A stretch of DNA of 64,000 nucleotides, taken from positions 645,283 through 709,282 of the forward strand of contig CAZQHP010000001.1 of assembly GCA_964593805.1 (NCBI GenBank), read 5' to 3'. The position numbers and the translations under genes were made by a program. Shown here piece by piece: positions 1 through 64,000 of this stretch (positions are counted from its first letter, which is position 1; each line of letters opens with the position of its first letter). Below the pieces are notes generated by a model. That model was not told where the DNA came from, made no database searches, and worked only from the letters and a program-made list of their open reading frames with translations. Source of the stretch: an uncultured Candidatus Saccharibacteria bacterium. Its GTDB lineage: Bacteria; Patescibacteriota; Saccharimonadia; Saccharimonadales; JBBQAJ01.

Positions 1-3000
1 CAAATAGCGAATTTGCCATGGCGTTAGCGCCAGACGAAATAGACTATCTGTACAAAGAATACACAGCGCTGAAGCGCAACCCGACCGACGCCGAACTGAT
101 GATGTTTGCTTCAATAAACAGCGAACATTGCCGCCATAAAGTATTTAACGCCAGCTGGACGGTGGATGGCAAAAGCCGTCCCAAGTCATTGTTTGGCATG
201 ATTAAAAACACCTATGAAAAAGCCAGCCAGGATGTATTGTCAGCCTATTCAGACAATGCAGCCGTGCTAGCCGGAGCCGAAACAGACCGCTTTTTTGCCG
301 AAAGCGCCGGCGGCGACTACGGCTTCAAAAAAGAGCCGGTAGACATTGTTATCAAAGTTGAAACGCACAACCACCCCACAGCCATAGCGCCGTTTCCCGG
401 TGCGGCCACTGGTTCGGGCGGGGAAATACGCGACGAAGGCGCCACCGGTCGCGGCGGCAAACCAAAAATGGGCTTGAGCGGTTTTAGCGTTTCCAACCTA
501 CAAATCCCGGGCCTGCTACAGCCGTGGGAGAAAAACTACGGCAAACCAGAGCGGATTGTTTCGCCGCTGGAAATCATGATCGAAGCGCCGGTGGGTGCGG
601 CTTCGTTTAATAACGAATTTGGACGGCCAAACTTAGGCGGTTATTTCCGCACCTTTGAAGCCGAGGTAAATGGCGAAGTCCGCGGCTACCACAAACCAAT
701 CATGGTTGCCGGCGGGCTGGGGAATATCCGCCGCCAGCATATAGAAAAACACGCACTGCCGGTAGGCGCGCACTTAATTGTACTGGGCGGACCGGCCATG
801 CTAATTGGCCTGGGCGGCAACACCTCCGCCAGCATGCAAGCCGGGCAGTCAGGCGCCGAACTGGACTTTGCTAGCGTGCAGCGGGCCAATGCCGAAATGC
901 AGCGGCGGGTACAGGAAGTAATAGACCGTTGCTGGGCCATGGACGCAGACAACCCCATCATAAGCATCCACGATGTTGGCGCCGGCGGGCTGTCAAACGC
1001 TTTACCGGAGCTAATCCACGACAGCGGCCGCGGCGGAGAAATTGAACTGCGCCTCGTCCCAAATGCCGAACCCGGCATGTCGCCGCGGGAAATCTGGTGC
1101 AACGAAGCCCAGGAACGCTATGTGCTGGGCATTGACCCCAAAGACCTTGAGGCTTTTAAGGCCATCTGCCAGCGCGAACACTGTCTGTTTGCGGTGGTGG
1201 GCAAAACGACCAAAAAACAACAACTGCTGGTAACCGACCGAGAGCTGGGCGAACCAGCCATTGACCTGCCCATGAGCGTGCTGTTTGGCAAACCACCCAA
1301 AATGGAACGTTCGTTCGAACACCAAAGCATCGCAACTGCAGCCCTCAAAACAGCCGGCATAAAGCTGGACGAAGCCGTCAAGCGCGTGCTCCAGATGCCC
1401 AGCGTGGGCAGCAAGCAGTTTCTGATTACCATTGGCGACCGCAATGTTGGCGGTCTGATTGCTCGAGACCAAATGGTGGGGCCCTGGCAGGTTCCAGTCA
1501 GCGATGTAGCCGTGTCTGCCAGCGGTTTCCATGGCTACAGCGGCGAAGCCATGGCCATGGGCGAACGTACGCCGCTGGCCGTTGTAAATAGTCCAGCCTC
1601 GGCGCGCATGGCGGTGGGCGAAGCCCTGACAAACATTGCGGCCGCGCCAATTGGCAAGCTGTCCGACGTAAAGCTTTCCGCCAACTGGATGGTGGCAATC
1701 GGCACGGGCCACGAAGACCAAGCCTTATACGATGCCGTTCAGGCGCTTGGCGAAGATTTTTGCCCCAGCCTTGGTCTCACCATCCCAGTGGGCAAAGATT
1801 CGCTCAGCATGCGCACCACTTGGGAAGAAAATGGCAAAGACAAAAGCGTCACCGCGCCCATGTCGGTCATCATTAGTTCTTTCGCGCCCGTGACAGACCT
1901 CCGCCGCACCCTGACACCGCAGCTGCAACTGGGCGACACTTCGCTATTGCTGATTGACCTAGGGCAGGGCAAAAACCGTTTGGCTGGTTCGGCGCTCGCT
2001 CAAGCCTATTCTCAAATGGGCGAAGAAACGCCCGACGCCGACGGCGACATGCTCAAAGCGTTTTTCAGCACCGTCCAAAAGCTTAATGCCAGCGGAAAAT
2101 TACTGGCATACCACGACCGTTCCGACGGCGGCCTGTTCGCCGCCTTGGCAGAAATGGCTTTTGCGGCTCGTTGCGGGCTGGATATAGAAATCCCAGAGCG
2201 CGCGGACCCGCTGGCAGAACTTTTCAACGAAGAATTAGGAGCAGTTATACAAATAAATACTTCAGATACTGAAGCAATTTTAACGTCGCTGAATGCCGCT
2301 ATGCCGGACAGCTCGCGTTTAATCGGCAAACCAACCCGTGATGAAAAAATTACCATTAGTCATGCGGGCAGATCGGTGTACCAAAATACTAGGGCGCAGC
2401 TGCAATCGTGGTGGAGCGAAACCAGCTATCGCATCCAGGCCCTGCGCGACAACCCGGCTTGCGCCGAGCAAGAATACAAAAACATTGGGCTTAAAGACCC
2501 CGGCATTACACCCAAAGTATCTTTCGACTACCCAGCAAACCCCAAGAAATACACTGCGAGGCCCAAAGTCGCAGTCTTCCGCGTCCAGGGCGTAAACGGC
2601 CACGTAGAAATGGCGGCGGCTTTTGACCAAGCTGGGTTCACTAGCGTGGACGTGACGCTTACCGACATCGCCAGCGGCGCGGTAAGCCTCAAGGACTTTG
2701 CCGGCCTAGTGGCCTGCGGCGGCTTTTCTTACGGCGACGTGCTGGGAGCGGGCGAAGGCTGGGCCAAATCCATCCTGTTTACTCCCGAACTGCGCGAGCA
2801 GTTCAAGCAGTTTTTCAAGCGAACAGACACCTTCAGCCTTGGCGTTTGCAACGGCTGCCAGATGCTCTCCGCGCTAAAAGAGCTCATCCCCGGAGCGGAG
2901 CAGTGGCCACGCTTTTTGCGCAACGAATCAGAACAGTTCGAAGCCCGCCTGGCGCAAGTGAAAATCCAAGCCAGCCCCTCAATCTTTTTCAAAGGCATGG

Positions 3001-3323
3001 AGGGGTCAATTTTGCCCGTTCCGGTAGCCCACGGCGAGGGCAGGGCAGAACAAACTGTGCCAGCCAATTTAGTGGCCGGCACATTTGTAGACAACGCCGG
3101 CAAAACCACCCAAACCTACCCATTCAACCCCAACGGCTCGCCGGGCGGCATTACAGCGCTAACCACCCCAGACGGCCGAGCCACAATCATGATGCCGCAC
3201 CCAGAGCGAGCCTTTCTAACCCAGCAACTGTCCTGGCATCCCGCCGACTGGCAAAAAGAATCCCCCTGGTTTCAAATGTTCCTAAACGCCCGCGAATGGG
3301 CAAGTGATAAATCCCAGCCTTAA
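1..3323 (+). CDS. purL: phosphoribosylformylglycinamidine (FGAM) synthase, single-chain large PurL; 5' end cut by window
   Basis: The frame of ORF 18..3323 stays open to nt 1. It has the [10 protein letters not shown] linker motif, duplicated AIR-synthase-like domains and a C-terminal glutamine amidotransferase ([14 protein letters not shown]). Confidence 0.93.
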
Positions 3324-3338
3324 GCGCGGCAGGTTAAA

Positions 3339-3590
3339 CTATTTTTCCTGATTACCCTGAAGTGGTCTATTTAGTTTGGCCAGTGCTGATGCCAGTAGGG
3401 CGGCTTGTGCGTCGCGTCCCTCTAAAAAAGACACTAACTGACCCATTTTGGCGTCTCTGCGAGCAAAACCAATGGGGATGCCAATTGACCCGAATAGATC
3501 GGCTAAAGGGTCAGCCATGTCGGTAGATTCTTTGGGACTGGCTGGCCGTTCAAACTGAGATTTGGGCTCTATCATCAGGCTATTATACAA
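3339..3590 (-). CDS. hypothetical small protein (83 aa)
   Basis: ORF only; no recognisable motif. Confidence 0.4.
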   Translation of the reverse strand: MYNSLMIEPKSQFERPASPKESTDMADPLADLFGSIGIPIGFARRDAKMGQLVSFLEGRDAQAALLASALAKLNRPLQGNQEK

Positions 3591-3743
3591 TGTTCCAGCT
3601 TGTCGGACGATTATTGATTGATTTCTGGTGTTTTCATCTCTGTTATGGTAGTATTTGGCGGCAAAACGGTCTCATACGTTGTATAAGACCCATCGCTCGC
3701 CAGATGAATCTGTGCCAGCACAGATTGCACCTTTTTCGCTCAA

Positions 3744-3818
3744 GGTCTTATCGTCTAACGGTTAGGACACTAGGTTCTCATCCTAGAAATCCGGGTTCGA
3801 TTCCCGGTGAGATCACCA
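3744..3818 (+). tRNA. tRNA-Glu (anticodon CUC), CCA encoded
   Basis: Hand-folded 75-nt cloverleaf. Acceptor GGTCTTA/TGAGATC; D arm GTCT..GGAC; anticodon stem CTAGG/CCTAG with loop TTCTCAT; T arm CCGGG-TTCGATT-CCCGG; discriminator A plus CCA. Confidence 0.9.
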
Positions 3819-3827
3819 AAGAAAGTG

Positions 3828-3854
3828 CCCAAGCAAGTCTTGGGTGTTTTCTTT
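3828..3854 (+). terminator. intrinsic terminator after tRNA-Glu
   Basis: CCCAAG-caagt-CTTGGG followed by TGTTTTCTTT. Confidence 0.6.
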
Positions 3855-3968
3855 GGCGATTGCCAGAGAAGCGAAACCGAGGAGCGCAAAGCGCGGGTTC
3901 GAAGACAAACCCCACGCACAGAAACTTGCTTCGAGCATGGGGTGCAGGCGCATTGAGCATTGCTCAAT

Positions 3969-3989
3969 ATTCCCGGTGAGATCACCAAA
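3969..3989 (+). repeat. 21-nt direct repeat of the tRNA-Glu 3' end (att-like)
   Basis: ATTCCCGGTGAGATCACCAAA at 3800-3820 recurs exactly at 3969-3989. The second copy has no 5' tRNA half. Confidence 0.75.
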
Positions 3990-4096
3990 AAGCTTTCGCC
4001 TGCAATTCTAGCGGGCTTTTTCTTTGTCTTACAGATAGATTTTGGCGTATACTAAGCCTAAACGTAAGCATTTCAGAAGGTGGGGCTGACCGGTAG

Positions 4097-5821
4097 ATGC
4101 AATTTGTAAGCGATAAATGGTACGACTGGTATAGCCGGGCGATGTTGGCGCTTTCAGGCGCGCTCTTTACGGCCAGCGCGCTGCGCCTGTCCGTTTTCCA
4201 ATCCCAATCAGCTTTGGATGGCTGGAGCTTATCATACGTCACCATGGTTTTGGCGGCGGTGAATTTAGTATATTCATTTTTTATACACCGGCTTGTCCGG
4301 CAGAGAAGCGGCGCCTTTGCAGCCACGCTTACCGGCAGTCTTATATTCGTAGCCAACATTGTTAATTTGCTACAAACCACCGGCCAACTGCATTCTTGGT
4401 ATGAAATACTTTGGGCGTTTATAGTGTTTTTTGCTGGTATTTTTGGCCCCTATTCTATATTGGCATTTTGCTTTTTGTCATTACTCTACCTAGTGGTGCT
4501 AATCACCAACGTGCCTGGCCAAATAATAATTGATCCGTTTAACGTAATAGTCACGGGGCTGATTTTTACCGTAGGCGCTCTGAGCTATTTTTTTTGGCGG
4601 GGAAAATATATAGACACGGAAAGTCAAAAAATCGCCCAGTTATCGGGCCAGCTAAAAAGCAGCAAACTGCAAACCGAAACCCTTTTTAACTCACTTGCCG
4701 ATGGAGTTATTCTAATCGGGACGGATGGCAAAATTAACCTCTTAAACCCGGCAGCCGCCAAAATGACAGACTGGCCAGAAGACGAAGCGATAGGCATTAG
4801 CGTGACAACCGTGGTCAATTTGAAGTCCGAAAACGGTAAAAATTTACCTGGCGAAGCCAATCCGCTGGCTCAAGTTTTAACCAAGAAAACACCGGCCGTT
4901 CAGGAGCTTCAGCTTATTGGCCGCAACGACAAAGCCATGATTATCTCAATCGTTGTTTCCCCTGTAATTTTGCCCAAATCGCAAGAAATCGCCGGCGCGG
5001 TTGCCGTTATGCGCGACATCACTGCCAGCCGAGCGGAAGAGCATCGCCGAGCCGACTTCATAAGCACTGCCAGCCACGAAATGCGCACGCCAGTGGCGGC
5101 GATTGAAGGCTACTTAGCCCTGGCCCTAAATGAAAAAGTCTCCAAAATTGACACTAAAGCCCGCGACTTTTTAACCAAAGCCCACGAAAGCACCCAGCAC
5201 CTCGGCAAACTGTTCCAAGACCTGCTAACTAGCGCCAAAGCAGAGGATGGCCGACTGGTGAGCCACCCCGTTGTTACAGAAATGGGAGCTTATTTGGAGC
5301 AAATCGTGGGAGGCCTTCGTTTCGCCGCCGCAAAAAAGAGCTTGCTGATGGATTTTACAATCGGCGCTGCTGCAGACGCAGCACCCAGCGTTACCGGCGG
5401 CGGGGTCATAAAACCGCTGTATTACGCCAACATAGACCCAGACCGCATGCGAGAGGTCATAACCAATCTGTTTGACAACGCAGTCAAATACACCGAAACT
5501 GGGAAAATTTCCGTGGGCCTCACCGGCAACAACGACGTTATGCAGATTTTCATTCGCGACACCGGGCATGGCATACCACCAGAAGACATTCCGCACTTAT
5601 TCCAAAAATTCTACCGGGTGGATAACTCCAGCACCCGGACCATAGGCGGTACCGGCTTGGGGCTTTTCATAAGCCGTAAAATCGTAGAACTGTATAACGG
5701 CCGTATCTGGGTGGAAAGTGCGCTCAACAAAGGCAGTACTTTCTACATAAACTTGCCACGGCTAAGCGCCCAAAAGGCCGTGGAATTGCAAACCAAACAA
5801 AATCAAGCGGGAGACCTGTAG
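4097..5821 (+). CDS. membrane sensor histidine kinase (multi-TM, PAS-like, HisKA, HATPase_c)
   Basis: Hydrophobic N-terminal third; H-box SHEMRTP; N box DNAVKYT; G boxes DTGHGIP and GGTGLGL. Confidence 0.85.
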   Translation: MQFVSDKWYDWYSRAMLALSGALFTASALRLSVFQSQSALDGWSLSYVTMVLAAVNLVYSFFIHRLVRQRSGAFAATLTGSLIFVANIVNLLQTTGQLHSWYEILWAFIVFFAGIFGPYSILAFCFLSLLYLVVLITNVPGQIIIDPFNVIVTGLIFTVGALSYFFWRGKYIDTESQKIAQLSGQLKSSKLQTETLFNSLADGVILIGTDGKINLLNPAAAKMTDWPEDEAIGISVTTVVNLKSENGKNLPGEANPLAQVLTKKTPAVQELQLIGRNDKAMIISIVVSPVILPKSQEIAGAVAVMRDITASRAEEHRRADFISTASHEMRTPVAAIEGYLALALNEKVSKIDTKARDFLTKAHESTQHLGKLFQDLLTSAKAEDGRLVSHPVVTEMGAYLEQIVGGLRFAAAKKSLLMDFTIGAAADAAPSVTGGGVIKPLYYANIDPDRMREVITNLFDNAVKYTETGKISVGLTGNNDVMQIFIRDTGHGIPPEDIPHLFQKFYRVDNSSTRTIGGTGLGLFISRKIVELYNGRIWVESALNKGSTFYINLPRLSAQKAVELQTKQNQAGDL

Positions 5822-5902
5822 CGGGCGGAGTGTTTACCAGGCAAAATTATGGTACACTAGCGATTAGTAAAAGCATTAGAATTTAGCAGCAGAGGGCAAT
5901 AG

Positions 5903-7072
5903 ATGACAAAAATCATGCTCGTCGAAGACGACAACAACTTGCGAGAAATTTACGAAGCCAGGTTACTGGCAGAAGGCTATGAAATTGTCAGTGCCAAAGA
6001 CGGCGAAGAAGCACTGGCTATGGCTGTCAAAGAAAAGCCGGATTTGATTATTGCAGACGTTATGATGCCCAAAATCAGCGGCTTTGACATGCTGGACATC
6101 TTGCGCAGTACTCCAGAGACCAAAAGCACCAAAGTCATCATGATGACGGCTCTGTCTCAAGCCGAAGACAAGACCAGAGCCGACAAATTGGGAGCTGACC
6201 GCTACTTGGTAAAATCTCAAGTTACCCTGGAAGACGTCGCAAAAGTTGCCCGCGAAGTATTGGGCGGAGAAGAAAGTGCCGATTCCAACGGAGCTTCAAG
6301 CACGCCAACCCCAGGTCCTACGAAAGACGATGTTTCAACCAAACCCGTTTCCGCAACAGCATCAGCCCCCGCGCCTGACCCTTCGTCATCAACCCAAATT
6401 GACCCTGCCTTGGCAGCAACTTTGCAAGAAGAAGAGGCGACTATAGACTCCCAGATTAATGAATTTGCCAGCCAAGGTTCCGCGTCTGCAGGACCATCCG
6501 ACCCAACTGTAGTTAGTGCGGTGTCCGATGACGAAAGCGGCGCGTTGGACGAACCGGCCGCTTCTGACACCAGCTTGGCCACAGCCCCGCCAGCAGTGCA
6601 GATTAGCGTAAAGGATGCACCTGGATCCAGTAGCGACGAAGCTTCAGCAAAGGAGGAATCCAGCGACGACGAAGCTGGCGCCAAAGAAGACAAATTAGCC
6701 GATGCGGTCAATGGCATAGTCAAAAGCACAGAACCAGCGCCCGAAGAAGCCAAAGCGGACGAGTCTGGCAGCGGCGACAACGTTCCCATTGCCCACAAAA
6801 AGGTAATTGAGCCCATAAATGACATGTCTCAAAAAAGCCCAGATTTAAATGAGCTTGCGGCCAAAGAAGACCAGAAAGAAGCCGTTTCCCCAGTTGTCCA
6901 AGCCGATACAACACTTCCAGCCGAAGCCGTCATCCAGCCAGGCGGAGCCACCACCACGCCTAAGAGCGAGGATGAAGGGCCCAAACTCCACAAACCCGGC
7001 AATGTCATTATCCCTGGCGGCGGTACAGTCAGTGATGCTGGCAGTGAACAGCCCTCTGACATCGCCCTCTAA
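5903..7072 (+). CDS. response regulator receiver domain with ~260-aa acidic S/P/A-rich tail and no recognisable output domain
   Basis: The N-terminal ~120 aa are CheY-like (VEDD, DLIIADVMMP, MMTA, KS). The remainder is low complexity. Confidence 0.85.
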   Translation: MTKIMLVEDDNNLREIYEARLLAEGYEIVSAKDGEEALAMAVKEKPDLIIADVMMPKISGFDMLDILRSTPETKSTKVIMMTALSQAEDKTRADKLGADRYLVKSQVTLEDVAKVAREVLGGEESADSNGASSTPTPGPTKDDVSTKPVSATASAPAPDPSSSTQIDPALAATLQEEEATIDSQINEFASQGSASAGPSDPTVVSAVSDDESGALDEPAASDTSLATAPPAVQISVKDAPGSSSDEASAKEESSDDEAGAKEDKLADAVNGIVKSTEPAPEEAKADESGSGDNVPIAHKKVIEPINDMSQKSPDLNELAAKEDQKEAVSPVVQADTTLPAEAVIQPGGATTTPKSEDEGPKLHKPGNVIIPGGGTVSDAGSEQPSDIAL

Positions 7073-7113
7073 AAGTACAGCGTACTGAGTCCAGAGTACT
7101 TAGCCGCAGCTCT

Positions 7114-7141
7114 GTACTTCGTACTCTGTACTCTGTACTCT
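7114..7141 (+). repeat. heptamer tandem repeat GTACTYT x4
   Basis: gtacttc gtactct gtactct gtactct, ending 6 nt before the rluB ATG. Confidence 0.8.
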
Positions 7142-7147
7142 ATCTTT

Positions 7148-7813
7148 ATGCGTTTGAATAAATACATCGCGGTGGCAACGGGCCTGAGCCGCCGGGCCGC
7201 CGATGCAGCTATTGAAGATGGCCGCGTTCTGGTAAATGACATACCCCCTTCAGTCGGGCAACAGATAAAACCTAATGACACCGTCAAACTTGATAATTCC
7301 AAGCTCACGACTCACAACTCACGACTCACGACTATTTTGCTCAACAAACCCGTTGGTTATGTCTGCTCAAGGGATGGGCAGGGCAACAAAACCATCTACG
7401 ATCTTCTGCCGCCGGAACTGCACGGCCTAAAGCCGGTAGGACGCCTAGACAAAAACTCTTCCGGTTTGCTGCTGCTCACCAGCGACGGCCAGCTGGCCTA
7501 TGAACTCACTCATCCCAAGTTCCAAAAAACCAAAATATACAAAATTGCCCTAAACAGTCCGCTTCAGCCATTGCACCGGCAAATGATTAGCGACCATGGC
7601 TTAGTGCTGGATGACGGTCCTAGCAAACTCCAGCTGGAACGAATAAATGACACTGACGATACTAACTGGAAAGTCGTGATGTCCGAGGGTCGCAACCGCC
7701 AAATCCGCCGCACGTTTGAAGTCCTAGGCTATAACGTGGTCAAACTCCACCGCACCCATTTTGGAAATTATAAATTGGATAATTTGGGACAAGGGAAATA
7801 TAGAAATGAATAA
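7148..7813 (+). CDS. rluB: RsuA/RluB-family pseudouridine synthase (S4 domain plus catalytic domain)
   Basis: S4-like N-terminus; catalytic Asp motif GRLDKNSSGLLLLTSDG; GRNRQIRR. Confidence 0.85.
   Translation: MRLNKYIAVATGLSRRAADAAIEDGRVLVNDIPPSVGQQIKPNDTVKLDNSKLTTHNSRLTTILLNKPVGYVCSRDGQGNKTIYDLLPPELHGLKPVGRLDKNSSGLLLLTSDGQLAYELTHPKFQKTKIYKIALNSPLQPLHRQMISDHGLVLDDGPSKLQLERINDTDDTNWKVVMSEGRNRQIRRTFEVLGYNVVKLHRTHFGNYKLDNLGQGKYRNE
7304..7331 (+). repeat. heptamer tandem repeat CTCACRA x4 inside the rluB linker
   Basis: ctcacga ctcacaa ctcacga ctcacga (28 nt) encodes LTTHNSRLTT. Confidence 0.8.
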
Positions 7814-8567
7814 ACCGCAGCTAGTTGGGATACTCAATATTACGCCGGATAGTTTTAGTGACGGCGGGGACTTCGCTTCTCCTGAAGCGGCACTGGCTCA
7901 GGCCGAGAAATTGTTTGCGGATGGCGCGTCAATCGTGGACGTGGGCGGGGAATCCACCAATCCGCGCTCCAGACCAATCACGCCGGATGAAGAATGGCAG
8001 CGAATCAAAGACGTTCTAGAAGTTTTAATCAAAAAATATCCCGGCAAAATCTCATTGGATAGCCATCACCCGGAAACACTTCGCAAAGCCGCGGAGCTTG
8101 GGCCATTTATTATCAACGACGTGACAGGCTTCAACAACCCCGAAATGGTTAAAGTAGCGACTGAACTGCAACTACCGGTGATTGTCAGTCATTTGCCAGC
8201 AAAGTTTGGCACAGACATCGCCGCCGCCCACGCCAGTACCGAGCCGATAGCACGAATTGAAGATGTCAAAGCCGAGTTGCTGGACAGGGAAGCCGCCCTG
8301 ATTGCCGCCGGTGTGAAACCAGAAAACATCATCCTAGACCCCGGCATTGGCTTCGGTAAATCCATGGAACTAAACGCCAAGCTAGTAGAATTTGCCCGCG
8401 AACTACCTGGCAAGCCCGTCATGATAGGCCACTCGCGCAAGCGTTTCCTGGGAGATAACCGGATGGAACCAGCTCCAAACCTGGGAGCAGGCAAACGAGC
8501 CATAACCGCCGGCGCCACCTATCTCCGCGTCCACGAAGTAAAAATTTATGACAATCCAGCGAGCTAA
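7806..8567 (+). CDS. folP: dihydropteroate synthase
   Basis: GILNITPDSFSDGG, DVGGESTNP and GFGK motifs. I chose ATG 7806, which overlaps the rluB stop by 8 nt, rather than the track start 7761. Confidence 0.85.
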   Translation: MNKPQLVGILNITPDSFSDGGDFASPEAALAQAEKLFADGASIVDVGGESTNPRSRPITPDEEWQRIKDVLEVLIKKYPGKISLDSHHPETLRKAAELGPFIINDVTGFNNPEMVKVATELQLPVIVSHLPAKFGTDIAAAHASTEPIARIEDVKAELLDREAALIAAGVKPENIILDPGIGFGKSMELNAKLVEFARELPGKPVMIGHSRKRFLGDNRMEPAPNLGAGKRAITAGATYLRVHEVKIYDNPAS

Positions 8568-8608
8568 AGTATTGTTATTTGCAAAGATTTATGACATAAT
8601 CTACCTCT

Positions 8609-8908
8609 ATGTCTTACGAATTTTACCAAGGCTATGATCATACAATACCTACTGATGTAGATCAGCGGATTGCCAACGCTTGTGATCTGAAGTTACTTGG
8701 CGGGAAAGTAATTCTTGGAGTAGCCGTAAGTACCGCGGCAAAAGAAAGTGCACATGCCTCGTTGCAGTCTGAAATTAACATGAAGCAAAAGGGAAAATTT
8801 GAGGGAAACTTTTTGATCGGCCCATACGTGCTTTTCGGTACTGGACAAGACGAACCGTTTGCCCCATATGGATTAGCAGTTTGGGAACTTCCCGAGCATC
8901 AAGCATAA
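8609..8908 (+). CDS. hypothetical protein (99 aa)
   Basis: ORF only; AT-richer than its flanks by eye. Confidence 0.45.
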   Translation: MSYEFYQGYDHTIPTDVDQRIANACDLKLLGGKVILGVAVSTAAKESAHASLQSEINMKQKGKFEGNFLIGPYVLFGTGQDEPFAPYGLAVWELPEHQA

Positions 8909-8921
8909 TAATCAGTAAGAT

Positions 8922-10265
8922 ATGAAGAAATTACCAATTGTAGCTATTGTGGGGCGGGCCAACGTGGGGAAATCCAGTCTGTTCAACGCGGTTTTGGATA
9001 GGCGTGAAGCCATTGTGGCCAGGGAAGCCGGAACCACGCGCGACAGCATTATGGCCAAGGCTGATTATCGCGGGCAGAACTTTTGGATAGTTGATACTGC
9101 CGGTATAAAAGACGCCGAAGACGACTTTGAATTTACCATCCAAGAACAGATCCAGCAGGCCGCCGACAGCGCCGACGTGATTTGGGTGGTTATCGAAGCA
9201 GACGTAGCAATCACAGAAGAAGACCGCCGCGTAGCCAAAATGGCACTCAAGTCTAAAAAACCCGTGTTTTTGGTGGTCAACAAAGTAGACAAAGCACCTA
9301 AAGCAATAGAGACGGACTATGACCGCTTAGGCATAAAGCCAATCATGCTGACCAGCAGCACTCAGACTAGGGGCATAGAAGAACTTTTGGACGAACTAGT
9401 CATACAAATACCTCGAGCAACTCTTACTGAAGACACAGACACCATACACGTCGCACTACTGGGGCGGCCAAACGTAGGCAAATCGGCTCTGTTTAACAGT
9501 CTAGCCAAAAAACAGCAAGCCGTGGTGTCTGATAGGGCAGGTACTACGCGGGACATAAACCGCGCCACCGTAAGATACGAGAGCAAGACTATTGAACTAA
9601 TGGATACGGCCGGGATTCGCCGCAGTGGCAAAATAGAAAAGGGGATTGAACGCTTTAGCGTCATCCGTACTCTTGCAGCCATAGAGCAAGCAGACATCTG
9701 CCTAATGCTCATGGACGCCAACGAGCTAAACGTATCTTTGGATCAAAAAATAGCCGGTATGGTCAAAGAGTCCGGCAAGGGCCTAGTGCTGGTAGTTAGC
9801 AAATGGGATAGCTTAGAAAAAGACGCCTTCACGCGGGACACCATAGCCCCGCAGATAAAGCACAATTATGACTTTGTGCCGTGGGCGCCGCTCATCCTAA
9901 CCAGCAGCATCACTGGCCAAAACGTAACTAAGCTGTTTGATTTGATTTTAGAAATCGCCAAAGCCCGCGAAACACTGGTCAAAACGACTGAACTCAACCG
10001 CTGGCTCAGAGAAATTGCAGACAAACACCCGCCAGCCGGGCTAAAAAACCGCACCCCAAAACTCAACTACATGGTGCAGGAAAAAGACAACCCCACTAAC
10101 TTCAAAGTTTACGGCGCCAGCACCAAGTTCCTGCACTGGAGCTACAAACGCTACATGGACCGCACGCTGCGTGAAAAATTCGGCTTCGAGGGCACGCCAG
10201 TAAAATTCTGGTTCTTTGAAAAGCACGAAACCCACAAACACGGTACCAAACCAGAAAAAGATTAG
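8922..10265 (+). CDS. der: ribosome-associated GTPase Der/EngA
   Basis: Two tandem G domains (GRANVGKSS and GRPNVGKSA, DTAG twice, NKVD and SKWD) plus a KH-like C-terminus. Confidence 0.93.
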   Translation: MKKLPIVAIVGRANVGKSSLFNAVLDRREAIVAREAGTTRDSIMAKADYRGQNFWIVDTAGIKDAEDDFEFTIQEQIQQAADSADVIWVVIEADVAITEEDRRVAKMALKSKKPVFLVVNKVDKAPKAIETDYDRLGIKPIMLTSSTQTRGIEELLDELVIQIPRATLTEDTDTIHVALLGRPNVGKSALFNSLAKKQQAVVSDRAGTTRDINRATVRYESKTIELMDTAGIRRSGKIEKGIERFSVIRTLAAIEQADICLMLMDANELNVSLDQKIAGMVKESGKGLVLVVSKWDSLEKDAFTRDTIAPQIKHNYDFVPWAPLILTSSITGQNVTKLFDLILEIAKARETLVKTTELNRWLREIADKHPPAGLKNRTPKLNYMVQEKDNPTNFKVYGASTKFLHWSYKRYMDRTLREKFGFEGTPVKFWFFEKHETHKHGTKPEKD

Positions 10266-10792
10266 ACCTTGGGGCGGTCGTGAGTAAATTCGAGCGACTG
10301 CCGGTTTCTACTTAAACTGTCGAAGCGATGGATCATGGGCAAAGCGTGATACGCACCATTGAAGACGAGCAAATCATTTTCTTCTACGTCTACCTGTAGT
10401 GAATTACGCATAAGTCCTCGTACAAAATGTCTGCCTTCTATGCGATAGGGTAGGGCACGTTTATTGCCATCAATCACGGCACCCATGAATCGAGCGCGAC
10501 ACCTACCTTTGACGGTCAGATGTAGTTGCACGTACTGAGGATCTGTATGCCATACACCTTTTCTAAAACTAAACGGTATAGGCGAAAGCGGGTTACGGAT
10601 AGCTAGTTCGCCTATCTTTCCGCTACGCATAGTATCTAATTCAACTCCGTGGGCAAGCAAAATCTCATCATCCTCAGGGTACCTTATGTCTTCTTGAGCG
10701 ACAGGCGTAAGTCTCGGGGTAATCAAGGTAAGATTCTCTGCATTAATTTCTGGTGCGACACTCATGCAGTTGATTGTACCAAACACATTCAC
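10262..10792 (-). CDS. hypothetical protein (176 aa; alternative start at 10765)
   Basis: ORF antisense to its neighbours. A weak WHTD...H pattern is not enough to assign a family. Confidence 0.45.
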   Translation of the reverse strand: MNVFGTINCMSVAPEINAENLTLITPRLTPVAQEDIRYPEDDEILLAHGVELDTMRSGKIGELAIRNPLSPIPFSFRKGVWHTDPQYVQLHLTVKGRCRARFMGAVIDGNKRALPYRIEGRHFVRGLMRNSLQVDVEENDLLVFNGAYHALPMIHRFDSLSRNRQSLEFTHDRPKV

Positions 10793-10836
10793 ATTTCACT
10801 TTTCTCATTTTGCCATTCTGGGGCATAATATGCCCT

Positions 10837-11475
10837 ATGGCTTTGTTTCAGAAAAAACCGGATGTTCAAAACTCCAAACCTATTTATACATTGGGGCTGC
10901 AGAAGCATGTGCTGCTAGTGGGGCTGGGAAACGTGGGCAGGGAATATGATGGCACTCGGCACAACATTGGTTTTGAGGTAGTTGACGCGCTAGCGTCTAG
11001 CCAGGGGATTGACAGCTGGGCGGATAAAAAAGACCTGAAAGCCGTTGTGGCTACGGGCAATGTGGGCGATACTCGCGTGATTTTATGCAAACCAACCACT
11101 TTTATGAATCTCAGCGGCGAGGCAGTGCAAGCAGTTAGCCATTTTTATAAAATTGAATTGCCGCAAATAGTCGTGATTCACGATGAGTTAGACATAGACT
11201 TTGGCCAAATTAGAACTCGCATGGGCGGTTCAGACGCCGGCCACAACGGCGTGAAATCACTTATTCAGCACTTAGGAGCAGATTTTGGCCGCGTTCGCGT
11301 AGGAGTAGGTCCTAAAACTCCTGCCGAAATGGATAGCGCCGACTTTGTACTAGCCAAGTTTTCTATTGAAGAGCAGGCGCAGATCAAGAACTTACTACAA
11401 GAATCCACCGCCATCCTAACCGAATTCATACACAGCCAAACCCTCCCTGCAGAAACCCGCAATTTCTTGGTATAA
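10837..11475 (+). CDS. pth: peptidyl-tRNA hydrolase
   Basis: GLGNVGREYDGTRHNIGF and GHNGVKS motifs. I chose ATG 10837. CATAAT at 10824-10829 lies 7 nt upstream, so the mRNA is probably leaderless. Confidence 0.9.
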   Translation: MALFQKKPDVQNSKPIYTLGLQKHVLLVGLGNVGREYDGTRHNIGFEVVDALASSQGIDSWADKKDLKAVVATGNVGDTRVILCKPTTFMNLSGEAVQAVSHFYKIELPQIVVIHDELDIDFGQIRTRMGGSDAGHNGVKSLIQHLGADFGRVRVGVGPKTPAEMDSADFVLAKFSIEEQAQIKNLLQESTAILTEFIHSQTLPAETRNFLV

Positions 11476-11478
11476 AAA

Positions 11479-11860
11479 AGAGCCTGCAGAGGGTGAGTTC
11501 CGCCCGATGGCGGAACGCAAGGAAATCTTCCGATGAAAACTTGTTTTCAATCGCGAAGTTTCGGGGTCGCGGAACGCGACTGGGCACCGAACGTCAAAAG
11601 ACAAACAAAAAGGACTTCCAGAGGGGGTGGGCACCGCTGGAAGTCCTTTTTAGGCTCAAGACTTGCTTGAGCCAAAATTACACCCTTCAACCCACCCAGC
11701 GAAGCATCGATGTCTACGAGAGTGCCTACGGACACGTGCTTCCCGTCCAGGACGGAAATCTTGCGGACTCGCTTTGAATCACCACAGTGGCCACAAGGAC
11801 CACCATAGGGGTTAGTTAAAGGGGTTAGTTTGTCTTAGAGCCTGCTCACCCTAGAGTGAA
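11479..11860. ncRNA. hairpin-dense non-coding locus between pth and dprA; candidate small RNA(s), identity and strand unresolved
   Basis: The 572-nt gap has no credible ORF. It contains hairpins TTCCGCC-cgat-GGCGGAA, GTCGCG-gaa-CGCGAC and GGCTCAAG-acttg-CTTGAGCC, end-to-end complementarity AGGGTGAG (11490-11497) / CTCACCCT (11845-11852), and an internal bidirectional terminator. Confidence 0.3.
11612..11651. terminator. bidirectional intrinsic terminator
   Basis: GGACTTCCAG-15 nt-CTGGAAGTCC has TTTTT downstream on + and an A-run upstream, which reads as a U-run on -. Confidence 0.6.
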
Positions 11861-12047
11861 CACAAGATAAAAGTGGAGGGTAACAACTTTGTTTCTCAAG
11901 ACTCTAAAACAATCTAACAGTTCACTCCGACTGTAATGTCGGAGGTGTTAGAATAGGGTATAAGGTGCATAAATCCGCCTGGGCGGACTTAGGATTGCTA
12001 TTTTAGCAAAAACATTACATTATGTCAATACATAGAAATAACATTGT

Positions 12048-12905
12048 ATGAAAATCAATAAGATTACACAAAAAGACAAATCCTTTCCTGAGTCTCTTAG
12101 GCATATCCCAAGCCCGCCCAAACTTCTATACGTACTCGGAGATCTAGAGCCGCTAAAACACACCAAAGTGGTCGGTATAGTAGGCAGCCGAGCCATAACT
12201 CCTTACGGTCAACAGGTAACTAGCCGGCTATCGGGCGAGCTGGCCCAGCGCGGGGTCGCCATAGTGAGCGGCCTGGCGCTAGGCGTGGACGCCGTTGCGC
12301 ATAAAGCCGCCTTGGATGCAGACGGCTACACCGTGGCCGTACTTGCCAACGGGCTAGACACCATACAACCCAGCACTAACCGCAACCTGGCTCTCCAAAT
12401 ACTCAAACAGGGCGGGGCAATCATCAGCGAATATGCCGAAGGCACTCCGGGGCTCAAACAGAATTTTGTGGCCCGCAACAGACTAGTTTCGGGCCTGAGC
12501 GACGGATTACTGATTACCGAAGCCACTGAACGCAGCGGCAGCCTGCACACTGCCAACTTTGCGCTAGAGCAAGGCAAGGTTGTGATGGCCGTACCGGGGA
12601 ACATTACCAGCGGCAATAGCGCCGGCACCAACAACCTGATAAAAAACGGCGCCGTGCCAGTAACTAGCATCCAAGACATCTTGGCGGCGCTGGATTTGGA
12701 AAGTGAAACTACTAACGTATCCGTTATGGGCGCCAACGCCGAAGAAGCAATTATATTGGAACTCATCAAGCGCGGTATGACAGATATAAACGAACTTCAG
12801 CAAGCCAGCGAACTGCCCCCAGAACTATTCAGCCAGACCATGACCATGCTGGAAATCACCGCCAAAGTCCGCCCTTTGGGGGCTGGACAATGGGGGCTAA
12901 AATAA
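12048..12905 (+). CDS. dprA: DNA processing protein DprA/Smf
   Basis: DprA Rossmann core (GSRAITPYG, GLALGVDAVAHKAAL, TEATERSGSLHTA) plus a C-terminal winged-helix-like tail. Confidence 0.9.
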   Translation: MKINKITQKDKSFPESLRHIPSPPKLLYVLGDLEPLKHTKVVGIVGSRAITPYGQQVTSRLSGELAQRGVAIVSGLALGVDAVAHKAALDADGYTVAVLANGLDTIQPSTNRNLALQILKQGGAIISEYAEGTPGLKQNFVARNRLVSGLSDGLLITEATERSGSLHTANFALEQGKVVMAVPGNITSGNSAGTNNLIKNGAVPVTSIQDILAALDLESETTNVSVMGANAEEAIILELIKRGMTDINELQQASELPPELFSQTMTMLEITAKVRPLGAGQWGLK

Positions 12906-12909
12906 CAAG

Positions 12910-13080
12910 ATGGAAACAAAAACATACATTTGGATTGGCATAATCGTCGGCGGAATAGTCGGTGGCGCGCTAGGCGGGGCGTTAGACCACGGTAATGTTA
13001 TTGGCCTATGGGGAATACTAATGAGCGGTATTGGCTCCATAGCCGGCATATTCATAGCCTACAAACTCAGCAACTATTAA
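12910..13080 (+). CDS. small glycine-zipper membrane protein (56 aa; below the ORF-track threshold)
   Basis: Hand translation gives METKTYIWIGIIVGGIVGGALGGALDHGNVIGLWGILMSGIGSIAGIFIAYKLSNY. The ATG is 4 nt after the dprA stop, and a strong hairpin follows. Confidence 0.5.
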   Translation: METKTYIWIGIIVGGIVGGALGGALDHGNVIGLWGILMSGIGSIAGIFIAYKLSNY

Positions 13081-13139
13081 ATTCACAAAATCTCCCCCTG
13101 AAAAAGGACGGACCTTTTGCGGAGGGAGATTTTGTGAAT
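13081..13139. terminator. long perfect inverted repeat (16-bp stem with inner AAAAGG/CCTTTT stem)
   Basis: ATTCACAAAATCTCCC ... GGGAGATTTTGTGAAT lies immediately after the small membrane ORF. There is no clean U-tract. Confidence 0.45.
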
Positions 13140-13372
13140 TTGCAATTGGGAGTGTTTTGATTTAGTCTACCCATTTGCATATATAAGAATAAAGGTATAC
13201 TTAAGCGATATGGTAGGCACCCACACTATAAATATCTTTCGAGTGCGAGCCGCACAAGTGAGCAAACAAACAGAGGTACCAGGCGAACAAAGCGTATCTG
13301 TAGATACGTTGCGGAGCGGCATGCGTCTGTTTGTTGATCAGTTTGTGGCGCAGCAGAAAGGATGTTTGTAGC

Positions 13373-15664
13373 ATGGGTGCCCGAAACTTGGTAATTGTAG
13401 AAAGTCCGGCTAAAGCTAGAACTATTGAGAAGTTTTTGGGCAAAGACTACTCTGTTAAAAGCAGTTTTGGGCACATTCGCGACCTGCCAAAAAAGGGGCT
13501 AAACATTGACATTGCTAACAAATTTGCCCCTACCTACGCCGTACCGGCAGACAAAACCAAGATTGTGCGGGAGCTAAAAGCAGCCGCCAAAGGCGCCACC
13601 GTCTGGCTGGCTAGCGATGAAGACCGAGAAGGCGAGGCCATAGCCTGGCACCTCTGTGAAGCCCTGGGTTTAAAACCGAGTGAGACCAAACGCATTGTAT
13701 TCCACGAAATTACCAAGACGGCCATAGAAGAAGCTGTCAAAAACCCCCGAACCGTAGATATCAAACTGGTAGATGCCCAGCAAGCCCGCCGTATTTTGGA
13801 CCGTTTGGTAGGCTACGAACTCAGCCCCGTGTTATGGAAAAAGGTCAGGGCTGGGCTTTCCGCCGGACGCGTGCAGTCCGTAGCGGTGCGCTTGATTGTA
13901 GAACGCGAACGCGAAATCAAAGCCTTTGACGCCACCAGCAACTACAAAGTAACCGCCGTATTCGACAGTGGCAAAGGCGAACTGCCCGCCGAACTAACCA
14001 CCCGGCTCAAAACCCAAAAAGACGCCGAAGCGTTTCTAGAAGCCTGCAAACAGGCTGCCTATAAAGTTGAATCTATAGATAAAAAACCAGGCAGCCGTAG
14101 CCCGAGCGCACCATTTACCACCAGCACCTTGCAGCAAGAAGCCGCCCGCCGGCTAGGCTTTGGGGTTCGCCAAACCATGACACTAGCCCAGCGATTGTAT
14201 GAAAATGGCGACATCACCTACATGCGTACCGACAGTACCGTTTTGTCCGGCCAAGCAATCAAGGCCGCCGAGTCATATATCAAAAAAGAATATGGCGACA
14301 AATACTGGCAAGTCCGCCAGTACAAAACCAAAAACTCCAGCGCCCAGGAAGCCCACGAAGCCATTCGACCCACCAGTTTTAGCAAGCTAGCCGCTGGCGC
14401 CGACGAACAACAGAAAAAGCTCTACGGCCTTATTTGGCGCCGAGCCTTGGCCAGCCAAATGACATCTGCTGTTATTGACCGCGACGAAATCATAGTAAGT
14501 ATCAGCACTCGGGCAGAGCAGTTTTTGGCCAAAGGCGAAGTGCTCAAATTTGACGGTTACCTGAAAGTCTACGGCGGAGGCAAGGACGACGTCATTTTGC
14601 CAGAAGTCAAACTGGGGCAGACGCTCACGGCAGACGTGATTACGGCCACGCAGGCCTTCAATAAACCGTTGGCGCGATACAGTGAAGCCAGCTTGGTGCG
14701 CAAACTTGAAGAACTTGGGATTGGGCGGCCCAGCACCTACGCTCCAACCATCAGCACCATACAGACGCGCGGCTACGTGGAAAAAACCCACATCGAAGGC
14801 AAAGAACGTGAAATTACCATACTGAAACTTCAAAAGGGCAGCATCAAATCCGAACAATCCATGGAAAACTACGGGGCAGACCGCAGCAAGCTCGTGCCAA
14901 CTTCTGTAGCGGACGTCACTACCGATTTTCTGGTTAAACATTTTGGCACGGTCCTTGACTACGACTTTACAGCCAAAGTAGAGCAAGAATTTGATGATAT
15001 TGCCGAAGGCCGTGAGTCATGGGTGAAAATGCTGGAGGATTTCTATAAAGACTTCCATCCGCTGGTAGAAAAGTCAGCCAACGTCAGCCGCGAAGAAACC
15101 AGCCAAGCCCGCCAGCTGGGAGATGACCCCAAATCTGGCAAACCTATCATGGCGCGTTATGGTCGTTACGGCCCCATGCTCCAGCGCGGTGCTACCGAAT
15201 CCGAAGAAAAGCCGGACTTTGCACCCATGCCAGAGGGCGTGGCCTTAGAAGACGTGACTTTTGATCAGGCACTAGAAATGTTTAAATTGCCACGGTTGGT
15301 AGGCAAGACAGACGACGGGCAAGACATCAAGTCCAACATTGGTCGTTTCGGTCCATATATTGTAATAGGTAAATTATTTGTATCCATAAAACCGCACGAC
15401 CCAATGAAAATAACAGAGGCCGAAGCCAAAGAACTTTACGCCGAAAAGCTCCAAAAAGAAAAAGAAAAGAACATTCAAATATTTGACAGCGGAATCAAGG
15501 TGTTAAACGGGCAGTACGGCCCATACATTTCCGACGGCAAAAAGAATGCCAAAATACCAAAAGACACCGACCCCAAGAAGATAACTGAAAAAGAAGCCCA
15601 AAAAATCCTAGCCGAAGCCCCGGCCAAAGGCAAAAAACGCTTCACCCGCCGCCCCAAGAAATAA
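13373..15664 (+). CDS. topA: DNA topoisomerase I
   Basis: Toprim start LVIVESPAKA; DEDREGE; active-site Tyr region ITYMRTDS; lysine-rich C-terminus. I chose ATG 13373. Confidence 0.93.
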   Translation: MGARNLVIVESPAKARTIEKFLGKDYSVKSSFGHIRDLPKKGLNIDIANKFAPTYAVPADKTKIVRELKAAAKGATVWLASDEDREGEAIAWHLCEALGLKPSETKRIVFHEITKTAIEEAVKNPRTVDIKLVDAQQARRILDRLVGYELSPVLWKKVRAGLSAGRVQSVAVRLIVEREREIKAFDATSNYKVTAVFDSGKGELPAELTTRLKTQKDAEAFLEACKQAAYKVESIDKKPGSRSPSAPFTTSTLQQEAARRLGFGVRQTMTLAQRLYENGDITYMRTDSTVLSGQAIKAAESYIKKEYGDKYWQVRQYKTKNSSAQEAHEAIRPTSFSKLAAGADEQQKKLYGLIWRRALASQMTSAVIDRDEIIVSISTRAEQFLAKGEVLKFDGYLKVYGGGKDDVILPEVKLGQTLTADVITATQAFNKPLARYSEASLVRKLEELGIGRPSTYAPTISTIQTRGYVEKTHIEGKEREITILKLQKGSIKSEQSMENYGADRSKLVPTSVADVTTDFLVKHFGTVLDYDFTAKVEQEFDDIAEGRESWVKMLEDFYKDFHPLVEKSANVSREETSQARQLGDDPKSGKPIMARYGRYGPMLQRGATESEEKPDFAPMPEGVALEDVTFDQALEMFKLPRLVGKTDDGQDIKSNIGRFGPYIVIGKLFVSIKPHDPMKITEAEAKELYAEKLQKEKEKNIQIFDSGIKVLNGQYGPYISDGKKNAKIPKDTDPKKITEKEAQKILAEAPAKGKKRFTRRPKK

Positions 15665-15767
15665 CCCTGGTTCCCTGGGTTTCGCACTTGAGTGCTGAGT
15701 GCCAAGAACGGCTTGCAAAGGTGGGCTTTGCCCAACTTCGCAAGCTGTGGTACGTAATCCAGGGTGT

Positions 15768-15776
15768 TTATCCACA
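15768..15776 (+). promoter_or_regulatory. perfect DnaA-box consensus TTATCCACA
   Basis: Exact 9-mer in the topA / sigma-4 gene spacer. Confidence 0.35.
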
Positions 15777-15877
15777 ATTTTGTCTCTAAGCAAGTTGTTT
15801 TATAGTGATATTTGCACAACACATACTTAGTTAAAGCGTCTATTTCATGATAAAATAGTAATTAGATAGAAAAAGTA

Positions 15878-15905
15878 TTGACTTTTTGTACATTTGTTTT
15901 ACAAT
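15878..15905 (+). promoter_or_regulatory. sigma-70-type promoter of the sigma-4/Wbl operon
   Basis: TTGACT, a 16-nt spacer, then TACAAT, about 35 nt upstream of ATG 15940. A GGGAAGAG Shine-Dalgarno-like element is present. Confidence 0.45.
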
Positions 15906-15939
15906 TATAGTATTCTTACATAAAGGACAGGGAAGAGCA

Positions 15940-16971
15940 ATGCCAGAAGCAGCCAAACTACAGATTGAAAAGATTGTAACCGACGTGCTCGGTACAATAG
16001 AGCGCGAACGCGAAAGAGAAATCATCGCACGCCGTTTTGGTTTGTTTGACCGCAAAGAAACTCTGGAACAGATTGGGGAATTGCTGGGGATCACCCGTGA
16101 ACGCGTCCGTCAGCTAGAAAAGGCCGTTGTAGCCCGCCTGAAAGCTCAAGCCGACGCCGGCCAGCTACCGCACATTGCTATGGTCCAAGACGCTTTTATA
16201 GAACTGTTAGGTGACATGGGCAGCATTGCCCGCGTCAGCAACCTTAGCGCCCAGCTGAACAAAGAAAATACTCGAATAGACCAGTCCCGCGTCTCTTATT
16301 TGGCACAACTGTGCCCTAAAATAGTGGTAGTTGACGACAATGACAACTACTACCACGCCGTCGCGCTTAAATCCGTACATGACGAAAAGAAAGTCAAAAA
16401 GCTGGTAGAACAGATTTTGGCCACCGTAAAACAGATTGGCGAACCAGCTACAATTGAAGAAGTTGCCAAGACGTCCAGCCTGGAAAACGTCAAACACGTA
16501 GCAGCTCTGGCCAGCACCAGCAAAGCTTTGGCAACCCTGAACGGCCGCTGGGGACTTATCAAATGGCCAATGGTCAACCCCAAAAACATCCGTGACAAAA
16601 TCTACGTCATCCTAAAAGAACACGGCAAGCACATGCACTTCAACGAAATCGCCGCCGCTATCAAAGACAGCGACTTCAAGCGCAAAGACGTCACCACCCA
16701 GGCAATCCACAACGAACTGATCAAAGACAAGCGTTTCGTGCTGATAGGGCGGGGGATTTACGCGCTTAAAGAATGGGGTTATGAAAAGGGCACTGTAGCC
16801 GACATAATCACCCAGGTGCTCAAAAAGGCCAAAGAACCGCTGCACCGCGACGAAATCGTCAAACAGGTCCTAAAAAGCCGCTATGTCAAAGAAACTACAA
16901 TCCTACTGAACCTGCAAGGCAAACCACAGTTCAAGCGAGTAGCCAAAGCCACCTACTCTTTAGCTGAATAA
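15940..16971 (+). CDS. sigma-70 region-4-only protein fused to HARE-HTH / winged-helix domains
   Basis: REIIARRFGLFDRKETLEQIGELLGITRERVRQLEKAVVARLK is a textbook region 4.2. There is no region 2. The C-terminal HARE-HTH-like segment is KIYVILKEHGKHMHFNEIAAAI ... RFVLIGRGIYALKEW. Confidence 0.75.
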   Translation: MPEAAKLQIEKIVTDVLGTIEREREREIIARRFGLFDRKETLEQIGELLGITRERVRQLEKAVVARLKAQADAGQLPHIAMVQDAFIELLGDMGSIARVSNLSAQLNKENTRIDQSRVSYLAQLCPKIVVVDDNDNYYHAVALKSVHDEKKVKKLVEQILATVKQIGEPATIEEVAKTSSLENVKHVAALASTSKALATLNGRWGLIKWPMVNPKNIRDKIYVILKEHGKHMHFNEIAAAIKDSDFKRKDVTTQAIHNELIKDKRFVLIGRGIYALKEWGYEKGTVADIITQVLKKAKEPLHRDEIVKQVLKSRYVKETTILLNLQGKPQFKRVAKATYSLAE

Positions 16972-17294
16972 TGAAACCATTGTATGAATTAACGCTCGCG
17001 GAGTTGAGTGACAGGGTGGTTGCTTTTGGCTCTTGTCACAATGGCTCCGTAGTAAATTCAGATCTTTTTACAGCGAGAAGTGATTTTGAATTTCCGTCAG
17101 ACTTAGCTTCCAGGCAACAAATCGCAGCAGAATATTGCGGCGACTGCAGTGCTCAGATTGCATGTGTTCAGTTAGCTAAATCCCTGGGAGCTAGCTCTGT
17201 AAAAGGATCAATTATGGGTGGGTTTTATTTTGGTGGTAATTTTGTTTTGAACATAAAGACTAACACCAAAATACCAAAAAGCAAATTTTTTTAA
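16971..17294 (+). CDS. WhiB-like (Wbl) Fe-S protein homologue
   Basis: Cys pattern C22...C56-x2-C59-x5-C65; SDLF after the first Cys; turn motif SIMGG in place of GVWGG; basic tail. The ATG overlaps the upstream TAA (TAATG). Confidence 0.6.
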   Translation: MKPLYELTLAELSDRVVAFGSCHNGSVVNSDLFTARSDFEFPSDLASRQQIAAEYCGDCSAQIACVQLAKSLGASSVKGSIMGGFYFGGNFVLNIKTNTKIPKSKFF

Positions 17295-17500
17295 TTGATA
17301 GCACGTCAATTTTTAAATATGTACAAAATGCGAACAGCGGGTGGTTGGTGTGGTGGCGGGATAGAAACATAAGCTTTCAATAATTTGGGCAGTGTGTGGA
17401 AGGAGCAGTGCAACAAACAAAAATGCGAAATGCAAAATGAAACCGTGGGAAATACTGCGACAGAACACGGTGCAGAGCAACGTATCCACACATAGACACG

Positions 17501-17528
17501 ACGTCGCACAATGTATATTTTGCGACTC
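17501..17528. other. dif-like 11-6-11 recombination-site candidate
   Basis: ACGTCGCACAA-TGTATA-TTTTGCGACTC has palindromic inner arms GTCGCA/TGCGAC. It is identical to E. coli dif at 16 of the 18 inner-arm plus central positions. Confidence 0.3.
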
Positions 17529-17712
17529 GGTTGTAGCGAACATAGTTGATCAGCATTACCCCTTCTACAGGGAAGGATTAACAAGTTTCATGTTACAAGT
17601 ACCAAGTCACAAGACTTATCCCTCTGCCATAACTACGTTGTGTCGTATTCTTGATACTTGCTCCTTGTCATCACTTGCTACTTGTACTGTTGTGATGTTT
17701 GGCACATTTGAC

Positions 17713-17721
17713 TTATCCACA
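17713..17721 (+). promoter_or_regulatory. perfect DnaA-box consensus TTATCCACA (8/9 copy GTATCCACA at 17482-17490)
   Basis: Exact 9-mer in the gene-free convergence zone. Confidence 0.3.
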
Positions 17722-17908
17722 GTTATGTCGTGAAATCATTTGCTTTTTCACGCTTTTGCTTTTGAAATTTGTTTTCCCCTTTCCTACCACCAAATTGCAT
17801 AATTTTGACTTTTGCTTGTTTTGAATGTTTGGTATTGTTTTTGCCTGCTTAGCAAACATACCAATATATGAACAAATTACGAACTAGAGCAGTGCGGTGG
17901 AAGTACCG

Positions 17909-18820
17909 CTATTTGTAAAACACTTTTTCGTCCACGCGTACGTCTAGATATTCGGCGGGAACTACGCCCTCGGCGTCCAGTTTGGCTTTGGCGGCTAGAT
18001 ACGTCCCTACTGCCTGCCGTGGGTCGCTATCTATAGAAAACTTTATATAATACCGTTGGCCGTTTACCCGCACGTCGGCCTCGTTGGCGCCGCGCGGCGG
18101 CAAAGTGATTGACGTTACAGCTACCGCGTCAGTCTGTAATTGCGCGTATAGCTTTCTCAGAAAACTGGCTTCCGTTGCGGGGATAACGACTTTGCCTGGT
18201 TCGGCGGATATGCCCGTTTCATCATGTACTACCGGCACGTTTTGCAGTTCATTCGCCAATAAATCGGTTGTGCGTGCCATCACTTTGCCACCGGCGTCTA
18301 CATAGAACGACCCATTGGCGCTCATCAGCTGCAAAGCTGGCTTTGTGGGTGTCAAAACCACGGTTGGCCGACGGCCCAGCAGTGGCAGCTCTATCCGAAC
18401 GGTAGCCAATTCGGTAAACTGGCCGGCTATATCACGGCGGATTGTAGCTGTAGATATAGTTAGTTTGGTTCGGCTAAACACCGACTTTTTCCAGATAGCT
18501 TGTACGGCTTCCTGGTAGACCTTGGGGTCGCGATGAACTGTATCTGGGGTGTTTACTAGAATTATCTTGGGATTAGGCTGCAGCAGGCAGGCATTCCCCA
18601 GGGCAATCAATATTGCCGCCAGCGCGATATAGCTTGGTATGTGACCAAGACGCAATCGATAGCGTTTGAGGGCGCTTACGCCAGCATTTTCATTTCTACC
18701 AGTGTTTTGATCGCTGGGGGAGGCACCGCGAGCATAATACGAAAAAACAGCCGGGTTCACGCCATTCGGCCGCTGCCGCTGATTTTTGTCTTGTTTTTTC
18801 TGTTTTTGAAGCCATACCAT
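17909..18820 (-). CDS. ftsQ: cell division protein FtsQ/DivIB-like
   Basis: N-terminal basic region plus one TM, POTRA-like and FtsQ-like beta domain. It occupies the last position of the dcw cluster, after murG. Confidence 0.75.
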   Translation of the reverse strand: MVWLQKQKKQDKNQRQRPNGVNPAVFSYYARGASPSDQNTGRNENAGVSALKRYRLRLGHIPSYIALAAILIALGNACLLQPNPKIILVNTPDTVHRDPKVYQEAVQAIWKKSVFSRTKLTISTATIRRDIAGQFTELATVRIELPLLGRRPTVVLTPTKPALQLMSANGSFYVDAGGKVMARTTDLLANELQNVPVVHDETGISAEPGKVVIPATEASFLRKLYAQLQTDAVAVTSITLPPRGANEADVRVNGQRYYIKFSIDSDPRQAVGTYLAAKAKLDAEGVVPAEYLDVRVDEKVFYK

Positions 18821-18822
18821 GC

Positions 18823-18848
18823 TGCTTACTGCTTACTGCTTACTGCTT
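18823..18848 (-). repeat. heptamer tandem repeat (GCAGTAA on the - strand) x3.7 spanning the murG stop
   Basis: tgcttac tgcttac tgcttac tgctt on +. It encodes the murG C-terminus AVSSKQ plus the stop, and it places TAA in all three - frames just before the ftsQ ATG. Confidence 0.8.
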
Positions 18849-19992
18849 TTTTATTGGCTTGCTCTAATAATATAACCGCCAGTTTCTGCGCGGCATCAGG
18901 AATGGTTGCCCGCTGCAACTTGGCGCCCAGTTCTCTGCGTTTTGCCTCGTCAGCCAGCAAGGTTTCAATACTCGCCAATAATCCATGTTGTAAATCGTAC
19001 AATTCGCCTTCTTCCAGCACCACCGCTGTCCCCTGCTCTTTCAAATATTCAGCGTTTTTAGTCTGATGTCCACCGGTCAGATCGGGGTTCGGCACCACTA
19101 GGCACGCCTTTCCTTGTACCCCAAACTCCGCCAAAGCATTGGCGCCAGCCCGCGTTACTATCAAATCAGCGGCGCCGGTATAGACATGCATTGGCGTCAT
19201 AAACTCCAAAACTCGCAGCCTCTCATGGCTATATTCCCCATATATCCCCGCTTTGCCCTGCCCTACTTGATGTATAACCTGCAGTTGCGGCTTTTTTTGT
19301 AGCAGTTCAGCCACTATGCTCACAAACTCTTTATTGATACGCTGCGCTCCTGAACTACCCCCGGTGATAAGTAAAAGCGGCTGGGCGCTTGGCAAATTCA
19401 GCTGTTCTTTATACTCTCGCTGCAACCGGCTATCTACCGGCCGATAACTAGGCTCCACCAGCACACCTACGGGCCTGACTTTTTCAGCCAAATACGGATA
19501 GTATTCCGCCGGCAAGGCCGTAGCATGTATCCGTGCCCAGCGGCTGATAAGCCGGTTTGCCAGCCCTGGCAGAGCGTCTGAATCATGGGTAACTATCGGG
19601 ATACGCCGGACAGCCGCGGCCAGCCCGATTGGCACGCCGGCGTAGCCGCCTTTTAGAAACACCAGATCCGGCTTGACCCTGCCGAGCAAACGCATACTCT
19701 GCAAAAAACCAATGGCTACGAACAGGGCGTCGCGCGCGTTCTTCAGATTGGTCTTCACGTCCAGAAGCCGGCGCGGCCACGCTTCGCCATGATAACGGCG
19801 AAATTTGCCAGCAAATACCGCGAATTGCTCATCAATCACTGCGCTATCGGCCGTGAGCTGGCTGAATTTGCCATGGCGCTCGCCTACATATACAGTTTTA
19901 CAAGCCGGTTGCAGTTGCTTGAGTTCATGGGCTAGCGCCAAAATGGGCGTGATGTGGCCGCCGGTTCCGCCGCCGCTCAACAGTATTTTCAT
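18826..19992 (-). CDS. murG: UDP-N-acetylglucosamine:lipid I GlcNAc transferase
   Basis: GGGTGGHITP N-terminus, GT28 fold motifs, dcw context. Confidence 0.92.
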   Translation of the reverse strand: MKILLSGGGTGGHITPILALAHELKQLQPACKTVYVGERHGKFSQLTADSAVIDEQFAVFAGKFRRYHGEAWPRRLLDVKTNLKNARDALFVAIGFLQSMRLLGRVKPDLVFLKGGYAGVPIGLAAAVRRIPIVTHDSDALPGLANRLISRWARIHATALPAEYYPYLAEKVRPVGVLVEPSYRPVDSRLQREYKEQLNLPSAQPLLLITGGSSGAQRINKEFVSIVAELLQKKPQLQVIHQVGQGKAGIYGEYSHERLRVLEFMTPMHVYTGAADLIVTRAGANALAEFGVQGKACLVVPNPDLTGGHQTKNAEYLKEQGTAVVLEEGELYDLQHGLLASIETLLADEAKRRELGAKLQRATIPDAAQKLAVILLEQANKKAVSSKQ

Positions 19993-21212
19993 CTGGGCCG
20001 CCTATCCCGCCGCCAATCAATTGTGTTTTCTTGGGCGGGTTCACTTTCTATGCCAGTGTTTACGCTAAAAGTCGTATAACGCGAGACTTGAAAAACTAAG
20101 CCGATTGCCGCGGTTACGAACAGTACGCTGGTACCCCCGGCGCTAATAAATGGCAAGGTTATGCCTTTTAGCGGCAGCAGGCCAATCATGGCGCCAATGT
20201 TTATGAGAGTTTGAGTACTCAGCCAAGCTAAAACGCCAGCCACCAAAAGCCGGGAGAAGTTATCCGGCGCCCGCTCCAAAATGTTCTTAATACGGGTGAA
20301 AAGGCCCGTATATAGCGCTAGCAGCAGCGCCGTGCCAATAAACCCGAACTTTTCAGCCATAATAGCAAAGATTGAGTCGTTTGATGCCTCTGGCAGGTAG
20401 CCGTAGGCTTGGGCGCCATGCCCTAGTCCTTTGCCGGAAATACCGCCGGAACCAACCGCAATCAACGCTTGGCAAGCTTGGTAGCCGGCATTTTGACAGT
20501 CTTGTTCGGGATGCAAAAACGTCAATACCCGATCCCGCCGGTATCCGGTTGAGACTATGGCCAAAGTAGTGCCCACCAAAATAATCGCGCCAACCTGAAA
20601 TACCCGTTTCATGGGCAACCCGGCCACATAAGCCATGGCCGCCATCATGACGACCAAAACGCCCGTAGAGCCTAAATCTTGCTGCGCGCCGGCTACAACC
20701 ACCCCAATGACACCCAGAATAATCAAAAGCGGCTTCAGTGTTTTTTGGCCGTCGGCTATCAAACCTTGTTTTATTTTGTCCGCCAGAAATCCCGCCAGAC
20801 AGATAACCAACGCAAACTTAATCAGTTCAACCGATTGAAGTGACTGGCCGCCTAGCCTTATCCACCTGTGGGCAGGATAATCCACACTGGCGGGCAGCAG
20901 TAGTGCCGCCAGGGTTGTCAGGCTGGCCAAGACTACCAAAGGCACGCCAACACCCCGCCAAAATCGTAACGGAACCTGAGAAACTGCCATAAACGATACG
21001 ACACCCAGAAAAATAGTCACCAGCTGTTTGGTCACGTAGTAGTTTTCGCTGACGTTTTTCTGAGCTGCCAAACCGGGGCTAATGGCATAAACCACGATTA
21101 GGCCGACCACCATAAGCAGCACGGACAAAAGCAGCAATATGTAGTCCGGCCGATGACGGCGTTGCCCCGAACTATCCACGAACGCCGTCCGGCGGGCTTC
21201 ACGCGGGCGCAT
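19989..21212 (-). CDS. ftsW: SEDS-family cell division protein FtsW
   Basis: Ten-TM SEDS pattern, dcw context. I chose ATG 21212 (GGGAG Shine-Dalgarno) rather than the track TTG 21254. Confidence 0.9.
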   Translation of the reverse strand: MRPREARRTAFVDSSGQRRHRPDYILLLLSVLLMVVGLIVVYAISPGLAAQKNVSENYYVTKQLVTIFLGVVSFMAVSQVPLRFWRGVGVPLVVLASLTTLAALLLPASVDYPAHRWIRLGGQSLQSVELIKFALVICLAGFLADKIKQGLIADGQKTLKPLLIILGVIGVVVAGAQQDLGSTGVLVVMMAAMAYVAGLPMKRVFQVGAIILVGTTLAIVSTGYRRDRVLTFLHPEQDCQNAGYQACQALIAVGSGGISGKGLGHGAQAYGYLPEASNDSIFAIMAEKFGFIGTALLLALYTGLFTRIKNILERAPDNFSRLLVAGVLAWLSTQTLINIGAMIGLLPLKGITLPFISAGGTSVLFVTAAIGLVFQVSRYTTFSVNTGIESEPAQENTIDWRRDRRPR

Positions 21213-21232
21213 CACCAAACTCCCAGTTTGGA

Positions 21233-21260
21233 AACTCCAAATCTCAAACTCCAAATCTCA
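21233..21260. repeat. 14-mer tandem repeat AACTCCAAATCTCA x2 in the ftsW 5' region
   Basis: Exact duplication, embedded in a 150-nt spacer rich in TTTGGA(A/G) words on both strands. Confidence 0.8.
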
Positions 21261-21363
21261 AATAACAGCCAAATATTCAACCTTAAAAATGTCAAAATAG
21301 ACCATAGAGAGTTTAGAAATTGGAATTTGTTTGGAACTTGATGTTTGGAATTTGTCATTTAAG

Positions 21364-22407
21364 TCAGAACTTCCTTCCGAGCAGGAATAAAACCAATCCT
21401 AAAATGCCAGCCACTTGGCCGATAACCCAAAACCGCATGGTGACTTTGGTCTCCGGCCAGCCGATTGCTTCAAAATGATGGTGCACAGGAGAAATTCGGA
21501 ATATTTTTTTGCCGTTACGCAGTTTTTTGGATGTAATCTGCAATATTACCGAACCGGCTTCGGCCACAAATACCGCGCCAATAATTGGCAGTAAAACCAC
21601 AGTATCCGTCAGCATTGCCACCACGCCAAGCGCCGTACCGAGCGCAAACGACCCCACGTCCCCCATAAAAAAGCGCGCTGGATAGATATTGAACCACGTA
21701 TAGCTCAACAAAGCTCCCACTATACTCATACAAAAACCAGCTACGCCGTAGCGGTGCTCTATAAACGCAATGACGGCATAAATGCCAAACGCAATCGCGG
21801 CCAGCCCGCCGGCCAAGCCATCTAGCCCATCGCTTATATTAACCGCATTGGCGGTAGCCACCACCACCAAAACAAACAGCGGGATTACCAGCCAGCCGAT
21901 ACCCAGCTGGCCAAACCACGGTATGTGGATGCTAGTAACCTCCAGCTTGAAGTAAAAAAACCAGCCGCCTATCAAAGCTATTAGCGTAGTTAGCAAGAGT
22001 TTAAATTTGGATGGCAAGCCAGCAGTGCCTTTACCGCTGCCGCGAATATTTATTGCGTCATCAAGCAACCCGACTAAACCAGCCCCTGCAAAAGCCGCCA
22101 GCGGCAGCCAGGTTTCAGAACGGCTCAAGTTGAAAAGCAGCGTTGTCAGGCCAGCCGAAAGTACAAAGACAATCCCCGCCATGGTGGGAATTAGGCGTTT
22201 GTGTTTGCCGGCGTGGAGTTTTGTAAAAACCTTGGCGACCTCTCCGGTGAGCGTCGTTTCTCTAGGCTTTTTCCACCACTGCCCGCGGTACGCCATAGCG
22301 GTATAGATGGGTGTGATGAGCATGCTCAGCACAAAACTCAGGCCGCCCAGCAGCAAAATCCGAGCTACGGTATTAGTTTGAACTACGATATTGAGTGTCT
22401 GTTCCAT
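21364..22407 (-). CDS. mraY: phospho-N-acetylmuramoyl-pentapeptide transferase
   Basis: NAVNISDGLDGLA, HHHFE, multi-TM. Confidence 0.93.
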   Translation of the reverse strand: MEQTLNIVVQTNTVARILLLGGLSFVLSMLITPIYTAMAYRGQWWKKPRETTLTGEVAKVFTKLHAGKHKRLIPTMAGIVFVLSAGLTTLLFNLSRSETWLPLAAFAGAGLVGLLDDAINIRGSGKGTAGLPSKFKLLLTTLIALIGGWFFYFKLEVTSIHIPWFGQLGIGWLVIPLFVLVVVATANAVNISDGLDGLAGGLAAIAFGIYAVIAFIEHRYGVAGFCMSIVGALLSYTWFNIYPARFFMGDVGSFALGTALGVVAMLTDTVVLLPIIGAVFVAEAGSVILQITSKKLRNGKKIFRISPVHHHFEAIGWPETKVTMRFWVIGQVAGILGLVLFLLGRKF

Positions 22408-22429
22408 AAAATTACCTCTTAATTATACC

Positions 22430-24202
22430 TTAGGATTTTGGTTTTACGCCAAAGTTATTGATAAGCATATCTGCCAGCTTGAAATAGATAGGCGCGGCAG
22501 CTTTGGCGCCAGCGTAACCGGATATATTGCGCGGCTCGCGAACACGGACTACAATCACGTACTCTGGTTCATTACCGCCGATAAACCCCAAGAACGTGCC
22601 TTCAAACCGGTCGTCATAGTAGCCGCCCCCGGGCTTGGAAATCTGAGCTGTACCGGTTTTGCCGCCATAGACGTATTCCGGGCGCAAATCCCGCGTACCG
22701 TACGTCAATTTATTCTTTTCCAAGACGTAGGCCATAAACTCCTGCATATCTTTGCTTACCGCCGGGCTGACCACGTTCTGCTTGACGGCTTTTGGTGTTT
22801 GCTTTTCCAGGCTGCCGTCGCCGCGAACGTAGGCATCCACCAAATGCGGCTGGTAATACGTCCCGCCATTTACGACCGCCGCAATCGCTGCTCCCATTTG
22901 CAAAATTGTCTCCGTCTGCCCCTGCCCGAACGCCGTATTGGCAAACTGTATATTCAGACCAAAGCCATTGACCGGATCGGGCACAATTCCACTGCCTTCG
23001 TTGCTCTGTTCAATCCCGGTAAGTTTGCCAAACTGGTAGTGGTTGACCAGATAATCGTGCCAAGCCACGCGCGCTTTCTGATTGATTTGCCCGCCGCCCA
23101 TTTGCATAAGCAGCCAAGTCGCGCCAGTGTTGAGCGAAAGCTGCAAAATATCAGCGACGCTTTTTGTCCCCGCTCCGCCATCTTCTTCAATATTGCGGAT
23201 CGTAGCGTCATCCACTTTGAAATAACTAGGGTCGTAGTAGCTGGTGTTTTTGTTCACCACGCCTTGGTCAAGCGCTGCCGCGGCTGTCAATGTTTTCATA
23301 ATTGAGCCGACTTCAAAGGCATCGCTGGTGGTAGCATTACGAAAAACTGACTGGTCTGTAACTTTGGAAAACTCTGCCGGATTAAACGTCGGATAGTTGC
23401 CCATGGCCTTGACTGCGCCGGTATGCGTTTCCAGAATCAACGCGCTGGCCAAACTGGCTTTGGTTTCTTCCAGCTGCTGCTTCAATATATCTTCCAGCTG
23501 CTGCTGCATACCCAGGTCAATCGTCAAAAGTATTTGCTTGCCCGACACAGGACTTACAATTATGTTATCTTTATTAGCTGCCAGAGGCACTCCTTGGGCA
23601 TCAGTAATGGCTTTGAGCTTGCCGGCTGTGCCCTTCAGCTCATCGTTTAGAGCTTGCTCCAGTCCATATTGGCCATCGCCTTCGTCGTTTACAAACCCCA
23701 GCACCTGCGCCGCCAGCTGGCCTTGCGGATAGGTGCGGTAATTGGTTTGCTGGGTTCCCACGCCCTTGAGTTTAAGCGCCCGGATAGTTTCGTGCTGATT
23801 TTTGCTAAGTTTTTTGGCCAGTATTTCATACCGGCTGTTGGCTTTCATTTTTGCGACGTAGGCGCCCGCGTCGCCGCCAATCACTTTCTGAATCGCCACG
23901 GCCGTCGCCGGGCCGTCTTTCACGAATTTTGGGTCGGCATACAGCGTGTAGAGTGCTTGGTTCAGTACAATCGGAGTTATTTCAGCCCCGTTATGAGCCA
24001 CAATCGTGCCCCGTTCTGGTTCAATCTCATACTGTTTTAGCTGGCCGCGCAAAGCGGCTTGTTGGTAATAATTATGCTTAATAACTTGCAGATAAAACAG
24101 GCGTATTAAAAAAACGCCGGCTACAACCAGCAAAAACGCGTACCAAATTCTGACGCGCGTAATGGGATTTATAACTGATTGGCTGGTTTGCCTGGGGCGC
24201 AC
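22430..24202 (-). CDS. ftsI: class B penicillin-binding protein (FtsI-type transpeptidase)
   Basis: N-terminal TM and dimerisation domain; SxxK (SIMK), SxN (SLN), KTG (KTGTA). Confidence 0.9.
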   Translation of the reverse strand: MRPRQTSQSVINPITRVRIWYAFLLVVAGVFLIRLFYLQVIKHNYYQQAALRGQLKQYEIEPERGTIVAHNGAEITPIVLNQALYTLYADPKFVKDGPATAVAIQKVIGGDAGAYVAKMKANSRYEILAKKLSKNQHETIRALKLKGVGTQQTNYRTYPQGQLAAQVLGFVNDEGDGQYGLEQALNDELKGTAGKLKAITDAQGVPLAANKDNIIVSPVSGKQILLTIDLGMQQQLEDILKQQLEETKASLASALILETHTGAVKAMGNYPTFNPAEFSKVTDQSVFRNATTSDAFEVGSIMKTLTAAAALDQGVVNKNTSYYDPSYFKVDDATIRNIEEDGGAGTKSVADILQLSLNTGATWLLMQMGGGQINQKARVAWHDYLVNHYQFGKLTGIEQSNEGSGIVPDPVNGFGLNIQFANTAFGQGQTETILQMGAAIAAVVNGGTYYQPHLVDAYVRGDGSLEKQTPKAVKQNVVSPAVSKDMQEFMAYVLEKNKLTYGTRDLRPEYVYGGKTGTAQISKPGGGYYDDRFEGTFLGFIGGNEPEYVIVVRVREPRNISGYAGAKAAAPIYFKLADMLINNFGVKPKS

Positions 24203-24223
24203 GCTAAAATCCTTCGGATTAAT

Positions 24224-24571
24224 CTAATTTTGGACGGTTGAAGAAGACGAAAGCGATACCAGGTTTTTGGCAGTATCACTGTTTTTAACGCGTTCCAGCG
24301 ACTGCAAGCGCGCCGCGGCGACTGCTAAATCATCGTGTTCGCTTTTAAGTTGCGTTTGCTGAGTTTTTAAGTCGTTAATCTTATAACTCAGCGCGTTTGT
24401 TTTGGTTACCTGCGTTAAATACAGCAGTCCGAGCAAACAGGCCAGCACGATTAGCATAATTGTATTGCTGACTGGGCCAAGCGTGCGCTCGCCTACATCA
24501 TGCCTGGTAGTATTTTGCTGGCCAGCAGCAAAGCGTTGGCGGCCCATAGCTAGAGAACTTGAATAAGTCAT
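24224..24571 (-). CDS. ftsL: FtsL/DivIC-like septum formation protein
   Basis: 115 aa with a single TM followed by a coiled coil. It lies between rsmH and ftsI. Confidence 0.55.
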   Translation of the reverse strand: MTYSSSLAMGRQRFAAGQQNTTRHDVGERTLGPVSNTIMLIVLACLLGLLYLTQVTKTNALSYKINDLKTQQTQLKSEHDDLAVAAARLQSLERVKNSDTAKNLVSLSSSSTVQN

Positions 24572-24625
24572 GAGGTTTTTTGTCCTGTTTTTGTTTTTGT
24601 ATTTTTGATTGTTATTTTTTGAACC

Positions 24626-24651
24626 CTCTCACCCGCCTAGACGGGTGAGAG
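24626..24651. other. perfect 10-bp hairpin in the rsmH-ftsL spacer
   Basis: CTCTCACCCG-cctaga-CGGGTGAGAG; no U-tract on either strand. Confidence 0.5.
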
Positions 24652-24726
24652 AGCCTCGCGCACACGTTTACATCACTTTGACGCGAACCTTGTACGCTCG
24701 GGAGAGGTTTTTGACCTGTATAGGCA

Positions 24727-25548
24727 TTACTGCCCCTTCCTGTTTGTGTTTATTTTTACGGCGGCACGCAGTTTTGCGCTGCGCGCTCGCGGATTGGAAA
24801 CTAATTCTTGCGCTTCCGCTGTCACCGGCTTTTTAGTGAGCAGCCTGAGGGGAGCGTCGTAGCGGTCACCAGCGTATTCACGAAAGAATTCTTTCGTGAG
24901 CCTGTCTTCCAAACTATGGAAGCTGATGATCGCTATTCGTCCTCCTGGAGCCAGCAGTTCCAGCCAAAGCGGCATGGCTCGCTTGAGCAGGCCCAGTTCA
25001 TCGTTTACGGCTATCCGAAGCGCCTGAAAACTCTTGGTTGCCGGATGAATCCGCCGGCCGGCAGACTGTGGCTTATAGGCGCGAGCAATTATAGCTGCGA
25101 GCTCGCGGGTTGTGGCAATCGGCCTATTGGCGGCGATCATACGCGCGATGGTTCGTGCTTTTGGCTCTTCACCGTATTCACGCAGCAGTTTCACTAGTTC
25201 CGCTTCCCCGTAGGTATTAACTATGGTTTTGGCGGTAAGTACTTGGCGGCTGTCCATGCGCATATCGAGCGGCCCGTCGGCCCGGATACTAAATCCGCGG
25301 CTCGCATTGTCAAGGTGCGGTGACGAAACCCCTAAATCAGCCAAAATAAGGTTGTAGCTGCGACCTTGTGCCAATAATTCCCGCGCGGCGGTGAAAAAAT
25401 CCTCGTGGATAATCTCGGCCCCGGCAAGTTTTTGTTGGCTCTTGAGCGCGTCCACAGCCTGTTGATCGCGATCGACAAGAGTTGCCTTTTGGGCTTGTAA
25501 GGTGCGTTCCAGTATTTTCTGGGCGTGTCCGCCGTATCCGGCCGTCAA
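24727..25548 (-). CDS. rsmH: 16S rRNA (cytosine1402-N4)-methyltransferase; true start lies upstream of the track start
   Basis: GGHA, DLGVSSPHLD and SFHSLEDR motifs. The conserved N-terminal HIPVLL...YLD continues in frame to 25617. Confidence 0.9.
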   Translation of the reverse strand: MTAGYGGHAQKILERTLQAQKATLVDRDQQAVDALKSQQKLAGAEIIHEDFFTAARELLAQGRSYNLILADLGVSSPHLDNASRGFSIRADGPLDMRMDSRQVLTAKTIVNTYGEAELVKLLREYGEEPKARTIARMIAANRPIATTRELAAIIARAYKPQSAGRRIHPATKSFQALRIAVNDELGLLKRAMPLWLELLAPGGRIAIISFHSLEDRLTKEFFREYAGDRYDAPLRLLTKKPVTAEAQELVSNPRARSAKLRAAVKINTNRKGQ

Positions 25549-25920
25549 GTCGAGGTATTGCTCCCCTTCCTGCGGGTCGAGATACGTCAGTACTTGCCTA
25601 AGAAGAACTGGAATGTGTGTGTTTGTATTTTGGTTTTTGATTTTGGTGTTTCTTTCTTGTTGTTACAAGGTCACCTATCCAGCAGCCAACTTTTTGTTTT
25701 TTTGGTGTTTTTGTTTTTGGTGTCCTATGAGCATATGTAGAGATTATTTTTTGCGTCTGCCGCAAGGGCCGATGCGAAATCTTTACTGCTTATACGACGT
25801 TTTGAGAGACTTATGTGTGAGGTGGAGTTTTGGGAGGTGTTTTAATGGAATGTACAAGGGAGTTTTTAGCGTGGTGCCCTATTTCCCACGTGTTGTCTGC
25901 CAGATAGCTGAACTCGTTAT

Positions 25921-25988
25921 GAGACATACGCCAAGGCGTATTTCTCATCGCGTCCGCCGCGGCGGAGCGCACTTTTCCCTTTCGGGAA
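25921..25988. other. three consecutive hairpins in the mraZ-rsmH spacer
   Basis: GAGACATACGCC-aa-GGCGTATTTCTC; TCCGCC-gc-GGCGGA; TTCCC-tttc-GGGAA. Confidence 0.5.
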
Positions 25989-26049
25989 TAAAGCTACTTT
26001 GTGTCTTCTATCTGTTGGTTGAATTGTTAAAGAACATGAACCACTGGTA

Positions 26050-26403
26050 TTACTTGGCCAAAATACGCCAGTACCGTTTGCCCACGCTAACGGCAGAAAT
26101 ATCCCGTGTAATACCCGCGTAATCCAGTAGATGCTGCTCCAAGGTGATCCGTCCTTGCCTGTCGTCGGGCTTCATGTCTGTCTTGCCCATCCGAAATTGG
26201 ATGTTCAGGTCAGCAATCCGCTCGTCAAGGATATCGCCTTCCAGCCGCGGCTCTACCAGATGTTCCCAAACATCTTTGGGATACAAGTGCAGGTATTGGC
26301 CAAAGCCTCGTGTCACAACAGCACCGCTTGCAAACGTATCTCGAAGTTCGGGCGGGAGCGTTAGCCTCCGCTTTTCATCGAGCTTTCGTTCGAAGTAGTC
26401 CAT
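26050..26403 (-). CDS. mraZ: transcriptional regulator MraZ (short, 117 aa)
   Basis: Two half-domains with DEKRR and DDRQGR (DxxxR-type) motifs. It is the first gene of the dcw cluster. Confidence 0.85.
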   Translation of the reverse strand: MDYFERKLDEKRRLTLPPELRDTFASGAVVTRGFGQYLHLYPKDVWEHLVEPRLEGDILDERIADLNIQFRMGKTDMKPDDRQGRITLEQHLLDYAGITRDISAVSVGKRYWRILAK

Positions 26404-26525
26404 TGGTACACCTTTAGTGGTTAATATGCAGTGGTTTTTATTTTGCTTCGTAAGTTTCGCTGCACATCGCGGGTAAAACTATTTTGGTTTTACACTGAGC
26501 GCAGTCGAAGTGCTACCTACGACAA

Positions 26526-26561
26526 CCCACTAACAGGAGTTTACTCCCCACCATTACCCAC
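26526..26561 (-). promoter_or_regulatory. candidate MraZ operator: GTGGG direct repeats
   Basis: The - strand reads GTGGGtaatgGTGGGgagtaaactcctgttaGTGGG. The repeats start 10 and 21 nt apart, about 125-160 nt upstream of the mraZ ATG. Confidence 0.4.
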
Positions 26562-26604
26562 AAGCAAGCACTTTATACATAAAAACTGCCCCTTTTAGGG
26601 ACAG

Positions 26605-26641
26605 TTATCCACAGTTTTTCAACTTTTACGATTTATCCACA
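26605..26641 (+). promoter_or_regulatory. pair of perfect DnaA-box consensus sites (TTATCCACA x2)
   Basis: Exact 9-mers at 26605-26613 and 26633-26641, same orientation, upstream of the mraZ operator candidate. Confidence 0.35.
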
Positions 26642-26680
26642 ATATATGGTGTGTCGAGCTGGTTTTAAGACGCTAGAGCA

Positions 26681-27454
26681 CTATTTCATTGTATGGTCAA
26701 ACTGCACGACTGCGTAGGGCGTTTGGCTGGCATGGCCAAGTAGTTGACCGCCTGCAAAATCAATAGCATCGGCGCCAAAGCCGCCAGCTCCTGTTGCGGG
26801 TATTTCTGTCACCGTAGCCCCGCTATATTTGCCATCTGCTGTAATCTGACCGATAGCACTCCATCCGGTGTGGTCTATAACATCGTCCAGGGTCTCTAGT
26901 TTAGGCACGTTGCCTTCGCTGTCGGGCAATATGCCGCCTACATACATATCGCCATTTGCTCTTTTGATAATTAAGCCATTCGTAAAGGTAACCTGGTTCG
27001 CCTTTGCCAGCTGTTCATTTTTATCACCCGGCTTTCCAACGTCCAGCGCAATATTACTTTCAAGATACGGGCGTATTGAGTCATCAAGTTGTTTTGGGGT
27101 TTCACGAAGATGTATAGGCACTACTTTTTGGCTATTGGTCAGTGGCGGCAACTGTGTAACTAAAATGTCACCCGTGAAGCTGGATATTGTTGTATCACCA
27201 ATCGTAAATTCGGTTTGCCCGCTATTTATCAATCCTTCAATCAATGCTTTTTCTTGGTTTTGGGCTTCATCAATGCGCTCATCGGTTGGACCTTTCGGGA
27301 TGCTATCCAAACCACGATTAATAGCACCCGCGCCCAGAGCCAAAGCAAGGGCGCCGCTAAGCCCAGCCGCTATTAATCGGCGTTTCCTGAATGTTTCAGG
27401 AGTTGGCTTTGGCCGAGCGGCGTGACTTGGATGAGCATCGAATGTTTTTGCCAT
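26681..27454 (-). CDS. secreted/anchored hypothetical protein (257 aa)
   Basis: N-terminal FRKRRLIAAGLSGALALALGAGA (signal- or Tat-like), then a beta-rich domain with no recognisable family. Confidence 0.6.
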   Translation of the reverse strand: MAKTFDAHPSHAARPKPTPETFRKRRLIAAGLSGALALALGAGAINRGLDSIPKGPTDERIDEAQNQEKALIEGLINSGQTEFTIGDTTISSFTGDILVTQLPPLTNSQKVVPIHLRETPKQLDDSIRPYLESNIALDVGKPGDKNEQLAKANQVTFTNGLIIKRANGDMYVGGILPDSEGNVPKLETLDDVIDHTGWSAIGQITADGKYSGATVTEIPATGAGGFGADAIDFAGGQLLGHASQTPYAVVQFDHTMK

Positions 27455-27463
27455 AACAGGGGC

Positions 27464-27492
27464 ATTATAGCATAAGCTTCTTTTCGTGTCAA
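27464..27492 (-). promoter_or_regulatory. promoter giving an essentially leaderless mRNA
   Basis: The - strand reads TTGACA, 17 nt, TATAAT (as GCTTATGCTATAAT), then 9 nt, then the ATG at 27454. Confidence 0.55.
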
Positions 27493-27583
27493 TTATGTCG
27501 CTTTAGTAGTCGCGGCAACTAGTCAATACGTCACAACCCGCCGGTTATTTTTGAAGGTTTACGTTTTATAAATAGTTTGCCAA

Positions 27584-28585
27584 TCAAACAATCAGTTCCA
27601 TCAATTTTTTACAGACTGGCTCGACGTTGTGCCGAATCAGAGAACGTTTTAACAGCGTATCGTTCGGGTCGCGGCGGCGTGCTTCATGAGACAAAAAAGC
27701 GCCGCCGATCGTGCCGTATGGTTCAGCTTGAAGCTCCCGCTCATTTACTATAACTGGATATTCCCCTTCCAAGGCATAGGCTTTAAGCAGCTCTTTGCTT
27801 GGCTTGTCGGTATTGTAGAGCACGGTGTCTATGGTTTGCGCGCCAATAAATCTCACCAGCTCCGCCACGTAATCCTGCACTGTAAAATCTTTGGTTTGGT
27901 GCTGTTTATTAACCAGGTTGCAAACGTAGACCACTTTGGCCGGCGTGTTTTGCAAAGCGTCTGCCACGCCGTCTACCAGCAGTGCCGGCAATAGCGACCC
28001 ATACAGGTCGCCGGGCGCGATTACTACTAAATCTGCTGCTTCAATAGCACGGCTGGCGGCTGGATTGAGCTTTGCTTTTGGCACTAGCCACAATTTAGGT
28101 TGCTCCCCAGGCAAAAGCGGCATGCCTGTTATCAAATGCTGGCCAACCACTTCGCCGCCGTCGCTGGCTAGATGAAGTTTGGTTTTTACAAGTGTTATAG
28201 GAATCACCCGGCCGGTTATTTTCAGTATTTCGCTGGCTAGCGCCACGCCGTCGGCAAAGTCATGGCTCATCATTTCCACGGCACTCAAAAAAAGATTGCC
28301 GAACGAATGGCCCGCCAAGCTGGTTTTGGCTGGGAAGCGATAATTAAAAAGGTCGCGCAAAGCTTGGGGTGATTGGCTCAGAGCCACTAAACATTGGCGA
28401 ACGTCCCCCGGGGGCAGCACCCCCAGCTCATCGCGCAGCGCGCCGGTAGAACCGCCGTCGTCGGCCATATTTACCAAGGCGGTGATATTTTTGGTATGGG
28501 CTTTTAGTCCGGACAAAAGCGTAAAACTGCCGGTACCGCCGCCAATCACAACAATCTTGGGTTCAACGCGCTTCATGGTTTTCAT
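27584..28585 (-). CDS. YvcK/CofD-family protein (gluconeogenesis factor / cell-shape associated)
   Basis: VVIGGGTGSFTLLSGLK and NMADDGGSTGALRDELGVLPPGDVRQC. Confidence 0.85.
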   Translation of the reverse strand: MKTMKRVEPKIVVIGGGTGSFTLLSGLKAHTKNITALVNMADDGGSTGALRDELGVLPPGDVRQCLVALSQSPQALRDLFNYRFPAKTSLAGHSFGNLFLSAVEMMSHDFADGVALASEILKITGRVIPITLVKTKLHLASDGGEVVGQHLITGMPLLPGEQPKLWLVPKAKLNPAASRAIEAADLVVIAPGDLYGSLLPALLVDGVADALQNTPAKVVYVCNLVNKQHQTKDFTVQDYVAELVRFIGAQTIDTVLYNTDKPSKELLKAYALEGEYPVIVNERELQAEPYGTIGGAFLSHEARRRDPNDTLLKRSLIRHNVEPVCKKLMELIV

Positions 28586-28679
28586 AATAAACTATTCACC
28601 GGCATTAACGCCAAGGACTTTCGCAAAATAGCGCAAGTTTTGGGCCAAAATGTGCTGTTTTTTCGGAAGTCCTTACTGC

Positions 28680-29951
28680 TCAGGAGTCTTGGATGTCTTT
28701 GATGCGTCCAGCAAACCACTTGGCACTGGGTCGGATGGTGCGCTTCATGTCGTTTTCCCGGTCAACGGCAACCAAGCCGAACTTTGGCCACCAGCCGTCC
28801 TGCCATTCAAAATTATCCAGCAAACTCCAGTGAAAGTACCCGCGCAAGTCCACGCCTTCACTGATAGCACGCTCCATAGCCACGACTGTCTCTTCTATCC
28901 ACCAGCGCCGGTGCTGGTCGTGGGCGTCCGCCAAGCCGTTTTCGGTGATAAAAATCGGCTTCTTAAACCGCTGCCATGCCCTGAGCATTAGCGGGTACAA
29001 GCCTTCGGGTTCCATGTACCACCCCATGTCGTTTAGCGGCACGGTTGGGTTTTTGCGCTTCAACATGCCGGTATAATAATCAGAAAAATAGTAGTTGATG
29101 CCCACAAAATCCTGCTGGTTGCGAATCCGCCGTAAAAACCACCAATTCCAGAAATACCGCATCCACTTGGTGGAAAGTTCATCAAAAAAACTGTGCGGTT
29201 TTTTGGCTTGGATGTTAGACAGCTGCTGGGCAATGCCAATCTGCAAACCGGGTTTTTTGGCTTTCAGAATTTTATACGCCGACCGGTGTGCTTGCATAAG
29301 GTTCCAGTAGACTTTGGCAAACAACCATAGATTGTGCTGGTTTGGCGGGTGTAGCCCCAGCAGATAGCCAAAGCTGGCCTCCACGTTCGGTTCGTTGATG
29401 GTGATGACGTAGTTTAGGTCTTCTGCGAATTCGTTGGCAACTTTTTTTACAAAGCGGTCAAAGTATTTGCGGTTAGCGGCTTTTTCAAACCCGCCTTTGT
29501 CCGTAAACCAGGTCGGCGACGTCCAGTGCCAAATATTCATGAATGGTTCTATGTGCCGGCTACGCAATTCGGCAATGTAGCGGCGGTAATGCGCAATCGC
29601 CGCCGGGTCCCATTTGCCTTCTTCCGGTTCTATGCGCGACCACTCAATCCCAAATCGGAACGCGTTGAAGTTTAATTTTTCCACCAAATCAAAATCTTCT
29701 TTGTATCGTTTGTAATGTTCCACGCCGCGGCCGGAAACGTAGTTCTCCGGTTCTTCGGCTTGGTCTTTAATCTCCGGCCAGTTGGGCAGCCAGTTAAGCC
29801 GCTGATGGGCGGTTTGGGCCATCTCTTTGGCGTGGGCCAGTTCCCAAACAGTCCATTGGTTTACCGTGCCGCCTTCTACCTGATGGCTGGCCGTGCTGGC
29901 GCCCCAGAAAAAGTGTTTGGGGAAAATTTCATCGTTGCTGCTTTCGTTCAC
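28680..29951 (-). CDS. GH1 beta-glucosidase
   Basis: FFWGASTASHQVEGG, acid/base NEP (TINEPN), nucleophile ITENG. GTG start 8 nt after TATAAT. Confidence 0.9.
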   Translation of the reverse strand: MNESSNDEIFPKHFFWGASTASHQVEGGTVNQWTVWELAHAKEMAQTAHQRLNWLPNWPEIKDQAEEPENYVSGRGVEHYKRYKEDFDLVEKLNFNAFRFGIEWSRIEPEEGKWDPAAIAHYRRYIAELRSRHIEPFMNIWHWTSPTWFTDKGGFEKAANRKYFDRFVKKVANEFAEDLNYVITINEPNVEASFGYLLGLHPPNQHNLWLFAKVYWNLMQAHRSAYKILKAKKPGLQIGIAQQLSNIQAKKPHSFFDELSTKWMRYFWNWWFLRRIRNQQDFVGINYYFSDYYTGMLKRKNPTVPLNDMGWYMEPEGLYPLMLRAWQRFKKPIFITENGLADAHDQHRRWWIEETVVAMERAISEGVDLRGYFHWSLLDNFEWQDGWWPKFGLVAVDRENDMKRTIRPSAKWFAGRIKDIQDS

Positions 29952-29982
29952 TGGTAAAGATTATAACAGCTACCGCGTCAGC

Positions 29983-30552
29983 TTATAATCCGTCTGCTTT
30001 GCCGGCCACAAAACTCACGTCTTTAAAAATTTGCTCCTTTTCCAAATCCAGCAATTTGTCAAAATCCGCTTCCCACGCAAAATCCACCCAACCATCGTAT
30101 TGTTCTACGAAAAAGTCGGGCTTTATATCTACCTTGCTCTTGCCTGGTTTGTAGTACAGGCAGGCGGATTTTACTGAATTGGCGCCTTGTCGATACAGAT
30201 CGTCGGTTAGCTCTTTGACTGTCTGGCCAGTATCAAATACGTCATCCACAATCAGCCAATCAGTTCCCCGAACATGTACATCCAACGGCACTTGGCCTTT
30301 TTTGAATGACCCGGACGACATTTTGTTGTCTTTGGAGTATGAAGTTATGGATGCGCTGATTATGGCTGGCGCTTCCAGATGAAACATTTGCGCCAAAGCC
30401 ATCGCCGGATAAAAACCACCACGTGGGATTACTACTAACCCGTCAAATTTATTCCCGGTTTTGCTAGACCACTGCGCAATTTTTTTACCCAGCAAAACTG
30501 ATTTTTCTAGCAGCGAATCAAAAGATTCATAGCGCCTATCCTCTGTGCTCAT
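29983..30552 (-). CDS. type I phosphoribosyltransferase, Gpt (xanthine-guanine PRT)-like
   Basis: PRPP loop WLIVDDVFDTGQT. The layout parallels E. coli Gpt (VIPRGG...ITSY...GWVDFAWE). Confidence 0.7.
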   Translation of the reverse strand: MSTEDRRYESFDSLLEKSVLLGKKIAQWSSKTGNKFDGLVVIPRGGFYPAMALAQMFHLEAPAIISASITSYSKDNKMSSGSFKKGQVPLDVHVRGTDWLIVDDVFDTGQTVKELTDDLYRQGANSVKSACLYYKPGKSKVDIKPDFFVEQYDGWVDFAWEADFDKLLDLEKEQIFKDVSFVAGKADGL

Positions 30553-31157
30553 GCAGGCAGTATATCAGACGGGTCACGCTGGAATTTTTTACCAAACTTG
30601 AATTTGATAAGTGCGTACAAAAATGCACATATGACTAGGATGTAAACTGGGAATCCGCTGTACTCGAAACTCCAATTATCTAATGTCAGCAACGTGATTC
30701 CCGCACTAATAGCAGCAAACAAATATATGTTTGCATTTTCTGTTTCTGGAGCTTTGTAAGATTTAACGACCGTGGGTATTGCGGCTAGCGTATCTGCGGC
30801 AATTGCCAGAGCTATAGCAACGTTGCCTTCTTTGGTAACCGTCCAGAGAATTAAACCAACTACAGATAATCCGCCACAGATAAAATCAAAAGTTGTCAGC
30901 TTCCAGACAGATTTACGATTTACGAATGATGCTATCAAAACCATCAGTGGCCCGAAGCCCACCATAAATGTCATTAGTGATTGAATCCCCACGCCCTTTG
31001 CTATTTGAGCGCTAAAAGCGATCAATGGGGCTAGCGCCCAAAGAGACCACGTAATTCTGTTTGGCGATGTTTTGCCTTTTAGGGTTGAGATTACATAGCT
31101 CACACTGCCGAAAAGATTAAGCACCGCTCCGAAAATAACAAAGTTTGCATTTAACAT
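30549..31157 (-). CDS. multi-pass membrane protein, unknown function
   Basis: About 6-7 hydrophobic helices; 4-nt overlap with the downstream PRTase gene. Confidence 0.55.
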   Translation of the reverse strand: MLNANFVIFGAVLNLFGSVSYVISTLKGKTSPNRITWSLWALAPLIAFSAQIAKGVGIQSLMTFMVGFGPLMVLIASFVNRKSVWKLTTFDFICGGLSVVGLILWTVTKEGNVAIALAIAADTLAAIPTVVKSYKAPETENANIYLFAAISAGITLLTLDNWSFEYSGFPVYILVICAFLYALIKFKFGKKFQRDPSDILPA

Positions 31158-31158
31158 G

Positions 31159-31995
31159 CTAATTACCTAGGGTTTGGGCGAGCATGTAGTCGTTAGCCTC
31201 AACCCAGCCTTCTAGGTTGCCGCAGTCCAGATATTTGCCTTTGGCTTCATGGACTGTGATGGTGTGGTTGGCGGCTACAAAATCATTAAGCGCGTCGGTA
31301 ATTTTGTACTCATCGGTGTGCGGTCGCTCCATGTCAGCAACAACGAACTGCCAGAACGAACTGGGAACCAAGTAGATGCTGGCATTGTTGAGGTTTGATG
31401 GCGCGTCTTCAAGCTTAGGCTTGTCCACTATGTGTGAAAAGTGTTTGGACTCATTAAACGCCACAATCCCGTAGTAGTGCACTTGGTCTTCCGGTACCGG
31501 CACGGCCACCATGCCCGCGTCCGTACTTTGGGATTCTACCGCCGCAACTAGGTCGGCCACATCCGAACCGCCGTCTTGGCGGTACAGGCATTGGTCGCCC
31601 ATGATTATCAAAACTGACTCATCCGGTTCAACTATGTCTCGGCAAGCCCAGACCGGCACGGTTGTGCCGTAGGCGCCATCTGGCTGTTTTTGCTCTACGT
31701 AGTGAAAATTCACGCCTTCTGGCGGTTTTATGAGCTCGATTTCATTTGCCGCACCTTTTTTTGATAGATATTCTTCCAGTTCCTGGTTGCGTTCATAGTA
31801 GCTTCTTAGCTGTGGCGAACCGTTATTTACCACAAAATATATTTCTGTCACGCCGGCTTTTATACAATCTTCTACTATGTAGTCCACGATTGGACGGTTC
31901 AGCAGCGGCATCATGCACTTTTCAATAGATTTGGACACGGGCAAACGGCGGGTGCCGTAGCCTGCCACAGGGATAATAGCTTTGGTTGGTTTCAT
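31159..31995 (-). CDS. galU: UTP-glucose-1-phosphate uridylyltransferase-like nucleotidyltransferase
   Basis: KAIIPVAGYGTRRLPVSKSIEKCMMPL N-terminal signature. Confidence 0.8.
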   Translation of the reverse strand: MKPTKAIIPVAGYGTRRLPVSKSIEKCMMPLLNRPIVDYIVEDCIKAGVTEIYFVVNNGSPQLRSYYERNQELEEYLSKKGAANEIELIKPPEGVNFHYVEQKQPDGAYGTTVPVWACRDIVEPDESVLIIMGDQCLYRQDGGSDVADLVAAVESQSTDAGMVAVPVPEDQVHYYGIVAFNESKHFSHIVDKPKLEDAPSNLNNASIYLVPSSFWQFVVADMERPHTDEYKITDALNDFVAANHTITVHEAKGKYLDCGNLEGWVEANDYMLAQTLGN

Positions 31996-32023
31996 AGAAT
32001 CCCACCTAGTATATCAAACACTC

Positions 32024-32605
32024 CTAGCTGCGTGCCGTTTTGTGGGCAATATGTTTTAAGTACTCGTGGTAAGTCATGTAGGTTTTGGTGTCTTTGACTC
32101 TGTCTACAAACAATATGCCGTTTAGGTGGTCTGCTTCATGCTGGATTACCTGCGCGGGCAAATCTTTGTAGATTTGGTGGTGTTGAGTCCCCTTTTTATC
32201 CAGAAACTTTACTTTTATTTTTGAGTACCTCGGCACTTTAGCAAACAGTCCCGCTTTGCCCGGCCCGGTACTTATACAGCCTTCCCACATCTGTTTTTTG
32301 CGGCCAAAGGTCTCTGTTATTTCCGGATTTATAAGTACCAGGCTGAAAGGTTCGGCCTTTGGCCGGTGTTTGGTAGGCTGGATGGCAATCACGGCCAGCG
32401 CAATAGTTTCTCCAACCTGAGGCGCCGCCAACCCGATACCTAGCTTGAGCGTAGACAGCGTACTGCCCATGTCTTTTATGAGCTGTTGGATTTTGGACGA
32501 CAGCGCCGCTTGCTTGGTAAGCGGTTTGGCTACTTGTCTAAGTATCGGATCTCCAAACTGCGTTCGCCTGAGCGTCTTATTTTTTAACGCGTTTTTTGTG
32601 GTCAT
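32024..32605 (-). CDS. def: peptide deformylase
   Basis: GIGLAAPQVG, EGCIS, HEADHLNG. Confidence 0.9.
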   Translation of the reverse strand: MTTKNALKNKTLRRTQFGDPILRQVAKPLTKQAALSSKIQQLIKDMGSTLSTLKLGIGLAAPQVGETIALAVIAIQPTKHRPKAEPFSLVLINPEITETFGRKKQMWEGCISTGPGKAGLFAKVPRYSKIKVKFLDKKGTQHHQIYKDLPAQVIQHEADHLNGILFVDRVKDTKTYMTYHEYLKHIAHKTARS

Positions 32606-33167
32606 AGTAGGCCAGTTCTTGGCGGGATTTGTCTAGTCGTTCCACGTAGCTTTCATAACGGTTGAACAGGCCGGAATACTGGGCGTTGGGAGCCAGAATT
32701 TTTAGCAGTTTGCCTTGCTCGTCCAGGTATTCGACCAGGCTGTAAAAATCACCATCGCCAGATACAACTACCGCTTTTTCATAATTGGGCAACTCTTTCA
32801 TGACCCACAGCACCAGATCGGCGTCTACATTGCCCTTCACCGGCCGCTTTTCCTCCTCGTTCTTTTTGTCTTCGCCCTCACTTTTCACATTTCCCGTTTC
32901 AATTTTTTCCTGTTCCGGGCGTGGACGCGTCATATCATAAGTCGGCTTGAGCACAATCATGTAGCCGGCTTCGTGCAGCTGCTGGTACATGTTTTCAAAC
33001 TCCGGTACGTAGCCAATAAACATAAAGGCTTTGGTCACGCCGTATTTATCCTGGAGAAACTTGCGGAACTTTACCCAGTCCATTTTCCAGCCGTATTTCT
33101 GGACGCCAACATTTAGGTTCTGGCTGTCAATAAACGCGTAGTTTGGCTTTTTAGCCCGCCGTCTCAT
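32577..33167 (-). CDS. NYN/LabA-like (PIN-related) domain protein with charged insert
   Basis: AFIDSQNL ... VVVSGDGDF pattern with a 40-aa K/E-rich insertion. Its 3' end overlaps def by 29 nt. Confidence 0.7.
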   Translation of the reverse strand: MRRRAKKPNYAFIDSQNLNVGVQKYGWKMDWVKFRKFLQDKYGVTKAFMFIGYVPEFENMYQQLHEAGYMIVLKPTYDMTRPRPEQEKIETGNVKSEGEDKKNEEEKRPVKGNVDADLVLWVMKELPNYEKAVVVSGDGDFYSLVEYLDEQGKLLKILAPNAQYSGLFNRYESYVERLDKSRQELAYYDHKKRVKK

Positions 33168-33197
33168 GAATCAATCATAACAGCAAATGAGCCAATC

Positions 33198-33572
33198 TTA
33201 CATGTCGCCGCAAGAAAGAATGTTGCCGTCAGGATCTTTGAACCAAACAGCTTTCATGGGTCCCATGGTATGAATATCGCCGTCGCGGGTAGTTTCGGGC
33301 AGGTCGTCATAGTGCTCAAACACTACGCCTTTGGCCTTGAGTTCAGCCACCACCGCCTCCACGTTGTCAACGGTCCAGCTAGCGTAGGTGGCCTGATTAG
33401 TACCTGCCACTTGCGATGGATAAACAAATAACTTGCCAGAACCGCTTTGGTAAGTTACACCCCAGGGCTGATCGTCAACTGCTTTCAGGCCGAGCTTACC
33501 GCCATAAAATTCTTTTGCTGCGTTTATGTCTTTGACCGCAACTGTTGGATAAATTGTTGCTTCTCCTAACAT
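33198..33572 (-). CDS. VOC/glyoxalase-family protein
   Basis: 124-aa paired beta-alpha-beta-beta-beta pattern; strong AGGAGG Shine-Dalgarno. Confidence 0.8.
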   Translation of the reverse strand: MLGEATIYPTVAVKDINAAKEFYGGKLGLKAVDDQPWGVTYQSGSGKLFVYPSQVAGTNQATYASWTVDNVEAVVAELKAKGVVFEHYDDLPETTRDGDIHTMGPMKAVWFKDPDGNILSCGDM

Positions 33573-33646
33573 ATCACCCCTCCTAATTTAAAAACTTACA
33601 TATACATTATACGCCCATAAATAATCCTTCAGTCCATGGTCTTAAG

Positions 33647-33798
33647 CCCCTTCTGAAAAACTGATTAGTATTGGCTGAGCGAAAACCTATGCGCGAGGAG
33701 TATTTACACCACAGCCAGTTTGAGCCAGACAATGCTAGTCAGGTTTTTTCAGCTGGGGTCGGTTCTTTTGCTTCTTTTCTGCCGACTCAGAAAAGAAG
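33647..33798. ncRNA. structured intergenic module resembling the 3' domain of elements A and B (copy C, weak)
   Basis: Long-range inverted repeat 33647-33668 / 33735-33758. GCGAGGAGT (33693), then GACAATG (33728), then CTTTTG plus hairpin CTTCTTTTCTG-ccgact-CAGAAAAGAAG (33771-33798), in the same order and similar spacing as in elements A and B. Confidence 0.3.
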
Positions 33799-33831
33799 TT
33801 TATAGAGCGAGCGAAGCGAGCGCAAAATGGT

Positions 33832-34254
33832 CTATTTTTTAAGAATCTGCTGCTTGCGAGCTTTGTTGGCCCACTCATCGGCCAGCTCATTCCCCGGGTC
33901 ATCATTGTGCCCGCGTACCCACACCAGCACCGCCTGGGATTTGCGGTACAGCGGGCAGACTTCTTGCACTATATCCAAATTCTTGATTGCCCCGCCCTTT
34001 TTCTTCCAGCCGTTAGCTTCCCACGCGACCGACCATTTGGTTATGACGTTTATCCAAAACTCGCTATCAGTAAATATTTCACACATCTCGCCGCCAGAGT
34101 CTTTTAGGGCGGCAATTATGGCCAGGCCTTCCATGCGAATGTTGGTGGTCTCATGTTCTCCGCCCAGTACACCCGGTTTCATATCTTTTATAACAGCAAA
34201 ACCACCCACCCCCGGGTTAGGTTCGCAACTGCCATCGGTATAATAAACAATCAC
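33832..34254 (-). CDS. rnhA: ribonuclease HI
   Basis: YTDGSCEPNPG, TNIRMEGLA, DSEF, HNDDPGNELAD. Confidence 0.88.
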   Translation of the reverse strand: MIVYYTDGSCEPNPGVGGFAVIKDMKPGVLGGEHETTNIRMEGLAIIAALKDSGGEMCEIFTDSEFWINVITKWSVAWEANGWKKKGGAIKNLDIVQEVCPLYRKSQAVLVWVRGHNDDPGNELADEWANKARKQQILKK

Positions 34255-35120
34255 GTAAGACTACTCACGAAGTCACCAACAGACGCGGCAAGCTCATCTT
34301 CATGCTCGGCATAACTATGCGTGGCATCTTTTATTAACTGTATGGCTGTGTTTTGGTTTTTAATTTTACTGACTCTGTCCACGAATTTCTCTACCGAACC
34401 GTCAACGTCCAGGATGCCTATGTCTTCTGTTCCATAGGCTATGATCGTTGGAATCTGAAGTTTGCCTAATATCACACCGCCCTTTCGTTCGCTATAAATA
34501 TCAGCGCTTGAACCTTCTTCGCAAATGGTTGGGTAAGTTTGGGCTGAGATTGGGGTTTTGTCTTTCCAGCACTTGACGCCAACTAGCTCTTCGTTTTTGC
34601 CAGCTGCCATAAGTTGTTTGGCTTTTTGTAAATATTTATGGTGGCTAGAATCAGTATTTGCCCAACCCGTCATATCTGTAGGAGCCAGAAGCACCGAGGC
34701 TATAATTTCCGGATTATTTTTGCTAACAACGTAGTTTACAACCTTGCTTCCGCCCAAGCTGTGGCCTTGCAAAATGAATTTTGTTTTACCTAAGCCTTTC
34801 AAGTAATCAATAGCGCCCTGTATGTCGTAGATGCTTTCGTCGAAGATTTCAAAGCAGCTGCCGCCATGTTTCGTCCCGTTGCCTTGTTTAAAATCGCTGG
34901 CAATGCCCCGTCCTCGAGTATCTATGGTAAAAAAGGTGATGCCTTTTTGTTCGTACATTTTCCGCAAATTATCCAGAAAATAGTTTTCATAGCCATTGCC
35001 AGACATGCCGTGTATATGCACTGCTGCCGTATCACCCGCTTCATGATTCATCCAGCCTTGCAACTCGACTCCATCACTCGCCTCAAAGCGAACAAAATCT
35101 ATCTTCATAACTTTAGCCAT
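34251..35120 (-). CDS. alpha/beta hydrolase
   Basis: Nucleophile elbow GHSLGG; C-terminal D and H candidates. Confidence 0.75.
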   Translation of the reverse strand: MAKVMKIDFVRFEASDGVELQGWMNHEAGDTAAVHIHGMSGNGYENYFLDNLRKMYEQKGITFFTIDTRGRGIASDFKQGNGTKHGGSCFEIFDESIYDIQGAIDYLKGLGKTKFILQGHSLGGSKVVNYVVSKNNPEIIASVLLAPTDMTGWANTDSSHHKYLQKAKQLMAAGKNEELVGVKCWKDKTPISAQTYPTICEEGSSADIYSERKGGVILGKLQIPTIIAYGTEDIGILDVDGSVEKFVDRVSKIKNQNTAIQLIKDATHSYAEHEDELAASVGDFVSSLT

Positions 35121-35148
35121 CCTCCCTCAATCATACCAGTTCTGTGCC

Positions 35149-35374
35149 TCAAGTTTTTAGTATTTCTATGATTTTATTGCGGGAAGTCAGGCCCCCAGTA
35201 ATTTTTACTTGTGATTTCGAAACTTCAAAATAATCAGCCAGCAGCGCAATCACAGCTTTGTTTGCTTTGCCGTCCACGGCCGGTTCACGCATACACCAGC
35301 AACTCGCCAGTCAGGCTAGTCTGCACAAAAGACCCCTTTTTACTCCCCGGCTTTACCCGCACTCCCTGTTTCAT
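35149..35374 (-). pseudogene. DUF167/YggU-family gene interrupted by a 1-nt frameshift
   Basis: Hand translation gives MKQGVRVKPGSKKGSFVQTSLTGELLVYA then a stop (TGA at 35287-35285). Shifting the frame by one nucleotide continues REPAVDGKANKAVIALLADYFEVSKSQVKITGGLTSRNKIIEILKT, which carries the family hallmarks (P..DGKAN, SQV.I..G.TSR.K). Confidence 0.6.
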
Positions 35375-35378
35375 AACA

Positions 35379-36245
35379 TTACCTGGTGTTCAAAATAATA
35401 AGACCGCTTGAACCCACTATAGCCGCACTCACCTTTAACCAAAGATGCTCATTTTCTTTAAGTATGAAATAAGCGGAAATCACAACCAACACCGCCATAA
35501 AACTGCTGGAAGCGCCAACCAACGAAGCGTTGCCACTTACCTTCAGGGCGCTGACAAAAGTCAGACCTTTAAATGCATTTGTAATCCCATAGCCAATAAC
35601 TTTATTGCGGTTTTCCTTTGTTCTTAGCAAGTGTATATATTTGCGCTCCGGCCAAGCCATAATAACCATCCACATAGTCTGCGAACCCCAACCCAAAACC
35701 AGATACGCGCCGTAATCTATACGAGTTAGCATCCATCTTTCATAAACAATAGCCAGCCCCAGTAACGAAACGCTGGCAAGCGCAAACAAAAGTCCGCTTG
35801 AAGGGTTTTTGCGATGATGATTGAGCTTGGGAAGAGTTGCTAGAAATGCTGACGAGATTATAACGGCCGCGCCTACCATTTGCCGCCCATTGAGTGTTTC
35901 GTGTATTAGCAAAGACGCCGCCACAATGGTGATGATAGGCGTTAAATTGTTCAAAATCGTGTACAAACCAGCGTCAACGTCTTTGCTAGCGCGAAACGCC
36001 ATGACCATAATTAACGGAAACACTCCGCTGCCAGCTAACAAGAAAAACATATTTAACCAGCCAACACTTAAATCAGGTGAAGAAAAAGCAGCCACAATTA
36101 AACCCAGAGGATACAGCACGCACAAAAAGAAAAAGCCATTTATTAGTTTATTATGTTCGGAAATACGCTTAGCCAGTGAACGCCGCAGCAAATATGCCGC
36201 GGTTCCCAGCACTAAATAAATCGAAATCAGTATCTGCCAAGTCAT
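35379..36245 (-). CDS. EamA/DMT-family transporter
   Basis: Ten-TM duplicated EamA pattern. Confidence 0.8.
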   Translation of the reverse strand: MTWQILISIYLVLGTAAYLLRRSLAKRISEHNKLINGFFFLCVLYPLGLIVAAFSSPDLSVGWLNMFFLLAGSGVFPLIMVMAFRASKDVDAGLYTILNNLTPIITIVAASLLIHETLNGRQMVGAAVIISSAFLATLPKLNHHRKNPSSGLLFALASVSLLGLAIVYERWMLTRIDYGAYLVLGWGSQTMWMVIMAWPERKYIHLLRTKENRNKVIGYGITNAFKGLTFVSALKVSGNASLVGASSSFMAVLVVISAYFILKENEHLWLKVSAAIVGSSGLIILNTR

Positions 36246-36255
36246 CTTGCCCCAA

Positions 36256-36849
36256 TCATACTTTGATTATTACAAATTCTTGCTCGCGAATTGTTATGGT
36301 TTCTTTTCTGCCGCTCTTATTTATTAATTTTGTTTCTATTTGTTTAACACGATTATCAGGTAGCCAAAACTCAGTTCCTTTGGCTGGGTGATAATGTGTA
36401 AATACATTTACCGGTAGTAACCCTAGGCCTTTTTTAACATTCTTTTCACCATGGCCGTAGTACCATTCGGAAATCATATGTGCTCCGGCGGATGAACCAG
36501 AAATTATTTTTCCTTCAAAAAGTTTCAAAAGATTCAAATTCATCTTGCTGATACTGCTGATTAATTTTCTGCTGTTCCCGCCAGCAAACAGCAACACATC
36601 GTGAACCCTAGCCTGATCTGCAAATTTGTCTTTATTGGCAATGGTGAAGTCAAATTTTTTGCCCGGGCTTGCCCATTTAAAATTTGCTTCATCCCTTTCA
36701 TGCAAATAATCATATTCACTATTTTCCCTAGCAAAATACACGAGTAATATTTTTGGCTTCTCAAGACCCCCAACCATACTTTGGTAATACGTTTTATTGG
36801 CCTTAGTCTGCGGCCCCATCATCCCACCATGCAAAATATATGTAGTCAT
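36256..36849 (-). CDS. peptidase S51 (peptidase E)-like / class I glutamine amidotransferase-like protein
   Basis: FAGGNSRKL and GSSAGAHM motifs. Confidence 0.65.
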   Translation of the reverse strand: MTTYILHGGMMGPQTKANKTYYQSMVGGLEKPKILLVYFARENSEYDYLHERDEANFKWASPGKKFDFTIANKDKFADQARVHDVLLFAGGNSRKLISSISKMNLNLLKLFEGKIISGSSAGAHMISEWYYGHGEKNVKKGLGLLPVNVFTHYHPAKGTEFWLPDNRVKQIETKLINKSGRKETITIREQEFVIIKV

Positions 36850-36867
36850 CTTATTTCAATCATAGCA

Positions 36868-37581
36868 CTACGACTTGTAAAACCTATCCAGCTCGCCGAC
36901 CTTCAACATGTGTTTTGCGCCGGCACCATAATGTCCCAGGTATTTACTTTCGGTGTACTTGAAATTCTTTATATTAGCTTCAAACGTCTCTTTTGTCTTA
37001 ACGGTAATTGTGTAGTCCAGAATTTTATCTCGCCGCGCCAAATGCAGCCAAACTTTTTTATTTTTCAGTCCAGCCACGTTGGCGATTGGGTCGTATGGTT
37101 TTACCGCAGCACGCAAGTCATCAACCGTTAGTCCTCTAGCCTGCATGGTTTTACGAGTTTTTTCAGTAGCCGGCGAAGTCATCATGTTGGATGTAATATC
37201 TCCATAAGTCATACACATAACTACATGTTGTATCTCCGGTGTTTCGCGCGTGAGCCTGCCCGCCAATACCGTGCCCATACTCATACCATACGTATAAATG
37301 TGCCCTGGATTTAGCCTTTTAATCCGCTCGTATGCGTCCGCTTTAACACCGTCATACATTTTGTCGTATTCCTCAAACTCCGCCTCTAGCACTAGTTCCG
37401 TAGGGTAATCATATATCACGACCGAATATCCTTTTTTATTGAGTTGCCGTATAAACAAAGAATACTGCTCCAGCCGCGTCCCCATCGCCGTAAATACAAA
37501 GACTAGCCTGTCTGAATCAACCAGCGCCTCCCTCGCCCGGAAATTTTCCCTTTGTTTAATTTCAGTCATCGCCTCAATCAT
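36868..37581 (-). CDS. alpha/beta hydrolase
   Basis: GMSMG nucleophile elbow. TGCTATGAT lies 7 nt upstream of the ATG. Confidence 0.7.
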   Translation of the reverse strand: MIEAMTEIKQRENFRAREALVDSDRLVFVFTAMGTRLEQYSLFIRQLNKKGYSVVIYDYPTELVLEAEFEEYDKMYDGVKADAYERIKRLNPGHIYTYGMSMGTVLAGRLTRETPEIQHVVMCMTYGDITSNMMTSPATEKTRKTMQARGLTVDDLRAAVKPYDPIANVAGLKNKKVWLHLARRDKILDYTITVKTKETFEANIKNFKYTESKYLGHYGAGAKHMLKVGELDRFYKS

Positions 37582-37655
37582 AGCATCTGAATTGCTAAAA
37601 ACTTGCCATTTTGTGTGTTGCAGGTTATTATTTTGCCAAGATTTAAGGAGTTCGT

Positions 37656-38183
37656 ATGAATAAAACTCAAGTGCCAGGATATATTCCTGAGGTTAGGCCA
37701 GAAATTTTGGTTGCGCAAGTTGACCAATGCTGGGCAGAACGCGAACAACAAGCAGCTGCATTTGCCGAGCTGGACGATTTACTGGCAGTAAGCGGCCTCG
37801 ACTGCGCAGCTGGGCTACGTTTGCCGCGGCATAGTTTAGACCATGCCACACACAAGGCCGAACCATTTCCCCCTAAGGTTTTACACGAAGCAGCTGACGA
37901 GCGGGATGAAGTCCTACCTGTCAGAGCAGACGAAGAAGAAATCGATCCCGACGACCAGGAAGATTGGCAACAGGAATGGCAAAAAGAAAAGCGGGAACGT
38001 GAAGCAGAGGAAGCACGAGTGCGCGACTGTCGCGTACGTCCATACATGAAAGGCTTTGCCACTAAACCTACTGCCGAAGAACTAGAACGAGCTGTCCGGA
38101 CAATGAAGTGGCGCAAGCAATCTGTAAAAGCTGCTAGCGCTCGGCGTACAACAAGCCACCTTCCATATCCTTGGCTCTCCTAA
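37656..38183 (+). CDS. hypothetical highly charged protein (175 aa)
   Basis: AAGGAG Shine-Dalgarno 6 nt upstream of the ATG; E/D/R-rich centre; no recognisable family. The antisense ORF 37667..38116 is treated as a shadow. Confidence 0.55.
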   Translation: MNKTQVPGYIPEVRPEILVAQVDQCWAEREQQAAAFAELDDLLAVSGLDCAAGLRLPRHSLDHATHKAEPFPPKVLHEAADERDEVLPVRADEEEIDPDDQEDWQQEWQKEKREREAEEARVRDCRVRPYMKGFATKPTAEELERAVRTMKWRKQSVKAASARRTTSHLPYPWLS

Positions 38184-38212
38184 AAATACTTCAGGCTATT
38201 AAGTAATTCTAA

Positions 38213-39541
38213 TTATTTTATTTCTGCGGTTAAGCTATCCAACTTCACTCGCTTTTGTTTTGTGGTGTCGCGGTGGCGGATGGTTACTGTGTTGTCTTTT
38301 AGCGTGTCAAAGTCCACGACTACGCAGTATGGCGTGCCGATTTCGTCTTGGCGGCGGTAGCGTTTGCCGATGTTGCCGTTGTCATCGTACATGACGTTTC
38401 CAAACTCTTTTTTCAACATTGCGTAAACTTCCTGGGCCTTTTTCACGAGTTCCGGCTTGTTTTTGAGCAACGGGCTCACAGCTACTTTTACAGGGGCCAG
38501 GTGGGCTGGCAGCTTCAGGTACACCCGCTTTTCGCCATTCACTTCATCTTCTGTATACGCAGAAACGAGCACGGCCATGATAGCGCGTTCGACGCCAAAA
38601 CTTGGCTCTATCACGTGCGGTACATACGGTTTGCTCCCATCCTTGGGCCGATACTCCATGCTCTTGCCACTGTGTTTTTCTATGTTGTCCAGGTCAAAGC
38701 TGGTGCGGTAGGCCAGCCCCAGCAGTTCATCCCGTTTGTGCGGGAAGTCAAATTCAAAGTCTATGGTGCGCTTGCTGTAGTGGGCACGGTCGGCCGCAGG
38801 CACAGGCAGTTCATGTACTGAAGTTTTTGGTATGCCGATTGCGTCTAAAAATTCATAGACATTTTTTACCCATTTATCAAATTCTTTTTCCCAGTTTTCT
38901 TCCTGAACAAAATACTCTATCTCCATCTGTTCAAACTCTCTACTGCGGAACACAAAATCCCGGGGGGAGATTTCGTTCCTAAACGCTTTGCCCTGCTGAG
39001 CTATGCCAAACGGCACATCCGGATAGAAAGTATCAACTACGTTTTTGTAATTGGTAAATATCCCCTGTGCCGTCTCCGGCCGCAGATAACTGGTAGAACT
39101 TTCATCATCTACCGGGCCAACGTTCGTCTTGAACATCATGTTGAATTGACGAGGCTCCGAAAGCACCCCCCGCTTGCCACAATTCGGACATCTTGTTTGA
39201 GCATCTTGAGAGCCTTGCGCCACAACATCTGGTACTTGATCGAGTCTGAACCTCTCCTTACAATTCGTACATTCCACTAATGGATCTGTGAAAGTGTCCA
39301 CGTGGCCGCTGGCCTGCCAGACTTTTTGGTTCATCAGGATTGCAGCGTCTACGCCATACATGTCGTCGCGGTCTTCTACAAACATCTTCCACCATAAGTT
39401 GCTTATATTCCGCTTCAGCGCTACGCCCAGCGGGCCGTAGTCCCACGTGCCAGCCAAACCGCCATAAATTTCAGACCCCTGAAATATAAACCCCCGGCGC
39501 TTGCACAAACTAACAATATCTTCCATTTTCACATCGCTCAT
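38213..39541 (-). CDS. glyQS: glycine-tRNA ligase (dimeric class II type)
   Basis: RRGFIFQGSEIYGG, class II motifs, anticodon-binding C-terminus. I chose ATG 39541. Confidence 0.92.
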   Translation of the reverse strand: MSDVKMEDIVSLCKRRGFIFQGSEIYGGLAGTWDYGPLGVALKRNISNLWWKMFVEDRDDMYGVDAAILMNQKVWQASGHVDTFTDPLVECTNCKERFRLDQVPDVVAQGSQDAQTRCPNCGKRGVLSEPRQFNMMFKTNVGPVDDESSTSYLRPETAQGIFTNYKNVVDTFYPDVPFGIAQQGKAFRNEISPRDFVFRSREFEQMEIEYFVQEENWEKEFDKWVKNVYEFLDAIGIPKTSVHELPVPAADRAHYSKRTIDFEFDFPHKRDELLGLAYRTSFDLDNIEKHSGKSMEYRPKDGSKPYVPHVIEPSFGVERAIMAVLVSAYTEDEVNGEKRVYLKLPAHLAPVKVAVSPLLKNKPELVKKAQEVYAMLKKEFGNVMYDDNGNIGKRYRRQDEIGTPYCVVVDFDTLKDNTVTIRHRDTTKQKRVKLDSLTAEIK

Positions 39542-39632
39542 CTTATCCGTAAGTATACCCCATCCCCCCTTTTTCCTCCACAAACCGTTCCACTTTTTCA
39601 TGCCTTAGCATCAAATACTGGAATAGTTTAAA

Positions 39633-40325
39633 TTAGGTGCGTATGTGGTTGGGGAGAATGGTTTGGATGAGTTGTAGGGATGGTTTGATTAGGGCTTCTA
39701 CGCCTTTAACTTGCTGAAGCACGTTTGGTTTGTTGCCGCTGAAGGCGAGGCGCAGGAATTTGATGTGGTCGGCGCGGTACGAGCCTTCGGGGTGCGGGCT
39801 GAACGCCATGTCGTCATAAGAAAACAGATAATTACCGTCTTGTGCGAGCGTTTTTCCGGCAGAATCTGTCCGCAAACTGGGTGTGTGGCCGGCGATTCTA
39901 AGCAACTGAGCGCCAAACCACAGTCTTATCAGGTCTTGGTCTATTTTGGCGCTGTCCAGCGCTTCAAATGCGTTTGTCAGCAACTCAAAATATTCGGGTT
40001 CTGGGTGGTCTTCGGTAACTTTATTGAGCAGTTTTATAAGCTCATAGCCCAGCATGGTGCGGTTTATATCTTGGACTATGGTTTGGTAGTATTTGATCAG
40101 CCTGGAAGACGTCAGCGTGCACAGTTCGCCCTTGCCTTTTATATAACCGATTTCAGACACGCTAAACAGTTCTATGCCGCCGGCCATTTTGGATTTACTT
40201 TTGCGCACGCCTTTGGCCAGTGCCCGAACCTTGCCTTGGTCTGGGGTCAGTAAAGTCAGGATGCGGTCGGCTTCTTGGTAATTAGTCCGAGCCAGCACAA
40301 TCGCCGGCGTTATGGTTTGTTTCAT
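39633..40325 (-). CDS. recO: DNA repair protein RecO
   Basis: OB-fold N-terminus (AIVLARTNYQEADRILTLLT) plus a helical C-terminus. I chose ATG 40325. Confidence 0.85.
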   Translation of the reverse strand: MKQTITPAIVLARTNYQEADRILTLLTPDQGKVRALAKGVRKSKSKMAGGIELFSVSEIGYIKGKGELCTLTSSRLIKYYQTIVQDINRTMLGYELIKLLNKVTEDHPEPEYFELLTNAFEALDSAKIDQDLIRLWFGAQLLRIAGHTPSLRTDSAGKTLAQDGNYLFSYDDMAFSPHPEGSYRADHIKFLRLAFSGNKPNVLQQVKGVEALIKPSLQLIQTILPNHIRT

Positions 40326-40431
40326 CCCGTTACAACCCACTTAACTGTCTTATGTTGATCGGCGTTTGATAATGCGTACTGCTTTCCAATCGTCAAATGA
40401 TGTTCGTGAGTTTTTTGGGTTGTAACGGGAT
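40324..40431 (-). promoter_or_regulatory. 16-bp perfect inverted repeat bracketing the whole RR-recO spacer
   Basis: ATCCCGTTACAACCCA (40324-40339) pairs with TGGGTTGTAACGGGAT (40416-40431). One arm abuts the response-regulator stop; the other covers the recO start codon. Confidence 0.4.
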
Positions 40432-40809
40432 TCATACTATCGGCACAAGCTGTTTTACGGTTTTGACCAGCTGAGCGGTGCTGGTACGCGGTTTGTACAG
40501 CACGGCCTGGACTTTGAGCTGGGCAAATGACTGGGCAAAAATTTCGTCCTGAGCTTTGGCGTTGATGGTATGCACTATCACCGGTATGTGCTGCCATTCG
40601 GGGTAAGACGCCAGTTCGTATAGGAGCTCTATGCCGTTATGCACGCCCAGCTGAAGTTCCAAAACAATCATGTCCGGTACGGTGTCATCAAGCGAATCCA
40701 GCGCGCTTTGGGCACTGCGTTTCCAGACCACGCCGTAACCAGACGCTTCCAACCCCGTTTTTATGGCCTGGCCCAAAATCCTATCCGGTTCTACGAGTAA
40801 TATATTCAC
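40432..40809 (-). CDS. single-domain response regulator (receiver only)
   Basis: CheY-like: LLVEPD, DMIVLEL, VHT, K near the C-terminus. Confidence 0.85.
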   Translation of the reverse strand: MNILLVEPDRILGQAIKTGLEASGYGVVWKRSAQSALDSLDDTVPDMIVLELQLGVHNGIELLYELASYPEWQHIPVIVHTINAKAQDEIFAQSFAQLKVQAVLYKPRTSTAQLVKTVKQLVPIV

Positions 40810-41492
40810 TAAACTAATTGTAGTTGATGGCTAGGCACTAACAAAGAGCCTATGCCTGTAAGCGAGCGGTGGCGATAAGCCCGTAGGGGCGCGTGCATCT
40901 GTTCGCTGAGACGGTCGGCAATGGCCAAACCCGCTCCGCCAGCCAGGCCAAGCGATGGCACGGCCTGGGCTGCCCGCCCATGCAGTTCACGGGTCAGCTG
41001 AAGCGCGCGCTGAGACAACGCCAGATGACTGCTAAAGGCGCCGACCACAATCCCGCGTGCCGAACGGTGCGTGCCCAGCACCAGATGATGCGGTATTTCT
41101 GCGTCATCGGCGCTAGCTTCTATTAGGCTGGCGCCCAGCAAAGTTAGCATGGTCCGCAGGCTCTCACGGTGCGCCATAATTGGCACGCCTTTGCCCTGCT
41201 GGTCAATTTCTATGGTGTAATCCCACTGCCGCGCAAACGGCTGCAGCTGTATAGCCACGTCGTACAAAACCGCGCTGGTAGTTAGCGGTTCCAGTAGCAG
41301 CTTGGTCTGGTTCTGGGCATGTGTTTGGGCGTAGGCATCTACTAGCCTCAGGGCGTGTTCGCTGACTATGGAGATGCGCGGCAAAGCGGATTCCCCGGAA
41401 ATTTCACTTAAACGAGCGATTTGCAGCAGCGGCACTTTTAGCTGATCCGCTAATGCCGTAAAAAGCTGATCTGACTGGTCTCCATACACCAA
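40809..41492 (-). CDS. degenerate histidine-kinase-like protein (no phospho-acceptor His, no TM)
   Basis: The HisKA-like helix reads ADQLKVPLLQIARLSE where sHELRTPL is expected. The HATPase-like part is eroded (GLAGGAGLAIADRL). 1-nt overlap with the RR gene. Confidence 0.5.
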   Translation of the reverse strand: MVYGDQSDQLFTALADQLKVPLLQIARLSEISGESALPRISIVSEHALRLVDAYAQTHAQNQTKLLLEPLTTSAVLYDVAIQLQPFARQWDYTIEIDQQGKGVPIMAHRESLRTMLTLLGASLIEASADDAEIPHHLVLGTHRSARGIVVGAFSSHLALSQRALQLTRELHGRAAQAVPSLGLAGGAGLAIADRLSEQMHAPLRAYRHRSLTGIGSLLVPSHQLQLV

Positions 41493-41549
41493 GGCACGTA
41501 CCCTCGCCTTACTTACTGGAAATTATACCACTACTGAACAACAAACTTG

Positions 41550-42314
41550 CTACGGTACGAATTTTAGATTGGCTAATATTATATTGTTAAAATCACCTAT
41601 AAATTGCTGCGATTCGGTCGAGATTTTGATGGTTTTGTCTCTGATGGGCAGTAAAATCATGCTGTTTTTTTGGCCTTGGTTGATTTCGCCGTCCACCCTA
41701 GCACCGGTTACTCCCGGAACGTTTTTTGCTACAAACGGCGTTACTGTGACCTTGCCGGATTTTACTTTGCCGTCAAACTGTTTCATTTCTTGCTCGTATG
41801 ACTGGCTGCTCACCTGCACGCGCAGCGCAAAAGCTGTCTGGCTCTGCACGCCCGGTACGAAATTGGGATGGAAATAGCCGTCGACCGGCATCGCAGCGCG
41901 GTCTGCTTCTACCACGTAGGCACCCCACGTCTTCGGATAGTTTATACTCAGACTGCCGTAAGCCGCCGGGCCTTGGTAAGTTTTGAGCGGATTTTTTTCT
42001 TTTTCTAAGAACTCGTTATCTTTTCTGGTAGATTCTTGTTGGATGGCTATTTCTACCGCTTTGGCCGATTTTTGATCTGAATTGGCTTTATAATCTTGCC
42101 GGCTGGCGTAGGCCCATAGTCCAAAACTTGCCGCGCCTAGAAATAACAATATAAAAAGCACCAGCGCCACTATTAGTCCGAGAGAACCGGCTTTTTTGTG
42201 CTTAGCCGGCATCTGCGCCGGGTGTCCGGCTGGTGTGGGATACGGTTGAAACGGCTGATTGGTTTGGGAAGGAGGCATAATGCTAATGGTAACGGAGTCG
42301 GCGGCAATTTTCAA
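41550..42314 (-). CDS. membrane-anchored hypothetical protein (Pro-rich N-terminus, one TM, beta-rich ectodomain)
   Basis: ORF plus TM LGLIVALVLFILLFLGAASFGLWAY. The alternative ATG at 42278 begins MPPSQ. Confidence 0.6.
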   Translation of the reverse strand: MKIAADSVTISIMPPSQTNQPFQPYPTPAGHPAQMPAKHKKAGSLGLIVALVLFILLFLGAASFGLWAYASRQDYKANSDQKSAKAVEIAIQQESTRKDNEFLEKEKNPLKTYQGPAAYGSLSINYPKTWGAYVVEADRAAMPVDGYFHPNFVPGVQSQTAFALRVQVSSQSYEQEMKQFDGKVKSGKVTVTPFVAKNVPGVTGARVDGEINQGQKNSMILLPIRDKTIKISTESQQFIGDFNNIILANLKFVP

Positions 42315-42349
42315 CCTGCCTGCCGGCCGGCAGGCGTCTTTTACACGTA

Positions 42350-42838
42350 TCAGTTGTAAATATAGAGGAAAAGCCCGTTCATTTCGTTGGCTGGTTGTTT
42401 GTCTGGAATCTCAAAAGCAAAGCTTACCAGTTTGACTTTGGCGGTAATGTCTTGGGTAATTTTTGTATCCAATTTTTTCATATAGGGATTTAGTAAAAAC
42501 ACATAGATTCCATCTGTTACGGGCAATTTGTGGCGCCAGTAATTCGCCCAATGAACGGTTATATATTTGCGGTATTTCCAGTTGGTTAGCTTGCTCCATA
42601 CAACCAGCACTGGGTTAAGCTCGTAGCCTATGGCGTAGATTCCCCGCTCTGCCGCCGCCCGCAGTATCCGTCCGTCGCCGCTACCCAGTTCCAAAAGCGT
42701 CTGCCCTGGCCTAAGGTCAAGTAAATCCAGCGCATCAACTGTCCTGGCTTTGAGCGTGGGTAAAAAAGGCGCTCCAAACACAACCACAAAGCTAAATATC
42801 AAAACAAAAAACACCCCTATCAGTAATAACCAGGTCAT
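42350..42838 (-). CDS. class I SAM-dependent methyltransferase with N-terminal TM
   Basis: Motif I LLELGSGDGRI. Confidence 0.8.
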   Translation of the reverse strand: MTWLLLIGVFFVLIFSFVVVFGAPFLPTLKARTVDALDLLDLRPGQTLLELGSGDGRILRAAAERGIYAIGYELNPVLVVWSKLTNWKYRKYITVHWANYWRHKLPVTDGIYVFLLNPYMKKLDTKITQDITAKVKLVSFAFEIPDKQPANEMNGLFLYIYN

Positions 42839-43020
42839 TTTTTAATAGACTCAATCTCATTTTTGGCGTTTTGCAGGTAATCTTCCAGCTGTGCAATCAG
42901 TTTTTGGCCTCGCTTGTACAAATCTAGCGCTTTGTCTATGTCCAGTTCGGCCGATTGCAGTTCTGACAATACGCCGTCTAATTCCGCTTGGAGTTCGCGA
43001 TATGGTTTTTTGGCTGTCAT
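42835..43020 (-). CDS. xseB: exodeoxyribonuclease VII small subunit
   Basis: 61-aa helical hairpin, directly downstream of xseA. Confidence 0.85.
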   Translation of the reverse strand: MTAKKPYRELQAELDGVLSELQSAELDIDKALDLYKRGQKLIAQLEDYLQNAKNEIESIKK

Positions 43021-43022
43021 AA

Positions 43023-44135
43023 CTATAAGTTTACCTTATTTACCGTCGCCCGCGCCGAACCGTCATGCATCTGAATAGAAACTTCCGACCCGGGCTTTAT
43101 AAACTTGATGGATTTTATGACTTTCCCGCCAGCCCGAAGCACCGCGTAACCCCGTCTTAGCGCCGCTTCTGGATTTAACGCCTCCAGCAAATCAGCCTGT
43201 CGGGCAACGGTTTGGGCGGCCGCCAAATAAGCCTGTTCCAAAAAGTGCCTGAGTGCTTTTTTGGTTTCTTTCAAATTCCGCGAGTCAACTTCTAGATTCT
43301 GCCGCACAATCTGTACCATAGATTTACCAACTTCACTCAGACGCTGTAACTCGTCTCTCTTATCGGGTACAAGCAATTGTGCGGCATTGCTGGGCGTGCT
43401 GGCTCGCAGGTCTGCCGCCAGTTCTGCCAGGCTTGTGTCTACTTCGTGCCCGATTGCCACCAGCGTTGGTATACGGCTGGCCGCAATAGCTCGTACGACC
43501 TGTTCGGCCCCGAACGCCGCCAAATCATCGGCGCTGCCGCCGCCGCGCGTTATTACCAGCACTTCTGGCGGCTGAGACAGCTGGTTTATGGCGTCTATGG
43601 CTCGTACAATGTCCGCCACAGCTGGTTCGCCCTGCACTTGCACATCATAATGCAGAACCTGCACGCCGCCCCAGCGTTCATTTAGTATTTTTACAAAGTC
43701 AGCGTAGGCCGCCGATTCTTTGGACGTGATCAGGCCAACCGATTGCGGTGCGAATGGCACAGGCCGCTTGCGGGATGATTCAAACAAACCTTCTTTTGTA
43801 AGCTTTGCCATCAGTAAATCTGCCGCCCGCTTCAAACTGCCCTTGCCCACCGGTGTAAGTGATTGCAAGTTCAAACTAAAGTTGTATAGGGGGTGCATGC
43901 GTGGACTGGCCACAATCCGCACCATCATGCCTTCTTCAATCGGTCCCGGCAGCATATACACGCTGCCAAAACACTTCACGCTGGCCGTTTCATCTTTTAT
44001 ATCAAAATACACCCATTTGCCGCGACTAACCCGCACATTTGCCAGTTCGCCCTCTATGGTTACCAGCGGATAGGCGAACTCTAGCGTCTGGTTCAGCACC
44101 GCCACAAAGTCAGAGGGAGTAAAAACAAGTTCCAT
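43023..44135 (-). CDS. xseA: exodeoxyribonuclease VII large subunit
   Basis: OB-fold start MELVFTPSDFVAVLNQTLE, catalytic core and coiled-coil C-terminus. I chose ATG 44135 rather than the track start 44294. Confidence 0.9.
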   Translation of the reverse strand: MELVFTPSDFVAVLNQTLEFAYPLVTIEGELANVRVSRGKWVYFDIKDETASVKCFGSVYMLPGPIEEGMMVRIVASPRMHPLYNFSLNLQSLTPVGKGSLKRAADLLMAKLTKEGLFESSRKRPVPFAPQSVGLITSKESAAYADFVKILNERWGGVQVLHYDVQVQGEPAVADIVRAIDAINQLSQPPEVLVITRGGGSADDLAAFGAEQVVRAIAASRIPTLVAIGHEVDTSLAELAADLRASTPSNAAQLLVPDKRDELQRLSEVGKSMVQIVRQNLEVDSRNLKETKKALRHFLEQAYLAAAQTVARQADLLEALNPEAALRRGYAVLRAGGKVIKSIKFIKPGSEVSIQMHDGSARATVNKVNL

Positions 44136-44189
44136 TGCAATAACTTTAACACCGAAAACAATGCGGCGCACGCCTGTGGCTTGCTTTCG

Positions 44190-44628
44190 CCCATACTTTC
44201 TTGTGTTGACAAGAAAGTAGGCAAAGAAACAACGCCATGGGCCGCGAAACATGATTGTCCCCATAACCAGCCAACTACCGCGCCGGGACGACAAGGCCCC
44301 CGACTTTAACTTGGGATGGTCGGGGACAAGTCCCAGCTCTATTCGGCAGTTGTCTGAAGGCGTGCATCAGTTTCTTGAATGGCGGGAACAAGCAGAGTCC
44401 CGCATATGCGGGGCGGTATTATATAATCCGCCTATGGCGGATACCTTGGTCTTGTCCGGGCTCTGGAGGTTCCTGATGATGGAGTTGTCAAAGCCACAAT
44501 TAGAGAGAGGAGTTACTGCGTAAGCAATAACGACGAGCATTGTGGTGTTTGACAATGGAGGCATCAAGAACTGGAAGTGGCTGTCGCTCTTTTTGCATAC
44601 TTTTTCTTCGATAAGAAAAAGTATGGCG
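44190..44628. ncRNA. repeated structured intergenic element, copy A (candidate novel ncRNA; strand unresolved)
   Basis: Collinear with 61252-61673. 63 of the last 64 nt are identical. It is bounded by A/U-rich hairpins at 44194-44219 and 44596-44625. Indels rule out coding. Confidence 0.5.
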
Positions 44629-44654
44629 TACAGCGGGCGAAGCGCGCGCGGAAA

Positions 44655-45725
44655 TTATTCTTCTATTTTTATAGATTCTTTGATTTCTTCGGCGGGCGTG
44701 TCGGCATGCAAGTTTTTTTGGTAGAAATAATAGCCTGGAGGCAGTTGCACGCTCATATTTACCACGCGGTACATAATAGTTACCGGCAAACTCAGCGCGG
44801 CCGGTACGCCGCCAGCGGCCAGCACGGCTGTCATCAGGCCTTCGTAGATGCCAATACCGCCGGGGAGTATGGAAATCAGCCCGGCAAAGTTGGCGACGGC
44901 ATAGGCCAATATAACCGCTCCGGGGTTTACTAAGTGCCCAAACCCCAAATAGACCACGTAAATAGCGCCCATTTCTGTTAGGTTTGCCACTAAAGCATAC
45001 AAAAGCGGCATCCTGAGCACGTGCAGGTTGCGGCGGATATGCATGTAGTTTTCGTGCAGTTCATGAAACGTATTGCGGGCGGTTTCTATGTTGAATGTCT
45101 CCGGATGGCCGCGGCGCACAACGTGAATTATCCGGTTCAAAATCTTAGTAATACTAGTAAAAAAACTATCTATGCGCCTTTTACTCCCAACCACAAACAC
45201 CAAAGCGGAGGTACCAATAAATAAAAGTGTTGCCAGCGAGCCAGCCACCAAAAGTATTAGGTCATTGGCCTGACCGCCCAGCGCCAAAGCCAGCAGCCCC
45301 ACAAACAACATCACCTGAAATGATATAAAAATCAGAATAAAGCGCATCAGCTGTACCAGCGTGGCTTGCGCCGTAGAAATCTTTTCGCTTTTCAGCCTTA
45401 GGCTCAAATATGAAAAACCGCTGACTCCGCCGCTTGGGAAAACACTGTTTACAAAGTTTAATTCCAAACTTAGCCGTACCATAGACCGGGTCCTAAAACG
45501 TTCGCCCAAAACCCTGAACAAACCTTGGTACAGCTTTCCCTGTGCCAGATGATTGAACAGTTCCAGCGGGATTACCAAAAGCACTGCAAACATGTTTACG
45601 TTGCCAAAGTTTTCCAACGTATCGCTTAACTGATGCCTAACCGCGTACGCCAAAAACCCCAGCGCTCCCAAAGTCAGGATAGTTAACGCTATTTTCCAGC
45701 GGCGCTGCCGCTCTTTATCGCTCAT
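44655..45725 (-). CDS. LPG-synthase-TM / UPF0104 flippase-like membrane protein
   Basis: Eight-TM pattern with ILPGGIGIYEGLMTAVL. Confidence 0.7.
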   Translation of the reverse strand: MSDKERQRRWKIALTILTLGALGFLAYAVRHQLSDTLENFGNVNMFAVLLVIPLELFNHLAQGKLYQGLFRVLGERFRTRSMVRLSLELNFVNSVFPSGGVSGFSYLSLRLKSEKISTAQATLVQLMRFILIFISFQVMLFVGLLALALGGQANDLILLVAGSLATLLFIGTSALVFVVGSKRRIDSFFTSITKILNRIIHVVRRGHPETFNIETARNTFHELHENYMHIRRNLHVLRMPLLYALVANLTEMGAIYVVYLGFGHLVNPGAVILAYAVANFAGLISILPGGIGIYEGLMTAVLAAGGVPAALSLPVTIMYRVVNMSVQLPPGYYFYQKNLHADTPAEEIKESIKIEE

Positions 45726-45733
45726 TAGAGCCT

Positions 45734-45747
45734 ATTATAGTTATACT
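45734..45747. promoter_or_regulatory. back-to-back -10 boxes in a 28-bp divergent spacer
   Basis: TATAAT (- strand, 45739-45734) lies 8 nt before the ATG at 45725. TATACT (+ strand, 45742-45747) lies 6 nt before the ATG at 45754. Confidence 0.5.
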
Positions 45748-45753
45748 AGTGTC

Positions 45754-46977
45754 ATGACACAATCCATCGCGATTTTAGGCCGCCAGCCTGCGCTTGGTTT
45801 GGCTGAACTGGAAAGCCTATATGGCGCAAACAAAATCACCCCCCTCGGACTTCAGGCCGCGCTGATTGACGTTGACCCTTGCCTGCTGGCTTTTGACCGT
45901 CTCGGCGGCTCTGTGAAGTTCGGCAAGCTACTTACTACTCTGGATACAACTGACTGGCGCGAGATTGAAAAATTCCTAGTCAGCGTATCACCCGGACATT
46001 CCGAAAGTATGCCAGAGGGTAAAATGCAGCTGGGTCTGAGTGTAATTGGACTGGAAGTAACCCTCAAACAACTGCAAATCACCGGCCTGACGCTCAAAAA
46101 AGCCATCCGGCAAACCGGACGCTCGGTGAGGCTCATCCCAAACAAGGCACTGGAACTAAACACCGCCCAAGTTCTGCACAACCACCTGACCGGCCCAACC
46201 GGCTGGGAACTATACTTCATACGTGATGGCCAGCGAACAGTTGTGGCTCAAACCATAAAAATCCAAGACATCGAAGCCTATGCTGCCCGCGATCAAGCCA
46301 GACCAAAGCGTGACGCCCGCGTAGGCATGCTGCCGCCTAAACTAGCCCAGATAATCATTAACCTAGCGGTGGGACAATTACCCGAAGACAAACTGGCTTC
46401 AATCTGTGAAATCCCGGCCGACCAGACAATCCCGCGCCCCCAATTAGACCAAACCATACTAGACCCTTTCTGCGGCACCGGCGTGGTACTCCAGGAAGCG
46501 CTGCTGATGGGCTATGAGGCACAAGGCAGCGATTTGGAGCCTCGAATGGTCGAATACACAGACGCAAATTTGTCATGGCTACAACTACAAAATGCTCGTT
46601 GGCAGGTGAAAACCGGCGACGCCACAAATCACGCCTGGGAAGGCTTTGACTTCGTAGCCTGCGAGACATATCTGGGCCGTCCATTTTCGGCTCTGCCTGC
46701 CCCAGCTGAACTACAAAAAGTTATTCAAGACGTTGATACGATTCACAAAAAATTCCTGCGAAACCTTGCCCGCCAGACCAAACCAGGTTTTCGGGCTTGT
46801 ATTGCCATACCGGCTTGGAAAACGCCACACGGGTTCAAACACCTCAAAGTACTTGATTCTCTCGAGGAACTAGGGTATACTCGTACGAGTTTTGTTCACG
46901 TGGACAACCGGGACTTGATTTATCACAGACCTGAACAAATTGTCGCCCGTGAACTAGTAGTATTAACCAGGAAATAA
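45754..46977 (+). CDS. putative RNA methyltransferase (UPF0020/Trm11-RlmL-like catalytic domain)
   Basis: DPFCGTGVVLQEA motif I and a C-terminal Rossmann fold; the N-terminal domain is unassigned. Confidence 0.65.
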   Translation: MTQSIAILGRQPALGLAELESLYGANKITPLGLQAALIDVDPCLLAFDRLGGSVKFGKLLTTLDTTDWREIEKFLVSVSPGHSESMPEGKMQLGLSVIGLEVTLKQLQITGLTLKKAIRQTGRSVRLIPNKALELNTAQVLHNHLTGPTGWELYFIRDGQRTVVAQTIKIQDIEAYAARDQARPKRDARVGMLPPKLAQIIINLAVGQLPEDKLASICEIPADQTIPRPQLDQTILDPFCGTGVVLQEALLMGYEAQGSDLEPRMVEYTDANLSWLQLQNARWQVKTGDATNHAWEGFDFVACETYLGRPFSALPAPAELQKVIQDVDTIHKKFLRNLARQTKPGFRACIAIPAWKTPHGFKHLKVLDSLEELGYTRTSFVHVDNRDLIYHRPEQIVARELVVLTRK

Positions 46978-46978
46978 C

Positions 46979-47251
46979 ATGTCACACGTCAAAGCTGGTG
47001 GAACCAGCAAAAATAATCACGATAGCCCCGGCCAGCGCCTAGGCGTCAAGCTGTTTGGCGGCCAGAGCGTCAAAACTGGCCAGGTCATTGTACGCCAAAC
47101 CGGCTCAACCAAACGCGCCGGCAACGGAACCTTTCTGGCTCGTAACTTCACCATACACGCCGCCAAAGACGGAATCGTAAAGTTTTCTCAACGAAGAGTC
47201 CGCCACTTCACTGGCCGAACCACCTACCGCACCGAAGTCACCGTCGAATAA
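46979..47251 (+). CDS. rpmA: 50S ribosomal protein L27
   Basis: HVKAGGTSKNNHDSPGQRLGVKLFGGQ ... IVRQTG. Confidence 0.9.
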   Translation: MSHVKAGGTSKNNHDSPGQRLGVKLFGGQSVKTGQVIVRQTGSTKRAGNGTFLARNFTIHAAKDGIVKFSQRRVRHFTGRTTYRTEVTVE

Positions 47252-47258
47252 AGTTTGA

Positions 47259-47510
47259 TTACTGTTCGTAAGGCTTAGATTTTGGGCCAGGTATTGGACC
47301 ATCCATAGTGTTCAGGTCACCTAGCTTTTGCATACGCTCAACTTCTGCGCGTGTTCTGGAAATGGCGCCTTCGTCTACTGGACGCACAGCCGCATCTTCA
47401 ACTTTAAGGTGTTGTTCAGGTCCCCTGCCAAGCAAATGGTCAAATTCACCCGACTGTACTGCTGGGATTTCTGGTTGTTCTGGTTGTGGAGCTTGATTTG
47501 GGTTTGGCAT
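47259..47510 (-). CDS. small proline-rich hypothetical protein (83 aa)
   Basis: ORF with its own promoter; probably disordered. Confidence 0.5.
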   Translation of the reverse strand: MPNPNQAPQPEQPEIPAVQSGEFDHLLGRGPEQHLKVEDAAVRPVDEGAISRTRAEVERMQKLGDLNTMDGPIPGPKSKPYEQ

Positions 47511-47543
47511 TTTTTTGTTTCCAATATTACTTTTACGATATTA

Positions 47544-47572
47544 ATAATAGCATAAGCGCGTTAATTAGTCAA
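47544..47572 (-). promoter_or_regulatory. promoter TTGACT-17-TATTAT (GCTTATGCTATTAT type)
   Basis: The -35 box overlaps the TGA stop of the upstream gene. A 33-nt A-rich leader without a Shine-Dalgarno follows. Confidence 0.5.
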
Positions 47573-48744
47573 CTTGATGTGTCAGTTTTGTGTGTATCAA
47601 ACAAACCCTCGTCGAATAATTTTACCAGTGCTTTTGCACGCTCAACTATGGCTTTGCTGGTTTTTTCCCTATCCCGTAATCCCATAGGCGTTTTGGGGTC
47701 AATAATTCGGCTGGCTGTTGATTCGTCAAGCCCCCGAAGCTTTTCAAAATACTCTGCTACTTGTTCTCGATTTTCATCCGTAATAAAGGGTTTGAGACCA
47801 TATCCATAACCAAGTTCGGTATCTTCCGACAAACTTGCCCGCATAGCTTGTTCATGAGTATCAAATTGGCCTTTTCCAGATACTTTATATGGAACGAATG
47901 TTGACATCCCGAGGTCCTGCGCATAATGCATGCCGGACTGCTGATCAACGATGCCTTGGTGGCTGCCATCACCAAAACTGCCGATGACCCAGTTAAATAC
48001 ATTCCGAAAGTCCAAGTCAGCCTGGTTACTAATTGCCCGCCGAGCAGTCTTTATGTCCTCCGGCATGGGCAGGCTTTCAACTCGTTTTTGAGCGTATAAA
48101 GGGTCTCGGGCATGCTCATACAAATGATACGAAAGAGCGTGCGGAATAAATCTATACGCCAATCGTGCCTCGCCAACAGCAACCCCTAAACCCTCCCCCT
48201 GGGGTATAACAAGCTTTGTCTCCGGAACTGGGTATCCGAGATATCTGGCTATCTGGTAAGCTATGACTTCATGCTCATCAGTTTGTTTGTTATGTGTCAT
48301 TTGAATCACGTCGTTAAGACCCTTTGGCGCCTTTAGAAGCCAGTCATCGCCAATTTCATCTTGTACAACGTGAAATTCAGAGCCTGTTTGACGCGACAAG
48401 TCAGGGTCATTTTCTTTTACAAAGTGTTCTTGCTTCGGGCTTGGCGAAAAACTTGTTGGCTCAAAACCAAGTTTTTCATCAAGCTGCGGGTCATTTTCAA
48501 GTAATTCAATTGCGGACTTAAGCTCGCTATCTGTTTTTGTGAATGGAGTTCCCGCCCAGTGAATGTATTTATCTATATCCTGCGCAATGTCAATTACAGG
48601 ATCATGTGGTGCAACCTCAGCCCCTTCATGTTTAATGCGACCTACAACTGCCCCTACTATACGAGCAACACGACCACGTTGTATGGCAGGGTCGACACTT
48701 TGTTCAACAGTAGGCTGAATTGTTAACTGATTGGGTTCCGTCAT
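47569..48744 (-). CDS. hypothetical protein with atypical protein/lipid-kinase-like core (391 aa)
   Basis: WLLKAPKG (beta3 Lys?), EHEVIAYQIARYLG (alphaC Glu?), catalytic-loop-like FGDGSHQG, and an Asp of DLG exactly 18 residues later, matching the D-to-DFG spacing of ePK and PI3/4K. Confidence 0.6.
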   Translation of the reverse strand: MTEPNQLTIQPTVEQSVDPAIQRGRVARIVGAVVGRIKHEGAEVAPHDPVIDIAQDIDKYIHWAGTPFTKTDSELKSAIELLENDPQLDEKLGFEPTSFSPSPKQEHFVKENDPDLSRQTGSEFHVVQDEIGDDWLLKAPKGLNDVIQMTHNKQTDEHEVIAYQIARYLGYPVPETKLVIPQGEGLGVAVGEARLAYRFIPHALSYHLYEHARDPLYAQKRVESLPMPEDIKTARRAISNQADLDFRNVFNWVIGSFGDGSHQGIVDQQSGMHYAQDLGMSTFVPYKVSGKGQFDTHEQAMRASLSEDTELGYGYGLKPFITDENREQVAEYFEKLRGLDESTASRIIDPKTPMGLRDREKTSKAIVERAKALVKLFDEGLFDTHKTDTSS

Positions 48745-48768
48745 TTTTGTGTGTGTTTAACAGATATA

Positions 48769-48797
48769 ATAATAGCATAAGCTTTGTATTAAGTCAA
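48769..48797 (-). promoter_or_regulatory. promoter TTGACT-17-TATTAT (GCTTATGCTATTAT type)
   Basis: Near-identical to the promoter at 47544-47572, with a 24-nt A/C-rich leader. Confidence 0.5.
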
Positions 48798-48804
48798 CTC
48801 GGTG

Positions 48805-49077
48805 TTAGCGTAATTTTCTGAGCGGAGGGGTGCTGGTGTTTTCTATTATGCTACGTAATGTATTTGCCAGCATTACAGAAGCCGAAAACTTCTTTGCCAG
48901 GTGCGCTGGCGGCCTCTGTGCGTCTAGGTCCGAAACTGCATGCAGAACAGGTGCGGAGCTTTCAACAGGCTGCGCTTCGACTGGAGGCACTAAATACAAA
49001 ACCGGCTTTTCGGGGGGCACTTGCTGCGGTATACCCGTCCACTTAAAGTAATGCGAACCATCAATGTTACTAGCCAT
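48805..49077 (-). CDS. small proline-rich hypothetical protein (90 aa)
   Basis: ORF; TAATGT lies 6 nt before the ATG, so the mRNA is leaderless. Confidence 0.5.
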   Translation of the reverse strand: MASNIDGSHYFKWTGIPQQVPPEKPVLYLVPPVEAQPVESSAPVLHAVSDLDAQRPPAHLAKKFSASVMLANTLRSIIENTSTPPLRKLR

Positions 49078-49127
49078 GCTTTAACATTAACGCACTAGCC
49101 GCGGCTTTGAAAGACTAGAAAGCGTTT

Positions 49128-49400
49128 CTAGTTCAATAATCTGCCCGAACGAGGCGTTTTAGTTCGCCGTGTCCTGCTCATAATATCTAGTATTTCTCTT
49201 GTAGATAGCTCTGGCGGTTGGTTTGCCGCCAGCTTGCCCAGAACTTTGGGGGTTTCTGTAATTTCTGGTGGGACGCCTGCTGATCCGACCGAAGCCTCAA
49301 CGCCCATTGGTTCGCCAACTATTTGCTGAAAAGGAGTTTCAGCTGCTTGAACAGGTATTTGTGGTGAGCCTGGGGCTTTGTCGCCCGTGTTTATTGCCAT
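49128..49400 (-). CDS. small proline-rich hypothetical protein (90 aa)
   Basis: ORF of the same length and layout (MA.N start, Pro-rich middle, basic C-terminus) as the 48805 gene. Confidence 0.5.
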   Translation of the reverse strand: MAINTGDKAPGSPQIPVQAAETPFQQIVGEPMGVEASVGSAGVPPEITETPKVLGKLAANQPPELSTREILDIMSRTRRTKTPRSGRLLN

Positions 49401-49406
49401 AATTAA

Positions 49407-49435
49407 ACATTAGCATATTTGTGGTAAATTTGCAA
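49407..49435 (-). promoter_or_regulatory. promoter TTGCAA-17-TAATGT, leaderless geometry
   Basis: The -10 box ends 6 nt before the ATG at 49400. Confidence 0.5.
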
Positions 49436-49452
49436 TACCCTGCCCCTGTTAG

Positions 49453-49863
49453 CTATAAACCTAGATGGGATTTGATGCGGTCTACTACGTCGGCTATTAC
49501 TACTTGGGATTTGACCAGGTAGTCGTCCACTCCCAGGGATTCGGCGCGCTGTTTGTCACTGTCCTGGCTGAGCGCCGTTAGCATGATAACTTTTACATTG
49601 GTAGTTTCCGGCGTGTTGCGCAGTATGTCCAGCACATCAAAGCCGCTGACTTTAGGCATCATGACGTCAAGCAAAATCAGGTCTGGTTTGTACTCTAGCG
49701 CCGATGCCAGCGCGTCTTCGCCGTTTGGCACCCGCTTAAGGTCAAAGCCCTCGGCTTGCAAACGAGTTTGGTAAACACTTGCCAGCGCGTCATCGTCTTC
49801 TACGAGCAAAATTTTCTTTGGGTGGGCTGGTGGTGATGCTTGTTGTTCGTCCATAGTGCTCAT
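49453..49863 (-). CDS. single-domain response regulator (receiver only)
   Basis: LLVEDDD, DLILLDVMMP, MLTA, KS. Its receiver domain closely resembles that of the 5903 gene. I chose ATG 49863. Confidence 0.85.
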   Translation of the reverse strand: MSTMDEQQASPPAHPKKILLVEDDDALASVYQTRLQAEGFDLKRVPNGEDALASALEYKPDLILLDVMMPKVSGFDVLDILRNTPETTNVKVIMLTALSQDSDKQRAESLGVDDYLVKSQVVIADVVDRIKSHLGL

Positions 49864-49873
49864 GGTACATGAG

Positions 49874-49904
49874 CAATGTTCAATTATCAATGTTCAATTA
49901 TCAA
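49874..49904. repeat. 14-mer tandem repeat CAATGTTCAATTAT x2.2
   Basis: Exact duplication just upstream of the response-regulator start, followed by CATTGA words. Confidence 0.8.
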
Positions 49905-49981
49905 CGTAAAGACACCTATGATTGCATTAAATGACTAAAACATGCCGCATTCATTGATCATTGAAACTTGAGCATTGAGCA

Positions 49982-51589
49982 TTATTTTCCAAGTATGGCT
50001 TGGATAAAGCCGTCAAACATAGGGTGCGGACGGTTGGGGCGGGATTTGAATTCTGGATGAAACTGGCTGGCTAGCAAAAACGGATGGTCAATGCCTTCGA
50101 TGATTTCCACCAAATTATTGGCTGGATTAACACCGGTAGCCCGAATACCCCAGGCTTCGTACTGGCCGCGGTAGCTGTTGTCGCATTCGCCGCGGTGGCG
50201 GTGGCGTTCCACAATCTTTGTCGTGCCATAAACTTTGGCCGCCAAACTGCCTTTTTCTAGCACGCAATCGTAATCGCCCAGGCGCATGGTGCCGCCGGTT
50301 TGCAGCTTGCCTTTCTGGTCTTGCATAGTATTAATCACCAGGTTTTTGCCGTCCGGATTTAGTTCAAAAGTTGTGGCGTCGGCAATGCCGGCGTTACGAG
50401 CCGCGGCAATCACTCCCATCTGCAAGCCCAGGCAGAGTCCTAGGTACGGCGTTTTGGTTTTGAGCACATACTGGGCAGCTTTGATTTTGCCTTCCAGGCC
50501 GCGCTGGCCAAATCCGCCGGGAACCACAATGCCATCGTAGCCTTTGAGCACTGGTGCTATATCCGTGCCTGGGGCGTCATATTTTGAAGCGTCAATCCAG
50601 TGGATGTCTATTTTGGCGCCGTTGTGCCAGGCCGCGGCTTTGAGCGCTTCAAATACCGACATGTAGGTATCCGTATTGTCCATGTATTTGGCTACAAAGC
50701 CAACTTTTATGTCTTGTTTATGATTGGTGGTGGCCTTTTCTACCACCGCTCGCCATTTTTTCAGGTGCGGTTTTTTGGCCTTGAGTCCAAGGTTTTTCAC
50801 CAAAACGTCGGCTATGCCAGTGTCTTCCAACGTCAGTGGTACTTCGTAGATGGAGCGAGCGTTTGGCAATGGCGCGATAGCTTTTACCGGAACCCCGCTG
50901 AACAAACTAAGTTTTCTAATTGCCGACACGCTAGCTGGCTTTTCGCTACGGGCTACCAATATGTCGGGCGCTATTCCCAGACCGCGCAAATCCCGCACCG
51001 AATTTTGCGCCGGTTTGGTTTTGGTTTCATTGCTCGCGCCCAGATATGGCAGGTAAACTACATGCACGTAGGCGCAGTGTTCTAGCCCAACTTTTATACC
51101 TAGTTCACGTATGGCTTCCACAAAAGCCAGCGATTCGTAGTCGCCGACCGTACCGCCGATTTCTACAATGTGTACATCGTAACCTTCACCAGCTTTAATT
51201 ATCCAATCTTGGATAGCCCCGGTTAGGTGCGGGATAATCTGCACGTCGTCGCCGTCAAATTTGCCTGCTCGTTCGTCTTGGATAAGTTTTAGCAGCACCC
51301 GGCCAGCCATGAGGCTGCTGGCGCTGGTCATTTCTTCGTCTACAAAGCGTTCATAATGGCCGAGGTCCAGGTCTGTTTCGGCACCGTCTTTAGTCACAAA
51401 ACATTCGCCGTGTTCGCGCGGATTTAGTAACCCCGCATCTACATTCAAATACGGGTCGCATTTTTGCAGATTAACTTTGAGCCCGCGGGCTTTTAAGAGG
51501 TTTCCAATCGAGGCGGCTGTGATACCCTTGCCGAGTCCGGAAAGCACACCACCTGTAACAAATATAAATTTTGTCTGGCTTTTCGCCAT
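49982..51589 (-). CDS. pyrG: CTP synthase
   Basis: FVTGGVLSGLGKGI, amidotransferase LGLCLGLQ, HPEF. Confidence 0.95.
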   Translation of the reverse strand: MAKSQTKFIFVTGGVLSGLGKGITAASIGNLLKARGLKVNLQKCDPYLNVDAGLLNPREHGECFVTKDGAETDLDLGHYERFVDEEMTSASSLMAGRVLLKLIQDERAGKFDGDDVQIIPHLTGAIQDWIIKAGEGYDVHIVEIGGTVGDYESLAFVEAIRELGIKVGLEHCAYVHVVYLPYLGASNETKTKPAQNSVRDLRGLGIAPDILVARSEKPASVSAIRKLSLFSGVPVKAIAPLPNARSIYEVPLTLEDTGIADVLVKNLGLKAKKPHLKKWRAVVEKATTNHKQDIKVGFVAKYMDNTDTYMSVFEALKAAAWHNGAKIDIHWIDASKYDAPGTDIAPVLKGYDGIVVPGGFGQRGLEGKIKAAQYVLKTKTPYLGLCLGLQMGVIAAARNAGIADATTFELNPDGKNLVINTMQDQKGKLQTGGTMRLGDYDCVLEKGSLAAKVYGTTKIVERHRHRGECDNSYRGQYEAWGIRATGVNPANNLVEIIEGIDHPFLLASQFHPEFKSRPNRPHPMFDGFIQAILGK

Positions 51590-51659
51590 ACCTCTAACCG
51601 CCCTCTTATTTATTACCTGTAGATACTACCTTACTTCTCTCGCTTAAGCAAGAGAAGAA

Positions 51660-52889
51660 TTATTTTGAAAGTTCCGCTTTGGCAGCTTCTAGCTGGGTGT
51701 CGGTGCCGGTTTTGAACTTTTCTTCGTCTAAGTCTACTTCGGTGTCTGGTTTTATGCCGTCTTTATTGATGTTTATGCCGTTTGGCGTAAACCATTTCGC
51801 TATGGTCACCTTCAGTACGCTGCCGTCGCCCAGCTGTTCCAACTGCTGAACGCTGCCTTTGCCAAAGGTTTTGGTACCGAAGAGTTTGGCAACCTTGTGG
51901 TCACGCAGCGCGCCAGCGGTGATTTCACTGGCGGAGGCAGAGCCTTCGTTTATCAGCACTACGGTTGGTATGCCTTTCAAAACAGCGTCGCCTTCGGCTT
52001 TATAGGTGCGGACGACTAAACTGTCGCGCTTTTCTTGTAGTACGGTTTTGCCTGGTTCCAGCCACAAACTACTGACGTCAACCGCGGCGTCCAGCAATCC
52101 GCCGGGATCATTGCGCACGTCCAAAATTACACCTTTGACATTTTTTTGCTTAAATTCGTTTGCCGCTTTTGTAGCCAGCTCTACCGTATCGTCCCCATAA
52201 CGTGAAAGTTTGATGTAGCCTATGTTGCCCTCCAGAATCTTACTCTCCACGCTCGGGATGGTGATGGTGTCGCGGGTAATTTCCAGGTCTATTTGCTGCG
52301 CTTTGTTGCGCACAACCTTAAGCTTCACGTTTGTGTCTTTTTGGCCGCGGATTTTATTTACCGCGTCGCCAATAGATATACCAGCGGTAGACGCGCCGTC
52401 AACTTCTATAATCACGTCTTTTGCCTTCAGCCCCGCCCTTTCGGCGGGGAAACCGGAAATCGGAGCAATCACCACGATGTTTCCCTGTTCATCTTTGCCC
52501 AGCTCAGCACCAATGCCGCTAAAAGTGCCGGTTAATTGGTCGTTGAACTCTCTGGCGGCGTCTTTGTTCATATATTCGGTGTACGGGTCGCCAGTGGCGG
52601 CCGCCAAACCGGCTTTTAGGCCGTCTAGTAGCTTCTGGCCTTCCAGCTGGCCGTCAAAGTCGCGTTTTAGCGTGTCATATACCTGTTCTACTGAGCTGTA
52701 GTCCAAGTTGGCTGGCAAGCCTTTTTGGATGCTTTTGCGAAACAGCTGGTCGCTAGAGAGCATAATCCGGCCGCTGCCAACACCTAACCCGGTTATAAAT
52801 ATAAGCCCGGCAGCGGCAGATACCGCGAGCGTTTTTAAAATCTTGCTTTTTGGCTGCGGTTTTTCAGGTACCGGATTTTGCGGCTCCAC
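51660..52889 (-). CDS. ctpA: S41 carboxy-terminal processing protease
   Basis: N-terminal TM, PDZ domain, GSASASEI catalytic Ser region and a downstream K. Confidence 0.9.
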   Translation of the reverse strand: MEPQNPVPEKPQPKSKILKTLAVSAAAGLIFITGLGVGSGRIMLSSDQLFRKSIQKGLPANLDYSSVEQVYDTLKRDFDGQLEGQKLLDGLKAGLAAATGDPYTEYMNKDAAREFNDQLTGTFSGIGAELGKDEQGNIVVIAPISGFPAERAGLKAKDVIIEVDGASTAGISIGDAVNKIRGQKDTNVKLKVVRNKAQQIDLEITRDTITIPSVESKILEGNIGYIKLSRYGDDTVELATKAANEFKQKNVKGVILDVRNDPGGLLDAAVDVSSLWLEPGKTVLQEKRDSLVVRTYKAEGDAVLKGIPTVVLINEGSASASEITAGALRDHKVAKLFGTKTFGKGSVQQLEQLGDGSVLKVTIAKWFTPNGININKDGIKPDTEVDLDEEKFKTGTDTQLEAAKAELSK

Positions 52890-52998
52890 GTTGTCCCCCC
52901 TCGGTAATTTTCTAAAAATCAGACCATCACATTATACACGACGGCAGCCAGCGGACAGCCAAGAGCTGTCAGCTTTTAATTTTTCTAACCCGCGGTCG

Positions 52999-54138
52999 CT
53001 AGTTGAAGTAGATATAAGTTAGACCGCTGCCGCTGATGGTCATTTCACTGTAATGCCCAGCCAGATCGTAATTGTACTGGCTGACGCGGATGTAGCCGTT
53101 GTCGTAAACCGCTTCCACCCACATGGCGTGTCCATAGTAGCCACTCAGAGATATCGCTACCGAACCGGCTCTTGGCGTGGAACCCGTGGGTATACCATCT
53201 GCCGCCGCGCTAGCGGGCCATTGATTGGCGTTGCCGTGGCCGCCCCAATAAGGCATGTGCCCGTAGGCCTCATAAACTTTCCAGGCGGTATAGCTCACGC
53301 ATTCCCGGTTGTACATACCCCATGGGTCAATCAGGCTGTCTTGAGACGCATTGTCTAGGTAGGCTGGATAGCCGCCGTGGTTTGGATCACCGGCTTCAGC
53401 TGTACCGCCAAGCCGGCGGTTGGCAGCCGCTTGCTGAGCGCGCAAACTCGCAATACTGGCGCTATTGGCTTTGATTTGGGCGTTATACTGGTTTTTCTGG
53501 TCTTGGGTGTAAGCCAGCAGGCCGCTTTGCTGGGCTTGCGCGCTACCAAGCTGCTGGTTCATGGCTTGCTGATCAGCCAGTAGTTTTTCTACTTGGGTCT
53601 TCTGCTCGCGCAACTGAGCTTTGAGAGCATTGACTTTGTCTAGCGTGTTTCTAATCTTTTGTTGGACAGTATCACGGTACTGTTGCTTGTCCAGAAATTC
53701 ACTGAGGTCTTTGCTAGAAGCTAACATTTCTAGCGTACTGATATGGCCTTCTATATAAACTGCTTTGATATTTTCGCTCAAAAAATTCTTCTGCTTGGCC
53801 AGTTCGACTTCAGCCGCGGTAATCTGATTTTGCAAGTCGTCGCGCTTGGCTTCGTTTTCGCGTATTTGCTGCTGGATTGCGTTAATCTGGGCTTGGAGGC
53901 GGTCAATTTCTCCCTGATAGCTGTCTGCCTGGATTTGCAACTGGTTTACGGTAGCTTTTTTCTGGTTGCTATCGGCTTGGATCTGTTTGATTTGCTCGTC
54001 AAACTGGTCGGCAAGTGCCAGTGGTGAAATAACAAAACTAGCGCCTAGCGCCACGGCGGCGGCGAGCATCAAAAGGCGCTGTTTGAATTGTGTTTTTTTA
54101 CTTTTCACTTTTTGTTTGGTTTTAACCATAAACATCAT
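52999..54138 (-). CDS. PcsB-like peptidoglycan hydrolase (coiled coil plus C-terminal CHAP domain)
   Basis: Signal/TM, about 230 aa of Q/A-rich coiled coil, then a CHAP domain (NRECVSYTAWKV ... GHAMWVEAV). The alternative start at 54129 begins MVKTKQ. Confidence 0.8.
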   Translation of the reverse strand: MMFMVKTKQKVKSKKTQFKQRLLMLAAAVALGASFVISPLALADQFDEQIKQIQADSNQKKATVNQLQIQADSYQGEIDRLQAQINAIQQQIRENEAKRDDLQNQITAAEVELAKQKNFLSENIKAVYIEGHISTLEMLASSKDLSEFLDKQQYRDTVQQKIRNTLDKVNALKAQLREQKTQVEKLLADQQAMNQQLGSAQAQQSGLLAYTQDQKNQYNAQIKANSASIASLRAQQAAANRRLGGTAEAGDPNHGGYPAYLDNASQDSLIDPWGMYNRECVSYTAWKVYEAYGHMPYWGGHGNANQWPASAAADGIPTGSTPRAGSVAISLSGYYGHAMWVEAVYDNGYIRVSQYNYDLAGHYSEMTISGSGLTYIYFN

Positions 54139-54222
54139 AGCATATCCCCACTCTTATTTCAATAGTTAGCAAGCCCGCCCAAACTTCTTGAATGGGCCTT
54201 TTTTGGTCTTATCGGTGTACTT

Positions 54223-55167
54223 TTATTTACTGGATTTAAATTTGAGGTAGCGCCGCGTAGCAATGGCAGAAGATACGGCACCTATGAGTATACCAATTCC
54301 CAGCTGAGCTGCCAAAATTACCCAAAAATTCTGACGGAAATAATTATTGGCAAAACCAATATCTAGCAGGCCGAAATTACTAGCCGCAAAAGCCGAAGCC
54401 GACACCAAAAATAACGAGTTCACTAACGTCAGCGAAAACACCGCCGAAACAATACCGTAGATGATAGTCTCTACCACGAACGGGCCGCGAATATAACCCG
54501 TACCAGCGCCAAGCAAGCGCATAATCTGCAGTTCGTCGCGACGATTAAAAATGGTCATGCGGATGGTGTTAAAGATAATCAACATAGAAACTACCGCGAA
54601 AATTAGTACCCCAACCAGCCCGGCTTGGCGCAAAAAATTGGTGCTGCGCGTAATGTTGTCTAGGGCGACTTTTGTTTCGCCAGAGTAAGACGTTTTAGCC
54701 GACTGCAAATCGCGGATTTCTGGTTTGTCCAGATAGGTTTGAATAGTTTGCAGTTTGTTAGGATCCACGGGTTTGACGTGTATGGTAGCCGGAAACGGAT
54801 TGTCAACTTGGCTGATCGCTAGCTGGAAGCTTAGATTGTCGTCGGTGGGTTTCTGCTGCTGGGTAAGCACATCGTCTTTGCTTAAATATTCCACGCTTTT
54901 GACGTTCTCAACGTTTTTTAGGTCGCCAACTAATTTGTCTTTTTGCTGCGCCGTGACCGTGTCTTTGAGAAAAACCGAAACATTAATTCTGTCGGTAATT
55001 TGGTGGATGGTATTTGTAAGCGTGGCATTGGCAATCAGCGAAAACAACACGATAGTAAGTGTAATTACCATGACGGCAATAGCCGCAATAGCCAGCGTGG
55101 CGTTGCGGATAAAGTTCTGCGCGCCGGCTTTTATGATACGGCCGAACGTAATCAAACGGTGGTTCAT
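54223..55167 (-). CDS. ftsX: cell division permease-like protein FtsX
   Basis: Four-TM FtsX topology with a large extracellular loop; overlaps ftsE by 4 nt. Confidence 0.9.
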   Translation of the reverse strand: MNHRLITFGRIIKAGAQNFIRNATLAIAAIAVMVITLTIVLFSLIANATLTNTIHQITDRINVSVFLKDTVTAQQKDKLVGDLKNVENVKSVEYLSKDDVLTQQQKPTDDNLSFQLAISQVDNPFPATIHVKPVDPNKLQTIQTYLDKPEIRDLQSAKTSYSGETKVALDNITRSTNFLRQAGLVGVLIFAVVSMLIIFNTIRMTIFNRRDELQIMRLLGAGTGYIRGPFVVETIIYGIVSAVFSLTLVNSLFLVSASAFAASNFGLLDIGFANNYFRQNFWVILAAQLGIGILIGAVSSAIATRRYLKFKSSK

Positions 55168-55859
55168 TGTTTTGGCGCCTCTTTGTTATAAGCGCCGTTG
55201 GCGCGGTCGCTGATAATTCGGCCGTCTTTTATGGTTATAACGCGCCGCTTGAGCTTGTTTACAATGTCTTGGTTATGGGTAGTCAGCAGGACGGTTGTGC
55301 CGTAACGGTTGATTTTTTCTAGTATTTTTATAATATCCCAGGCGTATTTAGGGTCTAGGTTGCCGGTGGGCTCGTCGGCAATCAAAATCTTTGGCTGGCG
55401 CACGATTGCCCGGGCAATCGCCACCCGCTGGCGTTCGCCGCCAGACAACTCCAACGGCATGCGCTTTTCCTTGCCTTTGAGCCCGACTATGTCCAGCACC
55501 CTGGGAACGGTGTGTTTTATTTCGTTATTACTGTTGCCTACAATTTCTAACGCAAAGGCTACGTTTTCAAACACATTTTTACCCTGCAAAAGTTTAAAAT
55601 CTTGGAAAACTACGCCGATTTTGCGCCTGAGCAATGGGATGTCTTTGTCTTTGAGCTTGTCGTAATCAATCCCGCCAATCACGATTTTGCCGCTGGTTTG
55701 GCGTTCTTCTCTGGTCAAAAGTTTTAAAAGCGTGCTTTTGCCTGCCCCGCTAACACCGATAATGATTACGAATTCTTTGGGCTCCACATGCAAACTGACG
55801 CGGTCAAGCGCCGTGGAATTGCGGTTATAAACTTTTGTTACCCTATCTAATAAAATCAT
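55164..55859 (-). CDS. ftsE: cell division ATP-binding protein FtsE
   Basis: Walker A GVSGAGKST, signature LSGGERQR, Walker B ILIADEPTGNLD. Confidence 0.93.
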   Translation of the reverse strand: MILLDRVTKVYNRNSTALDRVSLHVEPKEFVIIIGVSGAGKSTLLKLLTREERQTSGKIVIGGIDYDKLKDKDIPLLRRKIGVVFQDFKLLQGKNVFENVAFALEIVGNSNNEIKHTVPRVLDIVGLKGKEKRMPLELSGGERQRVAIARAIVRQPKILIADEPTGNLDPKYAWDIIKILEKINRYGTTVLLTTHNQDIVNKLKRRVITIKDGRIISDRANGAYNKEAPKQ

Positions 55860-55877
55860 GCTGGCTCATTAAGTATA

Positions 55878-55907
55878 CCAAAAGCGCCTTGCCTAAAGGC
55901 AAGGCGC
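55878..55907 (-). terminator. intrinsic terminator between the prfB unit and ftsE
   Basis: The - strand reads GCGCCTTGCC-ttta-GGCAAGGCGC followed by TTTTGG. A TATACT -10 for ftsE follows immediately. Confidence 0.6.
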
Positions 55908-55931
55908 TCATAGCTAAGATCTGTTGTCAGC

Positions 55932-56096
55932 TTATAGAGCTCCGTTACCAGCGTCTTCACCTTCAGCGGGGGCTGCTGGTGCGGCTGGATCTTCGGATGG
56001 CTCTGGCTCGGTTGGCGGCTCTACCGGCGGCATCGCCGGGTCAGTTGGTGGTGTTGGCACTACTGCTGGGTCGTCTTGTGGTGCTTGTGGATCCAT
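55932..56096 (-). CDS. small acidic proline-rich protein (54 aa; below the ORF-track threshold)
   Basis: Hand translation gives MDPQAPQDDPAVVPTPPTDPAMPPVEPPTEPEPSEDPAAPAAPAEGEDAGNGAL. GGAGA lies 5 nt upstream of the ATG, and a terminator follows. Confidence 0.4.
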   Translation of the reverse strand: MDPQAPQDDPAVVPTPPTDPAMPPVEPPTEPEPSEDPAAPAAPAEGEDAGNGAL

Positions 56097-56151
56097 AGTT
56101 TCTCCTATTCCTATTTATTTTGACGAACTATTTGTAATGCTAGCAATATAC

Positions 56152-57249
56152 TTATGCTTTGTCAAACTTACCGATAGTATGTTCTAAATAAGCGGTGATG
56201 AAATCGTCTAAATTGCCGTCTAGCACGGCTTCGGCTTCTGTGGTGACATGGTTGGTGCGCAGATCTTTGACTTGCTTGTAGGGATGTAGCACATAGCTGC
56301 GTATCTGATTGCCCCAGGCAGCTTGTTCGTTCGGGCCCTTTAGTTCGCGCAGGTCTTCGGCGTGCTGTTCAATCTGTAGTTGCGCTAATTTGGAACGCAT
56401 GATGGTCATGGCGGTTTCTTTGTTTTGCAACTGTGAACGTTCGTTCTGAATAGCTATGACAATGCCAGTTGGCAAGTGGGTTATACGAACGGCTGAGTCC
56501 GTGGTGTTTACTGATTGGCCGCCCTTGCCGCCGCTGCGATAAACGTCTATTTTCAAATCTTTTTCATCTATGTTTATGTCGTCTGGCTTATCAATTTTGG
56601 GCATTACTTCTACTTTGGCAAAACTGGTTTGGCGCAGATTATCGCTGTTGAACGGACTCAGCCGCACCAGCCGATGCACGCCGTGTTCTCCCTGCAATTT
56701 GCCGTAAGCAAATGGTCCGTCAATCTCAAATGTCACGCTTTTTATACCTGCTTCTTCCCCGTCAGACTGATCCACGGTAGTAACACCGAATTTTTGGGCT
56801 TCACAGTAGCGCACATACATGCGCAGCAGCATTTGCGCCCAGTCCTGAGCATCGGTGCCGCCAGCGCCAGCGTGAATGCTCAATATAGCCGCGTGGTCGT
56901 CAAATTGGCCGCTAAAAAGCAATTCTGTTTTTTGCATATCATACTGTTTTTGCACCTGCTCGAGCTGGTTGCGAAGATCCACCTCCAGAGAGGCATCATT
57001 CATTGCCAGCAATTCCTGGCTTTCTTTGACGGACTTTTCCAGATCACGCCATGGTTTTATGCGCATTTCTAGTACTGACTGTTCTTTCATTAGCGCTTGT
57101 GCCCGACTCTGGTTCTCCCAAAGTTTGGGGTCGCTGGTTTCGCGCTGAAGGCTAAGTAATTCCTGTTCTAAAGCATCTACTTTTAATCTTACTAAAGCAT
57201 CAGCAATAGCTGTAGCCAGTTGGTTCGCTTGTTTTATTAGGTCTTGCAT
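56152..57249 (-). CDS. prfB: peptide chain release factor 2 (uninterrupted ORF)
   Basis: SPF tripeptide and GGQ motif (SGGKGGQSVN). Confidence 0.93.
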   Translation of the reverse strand: MQDLIKQANQLATAIADALVRLKVDALEQELLSLQRETSDPKLWENQSRAQALMKEQSVLEMRIKPWRDLEKSVKESQELLAMNDASLEVDLRNQLEQVQKQYDMQKTELLFSGQFDDHAAILSIHAGAGGTDAQDWAQMLLRMYVRYCEAQKFGVTTVDQSDGEEAGIKSVTFEIDGPFAYGKLQGEHGVHRLVRLSPFNSDNLRQTSFAKVEVMPKIDKPDDINIDEKDLKIDVYRSGGKGGQSVNTTDSAVRITHLPTGIVIAIQNERSQLQNKETAMTIMRSKLAQLQIEQHAEDLRELKGPNEQAAWGNQIRSYVLHPYKQVKDLRTNHVTTEAEAVLDGNLDDFITAYLEHTIGKFDKA

Positions 57250-57265
57250 TGCTACTAGTATATAA

Positions 57266-58555
57266 CTACTTAACCCATAAGGAACGTAGCGTATCGATCA
57301 GCTGCTCGCGGAGTTCTTTGTTGGCGGTACCCAAAAAACCGGCCCCCCAGCGTGGACGAGCAAAAAATTCATTGGTGATATCTACAATTTGCTCCTTGGT
57401 AATCGCTTTTATGCGCTCCGGAACCAGATAATAATCTTCTACGAAGTCGTCAAAGAAATAACGCCCGCTATACCCCGCCGCCGTACCCGAAACGGTTTGG
57501 CCGCTGCGCTGGTAGCGTCCGAGCAGGTATTGCTGGGCGGCGGCAATGTCCGTCTGCGTTATCTCTCCGTTGCAGACTGCACGAATTTCTTTGGCAATGA
57601 TGGCAAAGAGCGCGGGCGCGTTGATGGCGGTGACCTGCGTGCCAAACCACCAGTTGGTTGCGCATTTAGTCTGCAAATAATTGGAGCTCATACTATATAC
57701 AAGTCCCTTTTCACGGGCTTCACCCAAAATCCGCGAGTGTAGGGTTTCCGTCAGCATGGTATTTACTAATCCCAAGGCGTCGGCTTCGTCCTCATTTAGC
57801 CGCCGATCAATAAATGTATCCAGGTAAAAGTGCATGTTTTCTACCGTACGGTTGGCGATATACAGCGGCTCTTTGAGCCCTTTGGGCCGTTCGTTGGGCA
57901 GGGCAATTCGCGCCCTACCCTTTGGTAAAGACAACGTTTCCAGCAGTTCGGTGATTAGTAGTTGGCGAGCGGCTGTCAGCTTGCCGGCTATTACAAAGCG
58001 CATATTCTGGGTAAAATGCGTTTTGGCGTAGTGCTCGCGGATATCTTCTACTGTGACATTTTTCATCTGCTTTACGCGTTCTTGGTCAGTTAAAACTTTG
58101 TAGCCGTACTGCTGCCGGAGCGCCAGGCTCAGATGGCGGAAGTGGTTGTTGGATCGGCCGGTCATTTCTTCACGCACGTTGCCGTATTCAGCTTTGAATT
58201 CATCATCTAGAAACAGCGGCTTGCTGATAGCTACCAGCAACAATTTGGCAATTCGTTCCCACTCAAAATCAGCGCATTCGGCTTCATAGGTTATGTCGTA
58301 ACTGCCGGTGCTGGCGTTGCAGTAGGCGCCGTTTTTTTCAAACTCCGCCTGAAAAGCGCGGGCCCTAGGAATCTGTTCGTTGGCGCCAAGCAAAAGATGC
58401 TCCATCAGGTGGGCGGTTTCCCATTTGTCTGGCGGGCACAGAAAGTCTCCCGCCCGGAAATTGATTTCCAGGCTCATAACGCTGGCGCCAGGCACGTGGA
58501 CAAATAGCCCTTTGGCGCCGTTTTTTAATGTGATTTCACTAGCTGTGTGGCGCAT
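57266..58555 (-). CDS. M16-family (pitrilysin/insulinase-like) peptidase
   Basis: Inverted zinc motif HLMEH. The start overlaps the secA stop (TAATG). Confidence 0.85.
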   Translation of the reverse strand: MRHTASEITLKNGAKGLFVHVPGASVMSLEINFRAGDFLCPPDKWETAHLMEHLLLGANEQIPRARAFQAEFEKNGAYCNASTGSYDITYEAECADFEWERIAKLLLVAISKPLFLDDEFKAEYGNVREEMTGRSNNHFRHLSLALRQQYGYKVLTDQERVKQMKNVTVEDIREHYAKTHFTQNMRFVIAGKLTAARQLLITELLETLSLPKGRARIALPNERPKGLKEPLYIANRTVENMHFYLDTFIDRRLNEDEADALGLVNTMLTETLHSRILGEAREKGLVYSMSSNYLQTKCATNWWFGTQVTAINAPALFAIIAKEIRAVCNGEITQTDIAAAQQYLLGRYQRSGQTVSGTAAGYSGRYFFDDFVEDYYLVPERIKAITKEQIVDITNEFFARPRWGAGFLGTANKELREQLIDTLRSLWVK

Positions 58556-61155
58556 TATTTGCGTTTCTTGTGTTTGGCTTTGGCTTTTCGCTGGCGCTCT
58601 TGCTTGCGGGCCTTCTTTATCTTGTCTTTGTCGCGGCTTTTGGCCGCTGAAGCCACTTTTAGCGGTACGAAATCAGTTTCTTCAAACTCGTCGGCCTCCA
58701 CGATTTGATTGGCGTTGTCTATAGAACGACGAGCCGCTCTAGTAAGCTCTGTTTCTACTGGCCGATCGCTGTCTATAGGCTCAGCGCTAAATAGCGCCCG
58801 CACCACTTCGCGGCGTAGTTGGGCCTGCATTTCCTCAAACATGTGCTGTCCCTGGCGGCGATATTCCACCAGCGGATCGCGCTGGCCGACGCTAATCCAG
58901 TGAATTCCCTCGCGCATATGGTCCATGTTTTCCAAATGCTGCATCCATAAGTTATCCAAAATTTGCAAGTAAATGTCGCGCTCCACTTTGCGCATAACTT
59001 CCGGGGTAAAGGCAGTTTCGCGGCTTACATAAAGCTCCAACGCTTCGCTCTGTAGCAATTTGCCAAACTGGCTGGCTTCCGAATCAAATAGGCGGTCTAA
59101 CGTTGCGTCGTCAAACGGAAAACTTTCCGCTATCAGAGATTCGTACTGGTCAGATAACAGCATTGGTGAAGCTGCCAGGGTTTTGGCTTCATCCTCTATA
59201 AACGCCTTTATTCGTTTTTTGATATCGGCCTGCATCAGAATTTCGCGGCGCATGGCATAGGTTGCCTTGCGGTGGCGGTTCATCACGTCGTCATATTGAA
59301 CCACGTTTTTACGAGTATCAAAGTTGTAGCCTTCCACCTTTTTTTGAGCGCCTTCCAGGCTTTTGCTAATGACGCGGTTTTCAATCGGCGTTTCGTCGTC
59401 CACGCCCAGCCGGTCCATAATAGAACCAATGCGCTCGCCGCCAAAAATGCGCATCAGGTCGTCTTCTGTGCTCACGAAAAACTGCGTGACGCCGGGGTCG
59501 CCCTGGCGGCCAGACCGGCCGCGGAGCTGGTTATCAATGCGGCGGGACTCATGGCGTTCGCTTCCCAGTACAAACAGTCCGCCCAATTTTTTGACGTCTT
59601 CGTCCAGCACAATGTCCGTGCCGCGCCCGGCAATGTTGGTGGCTAGCGTCACCGCGCCCCTCTGCCCGGCTTTGGCCACAATAGCGGCTTCTCTTTCATT
59701 GTTTTTGGCATTCAACATCTGGTGCGGTACTTTGGCCTTTGTCAGCAAGCCGCTCAGAACTTCATTCTTTTCAATCGAAACCGTACCCAGCAAAACCGGC
59801 TGGCCCTTGCGGTGCAGCGCGGCGATTTCCCGCACTATGGCTTTGAACTTGCCGGCTTCGGTGCGGTATATACGGTCCGTTTTGTCGTCGCGGATCAGTT
59901 TGCGGTTAGACGGAACTTGTACTACGTCTAGCTTGTAGACCTGGTGGAATTCTTCGCTTTCGGTTTCAGCCGTACCGGTCATACCAGCCAGTTTGTCATA
60001 CAGGCGGAAATAGTTCTGGAAAGAAATAGTTGCCAGCGTCATGGACTCTTCCTGGACCTCTACGCCTTCTTTGGCCTCAATTGCCTGGTGCAAACCTTCG
60101 TTGTAGCGGCGGCCTTTGAGCAAGCGGCCCGTGAAATCATCCACAATCACAACCTCGCCGTCTGACGTTACGACGTAATCTTTATCACGGTGAAACAAGG
60201 CCTGGGCCTTTAGGGCCTGCTCTAAGTGATAAATTGTTCGGATGTTGTCCGTGCCGTACAAGCTGGTGATGCCCAGGATTTTTTCTACGTGTTCAACACC
60301 TCCGTTAGTGAGCACCACGGCTTTGCGTTTTTCGTCAGTTTCGTAATCTTCGTCTTTTTTAAGCTGGCGTGTGACTTTAGCAAACTGGGCGTAAGCGGTG
60401 CCGCTGGTAACACTTGGGGCGGAGATGATAAGTGGCGTGCGGGCTTCGTCTATCAATATAGAGTCTACTTCATCCACAATTGCATAGTGCAATTCGCGCT
60501 GGCGCAGCTGGTCAGTTTCGCGGACCATGTTGTCGCGCAGATAGTCAAAGCCAAATTCATTGTTTGTCCCGTACGTGATATCCGCGCCGTACGCTTCCTG
60601 GCGCGTGCAAGGTTTCAGGTGCCACAAGCGCGGATCGTCATGGCTTTTGTCTTCAAATTTCGGGTCATATATATAAGATTCTTCGGCGATGATAACGCCT
60701 GTGGTCAAACCCAAGAAACTATAGATTTGGCCCATCCAGCCAGCGTCGCGCCGCGCCAAATAATCGTTCACTGTCACTACGTGCACGCCCTTGCCCGTTA
60801 GTCCGTTCAAATAGACAGCCAGGGTTGCCACTAAAGTCTTGCCCTCGCCCGTTTTCATTTCGGCAACCTTGCCTTCGTGCAAAACCATGCCGCCAATCAG
60901 CTGGACATCAAAGTGCCGCTGGCCCAGCGTACGGCGGGCGGCTTCGCGCGCCACGGCAAATGCGTCGGGTAAAATTTTGTCCAAACTTTCTTTTTCTAAA
61001 CGCTCTTTCAGCTTAGCGGTCTGCTCTTTGAGCTGTTTGTCCGGCATTTTTTTATACTTTGGCTCCAACGCATTGACGTCATGAACTCGCCGCCGCATGC
61101 GCCGCAGGGTTTTAGCTTGCGGGTCACCTAGAACTTTCTTAAATACTTTATTCAC
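58555..61155 (-). CDS. secA: preprotein translocase ATPase SecA
   Basis: DEAD-like motor (MKTGEGKTL, DEVDS), PPXD, HSD/HWD, basic C-terminus. GTG start with GGGAG Shine-Dalgarno and TACAAT -10. Confidence 0.95.
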   Translation of the reverse strand: MNKVFKKVLGDPQAKTLRRMRRRVHDVNALEPKYKKMPDKQLKEQTAKLKERLEKESLDKILPDAFAVAREAARRTLGQRHFDVQLIGGMVLHEGKVAEMKTGEGKTLVATLAVYLNGLTGKGVHVVTVNDYLARRDAGWMGQIYSFLGLTTGVIIAEESYIYDPKFEDKSHDDPRLWHLKPCTRQEAYGADITYGTNNEFGFDYLRDNMVRETDQLRQRELHYAIVDEVDSILIDEARTPLIISAPSVTSGTAYAQFAKVTRQLKKDEDYETDEKRKAVVLTNGGVEHVEKILGITSLYGTDNIRTIYHLEQALKAQALFHRDKDYVVTSDGEVVIVDDFTGRLLKGRRYNEGLHQAIEAKEGVEVQEESMTLATISFQNYFRLYDKLAGMTGTAETESEEFHQVYKLDVVQVPSNRKLIRDDKTDRIYRTEAGKFKAIVREIAALHRKGQPVLLGTVSIEKNEVLSGLLTKAKVPHQMLNAKNNEREAAIVAKAGQRGAVTLATNIAGRGTDIVLDEDVKKLGGLFVLGSERHESRRIDNQLRGRSGRQGDPGVTQFFVSTEDDLMRIFGGERIGSIMDRLGVDDETPIENRVISKSLEGAQKKVEGYNFDTRKNVVQYDDVMNRHRKATYAMRREILMQADIKKRIKAFIEDEAKTLAASPMLLSDQYESLIAESFPFDDATLDRLFDSEASQFGKLLQSEALELYVSRETAFTPEVMRKVERDIYLQILDNLWMQHLENMDHMREGIHWISVGQRDPLVEYRRQGQHMFEEMQAQLRREVVRALFSAEPIDSDRPVETELTRAARRSIDNANQIVEADEFEETDFVPLKVASAAKSRDKDKIKKARKQERQRKAKAKHKKRK

Positions 61156-61251
61156 TAAAAGCTAACTCCCTCTGATACATGGTCAATCAACAATGCTAGA
61201 TATTGTACCCCATCAGAGGTGCTTCACGCCAGGTAATTTTCCCAACAACTG

Positions 61252-61673
61252 CTCCTTTCTTTTCTGGTCAGCAGAAAAGAAACAAAAGAACTGACGGATG
61301 ACATCAAAACACTATTGTCTCCAGAACCAGCACCTGCCCGCGCCGACAGAATAGCGCGTTCCAGTACTTCAGATTTCTCACCGTATGCTGTCGGCTCGAC
61401 TCGGTCAGGAACTGACTGGAGACATCGGTTTTGCTGAATCCGACCAACCGCCATGGTCTGAAGTATTTGTATACAAGTGCTGTGCACTTGACCGTGGAGG
61501 TTAGCCAGGCTCTGGAAGTTCCTGAGGAACGGAATGTCAAAACGACCTTTAGAGCGAGGAGTCCGCCGCGGCGGATGACGAGCATGGTCATTTTGACAAT
61601 GGAGTTCTTCAAGAACTGGAAGTGGCTGTCGCTCTTTTTGCATACTTTTTCTTCGACAAGAAAAAGTATGGCG
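61252..61673. ncRNA. repeated structured intergenic element, copy B (candidate novel ncRNA; strand unresolved)
   Basis: Collinear with 44190-44628. Hairpins at 61256-61282 and 61641-61670; closing helix AGAGCGA (61551) / TCGCTCT (61629). Confidence 0.5.
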
Positions 61674-61725
61674 GGAAATCCGCCATGGCGGATGCCGAAA
61701 CTGTTTTGAACAATAAAATGTCTGG

Positions 61726-62094
61726 TTATGCGTCGTGTTTGGTACGGCGCAGCTTGCTGATTAGGCGGTGACGCAACTGCGGGCTGCCATGTTTCATTTT
61801 GTATTTTTTGATCTGGTTTTTAAGCTTGGCTTCTACAATGTCGACCGCGGCGTACATGTTTATGGTTGCTTCCTTGGTTGTTAGTTTGTCGTGCGGCAAA
61901 TGCAGCACAACTTCACAAACGTTTTCTTTTTTGGCTTTAATTTTCACTTCTTTTAAGAAAACTTCCAGATGCGCTGACCGACGGGCGTGTTTAGGGATGT
62001 ATTTATCAAGTTTTCCGAGTTTTTTGGTTACATACGCCTTCAGTTTGCTGTCAACATCAAAATGAACTCCGTTAATCTCAAGCTTATTTATCAT
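61726..62094 (-). CDS. hpf: ribosome hibernation promoting factor (short HPF/RaiA type)
   Basis: S30AE fold pattern (VTKKLGKLDKY ... LEVFLKE ... DMYAAVD-like). Confidence 0.88.
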   Translation of the reverse strand: MINKLEINGVHFDVDSKLKAYVTKKLGKLDKYIPKHARRSAHLEVFLKEVKIKAKKENVCEVVLHLPHDKLTTKEATINMYAAVDIVEAKLKNQIKKYKMKHGSPQLRHRLISKLRRTKHDA

Positions 62095-63335
62095 ATGACG
62101 CTTCTTCCTCCCATATATTGCTGTAAAACTTCTGGAACTTTTAGTTTTTCATCTGCAGTTTGATAATGCTCAAGGATTGCCACTAAAGAGCGCGCCGAAG
62201 CTACGGCCGTTCCGTTTAAAGTATGTACTATTTCGACTTTGCCGCTGCCTCGCCGTACGCGGATATTCAGGTTGCGAGCCTGGTAGTCCGTGCAGTTTGA
62301 ACAACTTGTCAATTCACGGTACACGCCATCGGCCTTGGACCAATACTCAATATCGTATTTTTTTGCTGGGGGGGCGCCTAGGTCTCCTGAGGCAACATTA
62401 ATTATTCGATATGGGATGTTGATTGCCTGCCAGATTTCCTCTTCAATCCCAAGAATCTGCTCGTGCATTTCCTGGCTTTTTTCTGGCAACGCATAGGCGT
62501 ACAATTCCAGTTTGTTAAACTGGTGGACACGGAACAGCCCGTGGTCATGCTTGCCGTAGGTGCCGGCCTCTTTACGGTAGCAAGGACTCAGACCAGCGTA
62601 CAGCAGAGGCAAGTGAGCTTCATCAATAATTTCATCGGCATGGTAGCCGGTGAGCGGTATTTCTGCTGTGGCGATTAGCGACAAATCTTCGCCCTCCACA
62701 AAATATTCATCGCTTTGCTCGCTAGACCTAGGCGCGAAACCGCTGCCCATTGCTACTCGTGAATTCACCATATGCGGTACCGTTATGAAATTGAAACCTT
62801 TTTTAACTACCATATCCAGCGCGAACTGCGTGAGGGCGTTTTCCAGCAATGCCAGGTCTCCTTTGAGGTAGTAAAATTTGGTGCCGGCTACTTTTGCTCC
62901 ACGCTCAAAATCTATCCAACCCCGTTTTGTAGCAAAGTCCAGATGGTCTTTGGCCCCCGTGGGCTTATCTCCAAAGTGGCGTATTTCTGCGCTTAATTCT
63001 TCTCCACCGACCGGCACGTCATCGAAATGAACGTTTGGAACGCCTTGTATAAGTGTTTCATAGGTTTTTGACACTGGGTCCAGCAAAGCTTCTGCTTGCG
63101 CTATCTGTTCTTTGGCTTCGCGGCCGCGTTTTATTTGTTCCGTGGACGGGTTGCCGCCCTTCAGGGCATCAGAAATTTGATTGCGCTCCGCCCGCAGGGC
63201 TTCGATCTTGCCCATCAGTTCGCGGCGCGATTCGTCGAGCTTTAACAGCGCCGGTATGTCGGTTTTGTAGCCTTTTTGTTTGGATTTTTCCTGGACCAGT
63301 TTGGCATTGTCCCGAATAAACTGAATATCTAACAT
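62091..63335 (-). CDS. serS: serine-tRNA ligase
   Basis: N-terminal coiled-coil arm and class II core (FRVHQFNKLE, TLNGTAVA). Confidence 0.95.
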   Translation of the reverse strand: MLDIQFIRDNAKLVQEKSKQKGYKTDIPALLKLDESRRELMGKIEALRAERNQISDALKGGNPSTEQIKRGREAKEQIAQAEALLDPVSKTYETLIQGVPNVHFDDVPVGGEELSAEIRHFGDKPTGAKDHLDFATKRGWIDFERGAKVAGTKFYYLKGDLALLENALTQFALDMVVKKGFNFITVPHMVNSRVAMGSGFAPRSSEQSDEYFVEGEDLSLIATAEIPLTGYHADEIIDEAHLPLLYAGLSPCYRKEAGTYGKHDHGLFRVHQFNKLELYAYALPEKSQEMHEQILGIEEEIWQAINIPYRIINVASGDLGAPPAKKYDIEYWSKADGVYRELTSCSNCTDYQARNLNIRVRRGSGKVEIVHTLNGTAVASARSLVAILEHYQTADEKLKVPEVLQQYMGGRSVI

Positions 63336-63348
63336 ATACCTATTATAT

Positions 63349-64000
63349 CTATTTCTTCTTGGTTTGCAGAGCTTTTACAGTTAATTCGGTGCGCTGTCGG
63401 GCATAAGTGCAGAAATCGCAGTCGCCGCCCATGGCTGCCGTGCCCACGGCTGGCATATCGCCTTCCATAGTTTCTTTCATCTTGGTAAGTGTAGGCTCAA
63501 CCCACGCATCATCTCCGGTATAAGGAATAACCTTGGTCACAAACTCCACGCGGTCATGAAAGCCGTCCAAATCCACGCGGGCGTTGGTGTAAACAAAATA
63601 ACCTGTGTCACTAACTTCAAAGCCGTTGGCGCGCAGCAGCCACTGGTACACTTCCATTTGGCGCTTGTAGCTAATCTGCCAGTCGGAATCAATGTTTATT
63701 TCCGATGCTTTAGACGTGGCCTTGTAATCCACCACAATCAACTCGCCCGCATCATTGACCCAAATGTCGTCAACCGCGCCAAAAACGTGTAGATTGGTAG
63801 GTTCATGCAGCGTGGACACGCCGGTAAAATTGGCCCGCCATTTATCCAGCTCATCGTGGGCAAATGGGATGGCTTTGATCTGATTGTCGGTCATCATGGG
63901 GTGCGGTTCGCCCTTCAAGCGGTAGGCGTCAAATTCCTTTTTGAACAGTTCGTCAATTGTTTTGTTAATGTTAAACGGCGGCCCGTTTGGGCGCTTGATT
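63349..64000 (-). CDS. PD-(D/E)XK-family nuclease-like protein, N-terminus beyond window
   Basis: The frame stays open to nt 64000. It has a D...VVDYK core, a YQW helix and a C-terminal CDFC pair. Confidence 0.55.
   Translation of the reverse strand, partial: IKRPNGPPFNINKTIDELFKKEFDAYRLKGEPHPMMTDNQIKAIPFAHDELDKWRANFTGVSTLHEPTNLHVFGAVDDIWVNDAGELIVVDYKATSKASEINIDSDWQISYKRQMEVYQWLLRANGFEVSDTGYFVYTNARVDLDGFHDRVEFVTKVIPYTGDDAWVEPTLTKMKETMEGDMPAVGTAAMGGDCDFCTYARQRTELTVKALQTKKK

Follow-up and report, generated by a model that had tools for sequence, protein, structure and literature searches.

A putative clade-restricted structured RNA family of Saccharimonadales with a member in the hpf-secA spacer

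The spacer between hpf and secA in a 64,000-nucleotide stretch of Saccharimonadales DNA (hereafter the window) is filled by copy B (61215-61725, minus strand) of an element that is best read as a member of a new, clade-restricted family of putative structured non-coding RNAs in the Saccharimonadales, the chances of this reading being judged about even. Elements of this kind, about 0.5 kb in length, are previously undescribed in this order of the CPR. The preliminary description of the window had proposed an RNA with the properties of a switch; a structured RNA is still the best, though unproven, reading of the element, but the switch function does not survive.

The element and its copies

Copies A and B had been recognised as a repeat with a shared architecture, and they are indeed two copies of one highly structured non-coding element lying between minus-strand genes, with a common block of 174 nt that is 81% identical and contains a stretch of 48 nt without a difference. 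Outside this block the hairpin layout is the same and 19 of the 47 predicted pairs are changed on both sides. A third copy, C, consists of a solo module. Every copy starts 5-55 nt past a stop codon and ends just short of the promoter of the next gene. The distances first given for copy B, 50 nt and about 100 nt, are close to the measured 52 nt to the hpf stop codon (61726-61728) and 97 nt to the secA GTG (61153-61155); its terminal hairpins lie at 61256-61282 and 61641-61670. The observation that secA keeps its own promoter and Shine-Dalgarno sequence after the element also holds, with TACAAT as the complement of 61202-61207 and GGGAG as that of 61166-61170, and the -10 box region GGTACAATAT is retained in the relatives L121, L125 and L126. 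The features of the three copies are as follows, with bit scores from the covariance models R1 and R2.

61215 to 61725, minus strand: whole copy B with outer flanks, from directly past the hpf stop codon to directly ahead of the secA -10 box; the segment that differs from L125 (z = -6.9)
61506 to 61672, minus strand: core module of copy B, type I, with P1, linker, P2 and flanking pairs (R2 178.7 bits, E 1e-41)
61641 to 61670, minus strand: P1 of copy B, a 13-bp A/U-rich hairpin, CAUACUUUUUCUU-GUCG-AAGAAAAAGUAUG (helix 1 in the covariation set of eight modules)
61622 to 61640, minus strand: A-rich linker of copy B, CAAAAAGAG, then the tail CGAC (61628-61631), complementary to the P1 loop GUCG
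61518 to 61616, minus strand: P2 of copy B, a long hairpin; P2a, GUUCUUGA/UCAGGAAC, has a near-invariant U.G pair, and P2b covaries
61562 to 61575, minus strand: P2c of copy B, the apical GC hairpin UCCGCCGCGGCGGA; UCCGCC-N-GGCGGA stands at the same position in L136 and L138
61296 to 61505, minus strand: centre and 3' arm of copy B, with P3 (CCUCCACGGUC...GACCAUGGCGG) and the long P4 hairpin
61254 to 61295, plus strand: inverted end unit of copy B, hairpin UUUCUUUUCUG-GUCAG-CAGAAAAGAAA, then CAAAAGAA, then the loop-complementary CUGAC
61668 to 61692, minus strand: three-part string of copy B, in which the palindrome UCCGCCAUGGCGGA overlaps the terminator-like hairpin AUGGCGG-AUUUC-CCGCCAU
61153 to 61214, minus strand: secA -10-like TACAAT (61202-61207), GGGAG (61166-61170) and GTG (61153-61155), outside the element; box kept in L121, L125 and L126
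44137 to 44654, minus strand: whole copy A, from the stop of the LPG_synthase_TM gene to the start of xseA
44457 to 44627, minus strand: core module of copy A (R2 183.3 bits)
44412 to 44441, minus strand: centre of copy A, with the P3 hairpin AUCCGCC-AUA-GGCGGAU, an A/U-rich spacer and an extra CCGCC that completes the three-part string
44190 to 44246, plus strand: inverted end unit of copy A, hairpin with loop GUUG and tail CAAC (R2 30.7 bits)
33647 to 33801, minus strand: copy C, a solo, shorter 'type II' module, from the RNase H stop to the glyoxalase promoter (R1 20.9 bits; R2 32.7 bits, E 3e-6)

Whether the element keeps its position in relatives depends on the site. In four relatives the LPG-synthase-to-xseA spacer likewise holds an orthologue of copy A, with R2 scores of 188 bits in L135, 201 in L136, 165 and 149 in L138 and 59 in L133. 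The hpf-secA spacer, by contrast, lacks the element in four relatives: it measures 109 nt in L121, carries unrelated filler in L125, where homology resumes at TTGTTGGGAAAATTACC beyond the copy B segment, and holds other inserts in L126 and L176. Copy B thus represents a presence/absence polymorphism at an orthologous site. The L125 filler was considered as a decayed member of the family and rejected, as it has neither a model match nor loop-tail complementarity and its folding z is only -2.0.

The family unit is a module of about 185 nt in which the A/U-rich hairpin P1 is followed by the long hairpin P2. The loop of P1 (4-6 nt) matches, as its complement, a tail that lies beyond the A-rich linker at a distance of 6-9 nt downstream, and this complementarity is found in 13 of 14 units, which fall into five covarying loop/tail classes: GUCG/CGAC, GUCGG/CCGAC, GUCAG/CUGAC, GUUG/CAAC and GCCA/UGGC. 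In copy B the loop GUCG and the tail CGAC are predicted to form an H-type pseudoknot; in copy C, P1 lies at 33771-33798 with the loop AGUCGG and the tail CCGAC. The stems of P2 covary and its pyrimidine-rich internal loops are constant (CUUCCA, ACUCCAUUG, CCAUGCUCGUCA, GCUCCUCGCUCUAAUGG and UCCAGAGCC), the conserved P2 loops of copy B being CUCCAUUG, CCAUGCUCGUCA and ACUCCUCGCUCUAA. The module ends 3' in UAAGACCAUGG, followed in most copies by a GC hairpin and a U/A-rich run. The core module of copy B is 83-86% identical to the modules of copy A and L136, and modules overall are 47-86% identical to one another.

At the level of the whole element, two arms usually lie tail-to-tail and the outer flanks are inverted repeats, so that a quasi-palindrome of 450-590 nt results, with GC hairpins flanking a U/A-rich spacer at its centre. 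The 3' arm of copy B (P4) is probably a diverged mirror image of the module that retains AUUCA-N-AAAC-N-GAUG, as suggested by the reverse arm of L138. The inverted end units measure 50-90 nt, and opposite-strand model matches mark the inverted ends in L135 (9892-9946), L136 (9890-9946) and copy B (plus strand, 61254-61330, R2 20.4 bits); the repeats formed by the outer flanks are almost perfect in L138. Two further pairings were considered and rejected. A long-range pairing of the tail AGAGCGA with the loop UCGCUCU is missing from the L135 tail, whereas the loop-tail pairing of L135 covaries, and a pairing of outer flank and tail competes with the pseudoknot and shows no covariation in L135.

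Folding, conservation and coding potential

Both copies fold far better than their shuffled versions (z = -6.9 for B and -8.4 for A), and the opposite strand of both is nearly as stable (z = -6.4 and -5.6). Covariation was assessed on eight modules from five genomes, using an alignment that was fitted to the model and a sequence that is itself quasi-palindromic. In this set 93% of the modelled pair cells form, compared with 36-48% when partners are slid, and 24 of the 45 pairs are changed on both sides. The covariation score of this model-fitted alignment is 0.397 against 0.126 in shuffles, a value reached in none of 500 shuffles. Helix 1 (P1) is paired in 97% of cells across the eight modules, with both-sided changes in seven of its 13 pairs, and the 3' arm of copy A shows compensatory changes between orthologues. 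A U.G pair in the middle of P2a is retained in seven of the eight modules, and a second pair is A-U in some modules and G.U in others. In quasi-palindromes, changes that look compensatory can also stem from templated mutation without selection. With regard to the strand, G.U and A.C cells are balanced (13 versus 11); the solo or better-conserved arm is co-oriented with the flanking genes in all four independent cases, namely the A lineage, B, C and the L126 unit. Consensus scans found no consensus sigma-70 promoter in or beside copies A and B.

Over about 500 nt copy A is 86% identical to its orthologue in L136 and 76% identical to that in L135. For the neighbouring xseA gene the corresponding identities are 50% and 43% at four-fold sites, and 81% and 86% at codon positions 1 and 2. 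Judged by these identities, the element is conserved above synonymous sites and about as strongly as xseA codon positions 1 and 2. This conservation, together with dozens of covarying pairs, makes it very likely that the element is doing something.

That this function lies in an encoded small protein, either a 139-aa ORF (61224-61643, minus strand) or a type I toxin-like peptide, is scarcely credible. The 139-aa ORF was annotated by the gene caller of the source assembly and copy A holds a hydrophobic reading frame of 36-65 aa, but among 5.8e9 proteins the sole match to the ORF is the ORF itself. Small ORFs shift frame or lose their start codon between copies, with 1-nt indels rather than multiples of three separating A and B inside the conserved block, and six-frame ORF tables of seven elements contain no frame, start codon or peptide common to all on either strand. 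A type I toxin-antitoxin locus was likewise rejected, as no small hydrophobic ORF is common to all copies in these seven elements. As annotated in the public assembly, the 139-aa gene is spurious; the call for xseA, which runs into copy A, is too long.

The GGCGG/CCGCC/GGCGG string

The switch had been proposed from a string in which two GGCGG segments compete for one CCGCC. The string is real in both copies, at 61670-61692 in copy B, 2 nt away from the start first assigned, and at 44412-44440/1 inside copy A. The pattern GGCGG-N0-20-CCGCC-N0-20-GGCGG occurs exactly twice in the 64 kb, both times within copies A and B, against a shuffled expectation of 0.13, and two occurrences were reached in one of 100 shuffles. 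The two helices of copy B are mutually exclusive, the favoured local fold being AUGGCGG-AUUUC-CCGCCAU followed by ACUUUUUCUU at -11.7 kcal/mol; the palindrome that competes with it scores -8.1. A looser arrangement resembling that of B, UCCGC..GCGGA..UCGCC, is seen once more, in L136. A ligand- or protein-responsive RNA switch built on this competition is nevertheless very improbable. The strings stand at non-homologous positions, outside the first hairpin of the element in B and at the element centre in A, and the exact pattern is missing from the homologous elements of L133, L135, L136 and L138. Orthologues of copy A retain only the AUCCGCC-N3-GGCGGAU hairpin, the third segment (CCGCC) being missing in L135 and L136. 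The switch reading fails because the three-part pattern is at non-homologous positions and is missing from every homologue recovered; the alternative pairings, on whose conservation the preliminary description had staked the switch, are essentially unconserved in homologues. In addition, the alternative pairing of copy A is used neither in the minimum-free-energy fold nor in near-optimal alternatives, no riboswitch family in Rfam matches, and the downstream genes secA, xseA and a glyoxalase-family gene are unrelated, rather than the coherent gene class expected below a riboswitch-type sensor. The three-part string is a by-product of a GC clamp hairpin, UCCGCC-N-GGCGGA, that the family uses at three places; in copy B a palindromic version of this clamp overlaps the terminator-like hairpin after hpf.

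Alternative readings and known systems

The main rival to an RNA, though an unlikely one, is that the element acts as DNA: like a MITE, a REPIN or an HUH-recognised end, it would be mobile or recombining but non-autonomous, and would function in the form of folded single strands. Its inverted ends of about 50-90 nt (GC flank, hairpin and loop-complementary tail) would be recognised by an enzyme whose gene lies elsewhere, the bodies would serve as subterminal binding sites or be carried along as passengers, and copies B and C would have been inserted recently. In L133 and L138 intact modules point either way with respect to their neighbours, and this, with the long inverted-repeat ends and the empty copy B site in close relatives, is as expected of a mobile DNA element. 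Terminal inverted repeats are found in A, B, L135, L136 and L138, bodies of three different types (I, II and III) share one end unit, and the copy B site is empty or otherwise filled in L121, L125, L126 and L176. Copies are dispersed over three loci within 64 kb, accessory genes lie within or beside the element in L133, L136 and L138, the motif ACUYCCA occurs four times per arm, and in a second sample a contig ends within the repeat. Yet orthologous copies are conserved far above neutral sites along their whole length, which is unexpected for a fixed non-autonomous insertion, and the copies are not near-identical (50-86%). About 200 kb of relatives' DNA yielded copies at the xseA site only, apart from one unit in L126. 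No direct repeat indicative of a target-site duplication is evident at the borders of B, A or L138, whose exact element ends are not fixed. No transposase or HUH gene adjoins any copy, ORFs inside or beside the elements in relatives having no match in Pfam or PADLOC, and viral, phage and plasmid collections are without a match: phage and plasmid BLAST returned none, and the viral scans gave 0 matches and 37 gapped-pattern matches, of which the covariance model confirmed none.

Less probable again is a passive transcript-boundary element, that is, a hairpin stack in the 3' UTR of the upstream gene that terminates or insulates transcription and protects the mRNA 3' end only. The placement of every copy between a stop codon and the next promoter, the central GC hairpins that flank a U/A-rich spacer and the terminator-like hairpin after hpf are all consistent with such a role. 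This hairpin of copy B (61668-61686, seven pairs of which five are G-C, then ACUUUUUCUU) lies 35 nt past hpf and fits the intrinsic-terminator pattern, and the U-rich run that follows it (61658-61667) is the 5' arm of P1. It would stop hpf transcripts inside P1 and to that extent counts against the RNA reading. A boundary function, however, leaves the invariant loop sequences and the 76-86% identity over 500 nt unexplained, the hpf-secA junction of close relatives works with only 109 nt, and the upstream gene in L136 is directed away from the element. Terminator-like matches in the region are barely above shuffles (36 versus 28 +/- 5.5). The resemblance to intrinsic (Rho-independent) terminators, seen in AUGGCGG-AUUUC-CCGCCAU with its ACUUUUUCUU and in the central GC hairpins with their U/A-rich runs, accounts for about 30 nt of a 500-nt element, and the consensus scan is poorly specific in this genome.

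Among known repeats, the enterobacterial ERIC/IRU, the Correia elements of Neisseria and bcr1 of Bacillus cereus are imperfect palindromes, repeated in intergenic regions, whose co-transcribed copies fold at the RNA level. Like them, the present element is intergenic and imperfectly palindromic with inverted ends, varies in presence between relatives, occurs in either orientation and is predicted to form long hairpins within transcripts. Intergenic repeats of the ERIC/IRU, Correia and bcr1 type are covered by a general review (PMC3184786). Unlike these, the element has as its building block a 185-nt module whose loops are invariant and whose stems covary, is three to five times longer, has loop-tail pairing at its ends and no target-site duplication that could be found, and is kept at one locus across species far above the neutral rate. 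REP/BIME and REPIN doublets are mobilised by RAYT, an HUH Y1 transposase. They too comprise hairpin units, single or as inverted doublets, that are vertically inherited and dispersed in intergenic spacers. Their units, however, measure 20-40 nt rather than about 185 nt and their hairpins are GC-rich rather than A/U-rich; few copies of the present element are seen, and no RAYT-like gene was found near any copy at the loci examined. Membership of the REPIN/RAYT group was rejected on unit size and hairpin composition in spite of the doublets.

In the IS200/IS605 family the left and right hairpins lie on one strand and are not inverted, and the guide sits 5' of the hairpin foot, not in the loop. 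The element shares with these ends and their PATE derivatives the subterminal hairpins and a short tetranucleotide pairing near the hairpin that changes in step, but its ends are inverted, its pairing is located in the loop, and neither tnpA nor tnpB nor an omega-RNA or HEARO match is present; membership as an IS200/IS605 end, PATE or omega-RNA was therefore rejected. Terminal inverted repeats and presence/absence polymorphism are shared with MITEs, in contrast to the many near-identical, neutrally decaying copies of the latter, as orthologues are 76-86% identical where four-fold sites are 43-50% identical. A retron non-coding RNA was also considered and rejected, no reverse-transcriptase gene being adjacent and the neighbours being hpf/secA, LPG_synthase_TM/xseA and RNase H/glyoxalase.

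The large RNAs OLE, ROOL, GOLLD, the raiA motif and HEARO resemble the element in their length of several hundred nucleotides, many covarying helices, pseudoknot-type contacts, strongly conserved unpaired nucleotides and narrow phylogenetic range. The element, a putative RNA, differs in matching none of them in sequence or structure at gathering score or at E <= 10, and its quasi-palindrome with inverted ends is a feature of none of the five. At gathering score Rfam 15 detects one tRNA only in the window and no raiA, OLE, ROOL, GOLLD, HEARO, 6S, SRP, tmRNA or RNase P, and at E <= 10 the search over copies A and B gives microRNA noise only. When genome contigs were scanned with the 18-mer CAGCCACTTCCAGTTCTT, the matches, in more than 118 unrelated genomes (Oscillospiraceae, Acidobacteriota), were resolved by BLAST into chance or coding ones, and a metagenome scan with a 21-mer gave three chance matches in coding DNA.

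As a structured RNA, the element would owe its transcription either to read-through of the upstream gene or to an A/T-rich box immediately beyond the flank. It would then fold arm by arm, with loop-tail pairing giving an H-type pseudoknot at each end, and the outer repeats would zip into a closing helix to yield a compact, nuclease-resistant RNA. The invariant loops may provide a docking surface for a partner, either a protein or a purine-rich, Shine-Dalgarno-like RNA. The fuller proposal, held tentatively and with somewhat less than even confidence, is that of a new class of quasi-palindromic, pseudoknot-capped Saccharimonadales non-coding RNAs of about 0.5 kb that would be under purifying selection similar to that on the neighbouring proteins and would act via their pyrimidine-rich loops on such a partner. 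Members could, for example, sequester a Shine-Dalgarno-like RNA or a dimeric RNA-binding protein. If the element acts as DNA instead, the hairpins and complementary tails of its ends could be what an undescribed single-strand DNA recombinase recognises, the loop-tail pairing determining the specificity.

The CPR/Patescibacteria have tiny genomes with very little non-coding DNA, and to our knowledge almost nothing is known of their regulatory or structural RNAs. Should the element prove to be an RNA, it would join the short list of large bacterial RNAs without an assigned function, and would do so with a covariance model at hand and a structural hypothesis of pseudoknot-capped arms with symmetric internal loops. 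As a DNA element, it would define through its ends a new recognition logic guided by hairpins.

Copies of the element and their coding potential

The element occupies the following positions in the window:
44137-44654, minus strand: copy A, in the spacer between the LPG synthase gene and xseA
~61215-61725, minus strand: copy B, in the hpf-secA spacer
61256-61282 and 61641-61670: boundary hairpins of copy B
33647-33801, minus strand: copy C, a third and shorter copy with a type II body, a covariance-model match

By Pfam, copy B is flanked by hpf (Ribosomal_S30AE) and secA, and copy A by an LPG_synthase_TM gene upstream and xseA and xseB downstream. The distance from copy B is 52 nt to the hpf stop codon and 97 nt to the secA GTG, in agreement with the 50 nt and about 100 nt of the preliminary description. 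The common architecture claimed there for A and B is borne out by a 174-nt block at 81% identity, including an identical 48-nt run, and by the same hairpin layout elsewhere, which is kept outside the block while many pairs have changed on both sides. A and B fold far better than shuffled sequences, as do their complementary strands. Copy C, absent from the preliminary description, was picked up when A and B were used to make an initial covariance model; it sits in the spacer that runs from the RNase H stop codon to the glyoxalase promoter. In a second sample (SRR8863434), a contig of this organism (L002, 3365-3447) breaks off after 26 nt of copy B's conserved run, as would be expected of a repeat-induced assembly break.

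Rfam 15 yielded one tRNA only over the window and, at E <= 10, nothing over A or B. Among the Saccharibacteria/Patescibacteria papers searched in full text for non-coding RNA, structured RNA or inverted repeats, none describes this element; bacterial intergenic repeats provide general context (PMC3184786). The source assembly annotates a 139-aa ORF inside B that has no homologue among 5.8e9 proteins, 1-nt indels separate A and B within the conserved block, and six-frame ORF tables of seven elements contain no frame or peptide common to all. Together these observations indicate, at the sequence level, that the element is non-coding, and a coding element is the least probable of all readings, being essentially excluded.

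Module anatomy and palindromic organisation

The common unit of the family is a module of about 185 nt:
P1: 10-13-bp A/U-rich hairpin opening the module
Linker: CAAAAAGA, directly after P1
Tail: short, directly after the linker
P2: long hairpin made up of P2a, P2b and P2c
P2a: GUUCUUGA/UCAGGAAC, near-invariant
P2b: covarying stem
P2c: variable apical hairpin, often UCCGCC-N-GGCGGA
Module end: UAAGACCAUGG, then a GC hairpin, then a U/A-rich run

Strong conservation and a high pyrimidine content mark the unpaired strands. In an alignment of eight modules from five genomes, itself fitted to the model, 93% of the paired cells are complementary, against 36-48% with partners slid. Both-sided changes occur in 24 of the 45 pairs and the observed values are reached by none of 500 shuffles, with the caveat that templated mutation can give quasi-palindromes compensatory-looking changes. 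In 13 of 14 end units the loop of P1 can pair with the tail, which lies 6-9 nt past the hairpin, and this complementarity takes five forms (GUCG/CGAC, GUCGG/CCGAC, GUCAG/CUGAC, GUUG/CAAC and GCCA/UGGC), a covariation that suggests an H-type pseudoknot whose third loop would be A-rich.

At its far end each element gives a further covariance-model match, this time to the opposite strand; the two ends thus form inverted repeats, 50-90 nt long and composed of a GC-rich flank, P1 and tail. At L138, one of the loci from relatives' genomes, both arms are intact modules arranged tail-to-tail (165 and 149 bits) between nearly perfect outer repeats. At L133 an intact type I module, the body of A and B, forms the reversed arm and a copy C-like type II module the forward arm, and A, B, L135 and L136 have as their second arm a mirror image that has diverged and carries a conserved motif of its own, CGCCAUUCAAGAAACUGAUG. 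One L126 unit combines the family flank, P1 and the loop-tail pairing with a body of a third kind (type III). It occupies the CHAP-to-CtpB spacer (L126 19546-19987; 442 nt vs 109 nt in the window), together with a pair of small inverted repeats, GTCATTC...GAATCC. The arms of L133 enclose a 152-aa ORF with a P-loop (AFPGCGKS; 9355-9813, minus strand) that has no Pfam or PADLOC match. In L138 (8786-9947) the element is followed by a truncated second copy of the 5' end of xseA (MEMVFTPTDFVAVVNQTLDYA*), then by a strong promoter, a 345-aa ORF also devoid of Pfam or PADLOC matches and the intact xseA, a stretch that looks like an insertion that duplicated the xseA start.

Distribution at the two sites and selection on copy A

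The window lies on a metagenomic contig of 776,748 bp, and its hpf and xseA homologues come from Saccharimonadales/Patescibacteria. Homologues of the element were located via synteny; two large DNA-pattern scans gave chance matches only. The 18-mer CAGCCACTTCCAGTTCTT (L003-L120) is present in more than 118 unrelated genomes, chiefly of Oscillospiraceae and Acidobacteriota, where it presumably belongs to some conserved coding sequence and has nothing to do with the element. Of the two positions considered in the preliminary description, the one next to xseA is kept in relatives and the one next to hpf/secA is not. The LPG synthase-xseA spacer carries the element in L135, L136, L138 and L133, with covariance-model scores of 59 to 201 bits (E-values being rough, from a shortened calibration); L137, where xseA abuts another gene, is without it. 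Its presence at this site in four relatives indicates that copy A is old and vertically inherited.

The hpf-secA spacer contains the element in none of four relatives. In L121 (hpf 89% identical) it is 109 nt long with the secA promoter only, in L125 (10370-10580) it holds ~200 nt of unrelated filler, in L126 (10400-11290) a different insert with a long inverted repeat (GTCATTCCCGCGAAGGCGGGAATCCAG...) and a 156-aa ORF, and in L176 (10370-13200) a RelB/YafQ toxin-antitoxin pair and two further ORFs. Relatives thus tend to collect unrelated inserts in this spacer, a hot spot, and copy B is lineage-specific, or lost elsewhere. A heliorhodopsin gene lies a few kb upstream of hpf in L121 (4750-5670), L125 (5071-5955) and L176 (2387-2821).

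Between the window and L136 or L135, xseA is 50% or 43% identical at four-fold sites, close to saturation, and 81% or 86% identical at codon positions 1+2, whereas the whole of element A (~500 nt) is 86% or 76% identical. The comparison with four-fold sites points to purifying selection on both arms at a fixed locus. The B module is 86% identical to A of L136 and 83% to A of the window, these two being equally close to each other. In the window (44136-44170), L133, L135 and L136 the sequence TGTTAAAGT, similar to an extended -10 box, is conserved 8-10 nt before the xseA ATG. xseA has no Shine-Dalgarno sequence and is probably translated from a leaderless mRNA; its annotated start in the public assembly is wrong, as the 423-aa call runs into element A.

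Competing readings of the element

The preliminary description saw a competing-helix switch in a GGCGG/CCGCC/GGCGG string. The string is present in A (44412 to 44440/1) and in B, where it begins 2 nt away from the position first given (actual 61670-61692), and the only two matches of the window to GGCGG-N0-20-CCGCC-N0-20-GGCGG (0.13 expected) lie within these copies. The exact pattern is found in none of the relatives' homologous elements, the A orthologues are without the third CCGCC and local folds of A never use the alternative pairing; an RNA switch built on this string is essentially excluded. The recurrent part is a simple hairpin, UCCGCC-N2-5-GGCGGA, at three positions in the family:
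Before P1: B, L136
At the P2 apex: B, L136, L138
After the module: A, L135, L136, L138

Such hairpins also occur at 11499 and 11974, in a 572-nt stretch between pth and dprA without a called gene (11476-12047) that has strong hairpins, one of which (11603-11650, GGACTTCCAG...CTGGAAGTCC) is flanked by A5 and T5; Rfam gave no match there. The 425-nt gap upstream of topA (12906-13330) contains a long hairpin at ~13070-13152 and gave microRNA-like noise only in Rfam.

In B the palindrome CCGCCAUGGCGG overlaps AUGGCGG-AUUUC-CCGCCAU, which is followed by ACUUUUUCUU, fits the pattern of an intrinsic terminator and is preferred among the local folds (-11.7 vs -8.1 kcal/mol). Since scanning for terminators is not very specific in this genome (36 matches vs 28 +/- 5.5 in shuffles), the hairpin is called terminator-like and no more. 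That the whole element is a passive terminator or stabiliser is improbable, as the conserved loops would be left unexplained. The main rival, a hairpin-ended mobile or single-strand DNA element, is rather unlikely but would account for the inverted ends, the variable bodies and the site of copy B that is empty in relatives. It is weakened by the strong conservation at a fixed locus, since purifying selection on both arms of A is hard to reconcile with a merely decaying selfish insertion, and by the finding of no near-identical copies, no target duplications at the borders of A, B or L138 and no enzyme gene next to any copy.

Fold quality is equal for both strands, and the counts of G.U and A.C cells, 13 and 11, are in balance. 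A mid-P2a U.G pair kept in seven of eight modules, one pair alternating between A-U and G.U, and the co-orientation of the solo or better-kept arm with the flanking genes in four independent cases slightly favour the sense strand of the module. No consensus promoter was found in or beside A or B; most copies have a -10-like A/T-rich box 37-58 nt upstream of P1, but such boxes are common. With moderate confidence, the element is proposed to be a candidate new family of structured non-coding RNAs: pseudoknots would cap the modular arms, the outer repeats would hold these together, and a partner may bind to the invariant loops.
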